Notes under the pieces: generated by a model
Databases searched by the model: none
What the model was told of the DNA's origin: nothing
What the model saw: only the letters and a program-made list of their open reading frames with translations
Assembly: GCA_013115125.1 (NCBI GenBank)
Contig: JABANN010000010.1
Location: 1 to 64,000, forward strand
Origin: Perkinsus olseni
Lineage: Eukaryota
Direction of reading: 5' to 3'
Length of the DNA: 64,000 nucleotides
Program-made: the position numbers and the translations under genes
In this document: piece after piece, positions 1 through 64,000 of the stretch
Numbering within the stretch: the first letter of the stretch is position 1
Layout: each line of letters opens with the position of its first letter

Positions 1-297
1 TAGAGAGGGATGGAGGGGTAATTGATTTTTGAATTAGTTTCTAGTGTGTTAGCATGATCCTATGCGTGTTCTAGTATCTTAGTTCCTTTTCTAAAACATC
101 CAGTCTCGTTGAGTTGGCTAGTGTTGGGGGGCAGTCGCACAATATTCTAAGTTAATTTGGCAAATCTGAAGCGCGCAGATTTTTCGCTCGCCCATTTCTC
201 AGAATCTACTCATGAAACGGTTTTGATTACACTTTCAATCCTTATGCAATGCTATTATACACAACATATCCAAGTACCAGCTTCTGATTCGTGATTG

Positions 298-1515
298 TTA
301 CCGAGATATCGCTCTTTTTGGAAATATTCTAAGATTATTTGGAGCACTGTAGCCGCCGATAAGGTGACTTGACGACTCCGACAGACAAAGCGCGGCGCCC
401 TCAGGGTTTCGGAATGTGCAGAATCCATACCCACGGGGGGTACCATTGTGAGAATCCCGTTTGATGACACATGAGCTTAACCCGCCGTACTTGGAAAAAT
501 ATCGCACCAAGTCGGCTTCAGTGGTCATCGGGTCCAGGCCCCCGACGAATATCTTTCCTGCAACCTGAGTTCTTCCTTGCAGAGAGTCTTCGCTACCGAT
601 AGCAGACTCAGAGTGCACCTGTCGTTCTGCCGCGGCCAATAACAACGATAGCAGCTGAGCAGGAACAGTATCGCCACACAAATCCGGCAGACCTGCGGTG
701 ATGGTCTCTGACGACGACCTTTTCACTATCGGGTCGTGTACCTCCATCGGATCCGCTTCCGAAGAAGAGGATGCACCACCACAATAGGATAGAACCGAGA
801 CCTCGGAGCCATCGGCCGCGTAGAGCTTGGGCGTGAAGGCATCAGCCATGAAGATCACCGGGGACTTTTTGTAGTGATTCACGTTCCCATCTATGCCCTG
901 AATCCTAGCCCACATTGTAGAGTACTTCGTCCCGGCGTCGAAGAGGGTGCGGAAATCTTGTGCCATATTAGCGGAGACGAAATTGATGAAGCAATAGCCC
1001 GCATTTTTGAGGGTCCTGAAATTGATGGGCGCATAAAAGAAATTAATGTGTCTGCCAACCAGCACCCCTGCCGGCTCGAGAATAGTTCGCAAGATTCCTT
1101 CTTGAGACAGCTCGCGCTCGATATCTCGTAGCATGACCGTAGTAGCCTCCGATGCAGGAATGCCTTCTGAGCAGAAGGGCCCTGGTGAGGAGGAAGGGTC
1201 AGCCACCTCACTCAGCAAATGAGCGTTGACGTCTTCAACTCGAATCGTTGGCAGTAGACACAAAGGGGGTGTCGATCCTTGAGGATGATCACCAAGAAGA
1301 CCAGCAGAGGTATCCTTGAGGAAACAGGCTAGAGGAAGCTCGGAAGTTGGCTTCTCCTCTTCGCCATTCCGGGGATCATTCTCTCCTTCAGGCTTCGAGG
1401 TTTCGCTTGGAGAGTAGTAGAGAGTATCACTAACCATAAATACAATAACTAACAGGTAGAATAAAACTGGAGCAAAAGAACCTCGAAGTATCCATGAATG
1501 AATGCGAGCGCCCAA
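298..1515 (-). CDS. Mei2-like RNA-binding protein (Mei2 C-terminal-type RRM followed by a canonical RRM); 5' end uncertain, may have extra upstream exons to ~1810
   Basis: TTVMLRDI...FFYAPINFRTLKNAGYCFINF...WARIQG matches the Mei2 RRM3 signature; KIFVGGL...PRGYGFCTF matches RNP2/RNP1 of a Musashi/hnRNP A1-type RRM. Confidence 0.85.
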   Translation of the reverse strand: MGARIHSWILRGSFAPVLFYLLVIVFMVSDTLYYSPSETSKPEGENDPRNGEEEKPTSELPLACFLKDTSAGLLGDHPQGSTPPLCLLPTIRVEDVNAHLLSEVADPSSSPGPFCSEGIPASEATTVMLRDIERELSQEGILRTILEPAGVLVGRHINFFYAPINFRTLKNAGYCFINFVSANMAQDFRTLFDAGTKYSTMWARIQGIDGNVNHYKKSPVIFMADAFTPKLYAADGSEVSVLSYCGGASSSSEADPMEVHDPIVKRSSSETITAGLPDLCGDTVPAQLLSLLLAAAERQVHSESAIGSEDSLQGRTQVAGKIFVGGLDPMTTEADLVRYFSKYGGLSSCVIKRDSHNGTPRGYGFCTFRNPEGAALCLSESSSHLIGGYSAPNNLRIFPKRAISR

Positions 1516-1625
1516 ATACTTATCGTAAAAGGGGTCAATAGCGGTGGGCTCAATTCCAGCCGGATATCATCGAGAGCCACCGAGATTGTGGTCCTCGAAA
1601 GGACGAGACCGAGCGTCATGTGCAT

Positions 1626-1663
1626 GCGTGCAAGGTGATGCGTGCAAGGTGACGCGTGCAGGG
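1626..1663. repeat. Short tandem repeat, 14-bp unit GCGTGCAAGGTGA(T/C), about 2.7 copies
   Basis: atgcgtgcaaggtgatgcgtgcaaggtgacgcgtgcag read directly. Confidence 0.7.
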
Positions 1664-1915
1664 GCCAAAGTGCTTCCGCCGCTGCAGTAATTGCTTTAGA
1701 CATACCGAGTGACACCTTCCTCCGTTGACAGCAGCTCCAGTTCCCTGAGAGTTTCTCCCAGCACAGAGGCTACTCCAAGATCATGCCCGCCTATTGACTC
1801 ACTAACCCATGCGCAATTTCTAGAAGGGGAAGTGTCGAGAAACTCGGGACGCGCGGCGTGTCCATTGTCTCAGTCTTTTTCATAACAATCCAGTATCAGG
1901 AATCTGATGGTCGAC

Positions 1916-3047
1916 TTAGAGCAGGTACGGGATGATAATTTTCCGGTTCTTCGGGTAGAGCTCTCGGCCGTCCTTGCCATCGAACTCGCGACGATAATTA
2001 CGATGTTTCTTAACCGCCCAGACCCACATTTGGGCGGCGCCAGCTAGCATGTAGGCGACACCCATCACGGTGTGAGACATCAGGTTGAAACCGAACCAAG
2101 ATAGGATCTCGAACATGTAGTTGGGGCAGGAGACGAGCTCGAAAGCGAAGCCGTGAGGAACCTTGCGGACTCTCGATCCCTTTGGTCTGAGATCCCTCAG
2201 AATCGCATGGCAGCGATAATTGCAGATCTCGCATACGGTAAAAATTGCCAAACCCAAAGCGCGTTGCCATTGCTCAGCCACCGGTGTGTAGAGGGGATGG
2301 CAAGCGTAGTAGCCAACTAGAAGGGCGAACCCCCAGTAATAGGTGCAGTTCTTGAAAAGGTTTCTCAAGGGCATGGTGCCATTCGAGAAGCGGTGGACAA
2401 AGAGAGTCTCATACTCTCGCTTGAGGAAGTGCAAAAACCAGCACACGGTAGCAACTAACTGTGCTTCGCGAACGCTGACAGTGGGGGCGGCAACGAAGTG
2501 CTTGAAGGCGTCCGACACGCTGGGATGGTCGCCGGGAGAAGTCGCGCCGTAAATGAACATCTGGCCGAAGTAGAGGATCGGGAAAATGACCATGGGCCCG
2601 AAGTACTCGATGAAGAACACCAGTCTCCATGCGATCTGTGGGATAGTAGTGCTTTGAGTTCCATCAGCGAAGAGTGCTCACCTGCGGGCCTAGATCCTTG
2701 AACACGACTACGTCGCCGTCCTTCAAGCCGTAGCTCGAAAGGGTTGCGCTGTCGTTGGTGAGGGCAACAGGCTTAGATCCCTTCTTGGTCGAATCGGAGG
2801 AGAGGGGCAAAGTCAGTCTGATGCGGGATGGAACGCTGGGCAACCGACGCGCCAGCTGGGCTCCGATCTATTCATGAGCGTTTTGCTAGGTCCACTCCCC
2901 TATCCCCGTGACTCACCTCTGTCGCGCCTCAGACGTTTTGATGGCTTTGGTTAAACCTTTTTTGAGCTCGGCTACAGTAGCGCTCTTCTCGGGTACCGTA
3001 ACAACGGCAAGCTCCTTGCCCTTTCTGCTCTGCACTGTGATCTTCAT
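1916..3047 (-). CDS. TECR: Very-long-chain trans-2,3-enoyl-CoA reductase (TECR/Tsc13 family), spliced
   Basis: N-terminal ubiquitin-like exon MKITVQSRKGKEL; FKDLGP then FFIEYFGP, HFLKREYETLFVHRFS, NLFKNCTYYW, VSCPNYMFE, KKHRNYRREF. Confidence 0.95.
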
Positions 3048-3303
3048 CTCCAAAATTGTTAACCAATGCCAATATCAAGGCTGATGAACGCGAAGTCAAA
3101 TGCGCGCGCCCATATGATCGATTTGAGGAAATCAGTGCAACAACGAATGAAGCGATTTTGGAGGACTGAGTTAGCCTGTCGTGATGGCTCTTAGCGGGGG
3201 GTACCGCTATGGGTTTGATGTCGTACACAACTGGGTAGCTCCAGAATTGTGGTCACGACGTTAACTATGGTAGTAATTCTATTTGGCGTGTACTGTGTTC
3301 GCC

Positions 3304-3653
3304 ATGGCTAGCGACGAGGCATCGAAAGGAAAAGCAAGGGAAATGGATGCGCGGCAGTGAGGCATCAGTCACCTCAGGATACCGGCACGATACGGGTCAT
3401 TTGTCTCAGATCGAAGAATGATAACCTATGTAGATGCTGTCACAAAAGAGAGGCTGAATTTGGTAGTGTTCGAGTCGGAACTTCCGCTGACCTGTTCTGC
3501 ATCTTGCGTGCTTCAACGTAAGGATCTACGAACTTTTCAGGTCCGAGTACCTGTGGCCATATCTTTGCTTGCAAGGGTTGTGCTATGAAGATCGCCACCG
3601 GCGGGAAATGCAAGATCTGCGGCGAACTCTTCGCTGACATCGTCCGTGCTTAA
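3304..3653 (+). CDS. Small RING-HC zinc-finger protein, 72 aa, three exons (3304-3356, 3410-3462, 3541-3653)
   Basis: Canonical GT-AG splicing gives MASDEASKGKAREMDARQSKNDNLCRCCHKREAEFGPSTCGHIFACKGCAMKIATGGKCKICGELFADIVRA*, with the C3HC4 ligand pattern in frame across both introns. Confidence 0.85.
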
Positions 3654-3738
3654 TTTAGCACTTTTCTCGCCTCCGTCGAAGTTGTGTTAACCTCGAACGG
3701 CGAATCTTCTCATTTTCTCAGTTGTTCTTTGACCGGTT

Positions 3739-6185
3739 ATGGCGAGTGCATTTCAATCGGCTTTTTCTGGTCTCAAAAAATACACGAAGAAAATGTAATA
3801 ATGGTGATGTTCTAAGAGCAGCTGCTGACCAGCGGTCGATCGGCTCGGTCCTCGTCAAATTTTATGTATCGTCTGTGAAAGTCTAGCCGTGTCGGGTTGT
3901 CTCGACTGGGTAGCTCTGCATGATTTCCCCGGTTGTGTTTCAGTACCCATACGGAGACCCCCTTGGAGAAGAACCTTCGGGAGGCGGCATCGAATGAAAA
4001 CTGGGGAGTGGCCAACTCTGTATTGATTGATATCGCCAGATGCACACATGATTTGTAATATGGTGGAGTGGATATGGTCGCGGTATCACTCTCGGAAGGT
4101 CCGTGGTACGATTCCTGAATCCGGGACCCTGATACTCGTGGTTATCAAAATTGGAGGTCCTGGAAGAACTATTTTGCCACCTAAGTCTCTCGGTGATCTA
4201 GTGTGAATTTCGCAACCGCTAATATCAGCTACTACCACTTGTTTACCGGATGTGGTCTCGAAGGTCACATCAATTGCAGCCTTCAATGGTTTATTCATTC
4301 TTTGAGCTTTATGAATTCTTGCTCAGCAACGACTACTACCTGATCATGTCGACGGTTTGGTCGGCTATTGGGGATAAGAAAGAAAAGTGGCGCAGGATTT
4401 TCAAGGGACTCAATCTGCTCGATTATCTGCTTAAATTTGGATCGGAGCGTGTCGGTAAGGAGGTGGGTTGGCCGACCGTCGTCGCGAGCGAAGTCAGTGC
4501 TGGTTGCTCTGATGAAGTACAAGTCAGTCACTGCGCCGCAGTGAGATGCCCAAATTGGGCGTGTGAGAGCTCCGCTTCTCCGGGCATTTTCTCCGTATCA
4601 TGCAGAGTCCTTCGAATGGCCCCGGGAAAGAAATAGCTCCGAGTCGAGGACGGTGATAGATTAATTGGGGAACTGCGATTTTTTGGCGTGATGCGGGCGG
4701 TTCGATTCCCGATAGAATTGACGGATTTACTCCAAATTTTGGTGGGGAGAAGTACGTAAAAATATCCGGCTGAACTAGCAGAGTGGTCAACTGAGTGCGA
4801 CTCGGTAGAAAGGCCTCTTTGATTGCGACATGGCGATCAGTTGACGAGACGCGCGATGGTATACATCGGATAAGAGCCTTGCAGGACTTCCAGTACATGG
4901 AGGAGGGCCGGGATAAGGGCGCCGGCATCAGGTAGTCCTCCCATAATCAATTTGGGAACCCGAATTCGACCGATCTATTTGGCAGGGAGAAATCTCGGGA
5001 GATCGTGGATCTAGTGAACAACCCTGTCCAGCTGAGGGCTGAGCGCGAGAAGGCTCGTCAAGGCCGTGACAAGTACATTGGTATTGGGAGCTCCGGGCAA
5101 ACCGTGACCACGGCGGTCGGTGCACCTCCGCCGGGGACGGGGTGAGCCATTCTACGGTATAGCGACCGTTGATGGTGTCGTTTCAGGTACGACAATAGTT
5201 TTGGGACTGCACAATATGCGGCACGTGACGGGGGCTCTAACCCGACCGTGCTGACGGCCACGGTTGTTAGCGGGCCGAAACATCTGCCAGAGAAGAGCAA
5301 GTTGGAGGAGCTCAGAAGACAGGTGCCGGGAACGAACTTGGGTCTTTAAATGCGTCGATCGGTCAGCTAGCTTCGAGCTCTCCCTACGAGAGAGGAGTTA
5401 TGATTGCTTTGCACAGGACCGTGAGAGGCAGCGACAGCGAGCCATGGCTGATGATGAGGCTGCACGGAAGCGCCGAGAGGAAGAGCAGCGTATCCGACAG
5501 GAACAACAACAGCAGAGGCAGCGGCAGCAGCAGCGCCAGGTGTGATTTTGTTGCCGATCTTTTAGTAGATGTACGATTATACTGTCAGGTCGCGGAAGAG
5601 TCGGAAGAATCAAGCTCGGAATCATCCACGTCGTCATCGTCATCAGACGAAGAATCGCCCGTGGCGCGCCAGCCAGTTAGACGACCTCCTCCTCCTCCTC
5701 CACAGCAACGGTGGGAATACAATTCTTGAACAGAAGAGTGAACCTTCCGTAACAGGCGTCCAAGGCCTCCACCTCCCCCGCCGCAGCAGTCAGTCGACCT
5801 GCTCAATATGAACGCGTGGCCTCAGCAGCAGCAGCAGCAGCCGCAACCGGTGGCTTACCAAGGAGCACCGCAGGTCCAAACTACAGCCGGTGCTTATCCA
5901 GGTAAAGACGTATGTTTCGGGTACGATCTCGACGCGATGTCTCCAGGCCAACAACAGAGCTATGGTTACGCGGGTTACTACGGCCAGCAGCAGGCAGGGT
6001 ACGCTCAGCCGCCTATGGGAAATATGCCACTACCGCAACAACCGTATCAACCCTATCAACAGCCACAACAACAGCAGCAGCAGCAAGGCGGAGCTAACCC
6101 GTTCGCTGGCTATCCGCAGCAGGCCAGTAATCCCTTCGCGGCGTCCCAGGGCGCCGGAGGATTGCAGCAGTTCCGAGGTCTCTGA
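3739..6185 (+). CDS. Epsin/ENTH-domain clathrin adaptor, spliced
   Basis: ETPLEKNLREAASNENWG, KWRRIFKGLNLLDYLLKFGSERV, LQDFQYMEEGRDKGAGIR, LRAEREKARQGRDKYIGI; Q-rich tail with two NPF motifs. Confidence 0.93.
5820..6086 (+). repeat. CAG/CAA-rich poly-Gln coding tracts in the epsin tail
   Basis: cagcagcagcagcagcag at ~5823 and caacaacagcagcagcagcaa at ~6066. Confidence 0.8.
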
Positions 6186-6862
6186 GTCCTTTAAGTGTCC
6201 GCCATTGAACTCTGTTATTCGTTCTTTATATTGCCCCCTCACGCTGTTCGTTTGCCGCGGTAGGTCCCCGTACAATTGCTGTCGAGGCGCGGCATACTCA
6301 TAATCAGTTTTCTCACAATTACCTTTCCTCCTCGCGTTACAGTTGGCCCCGGTGGTGACAACGCCAGGCCTAGTATTGGAGAGAGGTCGATCTTGTCGGT
6401 TGGGTGCTCCTCGGAGAGACTTGTAGGCATCGACGGTGCCGCACCGTCACGCGCATCGAAACACCGTTGCGCTACTTCTACAACATAACGTCTTGGAGCT
6501 GTCCTCAACTCAAATCAGATTTTTTTGTGTGTGGTAATAGAACTGATGTTAAAGCCCAGTCAATCTTCATGGTAATTGGCGTATCGGTTAGCCACCCCTG
6601 CCGAGGGTGATATTCCCGACGAATGGGGTTCGCCGTTCGGATGTGGGGAAGGAGCTATGGCAAAACCGTCTGCGAGGTCCAACTCTCTCAGTGGCGCACA
6701 GCATACACGCCCGATTTCTGCGGCGTTTTCGTCCCATCTGCATTCGAAGTCTTTTTACGCTACAGTACCGTTTAAATCTTCCGACGTCAGGGCGGCGCGG
6801 GTGTTCCGGTCAAAAGGGGCTAGTTATCCCCGAGACCTCAGTTAGCTTCGCTTCACCGAGGA

Positions 6863-9466
6863 ATGACAGCCGCGACCGCGACATCGGCGATCGCAACGCA
6901 AAGTAGAGCGGACGAAGTTCTTGCAGTGACCACCAAGGATCCACCAGTGCTTGCATGCGCCCTAGTGCGATTAATCGATACTAGCCGTTGCAGATAGAAA
7001 AGCCCAATCCTGAGGAGGTCCGAGATTATGCCCTGTGGCTCGGGCTCACTGACGATGACCGCGATCTGTTTTGGATTGCCGTGCAAGTGATGGTCGCCCG
7101 AACTCCATGGCATATTCTCACCTCTCGCGAGCTAGGCCCTAACAACACCCATTCCGGAGCCGTGGGTACAGTGTCAGACTGCGTCCGGTGATGTATTTTT
7201 TCATAACTCGAAAACCAAAGAGAGCGTCTGGGACCATCCGTAGGGCCGGGGACGCTTGGCTGCCCACCCCGCCTTGGTTTCTTTTGCTGGGCAAAACCTC
7301 GGTGCTAGATTCGACAGCTTCTACCAACAGGCCGTTACCAAATACAAGAAAGGGAAATGCAACCGCAAGGAGCTGGTGAGTCAGTAGACTGCCGGACTGG
7401 CAGTGCCAGTAACCCCACGCCATAGTATTGCTAGTGGCCAGCGGGTCGTTGGCAGCGACCTCATCATCGGCAACTCCACCCCGCTGCTTCTCATGGGGAG
7501 AGTATGAGAATGCTGCGGTTGAGTCGATTGTTCCCATGGACTGAATGGGAGTGCGGGGAATCTGGTGTTCGCGGAATTGCCAGGCTGCAAATTGCCACCG
7601 GGGATGACGTGATCTCACACATTCAGGCTGAGCTCTTATCACAGCCCTGGTTGCTCGAAGGCCTGCACAAGCACCGTGCGTCCAGTGCAAAACCGGCGGC
7701 GGGTGCTCGAGATTATAAGAATGGAAGGAGAGGTACGACGCTAGAAGTTGTGTTGAGTCGTAGGAGTCTTTTTGTTTCTAGACGAGCGCACACCTGCATA
7801 CCCATGCCTAGAAACGACGAATGTTAACGACAACAATAACAGGTAGATTCGGGTGAATCTATGGAATTGATGCTGGCAGCTAAGGGCCGAGAAAGAGGAG
7901 GAAGAAAGGCTGAAGTCAGTCATGGCGTGGGCAGAGCACGCCGTCACCTCCAGCAGCGACAGTGAAACCGAGCAGCGCCGGCAGAAGTGTGTCCCTCACT
8001 ATTCAGAACGGGACTTGCTCATTCAGGCGTAGCAGTGATGGTGAAGAATCACAGCGGCTTTTCACGACGAGGGACACCAAGATGGACGATGGTGGCCAAG
8101 TAAGTTCCCATTCCTTGAAGGCCTTCCTCTGTGCATCTCATCGAAGGTATTCGCCGAGCTTGAGGAAATGAGAGAGGAAGTGCAACGAGTCAAGCAGAAG
8201 TTGGCAGATGTCAGGTCGATGAATGCAGGCACGAGCGCGATTCCTGGACACTGAGTCTAGGACGTCTCTGAATTTCTCGCAGGAGTTAACGAGGAGATCT
8301 CCCAGCTAGCCAATGCCCAAGAGCGCGTGGACCAATCGGTGCACGACTGCAAAGTTGAGCTGGAGAGGACTAAGGAGGACCTCACGCGGACTCGGGAAGT
8401 GATCCGCGCGGCTTCTCAGGTGGTCAACCCAGTGCAGGTCATTCGCTTCCTGTGGTTAGCTCGCGGGCCCGGTTCAATCACAGAGACCGCTTCGTTCGAA
8501 TATCGATTACGCATCAGCCGCGAAAAGGACTAGGGGGCTAGTTGAGATGAGGAAGACGCGAATGGCCCGAGCTCATCAGTTTCATCAGACGCGCGAGAGC
8601 TCGGATGCCGCCATAACTATGCAAGGCACCGAGGAGGAGGCGAGAATTGAGTCGCTGAGGACTGCCCTGCAGCAGACGAACGACGAGGTGGCTTCATCGG
8701 AATCCGTGGTGGAGGCATATGTGAGTAGACCTTCGGATGACGCCTCTTACTTGCTATTGCTCAGAGGACGGAGGCAACGGAGCTCCGGGCGAGGTTGACG
8801 GAAGCTCGTGATTTCGTTGCGGCATTGGCCGAAGAAGAGTCTTCTACCCGAGGCATGATGGCCGAGAAAGAAACTCTGGCTAAAAGCGTGTCCGAAGAGG
8901 TCCACAGGTCAAGCTCCAGAGTGCATTCTACTGTTATCGAACACCCGCTTTGCAGGTTTCGCGGCATGCTGAGAGCCGAGAGGAGTCGACGAGGACTCGG
9001 CAGAGTGTGCAGTGGGAAGGCGCCAGACGCCGCTGCTGATGTCCTTGAGCGTACCGAGCCTGCCTTGCCTGCTGTGAAGAGGCACACGTGAGTCCGAGGA
9101 AATACCAAAGTATTGTCGAGCTCGGGCTGTGGTCTATCAGCTACTGGGACGAGCTACTTGACAAGGATTTGTTGCCACCACCTCCGCCGGAATTCTCTCC
9201 GCCGAAGCCGAGTAAGCCAGGCCAAAATTCTGCCGTAGGGCTCACGTCCGCCCAACCATCGCCAATATCGTTGCACGACGAAGAGCTCCCGGAGCTGGCC
9301 GAGGTAATGGCATTCAGCGAGGAGCCGGTGACGGGATCGGGTGAGGACCCATGGTGAATAAAATGTCGTGACACACTCGGGAGTTGAGTTGGAGTTACTG
9401 TTATTGGCTACCTTCTGGGGTTGACCTAGACCATCGTAGTAGCCGCATATCGACCAACAGAAAGTA
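6863..9466 (+). CDS. CEP164-like WW-domain and coiled-coil protein, spliced
   Basis: PNPEEVRDYALWLGLTDDDRDLFWIA plus next exon GLTTPIPEPWVQCQTASGDVFFHNSKTKESVWDHP resembles the CEP164 N-terminal/WW module; later exons are coiled-coil and Pro-rich. Confidence 0.7.
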
Positions 9467-9603
9467 GCTTGAATCCTGCTATCAGGGCCAGTAGGTTGTC
9501 CTCTTCGTAACGATTTGCTGTACGTACAGGGGTTCGTTCGCCTAGTGAGAGTTTATCCGCGGTCATGTGTTCTCCGGTAAATGCAAATGGCGTTTCTTAT
9601 GGT

Positions 9604-9744
9604 TGGCGGGGAGAAAAGTGGTCGACATAGCACCACTTTTCGCCTGCTACACGGATCTTTGGGGGCGAGGACATAGCGGATCTGAAATCCGCTATGTCCT
9701 CAGAATCCGATACCACAGCTCACTCGCGCAATGAGCTACTTTTC
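9604..9744 (+). other. Cluster of three consecutive stem-loops between two convergent 3' ends
   Basis: GAAAAGTGGT/ACCACTTTTC (9613-9641), perfect 15-bp GAGGACATAGCGGAT/ATCCGCTATGTCCTC (9667-9701), AGCTCA/TGAGCT (9717-9737). Confidence 0.75.
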
Positions 9745-9939
9745 GCGGGGCAGGAGTAATTCTCTGTGCCAAGCGGAAAACGGTTCGGCGATGCAAGCTA
9801 TGGACATATCATGGACACTCGACGGAGTACTTGTCTCCAACCCAAGTACAGCATAACAAGGAATAATAGGAAACTGATTACGTCAAACGAGTACAACCAC
9901 GGCGATGTCTACGATAACTCTTCGGGAAGATGCAGAGAG

Positions 9940-12741
9940 TCAGGCGATGCGGACGATGATATGGATGCCCGAAGGGGAGTAAACCTGACACGTTAAACGG
10001 GACAGCACGTATAGCAGGATAATTACGTGGGTGACAGAACGAAATCGCCCTGCAAAATTCCCAAATGCGCAAGTGCTAGTGTCTTCACGACTTGCTTCGA
10101 CGGATGAACCTACCAGGTCACTCATCTCTCCGACGTCCAACGCAAATGCCGCCTCCTCGAACTCGGGCATCATCTTTCCATGACCGAACCAATCTAGATC
10201 GCCGCACAGATGTCCGGTCTTCCGGCTCGACAAACCTGCCAATGACGCGGTCCTATGCACTGAATAGAGACATCAGAAGCCTCACATTCCGAATGCTTCT
10301 TGCAAAGCTCCGGGAACTTGCTCGAGTCCTTCCGGAGGTCAGCTAGGATTGACATCATGGTGTTCTCGGCCTCTGTTTTCGCTGAGAACAAGCAGGAAAA
10401 TGAACCTCCGGGGAATTATGAATCACTGACTCACGAATCCAACGATGCCGTGCAAGCACAGAGATTCCGTGTCGCACTGCGATGACTTCGGGCAGTCAAA
10501 TGTAAAAACGAAAGCCCCGTGAAGCTTACTTCTGGTAACCTGCTTGTTACGGACACGATCCCGTGGGTTCCGAACGTCCTTGTGCTTCATCAGGATGTGC
10601 TTACATCGGATCTTCTTCACTTCCCTCGCCGGGCCTGTCCCTGAGAATACGCGGAAGTCCTCGACCATCAATTCGCACGACAGGGAATAATCACGCTGTC
10701 GTTTCGCTGCTTTAGGAGAGCTAGGGTCCTCCAAGGCCTTCGCTTGTTGCTCAGCAAGGAGATCCAAATCACCGAAGGTTGGTGGCCGAGGCCAATTCAG
10801 AAAAACGGTGATGGCGGTCAGGTTATCTTGAGAACCCCTCTGATACCTGTTCACGGTAATCGAGATCATAAGCATATTCTTCTCTTGGAGTGTTATAAAT
10901 ATCACGATAGATTGATATGAAGTAGACATCGTCATTTACATCGTAGTATGAAGGGGACTGTTATGGACTACTCCGATTCTCGTTCGAACTACAAGTTTAT
11001 TCAAATTACGAAGGAGCTTCAATGGCCCACTAGGTGGCCTATGGCCAACAGAATTCTTCAAGAAGGCCCGGAAAGATGATCTCGACGAGTCCGTACGCTT
11101 CCTGAATTAGTCCTCCAGATGCCGCTTTGGGTTTCCGATTATACTGTAGTATCTTCGCGCCAATCATCGCCGGAGTCATCACATCTGTCACGCCGTCGCA
11201 AACGAGAACCTGGAAGAAAAAAACGAGCGCTAAGCACAACACCACTCGATTCGGCACGTACCAGCGCGATATCAGTCTCCGGGCTCAATGTGTGATGGTT
11301 GACGCTCGGAACTGATATAATAAGCTTATTGGGCGTCTTGAACTCCCGGTCGCCAAATGCACGGGAAACCGCCAGAGCAATCTAAGGGGAGTGTCCTGTA
11401 CAACAAGTAGCGGAGGCGGCTGTGGTTCTACCGGTGGCTTCTCCATTGCTCCCAGACCGGCATTGGTAGCCTTCTTGTAGGCCTTCATCTTCTCTTCGTA
11501 GTCTGCCGCGGCGACCCGCGCCTACCAAAGCTATATACAAATTGGAGAGGGACTCTACGCAGTAATGTCAGCGAGGCCCTCGTCAATCACATGCCGAGAT
11601 TCCCCCGTACTTACCACGCCACCAGCCGGAGTCACCATCGCTCCGCCGTTTTTGACGATGCGGTCCTTCTCTAAGCGCAAGAGGGAACATGGTGTGTCAC
11701 CTCCGATGGCTCACTGATCCAAAATCGGCCTACCTGTCGCATCTTCTGGCTTGTGATTTGTATGGCACAACTTGACCTCCAGTGAGTAATTGGGATGTTG
11801 ACGTTGCTGCTGATGGTGCTCATCTGCTGCCGAGGCTGAAGAGATCGGGCGATGAAGTCCAGCACACATCTTCACAATGATATCGAGTCCATCAGAGTGT
11901 TATAACAATTCATTCTGAATAGGACACCGACTGAAAGCCATCATTCGCAGGGACACCCTTTCAGAACTCGCACGTTCAGGTTTTCTCCCCTCCACAGGAC
12001 CTCTCAAGTCCCCCTGCGCTGCCACCTACTTTGAGCTGGAACACGCTGCACCAGCAAACATGCTGAGTCGCCGATATTAGCGACATACAAATCGATACCG
12101 ATCACCAAGGCGATTACTGAAAAAAGAACATTTCAAGCAATGTGTGATTCTGGACTGGCTAAGGGCGCTGCTATACTATACAAAATTGATTCATTATCGA
12201 AGAGTTCATCATTATCCGTCGAGAGGTCCTTTCTGCCGCAGCCCTCACCTGCGGTGCTTCCATCTGGTATCGTCCTGTATTTCGCAAGAAACTCCTCGTC
12301 CAGTTCTCTGAAAGAGTCCTCGAAAACCTTCCGCATGAACTGATTCAAAAATCGTATTCTCGCATCATCTCCTTAGCGGAGAGAGTCTCGCTAACCTCTT
12401 CGGTTATAGGCTCCTTATGATTGGCCAGTCGCGGTAAAATCTGAAACGGTCAGATCTCTGCCAAGCCCTCCAACGACAGACTTGGGTCCGAAGACCTCAC
12501 GTTGATTTTGATTTTCCCCCACCTACCTTGTTATGTGTCTGCTTTATACAATATTCCGCACAAGTGACGCCCTGGTGCCCATCGTACACCATATACCTGG
12601 CAGCTGAAGAATCGATTTCGGCAGGAGCCAGATACACAATTTAACGCACCAAATCAGGGACTTAAAGCGGTGGAAGACTCCTTTGTGAGGAATCACAATA
12701 TCAGACTCACAAGGAATCCGAACGAACACTGAGTTGAGCAC
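9940..12741 (-). CDS. PP2C (PPM) Ser/Thr phosphatase fused to a C-terminal Pin1-type parvulin PPIase; 5' end uncertain
   Basis: PP2C motifs VYDGHQG, DGSTA, LYVANIGDS, EKDRIVKNGG, LAVSRAFGD, VCDGVTDV, RGSQDNLTAI; parvulin motifs IRCKHILMKH...RNP...VTR, KHSEC, GDLDWFGHGKMMPEFEEAAFALDVGEMSDLV, SPSGIHIIVR. Confidence 0.9.
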
Positions 12742-12779
12742 ACAAACACTGCCGGAAATCTGGGTGTGAGAAATCTATG

Positions 12780-13290
12780 GCTGACCATCACCCCAGGTGA
12801 TTCACCCGGTAACAGAGTTGTTGTTTTCAGGACAGTACAACTCCTCTTGCTAGTGAGCTGGGGCCCGCAGAGCACCCCAACGGAACGCCCTAATCCCCTA
12901 ACGGATTCCAAGCGTGGCGAGGGGTAGTGCTAATAATTGATGACTCATCAAACATCTGAGATCTTGCAAGTCCCAGATCTCAGCTACTGACCGCTCTATC
13001 TCTACTAGGACTTGTCTAGGTGAGGAAGTTTCCGCAGTCGAGAGCGAATGAACCGGCGGCAGATACGACCTTGTTTCAGCCTATGAAATCATCGAAGTAC
13101 GATATTCTCGCCATTGCAAGCGAGATGGCCCACGAGTCTGCAAACTCACATTTTGCGAGTCGCAAGTACCCTGAGACCGACGTGACAGCGCCAAAAGGGC
13201 AGATTCTGTCACAGAACACGGCCGACAATGTCGCTTCCGAGCTCGCTGCAAGCTCAGCGAGATTCGGGTGATGGCGCCCATCATCGCTCG
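12780..13290 (-). mobile_element. Degenerate reverse-transcriptase fragment (DIRS/Ngaro-like)
   Basis: A minus frame not in the ORF track reads FCDRICPFGAVTSVSGYLRLAK...ISYFDDFIG*, with PFG at 13190-13198 and YFDD at 13088-13099, then stops. Confidence 0.65.
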
Positions 13291-13423
13291 AGAGCGAGAA
13301 TATGCGGGAATCATGGGAGCTGCACCCCGATTAGTGCCGATCAAACACATCCTATGGTAACAGCTGACAGCCGACCAATGCTATGATACCATCATCACCG
13401 CTCTTACACACGATCTCGAAACG

Positions 13424-15000
13424 TTAGTGAGCCTCCCCGCCCCGAGATCGCAGGAGAGAACCATCTACGCGATGATGAATATCCACAGCGAGCCATGCCA
13501 TGGCTGCCAGCTTCATCGAGCCCTTGGCGTTGGGCCTTCGGTTGAGCGATGCCGCTCTCACGCGGAGGCCACGAAGTTTTACGTGATATAACGAGATTTT
13601 ACTAGGGTGATGCCTCAGAGAGAACAAATCATCTATCGCTGCGCGCATACTTTACTCATAGGCGAGCCTCAAAGGCTCAGCCTCCAACGGATAGAACAGT
13701 AAATCCGGTGCTGTACTCGCCCTAATTATAACCGCAGGAGAATTCACCAGGTGGGCTAGAAACTATTTTCTGCGACGATTATCGGAGAAGACGCGAACGG
13801 ATTTGACTCACATTCCCGTTGGGCTGGGCAAATGATCTAGGTTGTATCCGAGCCTCCGCCCTATATCCTTCAAATCCTTCAATAGTGCATGCTTATCCTC
13901 CATTTTCGCCCGTCCTGAAACGATTCAATACCAGTTCGATCACCTTCCTCGCCTGAATTACTCCCCTGCATCATAGTGGCGTCAGCAGCCAACCTCAGCT
14001 CTTGGGAGGGATCGTGTTTAGCCATCGCCATTGACAGCCACTCCTCACGTGAGAGTTCTCGGAAGGTCCCATCACTTCGCGGCCTGATGGCAAATACCTC
14101 ACGCTTGACCTATGCCCACATTCCCCCACTCCCACCCAAGGAGAGCTCATCAAGGACCACATCGCTCATGGATGAATGCCCTACGTTTCCCTATTCCTAT
14201 TGCTCAATCTCTTGCTCAACGAAATCCGCAAGAGAGAAATACAGAGAAATCCTCTATGATTCAATCATGGGAAGCGTGACGAGGAACCCACTGCGCTCAC
14301 CGCCGGAGCGTGAAAGTACAATACGCAGAACGAGGGATTCACCGATGATAATTTCTATTTACTTACATGACATATAACCACGAGTTTGAATAATGAGTTA
14401 GTTCTTGTACAGAATTTCAGCCGACCATCCCCTATCATTACAAATATAGCTTTTGAGTAGCTCGTTGAAGCATCGTTCCCGTGACTCCATGATAATACCA
14501 GTTACCCGAGGGATCCGATTCGTGCGGTACCCAACTAAAAAAGCCACCTTAAGCGACCCAGAGCTAACTCATTATTCCCCTCCAGGAACGCACAAGGCTC
14601 TCCGTAGCCTAACGGGCGAAACTCCGCACCTTCATTAGAGTCCCAGTTACAGACTTGCGCGAGACGAAGTTTCACAAAAGGTTATTCCTGTTTGAAACTG
14701 AAATTCGACGACTTCGCGAAGTACCCTTCCTGATCCAGCAGCCACCGGCTCTGTTGGTCACGGTGAGCCTCGGCATTCCCTTCGACAGTGTCAACGGCCG
14801 TTACGCCTTCCTTATGACGGGCCGACTTGTCGTCACTAGAAGAGCCCGCCTGAGAGAATATTACCCATATCAAAGCTTATGTCTCTGGATTCAACAACAA
14901 GATGGCCGGAAGATGGCTTGTGAGGCCAGTGCAAGGTCAGGCGGCGTTATAGCGCAAGTAACGATATGATCCCCGAAATCGAGCCGTCAACGCAGTCGGC
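13424..15000 (-). CDS. Hypothetical spliced protein
   Basis: GT-AG-bounded open exons (RAKMEDKHALLKDLKDIGRRLGY; ASTAPDLLFYPLEAEPLRLAY; VKREVFAIRPRSDGTFRELSREEW); no family recognised. Confidence 0.4.
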
Positions 15001-15147
15001 GTCTCATAAAATTGAAGGCCGAGGCATCCAGAGCATGGATCAAAATAAAGTTATTGCGAAAGTGATTGCGAAAACCGCAGGTAGAACCTTCCAAGGCCTC
15101 ATAAAAATCTCTACTCATGAACTCACACCTCATGAAAGATGACCCTT

Positions 15148-16156
15148 TCAGTCGTGTTTATCTACCGTGGTACTCATGGAGTCCGCCGCGCAATCAAATC
15201 CGTTCATTGCGCCATCACCGATCCAAGACTTTCGTTCGAGAGCCCCCGCTGTTATGACCATAAGCTTCTGTTCCAACTCCTTCATCTGCCGGCTGGCCTC
15301 TTGAGCTTCTCTTCGATGTTTCTCTTCCTCTTGCTTTTGCTTGATCATCCAGAGCGGTGTCCCTCGACCACGGCCTGAGAAGACGTGGACTACGACAACT
15401 TTTTCACGCTGATATACAGGGTTCGAATAGGCGTGAAGGAGACACAACGCGAAACTCATCACTGGTAGCCTCAATTACGAGAAGGAATCATGATAGAGAG
15501 CCACTCCGTCCATCACTGGCTGGTAACGTGAGCAACGGTCGAAAGTGGAATCACGAGTACGATTGTACGACAATATTGCAAGAAGTGTGGCCATAGAGCA
15601 AGCCCAAAAATCTATCCTATCCTTCCTGGCTACCCGGCACACTGCACTGCATCTTCCGTTCTGCTTGCCGTTGGGCATGAGCGTCCTCAAAGAATACACT
15701 CACTGGCTGAAATAAGAAGAATTACTCGACGCCCACCCAGGATGCGTAACCCAGCGGCGACCCAGCGAAATTGCCGCCGCAATAGAATCTTCCGCGACGT
15801 TCCGAAAAGCTCTCGCAGGGTTTCGAAATTCCTGGACCCAAGAACAGCCCTATGGCATACGTACCCGCACCTCGGATAGGGAGGTCTCTACAACGAATCG
15901 AGACACAGAAAATCGCCGAGACCGAACCATGCCAAGGCAGCAAGCACCGAAGGGATACTCCCCCATGATAGCGAAGAAGTACTACATTCGGGGCAGGTCC
16001 ATATCGCTGAGCGTACTGATGATCGATGCAGTCGGCGAACTCATCATCATCTTGCGTGGTTGGAGGAGGGGCCGGGCCGACGTTCCCAGCGGCTCCCGTG
16101 CTACCACTGCTAGCATTGAAGTCATAGTACTGCGGCCCTCCTTGTTGGCCCTCCAT
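15148..16156 (-). CDS. Hypothetical spliced protein
   Basis: Plausible start MEGQQGGPQYYDF and charged coiled-coil last exon (KQKQEEEKHRREAQEASRQMKELEQKL); no family recognised. Confidence 0.4.
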
Positions 16157-17825
16157 TGAAGCCTCCGACGGGGAGTAGAGGGATGCGAGATGGAACGCAA
16201 GGAAAAGGCTGCGATGACACAAAGAGAGCGGTTACTTGGACCTTTTCCATTCCATCGACGTCGGTGTATTAATTACTTCCAACGCGAGCCTACATCGCCT
16301 CAATACGTGACATAACGAAAATGATGGCGACGATGCTGACGGGCGGCGGGAGGTGATAACCTCAACAGCTTCAAGTCAGAGTTATAATACTACCTCTTGC
16401 TGCTGATACTATGAGCCACCGGTCATCCCGATGTAATGAACGGTAACAGTATACAGAAGATTCATCCACGAAGATAACGACAGACTACTATACCATTCCT
16501 TCCACAGATCAGCTCAGGAGGTAGGTTACACTGGTCGACCCACGATAGAGTTCGGCACTGATAATACTACTAACATGTCAAACAATCTCGGGAAAAACAA
16601 TCTTAGTCTCGGCGAAAATGACAATACCTTTGCGAAAGTCAAGCTACGAGAGATACGATCGACAGTTGAGTAATCCAACCTACTGAACAAGCTGGTCGTC
16701 GTCACTCTCCCTGACGGGCACGATCCCAGCCGACGATATCAAAGATCGACAACGCTGACTAGTACTACGATAAAGACAGAAAGCCCGATTGGTGCGGGAA
16801 TACTACAATGGTCTTCTTATAGTTGAATATAGACAGACGTCAAGCTTACGTACGGAACGGCCAAGCTGGATTGATTCCACTATACTGGCATCAGCTGGCA
16901 GAAAGAGCCGTTTACGTGACCGTTATTCTATGCCGTTTGGTCGGAGACGTCGATGCGCTGGACCGACCGCAGCCAGAGTCTCCTGCTCCTAGAACCTTCA
17001 CCGTTTTAGACGATTTGGATCTCCTCTTGCGGGGCGCTGCTGGAGCTGTTAAAGGGATATCTGAAGTGCTAGTGAACTCCAGCAGCGAAGACACCTCAAT
17101 CCGCTAGCGACCGTTTACTACGATTTTCAGCTTCATCGAGCAAAATACGGTATGCTAACCCGCGCGAATTTCCTCATTGAAAATAGAAATGATATAGACG
17201 CGTTACAGAAAAGCCACGGTCGGGCCAAATGACAGAAGTATTACCTTTGAGGACAATGCCGCTATCCCTGACATTCCCGGGATGCCCCCAGGGATCGCCA
17301 GGGAGAACGCCACCCGTTAACAATGCTCGTCGTCGGGCCATAGCAGCTCTGGTACCTAGGAGTAGCCACCATAAGCCATAAGGAAAAACCGAGAGAATCC
17401 AAGATGGCAAGATTACACTGTGCTGGTGGCATCTCCCTTGCCAGAGCCAAGTCTAACGCAGTGAGAGTTGATGGTTCTGATGACGGTTCTCGATCGTTGC
17501 GTTTCCGCTTGGACTTCAATGGTGTGAAAATAGCCGCATTTGGCGGCTGCAGAGCGCTGAGGAGAATGGGAGAAATGCCCACGGAACGGCGGAGCGATGC
17601 ATAACCCAGCAAGAACCTCTCCAGTTCTTGGGAGTATTCTCGTACGCATTCCCTCATACCACAACTTCCACAATTGAGTCCGTGATTATGATAATTCGAT
17701 GAATATTGATAATAACCTAGTCCTCGGTTAATGTTATTGTAGCTATTCACTGTAGTGATATTAATACAAAGAACTAGATTCGCCGCACGCATGAGGAATC
17801 ATGCGTCATACCGACTCTCCCTTAA

Positions 17826-19568
17826 CTACCATCTTGAAGAATCCCCTCCGCCCACTGTAGACGGGCTGGACGCAGCTGCGCTCGATCCGCTTCGGCTATC
17901 GCCAACCGAGCTAGCACTAGCGGCCCTCCTTCTGCGCTGGATGGGTTGCTCGTGTGAGTGCATCGCCGAGACCACCGTAGTGACACTGAGAAGATGTGAC
18001 TTCTCCGGGATAGTCCACACGATAATTCCTACTCGAATCCTGGTCGCATTTCCACTCGAAGAAGTTGCAACTTTCTTCTAACATTGGCGTAGCTGGCTGT
18101 ATCTCTTTCTAATATAGCCGCGGCCGCTTCGCTCACCGCTGCGAATGCTAGCACGTCACCAGGGTAGAATAGAACCGACCTGAAGGCAATTGGAACCGTG
18201 TGATATGTTCGGGTGGAGCAAATTCGTTCAGGAGGAGACAGACCGAGAAATAAAGTTGACATTAGGAATAGCCTATCTATGGTCTCACCTCCCTCTGAAA
18301 GCTTCGTTAAGGAACGCTATAGCCTTCTGCTGTAATCTCTTCCTCAGCTCGCCATCGCTGGTGATGCTCTTCACTATCTGTGCAACAACACGCCTGCGCT
18401 CGAACTGCCGAAGAGCAAGGATGCGCTCTCGAGGGCACCGACGTATCGTTCGGATGGAACAGAGTCCGGCACTAGAAAAACCTCCTGGCGCAAAATTTCA
18501 AGGCGCGTGACGCCAGAGGACCCACTAGGCGCAACAATCCCTCATATTACTGAGCTCACGTGCTTGTGCGGGAGATTGAGATCAAATTCAAACCCCGTCA
18601 AACACATGATGGCCTCCTCGGTCTCGCATACATCTTGGGCCATCTTCTGCAGTGCCTGCAAATCGATTGTGCGATCGATTAGGACACACCCGTACAGGAT
18701 ACCTTCTGGCTGGTGTACCGAGACTGCCTCTCGAGCTTCTCATAACAATCGAGTAGCTGATTCATCCGAAGGCGTATCTAGTGCACGAGAGAAAGGTATC
18801 TTCCCAACCCCGAAGATTCCACTCGCCTCACCGGGGATCTTTCGCATGACTTAAATGCCAGGAATGTCGCTGCTAGGACCACCGGTCGCCACCCATATCG
18901 CTGAAAAAAACCCGCTCCCAATTCCCGCAGCTTCGCAACTCACCACCAACCTTTAAACTGTGCACTGCGTAGAACAGATGACAGTACCACATAGCAGTGG
19001 CCCTAACTTCCGCGAAATCCTCAGGACCGATGCCGTTACGGTTCGCCGGTATGCAGTAGTCGCTCCAAACCCTTTGGCACATCTGAAAGGCTCTGATGCT
19101 CCGAGGGTTAATAGAGAGAGATTATCGCTACTTTGTCCACGTAGTCTGCGTGACGGACTACTGCGCTGTCTTCTGTCACATCCGTCACCCTGAAAGGAAA
19201 CACGTCAAGTCAGAAGAGCGGATTCGCTCGATCATCAAAGGCATCGCATGACTATTATGGAAGAAACGTTAAGCACACGAGCTTGAATGGCGGGAAGACA
19301 AAATCCGAAACAACCGAGCTGCGGGAATTCACAGCAACAGCGGATCTGACTACGCATCTAGCCACCGCCAATACCCAGCAAAACGGGGTGTCCGGATTCG
19401 AAATCAGTGATGGCTCATTCCAGCTGTTTCCCCACGACCGGTAGTAAATTCTCGTTGGTTTTTTACCTCATCAGCCGATCAGCAGGGAAATGACCCGTCC
19501 GGAACCACAATTCTGTTTCATCACCATGACGAGCGGAAGTTCCGCTGCGGAACCCTCTCCCTCCCATG
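17826..19568 (-). CDS. Transcriptional cyclin (T/K/L/H-like), spliced; start approximate
   Basis: Exons read ATAMWYCHLFYAVHSL, AATFLAFKSCE, ETEEAIMCLTGFEFDLNLPHKH, KAIAFLNEAF, VLFYPGDVLAFAAV, i.e. the two cyclin-box folds. Confidence 0.8.
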
Positions 19569-19609
19569 GACGTATTACTTATCCTTCCTACTGGGGCTAG
19601 CGATCCTCA

Positions 19610-19780
19610 GCGCATCCGGCGAGAAGAGTAGCAAGCCCTTGTAAGCTTCCGAACTACTGCATGTAGAAGGCTGTGAGGAGGAGAACCCATGTGGCCCGTG
19701 CGGCGATACCTTTCACGCATCCATGAACGATAGAATATGGCCTGATGCCTATTCTCACCACTGCTGGCGATAAGTAGTCC
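19610..19780 (+). mobile_element. Possible decayed Mutator-like transposase fragment
   Basis: GDTFHASMNDRIWPDAYSHHCWR* (19702-19773) resembles the MULE D...VFPxA.H..C..H segment; surrounded by stops. Confidence 0.25.
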
Positions 19781-22636
19781 CCACACGCTGTAATGGGACT
19801 GTGACTTCCGCAAGATCCTCCACTGAGTGGTACTAGACCGCCGAGATCGTTGAGACCCCCGCCGCACATTACGATGGGAGCTCGGGATAGAAGAGACGTA
19901 TCTGCAACCGTAAGGGTGTAAGGAAGAGTCGTAGCATGCATTCTGGGTTTTCACGGGACTTCTGGGCGTCAAGTCGGATGAATTCTGCTAGTTTGCAGCG
20001 GTATCATGAATTCAACGCGGGAAGCTATGCCCCTGCTAACGGTCACGGATACTCGGGTACTGTACTCATCCCATGAGCCCCATACAGAGCGGATGTTTTA
20101 CACCCATCTATTTTCAGACAAAATCGACCTGTGCTGCAGAGCCGAAGAGAGCCAGACACGGCACGGGTCGTCCTCGATGGGCCCGGTAGGGCCGAAATTA
20201 ATCATTGGACGAATCTTAGCAGCGTAACGACACTCTCGCCTCTCAGCCCAGTTTGCGTGGAAAATTCAGGAGAGCTCACAGGAGGGTTCTGATCAACTAG
20301 AGATGCTCATACAGCGGTTAAGGCGTGCCACACCAACTCGCCTACGAAGAGACGCTCCCCATTGGTACTACCCGGGGACTCCTGCCTCTGTTGAAAGTAC
20401 TGAGACCGCCGAGCAGAAGGGATGGTGTCGTAGTCCTCACTAGGAGCACCAGGGGGTCGCTTCGGCGGACTCTCGACGTTGACGATCATGAAAGATATTT
20501 TTTGAGTTTTAGAAAAGTTGGTATCAAAAACTGATTGAGTGGAAATCTCATACAATCATACGCCAAATAACATCTTATTCACCATCTGGCTCTGTCGTAT
20601 CATGCTACACAGCATAAGCTGCAGTAGGCGTGCTAATGGTAGACCGATGATTTTTTCTACAACGAAGACAGCACGTGGGACAGAAAATTCCCGCGCGCCC
20701 AGAAATTGATCCGATATTTATGGCCGTTTGCCTTTTCTCCCGCTTTTGTTGCGCAGTGAATGCTTTTCAAGCTCGCGTCTGATGATCCCCTGAAAGCGAT
20801 ATATGTTAATCCTGGATGTCGTCCCATACGTCGCGTTCGTCGTTTGGTATGGCTGCACCGCTTTGGCATCTTGGTAGGCCCGTCCACTTCTATTGGGCGT
20901 TCGGTTGAGCGATGCACTCGAACTGTTGAACAACCATGTGGCTCCTAATCAGAATCTTGTCGCCTGGCCTCCCGTATTTTCTACGAATCCTGAGGGATCT
21001 AAGATAGTGTCTTGAAGGGACTTGTCGCGAGTTACCGCTCTCAGCGAAAGTCGGCGGCCTGGAGCGTCAGTTCGACGACGGGACTCATCACTACAGTGCT
21101 CGTCCTCTTCTTTTTTCAGGCTTGGGTCTGTTAAGAGTAATTTATTGCTGCATTCTTGAATTGCTATCCAAAACTGTCTAATTAACTGCGACTCCTTCAC
21201 TCAGTTGTTTTTGATATTCCCCATCCCGGTATGCTCAACTTCATTCCCAAGACATGCCAATCGGTATCTTTCCTGTGAGTCATGCTAACTCAACCTCGCC
21301 AAAGATACTTCTGTACCAGGTACGGGAAGCGTGCGGTTCAAAGGATTGCTGTGGGAGCAGCTGGAAGGGAGGTTGAGGTAGTATATCGCGGGATCGAAGA
21401 TCTCCCGCGCTTCCACGTATCGAATTTAGGTACCTCTCGATGTGGTAAGGGATATCCCTGAGATGTGCGACACGTCAGCTTCTTATATCGGGAACAAGTA
21501 TCAAGCATTGCCTTGGTAGGATCTTGAGGCTGGACCTGTACTTTCTCGGATCATAAGATTCCTTCGCAGGAACGAATTCATCCGTATCAAGCTCGATGCA
21601 CGGAATCTGATGGATGCAAACGTCAAAACTGCTCTCACGGATTTGGACTGGTATGAGAAGATCAGGTGGGAAACTGCTACGGTTGACGATTCATGTCACT
21701 CGCCACGATATTAGAGCCGTCTATGCCACCTCCCAAACGGCAACGGAAATGGATGTCGTGTCGAAAATGACGGAGCAAATGGCAGGAAAGGGCGTGAAGT
21801 AATAGGGTCCGACAGTCTGTTGGTCCTGATGGATTCCTCCAGAGCAGAGGAGGCTCTCAATGCGGATCCAGCTTCCTCGATTTTTTCGGCTGCGTGAGTC
21901 CTATGCTGTTAATTGTGGGCTTGCTCTGCCGGCTCGTTGTCGTGGCTGAACTTCTCTCATTTTGGAATCGCCGCTCTCATCCAGACTGAGTGACGTTGCT
22001 CCCTTCGAGTTGCCTCCCGTGCTCTTCACGGTGATGTTCCTTTTCACGTTAGTGGTATTTGTTCCTATCGGTATCTTCGCGTCGTTGACTGGACAGAGTA
22101 AATGAGTCGCGGACTGTGAATGAATTCCTAGTATCGTGATTGTTCCACTTGCTCCAGGTACCCGGTTGCGAAGCAGTAGAGTGGTGGCATTATTGACCTT
22201 TTTAGGAGTATAATCTTCGTGATGGTGCTGAGGTTTCGAGTAGAGTTTCATGTTGAGTTGCTCTATCTCGGTGTGAATTTGAACTAGTGTGCCTTGCCGG
22301 TGTATGCGATTTCTCCTGGCCTACTGGGAGTAGCGCTCAATAGGGATCACTATCTGCGTAGCTGTAATCCCGAGAAGCGACATGGACGAACTTTCTTTTC
22401 TCCGTTAGAGTAGGCGAATACAGTGCTGGAAAGCACGTGTTGGTACTACCAACATGGTAGAGTACAGAAGCGCTGCCAGAGAAATTTCCTCACTCACATT
22501 TTTTCCGGACTTGCGTTCAACATGGCGGTTTCAGATATCTATTTCAGCTTTACGGCCCGTCTGCCGCGCGCGCTGGTTGGCCCCTTGGAGGGATTTTTCA
22601 GTAATGGAGTTGTATCGTTGTGGTAGTTCTTTTGGA

Positions 22637-23840
22637 ATGAGCGACTTAATTTCACCTAGTTTAAGAATGCTGCCGGATGCCGTGCAGCTGACAAACCGAA
22701 CGGCCATAGCTGTTCATCTGTGCATCCTGGAGAACGGGTACTGCCCCGAGGAGCCGCATGTCAGCCGAAAAGAGTCCGGCGAGATTCTTCTGTCGGTCGT
22801 ACCAGTAGATTGGCTGCAAGAAGGGGTCCAAGTCTTCACAAGTAGATATCGTCGTCGAGGGGGTATTGGCAGGGAAGTTGAAGTAAAAATGGTACCGACC
22901 GGTTCGGGTGGAGTGAGTGTGCATGCGTGCAAGATCGGGGTGGGTGATGAGAAGGAAATCGTCAGCGGGGTGGAGGTCGCTGCTGTGAGGATGGACAGTC
23001 TGGATTCGCTGCGAACGAAAGTTGATGAGATGCTGGCCAAATTTGATCCACCGGCGCCGGTATCAGTAGAAACCACGAGGGAGGGCGCAGACCAGGAGTA
23101 TCCAGATCGTCGCATGGACCAAGAAGACGAAAATGTAATACGGGAACAGAGCCGCCGATGCTAATAGTAATTCGGTATTCGGCTAGTAACGTGGGAGCGT
23201 CTGACGAGTAAATGCGCGCAGTCCGTGAGTTGAGGGCCGAACGCCGCCGTCTGGTAGCGTCGGAACCGCGAGGAAGGTCTCTGTTCAACTAGAATTTGTA
23301 CTCATATCTGGAGTCTCTTTCAGCCTCTTCTAATATCAACGAACCCGCCGAACACCATAAGAGATCCTACGACTGGAACGGGAGGGGTTGGGGGCCTCCT
23401 TGTTGGTCCAAGAGATCCACTGTTCAACCGTGGAGATCCGCAGAATGGCCCGGGCAGTCTCCAGCCGCACTGGGATCCTATGGGGCCTGCTGGATTCGAT
23501 GGTAGGCGCATGCAGGGTTGCATTATTCGCAGTAACGGGTATGTGAAAGCGCGCGTGAGATAGAGTGATTGAAGCGACTTGAGGATCGTCTAATGGATCG
23601 TGCCTTGCCCTCTTTGGAACGCGGTCAGTGATTCCAAAGGAGTTTACCTTTTCCACTATTTCAGCTCTGCCACCCAATAATTTTTAGTCGACCGTTGGTC
23701 AGCATCTGCTTTTGTCAGGAGAACCCGACTACGACCATGAAGTGCCTCCACGATTCAACAGACCGCCTCCACCGGGGAAGGGTTTCGGCGGTCATAGGGG
23801 CGGAGGTTTTGGTGGTTCTTTCGGCGGCGGATTTATGTGA
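22637..23840 (+). CDS. PSMF1: Proteasome inhibitor PI31-like protein, spliced
   Basis: N-terminal FP-domain-like AIAVHLCILENGY...VPVDW; Pro/Gly tail GGLLVGPRDPLF, WDPMGP, EPDYDHEVPP, ending GGGFM*. Confidence 0.8.
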
Positions 23841-23979
23841 TTTTGAAGTGCCGCCTGTCTCTCGCAAATATCACAGTTTTATGAAACATTCATCTTGTTT
23901 CGTCAATTGTGGGTCGATATCGATCCGAACGGATTCTCGCTTTTAATGGGATTCGCAGAGGCCTTTTGATGTCGGTTTA

Positions 23980-26119
23980 ATGACTATTTCACCACCAGTC
24001 ACACTACAGCAGCCACTGCAGCGGATGAGTTATGGGCAGCAACGTCTCCCCTTCACACCCCGTACGTACAGGATTATCAAGCGGGACTGCGAGGTGATAG
24101 GGGTTGGAGAATCATCGTTGTGATTGATCCAATGAGGAGACTCTCGATTTGGACTAGGCCACGACTTATCATCCTATTAATATCTTGCGGGGGGAGAGCT
24201 CACATAATCGACTAATGAGTGAAATGTTGGGAGCTTACCTGTCCGCTAACTGTTGGTGGTGCGACTGGTACAGCTAGCTCCGTATCCCATCGCTCAGTGT
24301 GAAAGCGCCGAGCAGAGGCTTTCACTTGACTAGTGGCTAGCGAGCTAGGTGAATCGCAGGTCATTAAACTCAGGTCGGTTTCGCGGAGGCAAGTCGTGAT
24401 ATAGATCGCATGAAGAAGGGTAAAGCTGCCGTGTCAGAAGGCGCTGATATCACCGCCGGAGCGTCGCAGGTCACGAGAAGTAGTGTTGGGGGCCGCTCGG
24501 CGGTCTAAATTCTTTGGTCGCGCCAGATAGAGATCGGCGGGGTGAAGCTGGATGAAGAGTCTTTCAGGTATGCCGAATTTGCACGCAACCAGCCGGTGTA
24601 CGACATCCGCATCCACTGCAGCGCCTCCGAAGCGTCGGCGGCCCAAACCGCTACGGCGCCGACAGAGTAGTAGCGATTTCGAGATGGATGTGGCCAGGAA
24701 GGTCACCGTCATGGGGAGAACGGTATGTCGGGGAGTATCGGGACCTGCTACCGTTCACCCATCCTCGGTCCTTGTGCGAGGTTCGCACTGCGAACGCGCT
24801 GTATCGTGACAGGATTGGTAGTGATGAAGCGCCTAGTCTGAACTTCAGACTCTAAAGTTCTCGCCCTCAGTCACATTCCTGATGACAAGCTGTTTAACAA
24901 TGTTCGCTGATGCATAGTGCTGCCTCCATCAGATATCTGAAACGGATATAAACCGCCTTGGGAATCCGAAGGTGCGCGTCCTCGCGAAGGTAAGCCTGAT
25001 CTGAGAGCGTCTGCGGTGTGGCGGAGGGGTCCATCTGACGGATCCCTCCGCCACACCGGCGGATTCCATGACGGATTCCGTCATGTCAGATTGAGCTCAG
25101 CCGCCGGTACAAAACGTTTGATAAGGCTACACTCATGAGCATACCGTCACAGAGTAGAGGTTTCGTGGACATCAAGACCCTCCAGCGAGAATGCGTATCC
25201 GCCCGTATGGCCGATGTGGATGAGAGTGCGTCGGTCGGTCAGGTGCGCCTGAATGCCAGCGGTTCATCATCGGCTGCAGAGGTCCTCGACGAGTGGAGCC
25301 ATAGACTTGCACGAGGAATGGGGCGAACTCCGATAAGGCGTCGGCTCGATGCTGCGGCTGCTCGGCTATCTGGCTCGCCTTCGACTCCTAGCAACCGACA
25401 CATCCGAATTCGAGAGTCGATCGCTCCATCTGGTACTGGTCTAAGAAAATCGGCGACTGAGGGGTCGCCCCTGTCAGGGGCAGTGGATTACATCGGCAAG
25501 AATCGAAGCGCGGTAGGGCAGGTGGCTCTTCCTGGCTTGTGAGGCTCGGGCGTGTCTCATCCGTACCTCCTTAGTTTGATCTTAGAGAAACCGGCACCTC
25601 ACAGGCATTGATGGCAATCGTCCTTAGCAGACCTCTTTCGTTATACCTCATCATGTGGTTTTTCAGGCTCAGCTGTTCGCATCATCACCTGAGCAAAAAA
25701 TCCGCCAAGTAAGGTGTACGATCCAGATTGCCCGAATGAGCAGCTCTGCGGTCTGCGCTGCCACGCTTCGGTATAGTGTCCCATCGCAGGTCCAGTGGAT
25801 GGGAGAAGAACGAGAGAAGCGGATGGAATCGGCCTTCTTGAGTCGCCACAAACCACTGGGGATTTTCGTGCCAGATAGTGATGCAGATAATGAATTGTAA
25901 TATTGGTTCGCCGAGCTGTTGTGCAACATTTCGCCTCATTGCGATGGGCACAGATGTATCGAGCAGCATTCTCACGAGCGGTATTTCAGGCTCGAACCTG
26001 CGGGTCGTCGCGGGATGGGACTACTGACTAGAAGTGCAACGGCAGACTCGAGATTGAGTGCTGCTGGCGGCAGCATTTTCAAGAGGGCAAAGTCACAGTC
26101 GAATGCCAGTAAGAAATAG
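23980..26119 (+). CDS. Hypothetical spliced, Ser/Arg-rich protein
   Basis: Series of GT-AG-bounded open exons (ORFs 24552-24809, 25135-25542, 25655-25900); no domain recognised. Confidence 0.45.
24990..25100 (+). other. Probable 111-nt intron almost entirely folded into hairpins
   Basis: GTAAG...CTCAG ends; 19-bp stem 25014-25058; palindrome CATGACGGA-T-TCCGTCATG 25067-25085; GATCTGA/TCAGATT pairing near the ends. Confidence 0.65.
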
Positions 26120-26165
26120 TGGAAGTAGAAACAAGTAGAAGTAGAATGCCAGTAGAAACAAATTC
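26101..26165. repeat. Low-complexity AGTAGAA-type repeat
   Basis: gaatgccagtaagaaatagtggaagtagaaacaagtagaagtagaatgccagtagaaac. Confidence 0.6.
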
Positions 26166-26899
26166 AGAGATAGAACTACTAGGCGTACTTTCCAAATATC
26201 GCTCGACTTTCAGTCAGTTGACTCGACTGAGAATCGCGTTCTTACGCAGGCAGACTGCGGCAGGCTTGGGTGTTTGTTCTCGTACAATTCCTTTTAATAA
26301 GAGACTCTTATGAGCGAAGCGAGAAGATTCTCCGGGCGCTTCATCCCTGTGATGGTCATTTACTATCATGTCCTACGAGAATCTCGTAACGAGAGACCCA
26401 TCCTAAGAAGGGGGCCCGTACGACGGAGCTGCCAAGCGACAAATCGTCTTCCATGATGACGGAAAGTCCTGGAATCAGTCCCTTGATTGTCGCCTACTCG
26501 TATCCTGGCATGTGTCCTCGAGCGGCCGCTCGTGGTAGCTTGCTAATGGTGCGGAATGTATGTGTAGCAGGGCATCACGTAGTGTGGCACAGCTTAGCGT
26601 GGGGTCCACGTACATTAAGCTCATCTTGGACGACCTCCACTTGACGCAAGTCTACTGGACGTTCCAACCATTGGAATTGCTATTACAAATGCTCCCCTGC
26701 CTTGTTATACCATTGAAACAACTCACGGATTCCCTGCTCCACAATATGCTGCCGGTCGGCATGATGCCGACGGCATCCCTAATGGCCTGACTGATATTGC
26801 ATCTGTGGCCGCGAATTCCTCGATTCCCGCCTAGGGAGCTGCACCCAGCGCAGTGCGCTGGTGGATCTCCCAGAGCTTGAGAAACCTGGCATCTTGTTT

Positions 26900-27810
26900 A
26901 CGGCCGAGTCGGTTGACCAGATTCGGTCCAGGTTCCTAGGCTCATGATAAGCCGCTTATCTCTCGAATTGCGGGTGACGTTCAGTCTGCTTTGAAAGAGT
27001 ATGGTGTTCGAGACGGACATCAGCTCTGCCTTCAGACATATCCCCATGCACGGAAAGGAGAACCGATACTGTGTCATGAAGGTTGAGGCACAGTGTTACC
27101 AGCATTTCGCTCTGCCATTCGGCGGTCGGTCGTCGCCCTTACTCTGGGACAGTTTGGCGGCTTTGCGGAGACGGCTAGTGTCCCTATATCAACCTCGCGG
27201 TGTAGACGACTCTGCCGATGGCCAACAAAGATTTCAATAGTCGGGATGAGTCGGTTTGTGCAAGCATTCCCTATCGATTTCGGACTTGGTCATGCTCTGT
27301 TCTGAGTACTGCCTGGAGCAGGCGTGTTAATGAAGAGTAAAGTACTTAGGACTACCGGAGGATTAGTCCACCATGCACATTGTTGTCTTACTGGGATATG
27401 TCAACGGCGCGTGCCCCTGCCGAGGGGGAGTGACGTCCTAAAATGCGTTCCACATGACTTTTCTGGGTCCGAGGCCCCGTCACCGAATCTGTCAAGGTTA
27501 TGGGCTTTCCGAATCGCAAACTGCAAATCGCAAGTCATCTACGGAGTTTCCGCAGCTTCCGGATTTCGAAACGATCGTAGCTTCTGCACTCTATTAGAGG
27601 AGTCCTGTACATCTTTTAGGTCAACTGGCTCCTCAGACAGACATGTCTGGCCGGCAACTGAAGTTGTGGCAAAAGCAGTGGCTCAAGGTCATCGCCGATC
27701 TCATCTCGTGAGAAAGATTGTGAACCTGGCCTTGTCAGTTCCTATCGGCGGCCTCTGCTTTGAAGATCCAGAGCTCCATTCTGTCGGGAAATATTCCGAC
27801 TGATGTTAGG
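26900..27810 (+). mobile_element. Decayed DIRS/Ngaro-like retrotransposon RT-RNase H remnant
   Basis: ETDISSAFRHIP...YQHFALPFGGRSSP (RT motifs), GVDD, VKYLG; RNase H-like VAKAVAQGHRRSHLVRKIV; multiple stops and frameshifts. Confidence 0.75.
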
Positions 27811-28039
27811 CTGTGGTGAGCCCTCCCCTCATCTCAGTCGGCTCGTTCTTGCCGCCTCACGAAGCCGTGTCACTGCAGGCGAGTCTTCGTCATCGGCATT
27901 TATGTCTTGCGGTTCAAATCGTCCACGAGGCGATTCAAGTTGTCGCGGAAACGGTGGTCACTAGCTGTCAATGCATAGTGAGTTCATTCTCTCTTCTCCA
28001 TTCCGATCCCTTGCTTTCTCGCCATCATTTTCACTCTCA

Positions 28040-31000
28040 GCGTGAGGTTCTTGAGACCGCTGTGGAGAATGCGGCGAAGAGTTAGTGCAGCACGGCTCCT
28101 TCGGAAGTTGCTCACGACGACTTCACAAGCAGGCCAATTGAGGTAAGGAAAATCATCATTCGTTATCATTGATTTTCCCTTATGCTTCCTCAGCCTGTCG
28201 GTGAAGCGGCTGCTATGGAACACGAGGAGGCTGCAACGACTCTGGAGGCAATTTCATGAAGACATGCAAGTGACGTTGCGGACTGAGTGGATACCGGCCT
28301 TCATCAAAGCGGAGCGTCAGTATCTTATGAAACTCTATCAGGACAATTCAGTAGGCATTTCGCGGGGAACATGGTTGCACTGGATGCTTGGGCGACCCTC
28401 AGCAAACAGAGATCGTGGTGAAGAAGCCATCGCAGGATTTGATTGAGGAGTGGCTAAATGCCTGGCAGAGGGCTAGTTTCGAAGGGAAAGGTCGCTCGAA
28501 AGGAAACAGGCGGAAAGGTTCCCTGCAAAATCGACGTGAGCTTCGTGTCATCTCGGCACTTGAAGGACTGTTGTCATCGGCTGCCTTTTCGTGCCGAATA
28601 CAACAACAGGGAGAGTCGGTCGTCTCTCAGAGGGTCGACGCGGCACCGTGAGAATCTCTGCGAACGCACGAAAGTCGGTGAAAGTCACTTTAAACCCGTC
28701 AGTCCCCGTTACTACTCATTCGCCTGCTCAAAGTGGAGCTAGGCGGATGTCCAGAGTTAATCAGGTGCGTAACCAACGGGTCGTGGGTTCGATTCCGGTT
28801 CAATCTTCAGGAGCCCTCTCGCGATCTTGCTGCACCACAGCAGCAGGGAGGGCGACGTGCCACCGCCTTCCGTGGTGGGCCAAGAGCGTCGGTTTTGACG
28901 AGGAGCGCCGGAGTCCGAAGAGGCAGTCTTTTGGGGTCCGAGGCCGAGGAGATGATGGCTAGCGTTAGTTTAGCGCAGCTCAGGGCCAGAGTCGACGCTG
29001 CCACTCTGCATCCAGTAGGCGGCATCGTATCTACTGCATTCTGGCTACTACGACGGGTGTTGCTGTCCCCTACAGGCACTACGCTTTGGCTTATTGTCGA
29101 TGGAGTACTGCCGTCGTATGCGGAATAAGGCTATACTTGCGAGGAAGCTGGTGACTTCTATGAACGAGGCTCTCAAGCGTCTCCGGGACTGGGTAGGTGG
29201 GATAGCTTTGGGAACTTAAAATAGTCGTCGAAACCCGCGATTGTCGTGCGAAGGAACGCTCGCTGGCACTGTCAGGTTCTGTTTTCCAGAATGTTCCATC
29301 TGGACGGCCAGTCTGCCTCTCTCCTGCTCGTGCCCAGTGTAAGCGCTTTACTCATCCGAGACCATGGCGGGATTCTCTTCACAGACCGACTTCAACAGCG
29401 GTATGCACGGCGATGGCAACAACACCCTCGTCTTCACGGCGAGTAGCATGATGGAGTTCGTCCGGGCAAGTCATGAGTGAGATCCTTGTCCGAGATTGTG
29501 GTGAACTCGATTCGAACTTGGCTGGTCTGATGGGATCAGGTTGTATGGCACGTCAGCTGTTGTCACGCGGAGACCGGAGTCAGTTTCCGAAGGCCGCCGG
29601 CGACCTGTCGTGACGCTGGATGTGCCGGTACTCGCATTGGGCACCAACCGCCTTCCGTCGTTTCGCCGAGTAGCACTGTGTAAAGCCAACTTTTAGGGAA
29701 GCGAGACCGTCAAAGAGGATGACCCGAGTTGCACAGGCAATAAGCATTCCAGGCGGGAAAGCATCGAGCAGCTTGAGGGGATCCTCTCGACTGGAGTAGT
29801 TACCAACTTGAAGGTCGGTGTGCCAGACTGTTGGACAGGGCGATAGTCGTCGCAGTAGTAGGCTGGATAGCGGACTTGAACCCGAGTCGGTTAGGTGGCT
29901 GATTCGATTGTTCCCTTATCGCGCAACCATTGTGATTCTTCAGGAATGCTTTGCCGTGGCTAAAGCTTATGAGGATGAGCTGTGGAGAGAGGCCTTAAAA
30001 CAAGAAGAGGTGGCAATGGGAGTTGCAAAAGCCATGCAGGCTTTCAGGCGCGACGAAGAATGAAGTTCACGTTGTCTGATCACACTGAGTTGTTCCCATG
30101 TTGCCATCAGTGATAGCGATGAAGTTTTCTGTTGAGTTAGTCTGGGCGATCTTAGAGGCCTACTTCGATACTATATCGATTGTGTTCTCCTATCTGCAGT
30201 ACCCTTCGTCATCATGCCAAACTCTGACCGCTAGGACGCTCTGCTGGCTGCAAGAGACGCGGCCTTTTAGTCGACCAGTCGGTTAATTCATGCCCGCAGA
30301 AGTTCTCGTTATGTCCGGGTTGTCACGGCGTGCATTTCACCGGTTGTATTCAAGTCCATTGCTCTGATGCGTAGTTCCCATTGGAGGACTATGTGCAGAG
30401 GACTCTGCAGCGTAAATGGCTATGTACTCGTGTTTAGTGGTTTCAGAATGGGCCTAGAGGTTCGAAGTTGGAGGATTTGCATTTCTGACTGTGATCGCTG
30501 GTGAACGGTTGTAGCTTAGTAATCTTAGGGGTGCGCTGAGCGAGCTCGTAGTAGCGCCGTATGCTGCTTCCACTCTGTGTAGTCTAATACGTGTAGTCAA
30601 CGTAATATGCAGGGTTGCGAGCAAATGGTAGGGGCTGATAGGACCTCCCAGGACCATGGGGGCTCGTACTCCCACCGGTATCGACTGAAATACGACAAGT
30701 TCACGCGAGAAAGGTACATGAGACTTGTGGAGGAGAAACGGCGGATTGCGAAAAAGTTAGCAAATCCAGCTCCGAGAGGAGAAGCAGCACGAAGCACTCG
30801 GCTTCGCTGCTCAGGATGGCAGATGAGAAGACCGATATGGCGGCGAGAGAACGAGGATTTGATCTGTACAGGCGAGGGCCTCTCAGGCGTTCAAGTCCAA
30901 GGCGGCGAAGGCCACAGGAGGGTGGGTGTATCGCCTTGGGTAAATCTCGATGCTGGCGCTCGTGACTTAGTGGATCATTGGGATTTCAGTTTCCAATTTG

Positions 31001-32563
31001 GAGAGGAGTGATTCTGCCCGGGGTGGAGGAATCTCTGCGGCCCCCGAGAAGAGGTCGGGTTGGGGAATGAGGACGGTGAATCTGAAAGCGGACGACGGAT
31101 CTGTGTGGGGCCTCCTTCCCTAGAAGCTCTTCGTAGGGCATGGCACGTTGTCAGCATCTCTTTGAGCCCTCCTACGGGCTTGTCGAATGGGGTGGCGGCG
31201 TACGACCTGTATGATGACGATGACTTCGAGGACACCTCGTCGTCTGAGGGGACCGCCAGGCACGTTCCGTCTAGTATTTCGCTGTTTCCTTCCCCGATCT
31301 TTCAGAGATCCCGAGGAAGGCCGCATCCTCGAGTTCATGGCAACGGCCTCGCCCGAAGAGCTTTCAGAGTTGCGACAGTCCCTGTCTGTTGACGATGGAG
31401 GTGTAGTTGCACCTTCGTTGTTACAGTGTGTGAACATCGTATCTCATTACTTCTCTGAGCCCTGATTTCATACCTATCGCGCTGGTCACCTCTTTCCATG
31501 CCCGAATATTGAACTCCTCGAACCGAACTGACCTCGAGCTGGGCTTCAGACTCATCGTGATGGTCTCTCGGAGGAGGTTATCCGCTCCGTATCAAGCTTG
31601 AATAATGACCAGAAAGCAATACTGATGGAGGTACTCTGGGCAGGATTCCCGATTCTCGGTTGTGTCTTGCGGGGTAGGTTTTGGATGGCGCTGAGGCTCC
31701 CGTAGTAGAACGTGAAGAGTCGGCCGCATCAGCCGAGTTCGAGGAGCCGGACGGTGAGTTCGATCGGCAGTTCATCCTAGGCTGTACTCCCGAGAGCGAT
31801 GTCCTCAGGAAAGCTCGATTTGGAGGAGAACGAGGGACGGGCTCGGAAGGTGGCGATGAAACAGGCGCCTAGTAGAACACTCCTGCGAGCCGTACAGCCG
31901 GAGCGGAGCGAAGATGTGAGATTGACTGGCTGAATATGAATACCGGCCGAGGTCAGGAAGTAGCGGCCCGCCACCAAGGCATCAGTCGGTGCTCGATGGG
32001 TGACGAGAATGACGCCATGCGAGAGTCGGTCGACGTACGAATGCACACTCTGAATGCAAGCTTGTCGCGGAAGACTTTTGAGGTGAGGGCTTTTAACAGC
32101 TGGACGAACGGCGTCGTTCCGGTTCTCGCGTCGAGCATTAACTGTTCTGACTTACTTTTATTTAGTTGCGATCACAGTACTGATCTTTCGGGTGGGAAGA
32201 CTTTCCGTGTCCTTTCAGGCGTTGAAGCCCTCGCGAGACGGAGAACCGCCTGCCGATTCGCCGAGTGCCAGGCCTGTATCCGCTCTGGAGGTATTGCCGC
32301 CGGTCGACACGACAGGGCGAAGGTGGATAACTTACTCGAACGCCCGATACGTCCCTGTCTGTGTTCAGGCGGCAAGATCAACGGCAGAGCTACTTGGTAC
32401 AGGGACTCGTCACTTCCCGGAGAAGCGTCAATACTACCGCGGAAAACATGGTGGGCGCTGTTGGCGACGGGATGCAGCAGCTGACATGAATTCAGGCGAT
32501 AACGATCCCGGTGTTGCCTCGAGGGAGAGTCCTAGAAGTTGTCATACATTCAACCTGGGGTGA
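28040..32563 (+). CDS. One or more hypothetical spliced coiled-coil proteins; structure unresolved
   Basis: Scattered GT-AG-bounded exons (RRLQRLWRQF; ECFAVAKAYEDELWREALKQEE; YDKFTRERYMRLVEEKRR). Confidence 0.3.
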
Positions 32564-33975
32564 CCCGAATCTCGTTGGTGAGTAGTAAGGGTTCGGATTC
32601 TCAATCCGGGCGTATGCGAAGATGAGCATAACGATTGTCGTCACATTTGCGTCCTCATCAGTGCTGTGCCTCAATGTACAGTTGAATAAGGTCCGTAAAG
32701 CGTGGAACCTGGGTCACCACATTTTCTACTCTTACAGAAGGCAGTCTGGAAAGGGGTTTTCGGGCCGGCTCGGAAACTAAGGAAAATCGGTTTCCGTGGG
32801 TGATGTCTTATTGTTCCACGCGGTATGGGTAAATTTCTGCGGAGCTCGCGGGACTGCATAGGTCCAACCACGACCCCTAAGCGTGTTTAGAGATCGTCAG
32901 CAGGTCATGTCAGGTCTGAATGGTATTGAACTGTTTGATGATTCTGGAGGTAGGCTGAGCTTTACGAGAGGCTCGGTGGCATCGACTCTGACGGCTGTGG
33001 AAGTCCTACCGAAGGAGGAGGTTCTACTGGGTTTGGGGGAAATGTGCTGTCGTGTCAACTCGAAGTGGACAACGACAGTGCAACCACGAACATGCTACTG
33101 TGGTCTCTCCTGGCTACTGATTCGCGGACAGTCGCTGAAGTTTTTCTCGTCTGTCGGCGGTAGAAGGGAACTCGGAGGTTCGACCTCCCCTCGCGGACTG
33201 GGCGCACCAGTTTGAGTACAAGGCGCTGGGTTCCCTCGCGATGCCCGGTGCCGATTCATGAGAGGAGACTGTAGGTCTGTCTCAGAAACCTAGCGGAGCG
33301 ATGCTTATGAACCTGGTCCGAGAGCCCTACCTCACCCAAGACGACATGCATACCTGGCTGGCGCTTTTCGATCCTGATGGAAATCAGCGAATCATCCTCG
33401 ACCTCGGACCGAAGCCGGTAGTTCGGTCGCCTCAATTCGTGCATTCTGAGGTTCGGTAGGTTTGCCTGGCGATGGTGCGGGTTTGGAATTACAATAAGTC
33501 GAGGCTGTACTCGGCTAGAGGTGTCAGAAACATTACATTGCTGCTTGACCGGGTGGAAAGCTAGCGATTTTTGGCTCGTGACTTTCGATATCGACAGCTT
33601 GTCGACGACAGGTACCGATATTCACTGGGGAAATTAGGCAAGGGCCAGGGGAACTGAGGCAACCAAGGGAGTGTTGCGAGCATGTACGATATACTGCAGC
33701 AGATCGGTGTTATTCGCCTTGATGCAGATACTCTTCACGGACGATTTAAGTGTCCTTGCTAGGGTGGAAGAGGCGGATTGGCTGGCTGACTCGTTCGAGA
33801 ATGAAGGGGAATCGTGACGCCGTGAGGGTATTGGCGATTTTGCACCATCTATGTTGCAGAGGCTATGCAAATTTTCCATGCACATTGCCATGTTTCCTTA
33901 TTGCTCTAAAGGCTGAGCCGTAACAGTGAACTTGGCTGTCTTGCGTTTAGTCGTGGTCATTCCGAGTTCAGTCCT

Positions 33976-35632
33976 ATGCCATGCATCGCAGCGTTTTTGA
34001 AGTCAGGAATGACCCTGGACAAATCTCGACTATGCTCGCCATTGAAGCCAGCAGACGAGTCGACGATAGATTTGTATAAGATATGGCCGACGCCACAGAC
34101 TACTTTCGGATGCGGAGGTCTGTGCGTCTGTGGCCCCAAGCCATGGACGCCCGTGTTCACCAGCTTGCCCATCGTTCTGGGGTCGGTCAATGCTGGTGGA
34201 TGAGGATGATCCATGCGGTCATTTGTGATCGCCTCAGGTTTGTCCTGTATGTTGCACTCCCCGCGATGGACATGTGGCGAGCGATGTCGCCGTGGCTTCC
34301 GGTGGTGACGGTTGTTCTCTTTGCGATGACGATGAGCAGTCTTTTGCTCGCCGCATACACAGATCCGGGAATTATGCCCAGGTGACGGTCGTAATCTAGG
34401 CTCTAGTCCCCGAGGCAGCGAGGATTTCGGAAATTCGCGAAATCTTCGGTTTGTGTTCTCCGTGGAGACATATAAGGCGTTGCTGGTTACGAGTGCCTAG
34501 TTATCCTCAGGCGCGCTTTGCTCGACGCGATGTATCGGGCCGGCTCCTCTGCAGCGCTGCCCGACGGAGATATCGATCCGGAGCAAGCTCACAGCAGAGG
34601 GACCTTTCGATACTGTGGTGAGAAATGGGAAGTGGCGGAGTCGTTTCTCCTGGACGTCATTGCTCGCTTCGTCGACATACTTGGAAGGCGATTTCCCGTG
34701 AAGGCTTTCCGCACAATTGCTCGGACGCTTCCTCTCCTACCAAACCTATCTACGATTCCTGCGAACTGAGCGATGGCCTGGCATACATAGTGTTCGTCTC
34801 AGCTTCCCAGGGTACACCAGTCGACGACCGCGCAGTGCTTGTTCAGGCACATGCCAGATGTACCGTGATGTGACCACCACGTCTCACTGCAGAGTATGTG
34901 ACAACTGTGTGCTCGGCTTCGACCATCACTGTGTATTCCTCAATAACTGCATCGGTAAGGACCGCTCTCTGTCGAATGATCGAGCTATCAAGGGTGCGTC
35001 TTGTGCAGGCGGTCGGAACTATCCCTTTTTCATGGTGTTCGTCGCATCGGTAACTGCATTTGCTGCAGTGGTGATGGTACAATTCATTCTCTGGACGAGC
35101 ATCATTGATGAAGGCAGCAGCCTACAGATAGGGATCGAGATCAAGCCTAACCCAGTAACTCCTCGGTCTCACATCTTGACGCCGTTCGTTGTGACTCTTC
35201 GTTTTGTTTTCCCGGCACGCGCTTAGTGGCTTTTCTGAAGCCTTCACAGTTTGGTTCATCCCGCCTGTTCGTGGCGACGTGTTTGCAAATATGACTTAGT
35301 TGCGATGCTCAGGCGCTCGCCATTCTCGCCCGAGTGTTGGCCTTGCTATGCTTGATATGCCTGATAACCCTAGCTCTCTTTCTTGGGTAAGGAATAAGAG
35401 GGACTTCCTACCGGAGGCTAGTGTGGGGCTGCTCATTTGGTTAACGGTGTTCTCTCTCAGATTTCACTTGTGTCTGCTGGTGACGGGTAAGACGACGAAA
35501 CAAGTTCTGCGGCCGAACAAGCGGTTCTCATCCCGGTCGAGTCGGTGCTGTTCAACCTTGTTCACTCGTCAGCCGGCCCTCTTCGATCCACGCCTGAGGG
35601 TATCGAGAGAAGCCACTACGCAAGTTGTCTGA
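33976..35632 (+). CDS. DHHC palmitoyl acyltransferase (Erf2/ZDHHC9-like), spliced
   Basis: [51 protein letters not shown], transmembrane segments. Confidence 0.95.
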
Positions 35633-35797
35633 ACTCACCCCCTGTGCGCTGGTGAACACCTTTTTTGCTAAGTCGCTTCTTGCTATCTGAATTCGTTTCA
35701 ACGGGTGGTGGGACAGAACAAGTCCGTTCCGCGTTGCGTACGCATACATAATTCCGAAACCTGTCTTATCTCATCCGTACCAGTTTGGCTGCCTCTC

Positions 35798-37014
35798 ATG
35801 GGTCTTCTCAAAATTGTACGGAAGGTGAAAGAGCAGGAGCGGGAGATACGTCTATTGATACTGTAATATTCTTGTTGATATTGTAATAGTCTATGCTTGC
35901 TCTTCAGAGGTCTGGACAATGCTGGGAAGACGACGGTGTTGTTGAGGTTCAACGGCGAAGATATTTCTCAGATTCCCCCAACCGTTGGTTTCAATATTAA
36001 GACCATACTGTTTAATGAGTGAGTCTCTGATGGCTCGGAAGTTCCGAGCCAACGGGGAAGGGCTCGTACAATCGCGCAGCGCTACGTACCATCACTCGAT
36101 AATTTCATGGTTAATCAGCGATCTCCCAATGCTGCCCCAAATCATTTCGGTCTGTCCGTTTTATTAGCATTTTTGGATCTTCGAGAAGAATCGTTTGAGC
36201 AACTAAAAAATGAACGCGATTGGCTACGTTTCCTGTGAGACAAACTCTTCGACGTAAAGCATTCTATCGTGCAGTATCACTGTGACTGTATGCTATTCAC
36301 GACGTCAGTATCACGTCCGAGACGGTCATCACCGGAGTTGGCCTGCTGTGGCCCAATCCTCCATCGTTTGGGATCTCTCTTCTTACGAGGGGTCTCTGCC
36401 TCTCAGTTACAAATTGAACGTCTGGGATGTCGGCGGGCAAAAGAGCATCCGCAGCTTCTGGCGGAACTACTTCGAGGCCACTGACGGCCTGGTAGGGGCT
36501 ACAGCCGATCGCTTGTGTTCAGAGCGATGGGTACACGTAGCTTCAAGATGTCAGATCTGGGTTGTTGACTCGCTCGACCGTCACCGCCTCACCGACTGTA
36601 AAGAAGAGCTTCACAAGCTGCTCAAGGAGGAGCGTCTTGCCGGCGCCTCCCTCCTAGTAAGAGCGAAATTTCGATTGGTCCTACCTTCCAATTTGCAAGG
36701 CCATAGCATGAATTAATGTTCAGAAATACAGGGGGCTGATTTGCACAGTGTTGAACCCTATCTCCGACAGGTCCTAGCGAATAAGCAGGACATCGCAGGC
36801 GCTCTCTCTCCTCTACAAATTCGCAAGGTGGGCTCTCCATCCCGTGGACTGGCTGGGAAGGCTGGATCGTTGTCAGCATTTGGAATTGGAGACGATGTCG
36901 ATGTCCCGGCATTGGTATGTTCTGCCGTGCTCAGCCGTGACGGGTGAAGGACTAGCCGAAGGAGTTGAGTGGATCGTCGATGATTGTGCTAAGCGTGTTT
37001 TCACCCATGGATGA
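35798..37014 (+). CDS. ARL2: ADP-ribosylation factor-like protein 2, spliced
   Basis: [81 protein letters not shown]. Confidence 0.95.
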
Positions 37015-37459
37015 TTCCCTTTCAATTCGAACCTGTTCATTTTCAGTGAGGCAGGAAGGGGCCATCGCTTTCATTGATCCTTGCCGCCGCACTTGGACGG
37101 CCACGGTGGTATTCTCTCGCTGTGGCCGAAGGGGTTCCCCGACTTTCTTCGCATCTAGTTTTACTACCGAGCTTGATTGCGTGTAAATGAATGCCAACTG
37201 ATGAGGATGGCCCGAAGGTGTCGGCCGACCATCATTCCTTCGCCGGTGTAAGAGGTTACGATGCTCTCGATAATATCGACCCGAGGGAACGCATTGTGCC
37301 TCCCCCCGACTGCGAGTCATTGCCCCCGGCGTCTACATGCTGAGCTGTGGCACCGTTAGTGCTTCGTCTGGCTCTTAGGGCTGTGCGGACCTGCTCGAAG
37401 AGGTATCCAGGGAATCCCGAGTCAGAGTCGAGGAATTGCAGTCTGCGGTGGTTGAGGGC

Positions 37460-39341
37460 ATGGAGGCCTCATGGATCGACTATATCCGCACGTAGGCGTC
37501 TCGAGTCCTACTGGCTCATCGGTATCGTTATTTATCGTGGGGGACGCTCCCTCAATCTAAGAGGCACCCCAGTTTTCTCGGGGCTCCCTCATTGCTTGAC
37601 CTTGCGTTCGCAGAGATACGCGACTCTCCATCGCCATACGCGGGGCAGATTGCGCGCAAGAACGACTCCGGCAAGTACTACTAAGGCTCAGGGAGATTGA
37701 CAAGCCTCTGGGGGAAGCTAATGTGGGTGAAGGTCCCCTTATTCTGACTTAATTCACCCGCGAGTCACTCAGGCAGCCGTAGAATCTCTGGAGAAACAAG
37801 TTTCAGCTCTGAAGCGGGCTTGCTGGGTCCACAGTCGACTCCGTGACGCAACAGCCTTGCTTGACAGAGCGGCCTGTGACTTCAGCATTGAAGACATCGC
37901 GGAACGGTGAGCGTGCTGATGTCCCGTCGTTGATAATCGTCCGAAACTAGGTGTCAGCTACTGAAGCGGGCTCGCGCACTTGTCGAACCAATCGCTCCGC
38001 TCACTCGTCGCGGGTGTCCTCGAGTACTAACCTCCTGTTTAGACAAGTGAGTCGATCAACTAATGGAAGCAAGATTTCTAGCTGACAATTCGATAATAGC
38101 CTATTCAATCACGGGATCGCCACCGCTCTAGGTGCGAGTCCCTCACCCTAGCTACCATCGAGGACATATGCCGAGCTGTGACTGATGGACCTCTGTTAAC
38201 AATCGGCTTCCTAGAGCTCAGGAGCCAGTGAGAAGTACGGTCTTAAAGAGTCAGTATATGCGTCTAGTGCGTCAGGTCGATATCGCCTGGGCTGTGGATT
38301 GGGTGTCGAGCCCTAGACGTCGAGGTTGAGCTCCTGGACGTGCTGGCTGGGCGTCTCGTCAACGGTGTAGGTGCCCTGTGGTGTGGCTTGTGGTTCTCCT
38401 GGTGGAAGAGCACGCAGGTTATCAACCCTCTCGCGGCTCACTCTAGTGGTTTTCGAGTAGTGTATGCGGGTTTCACCAGGGATTGGTCCATTGAGCTGAA
38501 GCGGTCTGGCCAGCCCAATGATGCCTTGATTGCAGAGGCGCTGGAGACGATGGTGGAGTTCCTCAAGCGGACCATCTTCTCTGGAGGTGATTTAGGCTCT
38601 AATTTAGTGACCTACTGAGTGGGATCTACTCAAGTCGGTTTATCAGAAACTATACCCTTCCTGGCAATGGGACAGAGGCTGTGGCCTGTGATGGGCAATC
38701 GTCTGCTCAGTGGGGTCGCCATGAGTACGCTCGATCGTCTGGAGGCGCACATGCGCCACATCGGTTTTATTGATAAAGTGGGTGGCGCTTCTTAATCGGA
38801 GCTATGGTGAATACCTCAGTCTTCGGTACGGCACGTGCCGTCCGTGTCGGTTGTAGACGCGGATGGTACGCTAGCAGAGGCCTCGACTCCGCCGGAGCAA
38901 TGGGTGACCGCACCAGATAAACGTGCAACGTGTCCCGGACTCAATGGCTATTCTCAGACACCTGTGCCGTCGACGGTGCTGACTAAGAATTCGGGAGCCG
39001 GTCGGCTTGATCATCGCGACCTCTTCGAGTACGAACAACTGCCCTTGAATCGATGGCGGAATGGTACGTGCGAATACCACGGCTATGTCTTGCGCAGCAG
39101 AAACGCTAGGCTACCGGCAGCTGCTTTCGCACTTCCCTCGAGGGGCTATGCGGCTCCCTCGAAAGCTGAGGGCTTCAGTCAGGCACGCAGGCTGCGCCGT
39201 TCGGTATCCTGGGGGCATTGCCGCATGCGCGCGATGAACCCGCCTGAGCTCCTGGAACATGAAACGATACTGGAGGGCGTCGCTGAGCAAGGTGAAGGTC
39301 CATCGGCGATAGTCGTGCCACGCAACGACTCAGCAATTTAA
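37460..39341 (+). CDS. Partial ZW10-like paralog (N-terminal part) with an unrelated C-terminal tail
   Basis: Exons LEKQVSALKRAC, WSIELK...EALETMVEFLKRTIFSG, FLAMGQRLWP...RLEAHMRHIGFI align with the adjacent downstream gene and share an intron position. Confidence 0.6.
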
Positions 39342-39434
39342 ATTAGTTTCATTGGAGCCAATGCGTCGGGTTTAGGCCACTCGGATTGACAAATATTGTT
39401 CAGCGAATCTTTTTTGATACTAGAGCAAACTCTC

Positions 39435-42400
39435 ATGGATGACTTCGCCACAGGAGTGAGTGACACTCCCGTGAGCCACGAGGACAGACTGGATCATTTC
39501 GAGCAGCACCACGGCGACGATGAAGTGCCCTGGGCCCTGCCCGACTGCTTATCGCAGCCTGAATTCGCCCTCGATGAGGTGAGTCTTTCGAGAAGACTCG
39601 CTATGAACTGAGTTTGTTTGGCAGGTTGGCACAGCACAGCTGGAGTCCTGGGCTCATGAGGCACGCGACTACGTACACGCTCTGGAAGCACGCGTGGAGG
39701 AAACGCTTGACAAGAGCCAGAAGGAGTTCATTCATACGTGAGAAGGAGAGCTCAACGAGTTTCGACAGCCACGATGTGACTTCAGGGATATCCGTCTGTC
39801 CAGTACAATTCAGAAGATAGAGTCGGCCAAGGAGGCTTTGAGGGAGATCTCACGAAGACTTGAAGAAGCTCAGGGGAAACTGGGCGACGCTAATGTGAGA
39901 ACGCAGGATGAAATCTTTTAAACCAGAGGATGTCGGTGTTCCAGTCGCGAGTCTCCGATCTGAATAGCGAAGTCGCCGCTCTGGAGGAGGCCTGCCGAGT
40001 TAGCGGACAAGTCGCGAAGGCTCGTCGCAGTCTGGGGAAGGTGTTCGAGACGGACGTCCACGGCGAGCCCGGTGATAACATCGACGGAATCCTCGCGCGG
40101 TGAGCAGGTGGATACTCGAGGACCGACGACTATGAGGTGTATTAGGTGCCGAGCACTGTCCGAAGTTCGCGACTTACTGCAGTCTGTGTCCACACCCATG
40201 GCCCCGAAGAACTGCCCCAAAATCGTCAATGAGTGCAATGAACTGTACTATGGAAGGCATTGCTTTTCGAGGGTCCAATGCCATGGGGGTTTTCAGGTAT
40301 GCTTCCGCCTTCGCGTCGATGGCCGAAGCTATGAACTCATCACTGCGCCAAGGTCCCATACTGAAGATCGAGAAGTGCAGGCTGTCGAGCACGTGAGCAG
40401 CCACGTGGTTCGTTTATATCCCGTTAACCTGTCCTGTTTTCAGTAGAGTCTGTCCGGAGCTCTGGGAGGGTGCCCGAGTCCTCGGCGTAGACTCGGATCT
40501 CGTTTGTGAGGTTGCGGAGAATATAAACTCTAATGTAAGCGGAGCGAAGCTAGAGATACCCGCGGGGGAACGTTCGGGTCGTCTCAGGTGCTCCGAGCAC
40601 TCCTCGAGCACCCTCACGGTCTAACGGTACAGACGACGCAGGATGAATGGAACCTCACGCTCAAAGACACAGGGGCTGCGAACTTCGAGGAAGTGGCATC
40701 GGCTCTGGAGAACATGGCGGACTTCCTCAGTTCCACTGTCTTCAGTGGAGGTGATACAGAGCTACTTATGCTGCTCCTCATCACGCTTCTTACCGCCAGA
40801 TTCGGATGCTTTCGCGACCCTCGGCTCCGCGCTGTGGCCAGGGATCGCCAGACGGCTGCTTCGGTCGGACAATTTTGACGTCTCTGCGGAAGAGGAGCGC
40901 GCTCGGAGGCTCGAGACCAGCATGCAGGAGAACGGTTTCATTCAGCTGGAAATGAGTCCCATGAAGGTTCGGCAGAGCTCCCAAGTTCGAAACTTGGGGA
41001 TGGCATTTTCTCTTCAGGACGGACTGTCAACTCGTGATGAGGCTGAACAGAAGGCCGAACGATCGAGAATCTTAGCCCGTGCCCGGCATGAGCTCATCGC
41101 TGATACCGTCGAAGGTGTCACTGAGACAGTGGAGGTCGACAAGAGGCAACTCGAATCCGTAGCATCCGTTGCGCATGCGTGCAAACTCTATGATGGGCCC
41201 TTTTTCCAGCTCGTTACCGGCGGGGCACACGTTTCTAGCATGCCGGCTTCGCAGACCTGGTTGGCCACCTGCCCGGATCGGATATCGAAAAGTGTTGAAG
41301 TAAGCCTGAGGCATCTCTATCATCAACCGACTTCTGTCTTTGTACGTTTGCAGACTCTATGGAAGCTGATCGCAGAGAATCCCTCGGAAAAACGCAATCT
41401 CATCGATCTCTTCATCATCCTCAAACGAGATGCTCACAGAGATATAATCGTGAATGATCCTGTCAAGGTAAGGCCTTCAGCCACTCATCACGCGGCGCAC
41501 GACACCCATCGTCTCCAGGCCGGCCTACTGGTGCTGGACGTATCCTATCTGAGCGTTCGTCTTCTCCTGGATGGCCCGAAGTCAATGAAGGCGGACCGTC
41601 GCGACTCCGGTCTGGACCTAGTCCTCCGCCTAAGAGAGGCTGCCTCAGTAATTTTCGCCCAAGCCATTAACAAGGCGTCCGAGAACGCCCGGCAAAAATT
41701 AGACGCCGGTAAGTAACGCAGCCGTCGTTCGGTTCATCAGTAGCGTCACAGGCTCTGGGTCGTGGAAACGCGGGTTGCTCAACTCTCACGATATGGCAGC
41801 AGCCGAGGCGGCCCTGGGGGAAGCAGTGGAGTCGCTGAAGAAGCTCTCAATAGTAATCGCCACATCTAGCATCTCAGTGTTGTGGGAGTGTCGTGTTACA
41901 GGCTTGGAATCGGTACCTACCTGAAGCGCTGAGACTCCCGGCCTTGGCGGTAGCAGCGGATGCAACTATCAAGGAACTCGCCGAATTGTAGCGGCAATCT
42001 TCACCGCTGAGTTTACCTCGACTCACTTTCAGATCTGTCCAAGCACTGGACAAGTCTTGGCGAATGAACCCCAACAAGCAGGATGGCTCCGCGGTTGCAG
42101 CGTTACTGGAGTGAGTTTTCTCAAGAATGAAACGAGATAGTGTTCATCTCGCAATCTCAGCTTCCTATTGGTATCGACGCGCGAGACCATTTGTCCTAGC
42201 GCCAAAATCCAACCGCCATCATTCGCCTCGGCAGCTCTTATGAAGGACTGTCTTATGCTGCCATGGGAAGAGCTGGTGAACCGTCCCCACGATCAACTTC
42301 CTGGCGCAGAGACGGTAAGGAAGGGCTGTTAAACGAGGTCGCTCAGAGGTCTTCCGCAGTCCTTGTTGTCTCGTGGGTCCCTCGCCTTGTGTATTCGAGC

Positions 42401-42656
42401 CAATTTCTCTGTCGGAGTGGAGTCATGGCCCGAGGCGGAGAGCAAAGCGAGCCTACTAGCCGATGCTTGGGGAAGAGGCAAAGGCGTGAAGGAGAATAAG
42501 AGGAAAATGGAGTCCAAGGCCCATAAGAATGCCGACATATCGGGACGGGTAGGGGGAGGAAAGGGAGAGTTCGTGTGCTGGTTGATGGTACCACCTGTGT
42601 AGGTATCCCGAGGTGGCGTATTCGCCAGCAGCAACAGTCGTTCTCTGTTCGGTTAG
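39435..42656 (+). CDS. ZW10: ZW10/Dsl1-family kinetochore and tethering protein, spliced; 3' end approximate
   Basis: LGSALWP, LETSMQENGFI, ILARARHELI, CPDRISKSVE, AGLLVLDVSYL, LCIRANF follow the order of ZW10 middle and C-terminal motifs. Confidence 0.65.
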
Positions 42657-43211
42657 CACGGTACCTTTTTGGTTGAATCACTTTGCCAATCAGAACCGCG
42701 AGGGTTGTGTTCATGGAGGTTTGTAGTGCGAGTGGGTGGACTGCTCGATAGCGGCATCGGTCAAATACGATGCGTGGCGTCGATGACTAGAGCATTAACA
42801 TGACGCTTAGCCGTGCTGAAGTGCAGCGAACATGCAGGCGAAACCAGACGCCAACAGAATAATCTACTCTACCACCGATGGTCCCCCGGCAGTCATGCGG
42901 TCCCGCGCTTGTACACGAGTAATCGATCCTGAGTTACGGATCAGTATCCCGCGTAACTGGTCTGTTCATCGTTGGGGATCCAGCCACCCCTTCCTAGTGA
43001 AGGTGATGCGGTTAAATTTCTCCGCATGTCCTGGGTTACTTGAAAGGAAACCCTTCGAAAGGTCTGTAACTCCACTTTGACGATGTTCCGCTGGTGCAAC
43101 GCATCCCTAGAGCACATCAGTCAGTGAGTAACTCTTCAGCGCAAGCACGGCCAGCAGAGAGATGAAACTTATTTGTGACAAAAAACAAGCCATTGTGGCA
43201 AACATTCGAGA

Positions 43212-44889
43212 TTAACATTGAGTGTTTTTCTTCCTCCCATTCTTTTCGATGTAGACCACGTAGCGCTGCTGGCGTCTAGCATATCTGTAATCACTCATAG
43301 TTGGCAGAGAAAAGGGTGAGAACAGCGGCTCACTCTTTGACCCTGACGTGGCGAATGGAGACTAGATGACCCTGGTCGTCGAATTGATCCCACCAGCTCT
43401 TCTCGTACGTGCGATATTGAGGAAGATCCTTTGTCCATTGCATAGTGCGCACTGCCCCTGGAAAGTGGAGATGAGAGTCGACCCCGGGCCAATTATTCGA
43501 GAGTTGAACCATAGGTATGGGACCCACCTTCTACGAGGTGTTTATACTTAGTACTGCATATATCAGCGATGATGACCCACTTTTTCGCTACGCGTAGCAT
43601 CTCGTTAACGGTTTCCAAAGCTTGGTCATGAGAAGCGAAATACCTGCGTGACCAGCATGGACCCCGAGCGAGCAGACTGGGATGGAAGCATGGATGGAAG
43701 ACGAAATGGACTCACTGGAAGACGCTGTTGCAGATCAGAACATCCCAGGACTCATCCGCCACGCCGTTAAGACAATCCGGCAGCATACCTTGAAATTTCC
43801 AATCGTGCCAGGGCGTTGTACTAAAAACTCACCAACAAAGAAGTTGTCCTTGAATTGTTGCGGAGCGAGTTCTTTTTTCACCAGTCTGACAGTCCTCGGA
43901 GCGCCATCACATCCACCGATGGTGATGTCAGGCCTGTCAAGGACTGCTAGGGGTTGACGCGACGTTGATCAGCAATTACATGAAAGCGAGCGCGGCCGAC
44001 AAAAATGCCAATACGCCGCAACCGGCTTCGAAGACTCGATCCCCGGACTGTACACACCCGTCGAGCACATCACGGACGTACCTGCATGGGAGAGTATGCT
44101 GCGTCGAAAGCCGACCTCGTCATGATACCTGTCCCACACCTCCTTGTCGTCTAGGTCGACCCAGCCTGCCACTTGATGCAGATGATTGAAGCGAGATTCC
44201 GATGCCAATACATCAAAGGCCTCGAAAACTACTGAAGGCTGAACCATACGGACGTCGTAACGGAAGAGCAGAGGGCGCTCGACATCCTACGGAGTTGTGT
44301 TTATTGGACAGAGGCGCGTGAGTATCACTGGTGTCGTCCGATGGGGCCACCTCTGAAGCGGAGACTCTCCGCTCGGAGGTAGCCGCCGGGCTCACCAACG
44401 GTTTCCTTGGCCGGGTGCTGACCAGGCAGCAGCGGCGTCGCCCTCTGGCCGTAGTGAAACTCGCCGAGACAGAATCTCAGTAGGAACGGTATGACTCTGA
44501 GGGACATCGAAACGTGTTACGATCCGCTTGTCCAGACTACAGGGGAAACCCGTTGTGGCTTCCCTCACTAAGTAACAGTTACTTCTCTTCGGTGCTGTCG
44601 TGCTCCTCCATGAGGCGTCTGAGCTCTACGACATTCATATCAGATACCGGACGTCCGCCTGTGAGGGCCTTCAAAGGGACTTGAGCGTGTGAATCGGCGG
44701 ATTTGTGGGCGGTATCTATTGATATGGGAACCTTTCCAATGATATCTTAGGTTGAAGCTGACCTGTGCTGATGAGCGTGCGCTTGAGGACAATTTCGTCG
44801 AGTCGTTTTCGATCCACGTCCAAGTCCTCGGACAGAACCGTTAACAGGGCGTCAACTGATACGCTCGGATTTTCCGTTGAGCTGGACAT
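43212..44889 (-). CDS. Class I SAM-dependent methyltransferase, spliced
   Basis: GDRVFEAGCG (motif I), IGGCD, DVLICNSVFQ/YF, NEMLRVAKKWVIIADI. Confidence 0.8.
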
Positions 44890-45087
44890 ATCTGTCAGCA
44901 AAAAGAAGCACTTCTGAGAACCGACGGATAGAGTGAGTAGTAAGCCAGAGCTGATGTGTTCAAGAGTACACGACAGATCTTCGACCAATGCACTCGTGAT
45001 GTGGAAGCTTTCCCTCTCCCTCAACTTCCTTCGTCAGCTCAACTCACTGTGTATTTCCTTCGGAGAGCACTAGCCGATCCTGCGTTC

Positions 45088-46450
45088 ATGTCAGAAGATA
45101 TCGATCAGAATGGCGAGCGCTTTTACCAATTCAAGAGCGGCATGTCTTACGTTGACCGATGATGATGGCCTAAGCTATGCCTTATCATCTTCCGTCCCGT
45201 CCTGTAGTGTTGACAGTGGTCCGCACAGGTTACAATTATCCATCAGGGGTCCCTTACTGGGTGCGACTTTCTCCAGAGCGCACCACATAGCAGTGAACCA
45301 GAGGCTCGTACCGCAGGCGAGGACAGACTAGGATGAAGAACTTCGTTAGTACTTTCGTCGGGATAATGGGACTTCGGAGCGAGCTCCAGCTCTCGTGCCT
45401 TCTCAGTGTGCATTCATGCCACCAGCGACCGTTGCCTCCCATCCGACCCCTCGGCAGCGACTAATAGCCAGCCTAGTCCCCAAAGTACAAGGCAGGGACA
45501 CTAAGCCTAGGTAATTGGGGGGAGCACGTGGTTTTGCATTTAAGTCATCCAGGTGGGCAAAAGCGGCCGAGCGGCTTCTCGGAGTGCTTGACCGCCTCTC
45601 ACCGTGCCTACCCAAGCACAGGGAGTTTGTAATACCACGCCCGAAGGGGCGGAAGGTCTAGTTATCGCCGTTCAGTTAGACTCGATGAACCCGAAGGATT
45701 TGAAGAGGCCTCACGTTTTCATGAACGAATCGGCGCAGGTGCGCTGGTAAGCGTTGCCTTGCTCCATGCATCTTGCCGATCAGGAGAAGCTGGGAGCCTT
45801 TTACCTTTGCTGTGCGCTGCGACTGCGTCCGCGTGAAGTGGAGCAGGCTGGTGACGATAATGCTGCCCTGTTGCGATTGACGCGAGAGGTATAGCTGGAC
45901 CGCCTTGCGAGTGGATATATGCGCCCCTTAGGTGGCCGAGAAAGAGGTGGAGCCTTTGTTAGCTGAGTTACGCGAGTTCGTATCAGGTGATGGGTGTTGG
46001 GATTGAACCAGGTATCTATGCCATGAGATCTTTGTAGACTACGATTCGGCCATGCATGAAGCGTTGGAGGCTACCTCCGTCTACCGAGAGATCTCGGATG
46101 ACCTTTTCTGGCATCACAATTTTGTGTCCGCCTGCCCTACACTGTATGCCGACCTGCAACAGCACCTGCCTGATGACGACCATGACGTCGAGAACCAGAT
46201 GGTAGACAACGAGCTCGCTCGTCGGGTCTACTCAGCATGGCTCGAGGCCTCGGGTGATGGCATCTGATGCACTCACTCTGGTCGCAGCTTGTTTGCAGGT
46301 CAACCGGTGAAAGGTGCAGTTAGAGCTGCTCTGATCGAGTATGGGCTTCTCGCCGGTAAACCTAGCTACAACTCGCCCAATAGCAGTTCTTCCGCCGGTC
46401 CGAGGCCGATGGGTATCCATTTCAAGGGAACGGAGGCCACCATAGATTGA
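45088..46450 (+). CDS. Hypothetical spliced protein
   Basis: GT-AG-bounded exons (EKLGAFYLCCALRLRP; EISDDLFWHHNF...ELARRVYSAWLEAS); no confident family. Confidence 0.45.
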
Positions 46451-46627
46451 CATTGCATGGTTTCTGATGTTTCTGTTCTCCCCGTGATTTGCCTTGGGAA
46501 GGGGAGGGAGCTTGTGCGCATGGTGGATCTCAGTTGACTGGACATTTCTCCTCCACTCGACTTACCCCTTTCTCCCATTCATCGGCGGTTTTTTGGCAGC
46601 GTTTCTGTACCTGTACTACTGCGAAAC

Positions 46628-49600
46628 ATGAGTGAATCTTTGGCCGAGTTGCAAGCTAAGGTGAGTAGAGAGTTGAGGCTGATCTCTGCTCCAAGTATGA
46701 TTTCCCATTAGATGAAAGCCCAGGGCGAGAAGGTCCGACAGATGAAGAAGGACGGTGTCAACCGGGATGCCCTCAAACCTGAGATCGACATCCTCACCAG
46801 CCTCCGCACTGACGTCGAGAAGATGATAGAAGCTGAGGCTGAATCGAACCCAGCTAACAAGATCAATCGTGCTGGTAGGAAATTTTCAGGTACTGGTGTC
46901 GTCTCCTATGCCCCCCTGTTAGGTCTCGAGGATCTCTGCAAACGCCGGTTCCTGTTTACTCCTTCCTTCTCGATCTACGGCGGTGTTGCCGGCCTGTACG
47001 ACTTCGGGCCACCGGGTTGCGCACTGAAGGCCAACCTTGAGGCTCTCTGGCGTCGCCATTTCATCAATCATGACAACATGTTGGAGATCCAATGTAAGCT
47101 ATGATGGTGACATCGGCGTTATTGATCCCGCAGGCACTTGCCTTACCCCCGAGGTCGTGTTGAAGACTAGTGGACATGTTGAGAAGGTGGGAATCGCCGA
47201 CCAGCCTCCGTCTCTTGGATTCGTGTGCTGTTAGTTCACTGACCTCATGGTCAAGAACGAGAAGAACCCTGATGAGTACTATCGTGCTGATAAGCTTCTC
47301 GAGGAGAAGTGCGAGGCCCTGCTCCAGGACCCTAGCTTCGAGGGCGACCGTGAGCAGGTAAGTTTAAATCGCCCCTCGGAACTCTGAGCGGATTCCGGGT
47401 CGTCTGTTTCAGTTGCAGAAGTGGATCCGAGTGGCCGACAGTTTGAGCGCCGAAGAGGTCGATAAGATCTTCCAGGAGCTTGGTATTTTAAAGGCGCCCA
47501 GCTTTCTAATCGTAACCCTGTCCACATGTAGGTATCAAGCAGGCGATGAACCTGTCGTTCCCTTACCCGTTCAACCTCATGTTCAAGACCACCATCGGCC
47601 CGCAGGGCAACATGGTGAGCAGAATAGCGAGGCTATTAGCGGCCGACTTGTCGTCCCCCACCTACTCGTTGCACCGTCTCTCTGGTTGCAGGTCGGTTAT
47701 TTGCGTCCCGAGACTGCCCAGGGTATGTTCGTCAACTTCCGTCGTCTCCTCGAGCAGAACGGTGGCAAGATGCCCTTCGCTGGTAGGACTCCATTTCTGA
47801 GGATGAGACGAGATATACCGTGTGTTCGCCTCAGCCGCTCAAATCGGTTTGGGATTCCGTAACGAGATCGCCCCTCGAGCCGGTCTTCTCCGGGTCCGCG
47901 AGTTCCCGATGGCTGAGATCGAGCACTTCGTCCACCCCGACCATAAGGATCATCCTGACTTCCACAAGGTTGCTGATTTGAAGGTGAGCTCTCGATGCAG
48001 TTGGTGATGCGCGAATTAACTGCTTTTGGTAGTTGCCGTTGTTCCCTCAACACAATCAGCTGACAGACGGCAAGCTCCGTACTGATCTCACCTTGAGACA
48101 GGCGGTGGATATTGGTATGATCAACAACGAGGTGAGTCATGATGATCCATCGGTTTCCTTTTCTGACTCTTGCTCGCGATCAGACCCTGGGCTACTTCAT
48201 GGGCCGCACTTACCTCTTCCTGGTCAAGGCCGGCGTCGACGGCCAAATGCTCAGGTGATTATACGGTCTACCGCAGAGTTGATGTTGATCCAGTTTGCCC
48301 TACTCGACAGATTCCGTCAGCATCTCAAGTCCGAGATGGCTCACTACGCTTGCGACTGCTGGGATGTCGAGGCCCTCATTTCCTACGGGTGGACAGAGAT
48401 CGTCGGTATCGCCGATCGTTCAGCTTATGATCTGACCGCTCATTCGAAGGCATCCAAGGTAGGCGCTACTGCGATCGAGCTGGAGAGGGGATTGCCCGTT
48501 CATGATTAGGTCGACCTCAAGGCCAACTACAAATTCGATCATCCCAGGGACATGGAGTTCGTTGAATGCAAGATCAACAAGGGCAAGTTGGGACCGGCCT
48601 TCAAGAAGGAAGCTGGTAAGCAAGACCGAGTCGCGAATTTCCGCTCTCTATGCGTCTTCGCCAACAGGTGCTGTCATCGAGGCTCTCAATGAGATGACTG
48701 ACAAGCAGAAGTTGGAAATGGACGCCGCCATCAACGAGGTATCTTTTTGCAGTCCTGTAGTCGAATCAAAAGCGTTTCTTTCAGAATGGCGTCTATGAGC
48801 TCAAGGTCTGCACCGGTGCTCGGTACAACATCACCAGAGAGATGGTCAAGGTCAAGACAGTCACCAAGAGAGTCCAGGAAGTTGTACGCATTGGTCTGCC
48901 CGAGTATCGGAGTTATCTTACTGTGTTCTCAGCCTTTCATCCCCTCTGTCATCGAGCCAGCCTTCGGCGTCGGTCGCATCATCTATACTATTTTGGAGCA
49001 TACGTACGCGGTCACTTCCATTCCAGCCTTACTGAAGAGACCTTGGTTCAGGTTCCGTTCGCGTGAGATGGAGGATCAGGAGCTCCGCTGCTACCTCTCG
49101 CTGCCTCCCGTTGTCGCCCCTACTAAGGCAAGCTGGGCCCGCCAGCGGATCGCTATCTCATTCTGAATTGTAGGTGAGTGTGTTGCCCATCTCCAGTAAC
49201 CCGACCCAGTTCAAGCCTACCATGCACAAGATCACCGATGCTCTCAAGGAGCACGGCATCAGCTACAAGGTAAAGCGTGATACACCGGGCATCTTCCGAG
49301 AGGACGCTCATGCTCAGGTTGATGACAGTGGCCAGGCGATCGGCAAGCGATACGCCAGAACTGATGAGATTGGTATCCCCTTCGGCATCACCATCGATTT
49401 CCAGAGTCTCAATGATGACACCGTAGGCCGACCATGTTACTTAGCCGCTTACATGATAGTTCAGGTCACCCTCCGTGAGCGTGATAGTATGAGCCAGATT
49501 CGTCTCCCCATTGCCGATGTTGCTGAGCTTGTCTACAGACTGTGCAGTGATCGTATGACCTGGGAGCAGGCCGCTGAGAAGTGAGTGGCCGGAAACGTCG

Positions 49601-49662
49601 TGTTATAATGAATACGTCTGATGATGGCCAGGTATCCGAAGTTCGACGCACAACACGCCTAA
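46628..49662 (+). CDS. GARS1: Glycyl-tRNA synthetase (eukaryotic alpha2 type, N-terminal WHEP-like helix), many introns
   Basis: [81 protein letters not shown]. Confidence 0.98.
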
Positions 49663-49967
49663 GAAAGAGTATCATTTGGGTTTACGTTCAGTTCTCTTTG
49701 ATTAGTCGACATTCACTAGTAGAACCTTATGTTTCTCAACTGCGCATAGTTGTGTTGGTAGTTGAGGGCGAGTATTTGTACGGAGTACATAATACTACCT
49801 TGAGAATATCATGCCAGATAGGTGCTTGTTAATTGGTTGTCCTGTTAACATGTTAAACATACGTTAGTATGACCCTAACAAGTTTGATAAGTTTTATTAA
49901 AAATTGAGGAACTCGAAACTCGCCCACCGATTCAAATGAAACTTGTTAGTCGAATTGCTGCATGTAT

Positions 49968-52900
49968 TCAACGGTGAACTTTCTGAATCTGCGTCGGATC
50001 AAGCTTGGCTCTTTTCGCGGCCGGCTGGAACTCCCCGGACTCCTCCATCACCTCCCGCCATAAAACCGGTATCCGAGGATTTTTCTTCACTCGTCTGGCC
50101 ATGTCGTCGAAGCGCCGCACCAACTCTCTGTTATCTTGAGTGCCACCGCCCCATAGAATTCGATATACTCTACGCAAGATACCACGCAACTGGTCATCGA
50201 GAAGTGACTGCCCTCCAGTGACGATCAGTTTGGTACACTCGGTGATGACTTTGCTGTCCTCTTTGGAGACACTTCTATTGAGCAGGGACACGAACTGGTC
50301 GTTTTTTGCCTTAGTGTTCTGACCGCCGGTTGAAACTGCCACTTGTTTGAGCATCCGGTTGGTCAAGGCATTCAGATTCTCCCCGTATGCGTCTCTGCTC
50401 TTGAAGTTCGAGGTAGTGGAGGAAGTGAATCCCGCACGGCTAACGAGCTTGCTGGACTTAGCTTCATCCTTTCCACTATTGAGTGCTGCCTCCAAGAACG
50501 CATCCTTGCAGAGGCGAGCAGAGGCCGACATTGTTTCAGGAATTTGATTGAAAAACTGTGTCAAAGAGCCTATTGCCGGGCCGAACGTTTTATACACTTT
50601 CACGTGAGGCCTGAGCCATGCAGGTAATCGATGGGCCTCCCCCTGGAATCTGAAAACAACTCAGTTAGCGTGTAAATGCAGAGGCGGAAGAGTGGGGTGA
50701 CTGACCTTTCGTCGCACAGCAGTACAGCGCCAAAATCGTTCTTGTGTCGTATGATCCGCCCTACAGCCTGATTCACGGCCCGCATGGCTTCGAGGCTATA
50801 CCAGGCCCGGCCGAGTCCGGCGTGTGTACCTGGCGCATGACACACATTAGGCGTTCATTGGACTTATATACCATTTCTTATATCTTACCTGTTTCTGGAT
50901 CCTCCATGCCCCTCGCTGTATCCAAGTATTGCATTTTCAATTGTACTCTGTCATCCTTGAACATAGGGTAGGGTATCTGTAGAACATGACAAGATCGGAG
51001 AACGATATCTCGATTAGTGGGAAGTCTTACTCCTACGACCACGACTATGCGGCATTGGCGATCAGTGAGGTCCACACCTTCACAAACTTTACCACGACAA
51101 ACTGCGCAGAGTATGGCGCCCTTGCACGACTCGGAAGCTATGGCGGCTGTGTACTCCGCCAGGACTGGTCTTAGACGGGTCTGAGCACCGCGAAGTAGGC
51201 GAATTTGCCTTTCGGGACCAAACCCAAGAAGCGGAGTGATACGACATCAAGCGTCAGTTTGGCCGAGTGGTCTAAGGCGCCAGACTCAAGTTCTGGTGGA
51301 GAAATCCGCGTGGGTTCGAACCCCACAGCTGACATATTCCACCCGCTTATCTACAGCATCATTTGGCTCTTCGAAAATCCTTAGTCCTCTTTGCTGCAAT
51401 CGGTTGGTAACATCATGCGAGTCCCAGAAGTCTTTAGCAGTCCTTAGCTGCGCATAACTGCTGAAAGCAACTAGCACACCGTCCCCGCCTGACAAAAACA
51501 TATAGCACAAGGAAACACGCCCGTCCTGGTCTCACCAGCCTTGGGTGCAACGTTCGCTAATACATTGCCGAGCTCTTGCAAGTAATCATGGTTGTTCCGC
51601 GTTCTATAGCTACCGTTAAGTTTAACACTCGTTGGCCCGGCGCATACGATACCGCCCCACACTTGATCAACAGAGACGGAGGTGGCATCAGGGACAACAA
51701 CCTCTGGGGCACGGCCTGCGGCAGCCAATGAAAGATCGATTATGGCCTGGCATTGTGCTCACTAATGATGTGATCGTTCTCGAGCATCATCGGGAACTCC
51801 ACGCCCTGCAGCCCGCGCTTGAACTCGGCAAGGGGAGCGAGCGTTCCGCTCGTGACTATAAGAGAGAGAATGCCTTCGCTCGCCAGCAATTTTTTGGCCG
51901 CTACTCCTCCTGAGAAGCACCTGAAGCCCGGGTGCAAGTTGCGATTGCCCCCGTACGTTACGACTGTATTGCATGAAGAATTAAGCATCAACGAGAGGCA
52001 CCAGGCTCTGCTAAGATTCGGAAGCTGGCACACCTTAGGTGAACTGATTTCATGTGATCCGCCTGCTCTCTTATATTTTCCTCTCGACACTTCGCTGCTC
52101 GCGCATCCTTGCCTTGAGTGACGGAGAAGCGAAACACCTACGGAGATGTCTCCCAACGAGCAACAAAGGAGATTGTCTCACCTTATCCAAAAGCTCTCTA
52201 TGCTCGACGCCATTTTCGAATACTAAGTCGATGACACGCTGGAAGCTCTCAAGGAATGCACCCGAAGAGGCAGCTCCTGCATGTAATAGTTGTAGATCCG
52301 TCAGACTCAGCATTGCGCTGCTCACCAAGTGTGTTGTTATTCGAGTGCCCACCCGCATCAGCCTCAGGGGCAGTCGTGTGGAACAGGGAGATGGCCTGGA
52401 CGAGATACTGGACGCCAACAAATTCAACACCTCACTCCTTCGAGCGTTGATCGTATCCTTGTGACGGTCTGGTCAGTGATCCCAGCTTGCTCGAAAAAGT
52501 CGAGAACCGCGCTGCCCTCAGTTGCAGTGACGAGATCAGCCGACGTGAGAGCAGCTTCTAATGACATCAAGTCCTGAATGACAGAGCATCCCTTAATGGG
52601 CACTCCACGCCGTATGCGGACCTCTTTGAGACGTAGAAGGTCCTCCTCCGTGACGGGTGCGGCTGAGATGCTGTCCTCCGGAGGCTGCTCCACGTTCAGG
52701 CCAAGGATTTTCGCGGAATGGTTGCAGCGATACACCGCCTGCAATGAGGATCCTCAGCGGTGCATCCTACGATGAAGCATCCGAAAACCCATCCCCTATC
52801 TGTCTGCTCTGCGAAGTGCTTAGGCTTCCTTCGAGCCCGATCAAGCAGGCGAATGAGTGTTTTGGCTTTGCTCAGAGCAGATCGCAGATAGGGCGTCAAG

Positions 52901-54448
52901 GACTTGTACCTCGTCCAGTTCTTCAACAGCCGAGAAGATGTCAAAGTTGCCCCACTCAAAACTCGCCGATTCTTCGCAGACCGATTCTATGTTATGACCC
53001 TCGTCCACTATAACGATCGCTCCTGCGGAGATACGATTCCCAGAGTCACGAGGGAAATGCAATATTCACCTTCCAAGGCCTGGGGCCCAAGAGCCCCTCT
53101 CAGAGCTGACATGTCGAAGAGATAATTGTACGGGACAAGTACGCAGCCCAGATTGGGCCCCTCACGCGCAACCTTCCGGGCGTAGTAGAACGGGCAGTAT
53201 CCTACAAGAACAGCTGAGCTCCTGCAGCTGAGCGCGACAGGACCGACCCTTTCCTATGGCGTGCGACGCTAGCTCCTCGACATCGAGAGCTGGCGGAGGT
53301 ATCATTGAGGGCGTCTCGTTCATCTTCCATATCCGATTATAAAACGGACAGGCATTCTTGAGTATCAGACTGGGACACGATGACAGGAACGGTATTGGCT
53401 CCGGTGAGGGCGGAGTTCTCACCTTGTACACGCTGCCGTTTTCCGGCTTCCCTGAATGGCATTGATCTTGCTGTGAACGCAGTAATGCTCTCGTGAAGCT
53501 AGAGTTATGTGTTGACAGTCCTTCGCATAGCTCGTGTTCCTCAGCTCTCGCATCACCTGAGCGGTGGACTGTCATGCAAGCACTGCAATCTCGCACAGTT
53601 GAAATATTCCATAAACAGGATCAACAAAGACCAGTCGGATGCAGCGAATACGGATATTCGCTCGATTCCGAGTGTGCCCTTTCCGTTGCATGTCTGGATA
53701 CCTGCCGCAGCTGACTATGTGTCCTCGATGAATACACAATCTTTGGAGCTGCAGTCGACGCCTTGGGAGGAGGCGGGGACGGCGAACGGCGAGATTGTCG
53801 CTGGTGCTGCTCGACGATAAGCTGCTTTGAACGCCATGCCATTCCACTGACTCCTGTCGCACGGGAGGCGCACCGTCGAGCCAAATCGCAACATCCAGAT
53901 GAGTACCAATCTCCATGCTATGAGCTATCTCAGCTTGTGTCTCTGGCAGAGGGGCTTCAATCGACAATAGAGGTTTGGAGGATGACGACTGGTCGTCAGA
54001 AAGGCTCCTCCGCCAGGCTAGGGTAGCGCAGAGAAGACAAAGAGTCTTTCCTGAACGGGGGCTTCGTACCCGAGAACAGTACAATGGTACTCTCAGAGTC
54101 AACGAGAGAGGCGAAACGTCACTGACCTGTTCCAGTCGGGGATTCTAACAGGGCGTTGTGAGCTGCTGCCGAGCCGGCCTTCGGAGGATCGGAGTGGGCC
54201 GCTTGGAGAGTCTCTATGACCTAACAGGCAATTGCTATTCCGTGCAACACTAGACTAGGACGGCGGCGACCATATTTTTGATCTACCTTAGTCATATACG
54301 CTAGTTGCGGGGGATACGCTTCGAAGGGGAACTCTACAACGACGCCATTGATATCATAAGTCCTGACACCCTCGGCTGCTGTGCTTTCCGTCGACCCTGT
54401 CGAGGACGAGGATGACGACATAGGTTCAAAAACTGACTCAAGCTTCAT
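49968..54448 (-). CDS. RTEL1: XPD-family Fe-S DNA helicase (RTEL1/FANCJ-like), spliced
   Basis: [76 protein letters not shown]1 versus FANCJ not resolved. Confidence 0.85.
51253..51334 (+). tRNA. trnL-CAA: tRNA-Leu, anticodon CAA
   Basis: Acceptor GTCAGTT/AGCTGAC plus discriminator A; D arm TGGCCGAGTGGTCTAAGGC; anticodon arm CCAGA-CTCAAGT-TCTGG; long variable arm; T arm GTGGG-TTCGAAC-CCCAC. Confidence 0.97.
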
Positions 54449-54799
54449 GGTTGGGGCAGCCCATAGAAAGAATTCAACATGTTTTGCGTCAAAGGAGCGC
54501 TCAGCGCTCCACCATATACCGGCAAGGATATTAGCGACTCCGCGTCAACACGTAAATTGTAGTATCTCCGTTCCGCCCCTGAGTTGACTTCCTCGATTAC
54601 ACCCCTGGGAACCCGCAGGGTAGCTTCCTCTCTGAGTAGTCCCGTTACTCCGTCAGAATAACGGTTCGAAAAGGCTTACGAGCTTCAATCGAACGAGTTG
54701 TTAACTGGACGGCTCTGAGCAAGCGCGACAAGGCATACCGAGCGCAGAGAATAATGAGGCCGCAGCGGAAACGCAAAGAAGAAGTCCCCATCAATTAAC

Positions 54800-56341
54800 A
54801 TCATCTCTCAACAAAGCTTCCAATGATCATGAAACGCAGATATCACACCAGAAACCGAGAGCCTCAGAATGTAACCTTGTCGTGGGGATCGATCCAATTA
54901 ATAATTTGGCACTCCCCGTCATTATGGACAACCATATCGATGTCTACCCGCTTCGGCATGGGGTCTCTCTTCGCAGGCATCGGGAAGGCTGACATGCTCT
55001 CCACCTAATGTGAAACGATCGCGGCCCTCCTTCACGAGCTCGAAAGTAAAACACACCTCTACGGACTGCTGGCGGACCCAGTCCTTCAAAGACCTCCATC
55101 CCTCGAACTCGTCGTCGGACTCTGGATCATGGCCTTGGTGACCGACCACATCGTAGCCAACGTGCTTAGCGAAACTGCATGTGATAGACGGGATCCATCA
55201 ATAGCCCTTGTCCCGCAGAGACGAATACGCTTTCTTCACTGCTGGTGCAACAGCAGGACGGTACGGTGACAGCAATAAACGAACTTATGCATCACTTCAT
55301 CTCCTTCGCCAATTCAATTTTCTCCGTCCGATCTTCCTGTTTGTCTTTCAGCTTCGTCAGACCCGTCCGGCAAAGGTAGTATCCAGCACCATAGCGTTTG
55401 ATTGCCACTCGAACGTCTCGCTCCCGGAGACCATACCTTGCATGGGTATCTCGTCGGCATCACGGAGAGCTGCCTATTCCTCACCTTTCGGCGATTCGAC
55501 TGATAGTGAACCTCGCGGAATCCAACGAATGGAGAAAGAAAAGATACTCCCTGAGAGACATGACGCAGCAAGTAGCAACTATACAAACTTTACGTGTTTC
55601 TTAGCCGCTAGCGAGATCTTCCAAGGTTCCCCCGAAATCCACTACGATAAAGTGCAACGAGGAAAATTTCATCATGTGAGGGAGTTCACCGACCAGGGGT
55701 TGGTGCAAACGAGCCTCACGCTCACTTCGCCGTGAGTAAGTCACCGAGTGGCGCTTCTACGATAAGTAGCTTATTTCACCTGAACCGCGGGTCGAGCTTT
55801 CTCCATTCCGGAAGTTTTATCGGAAATACACGGGGCATGAGCCGATCAATCCCTCGGTCCTTCCAGTATCTGTAGTTCTCCGCCGTTGACAAAGTTGGAA
55901 AACTAAGCAAATACACCGCCATCAGACGAAGGAATCAGATGTCCATGTCCCACCGATTTCCGACAAAGTACGTGTAGGGCATATCCCCAAGAGCGACATT
56001 ATCTTCCTGAAAAGTCCGCAGAAGATCGTCACTGATTGATCAGCTAGGCTCGTCTACCCATAACTGGGATCCCAAGGTCGAATCCGTGAAGTCGTAGTTG
56101 ATTCTAAACTTGTGAGGCACGCTGCTGCTCGGGTCATCAGGATCGCCGCCCGGCCTCCACGTCGTCTTGAAGCCGCCCTAACGCCACGCCCTGGTTACAT
56201 AGCTTTGACTGTTCCGTTGACTACCAGCTCTTTTTGCTGGCGATTATCCATCCACTCTTTCACCACAGTTTTGGAGTCGTCGAGGAACGATGGTCGAGCG
56301 AAGGAGTCCGCATGTTCAGACATGCTTGACTTTGCCTCCAT
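54800..56341 (-). CDS. Hypothetical spliced protein; 3' end approximate
   Basis: Start MEAKSSMSEHADSFARP; internal exons such as ENYRYWKDRGIDRLMPRVFPIKLPEWRKLDPRF. Confidence 0.45.
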
Positions 56342-56549
56342 CTCCGGGTTGGTGACTGAGCCGCATATTCCAGACAGGTCAGGATAACCGCCGCTTACGG
56401 ACGTATCCCTTTCGGCCCTCTCCTTGGTGGCGTCTAGGCACACGCATCTTCTTCGAAGTCCCACCGCCGGCTCTGGCGAGGCGACATGCTGTTGGATGAA
56501 GCATTCACCCCGCAAATCAACAGATACATCACGAGACCTCCAGTTTCCC

Positions 56550-58027
56550 TCAGAGACGGAGTCCCGTAAGACGAGACCGAGGACTTCCACCGACTAACCG
56601 ACGCATGAGGGATCCATTCCTTCCAACAAGCGTCTCTCTTGAGCCCTGCGGGGCTCCTAGGCAGCCTGCTCGCTGCCCAACGCAAACACTGAGCACTCCA
56701 GATAGCTGCATTGCAGATTAACATGAATATGGACATTATCCGCGACTCATCGCTGACCGCAGGACCGAATCGATATCGCCATCTACAAGCTCCGGATAAC
56801 TGCTCGAGAACTCCTTGAAGCCCCCGCTCAGAAGGTAGACTTCGTCCCACCCCTTCTGGACCTAGCAAGGACCGCCGAACGGTCAGCGTCCAATTGGCGT
56901 TATCTGCTCTTACCATTGCCGTGACCGTATTCTTAGCCGCTCTATCGTCAATATCGTACACCACCATCACACGGGCTCGCTTCTCGTGAGCGATCGATGC
57001 AGGAATACCTCGCACCAGAGCGCCAATTCCTATCGCAGGGGACTGCGCACAAACACCGCAGCAGTACGGATACCGCGGGTTGCTCACAACTCCCTCGTGT
57101 GCTACCTTTAGAATCCCCCAGCCCTCGGGAGGTCCTGAACTTGGCCATTTCAGGTAGTATCCGGTCCCGAGCCAGTAATACGGCTGGGTAGCTGACAGCC
57201 GTTGCAATATGAGCTACATTGAAGTCTTCAGGAGCCCCTGATCATCGTTAATGAACACAGCGAGAAGTGCGAAATTACTCAGATCTAATAGAAGAACATC
57301 AGATGTGTCCACCCATCCCATAGACTCTGAGCTGATAACCGAATGCACAGTCGCACCTGAGCACGAGGCCTGTAATCCTCGCAGCCGAAGCCGGTGCAAC
57401 AGAACGGAGGCAGCGAAGAGCATGTGTGCACTATCCGTAGTGAATTCTGTGACGTACTACTTTTCTGACTCGCCCCTGTTTTATTGGTATGGCCTCTGCT
57501 GGTGGCCGTGACATCTGAGGCTGCTGGACTCCCTGAGCGAACTGACCGTTGCATCCACTTTCCACAGAGATACCTTACAGTCGGCGTTGTCCGAGGTGCC
57601 ATTGTCCGTCATGGCATACACTGACTCTATCACTTCCGACTCCCGCAGTAACCGAGCCAGCGTCCCGGGTTTTATCCCTACGAATCGACACTCAAAATCA
57701 TCCAGGCTCCACCGGTCTCTACTGTTGAAGACTTCCTGCTTTCTCGACGCGAGCTCCTTATCAGATACTAAGGTGATATTCTTAGCGGTAGCACCGGTGT
57801 CGATGTTTGACACAACCTGAAGAACCGAAAGCCAACATGTGAGAAGCAACAACCGGCTCAGCTGACTCGCAGTCTCTATTCGGGGCTAACTCGGTTATAA
57901 GCCCTACCGAAAGCATTACATGAGCATACTTGGGATTCGGTTTAACCTTCCGATCAAGGACGTTTTTCCTTCTTGGCACCAGTGGGCTGCCAGTATCTGT
58001 ATTTTTACGAGGCGCAGCAAATGACAT
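56550..58027 (-). CDS. CEP41: Centrosomal protein CEP41-like (rhodanese domain), spliced; 3' end approximate
   Basis: KVKPNPKYAH/VVSNIDTG...RKQEVF...IKPGTLARL; VLLLDL; VMVVYDIDDRAA; KGWDEVYLLSGGFKEF. Confidence 0.85.
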
Positions 58028-58783
58028 CCGAGTCGACAAAACTGAGCCAGCACTGAACGACCGTGATCCACGTAGCATTGTACGGCATTTTGGCCTCGAG
58101 CCGGAAGAACGTGACCTCAATTCAAATACCCACTCCGAAATTCAAACAGTAAAAACTCCAATTTAAGATGGTTCATTACGAAGTGGACTTTTCAACACCT
58201 CATATGTACCCCGCATGGGAATTCATGACGGCGAGATGCTCGATCCGCAAACTCCAAGACTGATAGTCGTGCGCAAGACTGTAGGGTGCTAGGCTGAAGC
58301 GATTCAGACTCAGTTTTAGTTTCAGCCTCAAATTGCGATGAGAGATTTTTTCGAATTGTGATATCTTCTATCGCGGTTTCTAAATGCGCTGTCGCCCACG
58401 GTGGACTACACAGTCAGCATCATCAACTTCTCGTTTTTTCACCACCGGGTAGTGGGACTTTTGCCGTCACTTGTCACTGTCATCGTGCTCTAACCCTAGA
58501 AACAATCTAATCAGTGTATTCTCTTCAGAGTTACTGGGAAATTCGAACAGAGAGCCGTGCACAACATAAAATACGCAATATTGTTTAGGTTCAGTACAGC
58601 TGAGTGAACTGACTCCGTCGCATCCGTATGCAAGCCGATGAGTGCGTGCTCCTCTCTGTGCGAAAGCGTCACCGGTAAGCTCTAAACCGCAACACTGGAA
58701 TCTTGAGCTAAAACGAATTATCACGCGAGACCCGTGTGCCAATGACGAGCGGCAGTTTGTTTTGTAACCGCCTGTTATCTTCT

Positions 58784-60435
58784 ATGTCGCCACCGCCCTC
58801 TTCCTCCGAGCAAGCTACTACTGCTTATCATCCCCTCCCGGAGTATAGGGAGATCGGTGACGTCAATGAGTCCACTCAGGGACGGCACAAACCTAAATCG
58901 TGCCTATGGCTTCTCTTGAAGGTAGTATACATATTTAGGGAGCTTTTTACTGAGTCAATCGCGGTCAATCCCACTTCTGGGCTCGTTCTGTCGAACTGAC
59001 ATAGCTCGTTGCTGCTTGTCGATGCGTTCTATGAGCACCCGCAGATCGTGTGCTCGCGTGTGGGAGGAATCACTGCGGCTCTCTGTGTACCTCTGGCGGT
59101 ACGTGCTTCAGATTCTTGCAGCTGTTCTGGCAGTGGGTGTACTAGTAACGGGTGTCTGGCAATTCACAATCGTCAAGCTTGGCCACTCGGGGTGCTCTGC
59201 TAAACGGATGGAGGCGTTAGAACCCGAGTTCGGAAAATTCGATCTTCTGCCGAAGGTACGGCCTTGTGGGGCAGGGACTGGGCCCGGTTCAACATGTTCT
59301 CTGCTTTTTGGTATTTGAGAAACTCGAGAAACTAAAGCACGAGCCACTGCCGTCATTCTCGCTGACATGGTGATGTCTTTCAGTCATTCGTGCTTATAGA
59401 ACAGTCTCATCGAACATACAGTGCATTGGAGGTATTCCCAACAGACGAGCAAGGAAAGATAACTGGAGGCAGTCTAGGATACTACTACAAGTACCTCCTC
59501 TTGAATTACCGCTAACTCGACTGAACTTCAATGCTGTTTCTTTGGTAGCGGCTTCGGGATTCGGCCTGGAATACCTCTCAAGCTATCGGGATTTTTACCG
59601 GTTTTTCGCGCGCCATTGGGGGGCATTATGATAGCTGCTTACGCAGGTACCATGGCCCGTGGTGGAACGTCTACGGCCTCACAGATGAGCTCGGGAATAC
59701 CCTCCTCACTGCTTCTACCGATTGGTTTTCTATTGGCAAAACTGTCAACATACACAGGTCTGTCGTCGGAAGCCGCGAAGCTTCCTGCGTCAGAGTCTAC
59801 CATTAGGTGCGACGAGTCCGCAGAGAATCCCATCTACTACAGTGCGAAGGAAACAAGTCACTGGCTCATGAATAAGTAGGCCTCTCTCAGGACGTGACGG
59901 GTATCGCCATCAGAGCTTGGTGATTGCAGAATTCGGAAGTTGTTCGGGTCATTTATTAATACGGAATACTCTTTCTATGCCATAAACAAGGAGACTGGTG
60001 AGAAGACGCTTCTCGGTCTCTCTGTCAAGCAAGGCTTTCAAGCTAAGCAACTGGTGCTAAGGTAGTGCGTGGAGGCGTGAGGGGAGAACTAGAGATAATC
60101 AAGGATAGGAAAAGGCGCCACGAGGTTCATGGGCCGGAATGGGTGAGCGCTCTGGTCGTTACAGTAGAGCAACGCATTCCGAATCCCGAAAGTTGACGCT
60201 CTTTGCGCTCAAATGCGTGGATTTTTTGCCTTTCTCCACAGAGCCCCAGACGAGTCCCAACGGAAGATGTACGATGCCGTACTGGTCTCAAGACATTGGA
60301 TGAACCAATTCGATTATTGGCTGGTGCATTGTGATGATGCTCCCGATATGCCGGAAGAAGAGCATACTGGTAGCGAGGGTTGATTCCTTGACAGGAGAGG
60401 CCGAATTCAGTTCGCAACGGTATGGTACCATCTTA
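58784..60435 (+). CDS. Hypothetical membrane-anchored protein, possibly with a Tubby/LURP/scramblase-like beta domain
   Basis: Transmembrane segment YVLQILAAVLAVGVLVTGVWQF; YGLTDELGNTLLTASTDWFSIGKTVN; GT-AG exons. Confidence 0.4.
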
Positions 60436-60760
60436 GTTCCGTCGTCGGTATTCGGGGCCGTGACGGCCGTTGGAGCATTCAGAGACGTAGAGAAAAAGGG
60501 AAAGCAATCGGCCCCGCAAGTGTAGACTGCAAATGCCGCTCTGATCTCTAATGCTCGTGAATGTACCTTTTTTCAATGGATGAAGGCGTGTTTCCTGCTA
60601 ACCTGTTCCTGGCGGATTTTGAGTTCGTACTAGTGGTCACGATTCATCTGGCTTTGTGAGTAAATTCGGCAGAACATCAGGCGATTTTTGCCCCTCTCAC
60701 CTTCAAGTTCTGTGCTCTTCACGGGGGGGGAACCTTTGAGCTCGATTGAGGCAGCCTAGC

Positions 60761-63700
60761 ATGTATTCCAGCATTGGTCTTGAATGCCACCGTATGTGAT
60801 TCTTGCGAACTGTGCTTAATTTTCAGTAGCGTGCTGAATCCGAGATGATCCCGCGGACCAGCTGCTCAGTGGTGCCCTGCAGAACTTCGCGAAGAGCGTA
60901 TCTCCAATTTAGTCGGCGGTTTTTCGCCTACGAGGACACTCCGACGTTTTGGCTCAAAGGTCACAAAAAGACTGTGTTGACCATACAGCCCATGTTTGAT
61001 CGGAATTACAGATTGGTACTCCTGGTAATCAGTGGTTAACACGGGGCAGAGAGCGAGTATCGTTTAGGCAACATGGCACGCGAAGGAGGCACTCGGGCTG
61101 GGACGTGCTGCTAAATGGGATAATTTACCAGGCGCGTTCGAACCAGAGGAAGGGTGGGACAATCGGCTCATCGCCAAAATAGAAGATGATAAGGATGTAT
61201 GAAATCTCTTCACTGTCTTGTGGATATCTCCGGCGTGGTGCGGTAGGCGCTTGACGTCCAGCGGAAAGAGCTCATGCGGGACTCCGAGGGCAACCAGTGG
61301 TTGACGGTCAAGTCAGAAGAGCAAGAGAGCGACGATGAATATGACATGGACGACCCCCTATGGGCTAACGAGGAGTATGATTTCATCGTAACATTTCGTA
61401 TTGTCATTTTCGCTGTTCTCAGAGTGCTTACACAATGGGCGCAATCCTGTGTCTGTCCACTACGACGAATCCACAGTCAGTACTATCTCCCACCGACCAG
61501 GATAGAGCAAGTTTCTGTTTGCATCGCAAGGATGCCCCCCAAGTAGGTCGGGAGCCAATCACAGACCGCTGAGAGCCATGCTGGTGAGTCACCAGTGGTG
61601 ACCTCCTATGGGCCGGCCTTGACTGGTGCTTTCCCTGCCGCTGCATTATCGGGGCGTCTGAATCGCCCAGATTCTGGATCCGCCGATTTCAGATACGTCT
61701 TCATTAATGACACTCTGACACAAAATCAGATCCAGCATCTGGAGAGATACTTTAACGCAGCCATGCAAGCCTTTAGAGCAGAGGATCAGTCGAACGCAAA
61801 ACTGCGACATCATTTGAGGTAAGGTATCACTGATGTATTCTGTCATCGCTGGAATGGTCTAGTTGGTTATGACGATCGCCTCACACGCGATAGGTCCCGA
61901 GTTCGATTCTCGGTTCCAGTATTATTTCGTTGGTTATATCTCTCAATCCACTGCGCAGGCGTGTTCCTTCTAGGCACCGTGTGGGCTTCTCGGAACAAGA
62001 CGAAATCGATCGCTATCAAGACAGAGATGCATTCTTCCGACCAGAATACGTTGAGGTCCAACATGGTCAACCCGATCCCGGAATGTCGAGCCACTTCTCG
62101 GAAACTTCCGGCCCAGAATTTAGGACTGTTCCGTGGGCATGTGTCCCCTGTCATGCACCCCTATCCATCGAAATAGATAGCTCTTTTGTCCGGTATGCTG
62201 GCCATCCCTCACAGGTTGTTGATCGACAGCGCGTCGTATTGGAAGTTTTCGCGTTGCGAGCGAAAACGGGCGCGGCCGAATGGCAGGTGCGTCGACATGG
62301 TCCTCTCGTTGCTCATCCGCTCCGCCCTGGTTGTCAGGTTCGAATAGCACGACTCGCATACATGCGCATAAATATCCCCATACAGAGTCCGAGTCATACT
62401 AAAGGGATGCAGGACATGCTTTCGAGATTTGTAGCGCCCTATCATCAGGTGAACCGGAATCTACATACCGCGATCCAAACCGGAGTCCTCGCTGGATGGT
62501 CAGGTTCCCGTCTTTCGGGACAACGTAGTGACAGATTTTTCTCAACACACGATGGACGAAACCAACGAGCTACTCAATCGGCAAGAGCGCGAGTGCAAAC
62601 GGAAGCTCGAGCAGGTGAGTTTCCAGAGTCAGCGAAAAACAGCCTTCTTGAATCAGTTGAGAATCTCACGGGAGAAGCAGCGCGCCCGGCGGCGAGAGAA
62701 GGTTACAATAGCCTTGGTCGGGTACACCAATAGTGGGAAAACAGCCTTGCTCAACAAGCTCACAGGAGCGAACAAGCGCGTTAGAGACTTGCTGTTCCAG
62801 ACTACTGGTGATGCTTAGAACAGCTGCACTGATACCCGACACCGCATGGACCCCTAGATACCACCTGGAAGAGGCTGGTCCTCCCATCTGGAGCCAGATG
62901 TCTCGTCGTAGATGGAGTTGGATTCATCAGGGACCTGCCTCACTTCCTGTAGTGGGCCTGTCCTGGTGGCTCCCTCACGGTTAATACAGGTTTGATTCAT
63001 TCTATGCAACTATCGAGGAATTGGTGGACTCGGATGTGATACTACACGTCCGCGACATGTCGAGCGAGACTACCGTCGAAGAGGTAACTCGGCGGCCGTC
63101 AACTGTTCAAGTGACAGCCGCAATTGCCGCTCGGTCAGTACGATGCTGTTATACAATCACTCAAGGGTTGTGGCTTCACGGACGAGCATATTCGGAATCG
63201 GTTAGTAGAAGTCTGGAACAAGGTCGACAAGCTTAGTGAAGTCGAGCTGCACGCGTAGGGCCATCGCTCCTTTCGGACCAGCAGTCTTCCCCAGAGCTTT
63301 AGCCGCCCAACACGAGGACGCTGAGGCAAAAGAGCCCATACTGGTGTCGGCTAAGGACGGAACCGGAATCAAGGTAGTATAGCGAGATCACGAGTGGTTC
63401 GTGGTCCGGAAACTGGCATATTCGAGGCAGGGAGGAGCCTCTCGGACACGCACGAGCCTGCGATTCTCTGGCTCCTTGCAGTCAAGAAAATTCGAGGTCA
63501 CTCGCCGTTTCCGATCAGTTGCTAACGGACCTGTTGGATGAGATTGTAAATGCCAGACTACGCACGAAGGTTATAACAGTAGACATGCCGAACGGGGACA
63601 CTAATGCGCGGATGCAGTTTCTCAACGAATACGCGGAGGCGGTGTAGTAACAGTGATCAGCTTCTTGCACGCGGAGACTCAGTTCAGATACGACCATACA

Positions 63701-63892
63701 ATGAGAGTGAGCGCCGATGGAAAGACTACGTCAGTCGATGTCCTGATAACGGAGGTTCAAATGGATCGTTATATGGCCAAGTTCCATGGGCAAAGTCGTC
63801 GGATGAGGCTCGAAGCTAACAAGGAGAAGAGAATTTTAGAGGCAGAACGTCGTGTACTGATCGACAGTAGCGAAGACGAGACGAAAGATTGA
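60761..63892 (+). CDS. hflX: HflX-family GTPase (GTPBP6-like), spliced; start approximate
   Basis: LTQNQIQHLE, VVDRQRVVLEVFALRAKT, IALVGYTNSGKT, DLLFQT, DGVGFIRDLP, FYATIEE, ILHVRD, WNKVD, VSAKDG. Confidence 0.92.
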
Positions 63893-64000
63893 TCGCCATG
63901 TTTCTACTGATGTGTTTCTTACCTCTCGTTGTGTTGAAGATATGCCCCAATCGGCGATGGCGAGTAGGTACCGGTTTAATGTGATCAATGCGCAATTCTC

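Follow-up and report, generated by a model that had tools for sequence, protein, structure and literature searches.

A PP2C phosphatase and a Pin1/Ess1-type prolyl isomerase encoded as one protein in Perkinsus olseni

A single gene on the minus strand of the analysed window (64,000 nt of the Perkinsus olseni contig JABANN010000010.1) encodes a PP2C phosphatase and a Pin1/Ess1-type parvulin; it is SL-trans-spliced, with one reading frame and one spliced contig, and we have practically no doubt that phosphatase and prolyl isomerase are made as one protein. From the N-terminus, its parts are a GTPLW motif with a helix, an OCRE-like aromatic beta module, the PP2C domain, an NLS-like linker and the parvulin (Table 1). 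Four RNA runs, drawn from four studies, were examined from the 24 listed, and in 4/4 a single spliced contig of 2225-2247 nt was found, in which the PP2C exons are linked to the last parvulin exon through the joints 10847/11096, 10641/10694 and 10382/10529. Fifteen introns come directly from the joint table and the five upstream ones were deduced from GT-AG borders together with the lengths of the pieces and the depth per bin. The loose-end sequence at 16210, once reverse-complemented, matches the Perkinsus spliced leader SL1 (22 nt; PMC3101222) over its 3' part, and no loose end is listed within the gene in the RNA contigs of the four runs, the spliced leader being found at the 5' end only. 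RNA evidence over the domain junction had been proposed as a check in a preliminary description of this DNA; there, PP2C and parvulin exons share one contig, with neither internal trans-splicing nor a transcript end in the four runs. The gene model is 700/700 identical to a public P. olseni protein (P0123, KAF4667648.1), for which the Pfam scores of the two domains exclude a chance match.

Table 1. Features of the phosphatase-isomerase gene of P. olseni (positions in the window)
Feature	Coordinates	Strand	Details
Whole transcript	9860..16208	-	21 exons; 2235 nt after spliced leader
Trans-splice acceptor AG, spliced leader joined here	16209..16210	-	loose end at 16210, 3/4 runs
CDS	16156 to 9940	-	start ATG at 16156; 700 aa
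GTPLWM motif, aa 86-91	15346..15363	-	contains Thr-Pro; opens predicted helix aa 89-121
OCRE-like aromatic five-strand beta module, aa about 162-204	14050..14726	-	end of exon 4, exons 5 and 6
PP2C/PPM catalytic domain, aa 221-543	10795..14001	-	Pfam PF00481, 143 bits (cut-off 20.3)
1215-nt intron	12597..13811	-	joint in 4/4 runs; encloses proposed 5' limit 12741
54-nt GT-AG intron	10641..10694	-	in-frame (multiple of 3), stop-free; removed in 4/4 runs
Linker, aa 544-584	10618..10794	-	basic KRQR, NLS-like; parts pLDDT <50
Pin1/Ess1-type parvulin, aa 585-700	9943..10617	-	Pfam Rotamase, 74 bits

The fusion had originally been read from one open reading frame, 10423-10935 (-), which is indeed stop-free over 170 codons and holds RGSQDNLTAITVFL and IRCKHILMKHKDVRNP. 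The fusion stands independently of this frame, on the contigs of 4/4 runs, but the frame is not the mRNA: the 54-nt intron is spliced out inside it, and its stretches 10847-10935 and 10423-10529 are intronic as well. The cysteine attributed to the motif HSEC is present (C646), but HSEC lies outside the frame, and its Cys codon is split by the intron 10236-10285. The 5' limit of 12741 has to be abandoned, since it falls inside an intron; the gene starts 3.4 kb further upstream, with seven more exons, and the first PP2C motif (RRAKMED), like the OCRE-like module and the conserved GTPLW motif, sits in exons upstream of that position. That a PP2C domain and a Pin1/Ess1-type parvulin share one polypeptide is borne out by the contigs, by Pfam and by the top PDB sequence match of the parvulin, which is yeast Ess1 (E 2e-24), human Pin1 being next.

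The PP2C motifs GRRAKMEDK, YDGHQG, GDSAC, VCDGVTD and SQDNLTA correspond to RxxxED, DGH, GD, DG and DN. R235, E239, D240, D273, D353, D493 and D533 are present, with all metal ligands kept, and we take them to be the counterparts of PPM1A R33/E37/D38/D60/D146/D239/D282. The ligands are all kept, together with the parvulin site, in three Perkinsus species and in the Hematodinium-like group, despite only about 43% identity, and every match listed by Foldseek is to a PP2C structure or to a complex containing one (best E 5e-21). The active site of the parvulin is intact too (H591, K595, R600, N601, C646, S648, L659, M667, F671, S691, H694). With yeast Ess1 and human Pin1 (PDB 7kkf, 1pin) it shares the fold, the equivalents of Cys113, His59, His157, Leu122, Met130 and Phe134, and a long basic loop in which K595 and R600 stand for Lys63 and R68; unlike them it is WW-less, has N601 in place of R69 and Met in place of Q131, and lies behind a 320-aa PP2C domain. 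TbPin1 (2lj4) has both substitutions, R69->N, which gives R-N in its loop, and Q131->M, and is a phospho-dependent PPIase; a single Arg at 68/69 is said to be sufficient (PMC3416822). TbPin1, Pin1At (1j6y) and Tetrahymena EAS06520.1, whose loop has RNPxDRVRNxQVTRT in common with the P. olseni parvulin, are likewise WW-less, but stand-alone proteins of about 115-140 aa. Across the family the Cys113-equivalent is conserved in 143/146, the His157-equivalent in 140/143 and K or R at the Lys63-equivalent in 147/147, while position 601 varies (S in 69 and N in 24 among 147). Judging from these residues, both the PP2C and the parvulin sites are probably active in Perkinsus.

The PP2C domain had been proposed to occupy the position where Pin1 has its WW domain. 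A WW domain is in fact absent from the six Pfam matches at E<=1 over the whole protein, and no FHA domain was matched by Pfam in the P. olseni fusion protein; however, the OCRE-like module sits upstream of the PP2C domain and may share the WW role. In the predicted structure this module is a five-strand meander, like the aromatic-repeat beta meander of the RBM5 and RBM10 OCRE domains (5mf9, 5mfy, 2mxw) but with fewer tyrosines. The Pfam OCRE family (PF17780) was matched at E<=1 by 11/62 family members (best 1.7e-5, a Salpingoeca protein being above cut-off) and not by the P. olseni fusion protein itself. When the family profile was compared with the PDB, the top two matches were the RBM5 and RBM10 OCRE domains, at E 0.048 and 0.23, below significance. 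For the isolated N-terminal module, Foldseek gave nothing at E<=0.001, and the ESM Atlas gave nothing usable for residues 150-225 and P0005. In a VIA fold search, OCRE rows were found at Z 3.5 (rmsd 3.1, 47 aligned, rank 16) and 3.2, amid unrelated folds, the best row (Z 4.9) being an unrelated spliceosome chain. Since the OCRE domain of RBM5 is described as a poly-proline reader (PMC5127646), the module may, by analogy and besides PP2C, fill the role of a WW domain. The linker is short family-wide (median 18 aa by HMM bounds), and K[KR]x[KR] stands immediately ahead of the parvulin in 143/148 fusions, versus 9.5% of random windows.

The preliminary description knew of no characterised protein of this architecture, and our literature search found no paper characterising a PP2C-parvulin fusion; but the architecture is widespread in Dinozoa, with 148 fused among 357 proteins collected, the fused ones mostly on transcript-sized contigs of other organisms, and fused models are already in GenBank and UniRef, so that it is publicly annotated and apparently unstudied. 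The trees indicate that the fusion arose once, in a lineage ancestral to both Perkinsus and dinoflagellates, and that it lies in the clade of apicomplexan PPM9. In the PP2C tree (41 rows), every fusion falls in one clade (100/97), sister to a PPM9-containing apicomplexan clade (95/89); apicomplexan PPM9-like and dinozoan rows are joined at 96/96, PfPPM9 being a long branch. The labels "api", "dino_only" and "ocre" of unnamed rows were set after an earlier tree, which makes monophyly counts circular, and we therefore rely solely on branch supports and on anchors that carry a name. In the parvulin tree, built without the WW-parvulin of locus L003, all fused parvulins group in a single clade (97/95) with two probable fragments, and the row closest to them is the solo parvulin EAS06520.1 of Tetrahymena (83/91). 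The sister PPM9 proteins (PfPPM9, P0035, and relatives in Selenidium, Cardiosporidium and Eimeria) differ from the fusion in having neither the parvulin nor the GTP(L/M)W motif; an aromatic N-terminal segment is also visible in the Selenidium, Cardiosporidium and Plasmodium relatives. Eighteen attempts to tag PbPPM9 failed, and TgPPM9 of Toxoplasma, an orthologue by name only, is nuclear and dispensable for mouse virulence (PMC8785970).

As far as can be read from conserved residues, catalytic PP2C is retained only by the Perkinsus and Hematodinium-like fusions, and dinoflagellate copies are mostly phosphatase-disabled. Outside these two groups both aligned D273 and D493 are found in only 4/131 fusions (fragments included), a count of pseudo-copies inflated through relatedness and the choice of search seeds, while the parvulin core is retained in 118/128. 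It follows that the fusion is kept family-wide without phosphatase activity, and therefore that coupling to dephosphorylation did not preserve it family-wide. Among PP2C-only relatives, 58/101 have all four motifs, and all named apicomplexan orthologues lack a parvulin; since many active-looking PP2C relatives are parvulin-free, the phosphatase needs no fused isomerase.

For the intact protein, it is plausible, if something short of probable, that the two domains act on a shared substrate and that isomerisation is kinetically coupled to dephosphorylation. The analogy is with Ess1 and Ssu72 on the Pol II CTD, where an isomerase also feeds a phosphatase at pS-P sites, but as two separate proteins, Ssu72 being of another fold and cis-specific. 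Ess1 isomerase activity is needed for Ssu72 to dephosphorylate the CTD, and the trans-specific phosphatase Scp1 is hardly affected by Pin1, according to a review (PMC4496705). The fusion protein would be nuclear, in keeping with its NLS-like motif and with nuclear TgPPM9, and it would bind proline-rich phosphoproteins through its OCRE-like module and PP2C surface, which would stand in for a WW domain. By equilibrating pSer/Thr-Pro bonds, the attached parvulin would supply PP2C with the isomer that it can dephosphorylate, as Ess1, acting in trans, does for Ssu72. Nuclear proteins with pS/T-P sites, for instance splicing factors or the Pol II CTD, are candidate substrates. We know of no data on the prolyl-isomer selectivity of PPM enzymes.

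The P. olseni genome encodes a CTD with 25 YSPTSP[AS] repeats, and its best Ssu72 (PF04722) match has E 0.57, below cut-off, a weak negative because the search was made exon by exon without a eukaryotic positive control. Two further Pin1-like parvulin loci, able in principle to act in trans, rule out the fusion as the organism's only Pin1; a separate WW-parvulin gene is found at L003, its WW read by eye in the translation. In core dinoflagellates the gene would have been duplicated, some copies becoming a phosphatase without parvulin and others a parvulin on a dead PP2C fold. The full scenario, a one-chain isomerise-and-erase enzyme for the CTD or other nuclear pS/T-P sites, doing the job of Ess1 plus Ssu72 with a PP2C fold and later giving rise in core dinoflagellates to a family of Pin1 enzymes aimed by a pseudophosphatase, some with a J-domain, we consider unlikely as a whole.

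The main rival, which we judge somewhat unlikely, is that what is conserved is the targeting of a Pin1-type isomerase, with docking by the PP2C fold and the OCRE-like module in place of WW, and that phosphatase activity, where kept, serves other sites or partners and is kinetically uncoupled. It would account for the 127/131 relatives without both aligned Asp, in which the PP2C core and surface are nevertheless conserved: conservation reaches 85% or more at 70 positions across 102 pseudo-fusions, with H289/K291/L293, R455-G458-D459 and P515-K/R516 among them. The pseudo-fusions group together (98 in one tree, 92/93 in the PP2C tree), from Amoebophrya to Symbiodiniaceae, and an inserted HPDK J-domain in 11/148 fusions fits a platform role. 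However, all PP2C ligands are kept across about 57% divergence in Perkinsus and the Hematodinium-like group, and the inflation of the pseudo-copy counts bears on this reading too.

It is quite unlikely that the parvulin chiefly binds a Thr-Pro of its own chain, that of the N-terminal GTPLW, with phosphorylation and isomerisation opening and closing the enzyme, even if the motif goes with the parvulin: xxP[LMYF]W[KRM] is present in 93/111 fused proteins with an N-terminus versus 2/60 PP2C-only proteins, both of which resemble truncated members of the fused group, and it spans Perkinsus, the Hematodinium-like group and core dinoflagellates. Thr precedes Pro in 81/93 motif-bearing fusions, but A, K or I replaces it in 12/93; the motif is still there in phosphatase-dead copies, and T87-P88 opens a predicted helix, T-P being a common helix cap. 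A complex prediction with three chains (helix 80-122, PP2C 218-546, parvulin 582-700; alignments unused) scored 0.00 twice and is uninformative either way.

We regard as very unlikely a parvulin reduced to a binding module, holding pS/T-P substrates for the phosphatase or recruiting partners. The precedent is TbPar42, which with TcPar45 represents two-domain protist parvulins with a non-WW partner (FHA where P. olseni has PP2C) and a weaker match to the P. olseni parvulin (E 1.5e-10); TbPar42 has the basic triad, yet is catalytically inactive (PMC6468809). The Asn at R69 and the further drift of the loop in relatives agree with such a module, whereas the near-universal Cys113-, His157- and Lys63-equivalents argue against it. 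So do Met and Ser at the positions of TbPar42 Tyr350 and Leu374, although single reversions gave no rescue of TbPar42 (PMC6468809). Finally, an artefact, whether an assembly chimera or a polycistronic precursor carrying two neighbouring genes, can practically be dismissed: Logan contigs are assembled paths rather than single molecules and the public model P0004 is wrongly joined to the upstream gene, so that automatic models at this locus can err, but the fusion has one stop-free frame, canonical GT-AG joints in 4/4 runs and a spliced leader only at 16210, and it is seen again in the 148 proteins, mostly from other organisms.

Prolyl isomerases and phosphatases cooperate as separate proteins; where nature has fused them and left both sites intact, their coupling becomes testable in one chain, as does the cis/trans pSer/Thr-Pro preference of PP2C. 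The family provides its own controls: the intact fusion (Perkinsus, Hematodinium-like group), an active PP2C with no parvulin (dinoflagellate paralogues and apicomplexan PPM9) and dead PP2C with parvulin (core dinoflagellates, Amoebophrya). It also opens a way to study PPM9, an apicomplexan phosphatase about which little is understood. If the one-chain isomerise-and-erase reading were true, it would mean a new targeting mode for Pin1-type enzymes and prolyl-isomer selectivity in PPM; both domains are textbook and fused models public, which moderates the interest.

No functional link to the fusion is suggested by the neighbouring genes. P. olseni is a shellfish parasite. The gene near 4200-6200 is presumably ENTH-like, a coiled-coil gene lies near 8000-9400, and upstream of the fusion another transcript, distinct from it, runs from 16318.

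The fusion of a PP2C phosphatase to a parvulin is real, expressed and ancient in dinozoans, and it joins two known enzyme types. For the RNA test, 4 of 24 listed sequencing runs were aligned to window 9500-17600; they come from four separate studies (records give RNA for X2 and X7, X4 is presumed to be RNA, X19 is unlabelled). Each of the four gave a single contig of 2225-2247 nt, an assembled path rather than a single molecule, running from ~9860-9881 to 16207-16210 and spanning both domains. The 15 listed GT-AG joints are identical in all four contigs and include 10847-11096 (before the DN motif), the 54-nt intron within the junction and three parvulin introns. Transcripts ending or trans-spliced between the two domains, which the preliminary description had named as grounds for rejecting the fusion, were sought: no loose contig end is listed within the gene in the four runs, and three of the four contigs carry a loose tail at 16210, whose reverse complement matches the 3' part of Perkinsus SL1 (sequence from PMC3101222).

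With five upstream introns inferred from the lengths of the contig pieces, from bin depth and from GT-AG, the gene model comprises 21 exons and 2235 nt, with the CDS at 16156-9940 on the minus strand encoding 700 aa. Its length is exactly that of contig X2 (2237 aligned letters with the shared AG counted), and its protein is 700/700 identical to the collected relative P0123 (Perkinsus olseni KAF4667648.1); searches of the P. olseni genome returned this locus alone. The 5' limit first proposed (12741) falls in a 1215-nt intron, so that 267 N-terminal residues had been missed. The minus-strand ORF 10423-10935 is indeed open for 170 codons and contains both the final PP2C motif and the parvulin's first. 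The frame at the junction is thus stop-free as claimed, but partly by luck, because the intron spliced out of it happens to be a multiple of three without stops. For both introns of this kind, listed below, the contigs carry spliced forms only.

Stop-free introns lying in frame within the fusion gene
Feature	Position	Strand	Remarks
Stop-free in-frame intron	10641-10694	-	54 nt, multiple of three; falls inside ORF 10423-10935; retention would add 18 residues to the linker
Stop-free in-frame intron	9985-10113	-	Multiple of three; retention would add 43 residues to the parvulin

A public P. olseni model, P0004 (FOZ60_013332), merges the upstream neighbour (window 16318-19950) with the fusion gene and loses the DN motif; in the RNA contigs the two genes are transcribed separately, so this model is probably wrong. 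Elsewhere in the window, plus-strand exons at ~4200-6200 have a proline- and glutamine-rich tail and resemble an ENTH/epsin-type gene.

In an AlphaFold2 model (145-row alignment; mean pLDDT 81.8, pTM 0.71) the N-terminus is predicted to be disordered and residues 89-121 to form a helix starting at GTPLW; a five-strand module follows at ~163-203, PP2C occupies 221-543, and a linker with some disorder leads to the parvulin (585-700). The Pfam scan of the protein gave 143 bits for PP2C and 74 bits for Rotamase, with no WW and no FHA, and the full set of PP2C ligand motifs is present. The parvulin is WW-less, as proposed, and its closest PDB matches are yeast Ess1 (the best, E 2e-24) and human Pin1. 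Equivalents of Lys63, Arg68, Cys113, His59 and His157 are retained, while Arg69 is replaced by Asn and Gln131 by Met. TbPin1, with identical changes at these two positions, is reported to be phospho-dependent (PMC3416822); TbPar42 is reported to keep the basic triad and yet to be inactive (PMC6468809), which means that activity is not proven by the motifs on their own. At family level the beta module appears OCRE-like: Pfam OCRE has matches at E<=1 in 11 of 62 relatives, one choanoflagellate relative lying above the cut-off, and a PDB profile search with 15 alveolate segments placed the RBM5 and RBM10 OCRE domains as the top two of 11 matches at E<=10 (E 0.048 and 0.23). The P. olseni protein itself had no Pfam OCRE match, and fold searches with the module gave no Foldseek match at E<=0.001 and, by VIA, placed OCRE structures among unrelated folds. 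The RBM5 OCRE is reported to bind poly-proline (PMC5127646).

Short motifs travel with the fusion. The pattern xxP[LMYF]W[KRM], mostly GTP(L/M)WK, is found in 93 of the 111 fusions with an N-terminus versus 2 of 60 proteins with PP2C only, and these two are probably fusions that have been truncated; the motif could serve as a Thr-Pro ligand within the molecule or could simply cap the helix. Just ahead of the parvulin, 143/148 fusions have K[KR]x[KR], versus 9.5% of random windows, suggesting nuclear import; this would agree with the nuclear location reported for TgPPM9 (PMC8785970), a putative orthologue by name.

Sequence searches and cluster look-ups gathered 357 proteins, of which 148 have PP2C-like and parvulin domains by local HMMs; since the set is redundant and seeded toward one subfamily, these counts apply to the sample rather than to nature. 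The carriers known by name are P. olseni, P. marinus, P. chesapeaki, a GEMP01 transcript (PMC6642578 cites this prefix for Hematodinium), Amoebophrya A25, Noctiluca, Karlodinium, Alexandrium, Prorocentrum, Polarella, Symbiodinium, Cladocopium and Effrenium; none outside Dinozoa was found among the 357 proteins, most of whose rows are without names. The novelty attributed to the architecture holds in part: we found no description in the openly accessible literature covered (the architecture could still appear in genome or phosphatome tables), but the proteins are already in databases under generic names, with many Dinozoa carriers. Perkinsus is not mentioned among the listed matches in the prolyl isomerase/parvulin literature, and the words "isomerase" and "OCRE" are absent from the accessible text of the apicomplexan phosphatase papers PMC8785970, PMC4094981 and PMC8949495.

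Our preferred reading, held at somewhat less than an even chance, is that the protein is a docked two-step enzyme, in which the parvulin would isomerise pS/T-P and PP2C would then remove the phosphate. Ess1 with Ssu72 offers a reported precedent (PMC4496705), and Plasmodium is reported to be without Ssu72 (PMC4094981). A candidate substrate exists, since the RPB1 C-terminus of P. olseni (G000:C2824:91500-95598) has 25 YSPTSP[AS] heptads, 22 with terminal Ala, interrupted by several introns. The fused parvulin is a dedicated extra copy, since the genome has two further parvulin genes, one stand-alone and WW-less of Pin1 type (G000:C2744:22876-26133) and one WW-containing and Pin1-like (G000:C2947:9418-12558).

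The strongest counter-evidence to coupling is evolutionary. Among 147 aligned fusions (P0200, of more than 1000 aa, was left out), E239, D240, D273, D493 and D533 are all kept in 13, all from Perkinsus or the Hematodinium-like group, and the fragment P0128 retains the PP2C motifs within its coverage. Once 16 rows are set aside (the 13, P0128, one partial and one mis-spliced model), D273 and D493 are both kept in 4 of the remaining 131, and the parvulin core in 118 of the 128 covering the sites. Conversely, all four PP2C motifs are found in 58 of 101 PP2C-only relatives; Effrenium is among the active-looking ones, as are the apicomplexans Selenidium, Cardiosporidium, Eimeria and P. falciparum (PPM9). 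Because most fused relatives have lost PP2C catalysis and retained the parvulin, while many others retained catalysis and lost the parvulin, the rival reading, in which the PP2C fold would act as a scaffold for the isomerase with no coupled dephosphorylation, is favoured for the family; overall we hold this rival to be rather unlikely, below coupling. Perkinsus and the Hematodinium-like group, however, retain both sites, which keeps coupling plausible for the P. olseni gene.

In a 41-row PP2C tree (mixture model; a quick 80-row tree agrees), 12/12 fusions and 8 PP2C-only rows form one clade (100/97*), sister to a clade with PPM9 (95/89*; joint support 96/96*), and the choanoflagellate OCRE-PP2C group is next outside by a weak join (86/61). 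The parvulin tree has 51 rows and a bootstrap that was not fully settled; in it, 29/29 fused parvulins and two probable fragments form one clade (97/95*); the nearest row is a Tetrahymena stand-alone parvulin (83/91), and the solo parvulin of P. olseni is placed elsewhere. The simplest reading is that a WW-less alveolate Pin1 was fused once to a phosphatase of PPM9 type in an ancestor of the dinozoans, with duplication and complementary loss afterwards; the fusion may also be older and have been lost in apicomplexans.

Variant architectures were also observed. In dinoflagellate paralogues a J-domain with HPDK is inserted within a dead PP2C fold, and the parvulin comes after it (P0155, Symbiodinium natans CAE7570454.1; P0156, P0171, P0200, P0213 and 6 more). 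HPDK occurs in 11 fusions, with Pfam DnaJ near or above cut-off in 4 of 5 tested, and these paralogues are possible Hsp70-recruiting isomerases. Another relative, P0354, has KH domains ahead of a pseudo-PP2C/parvulin-like region, which suggests an RNA-linked variant. P0164 (Salpingoeca urceolata, a choanoflagellate) and P0173 combine OCRE with an intact PP2C and adjoin the alveolate clade in the PP2C tree, so that the OCRE-PP2C arrangement may be old among eukaryotes.
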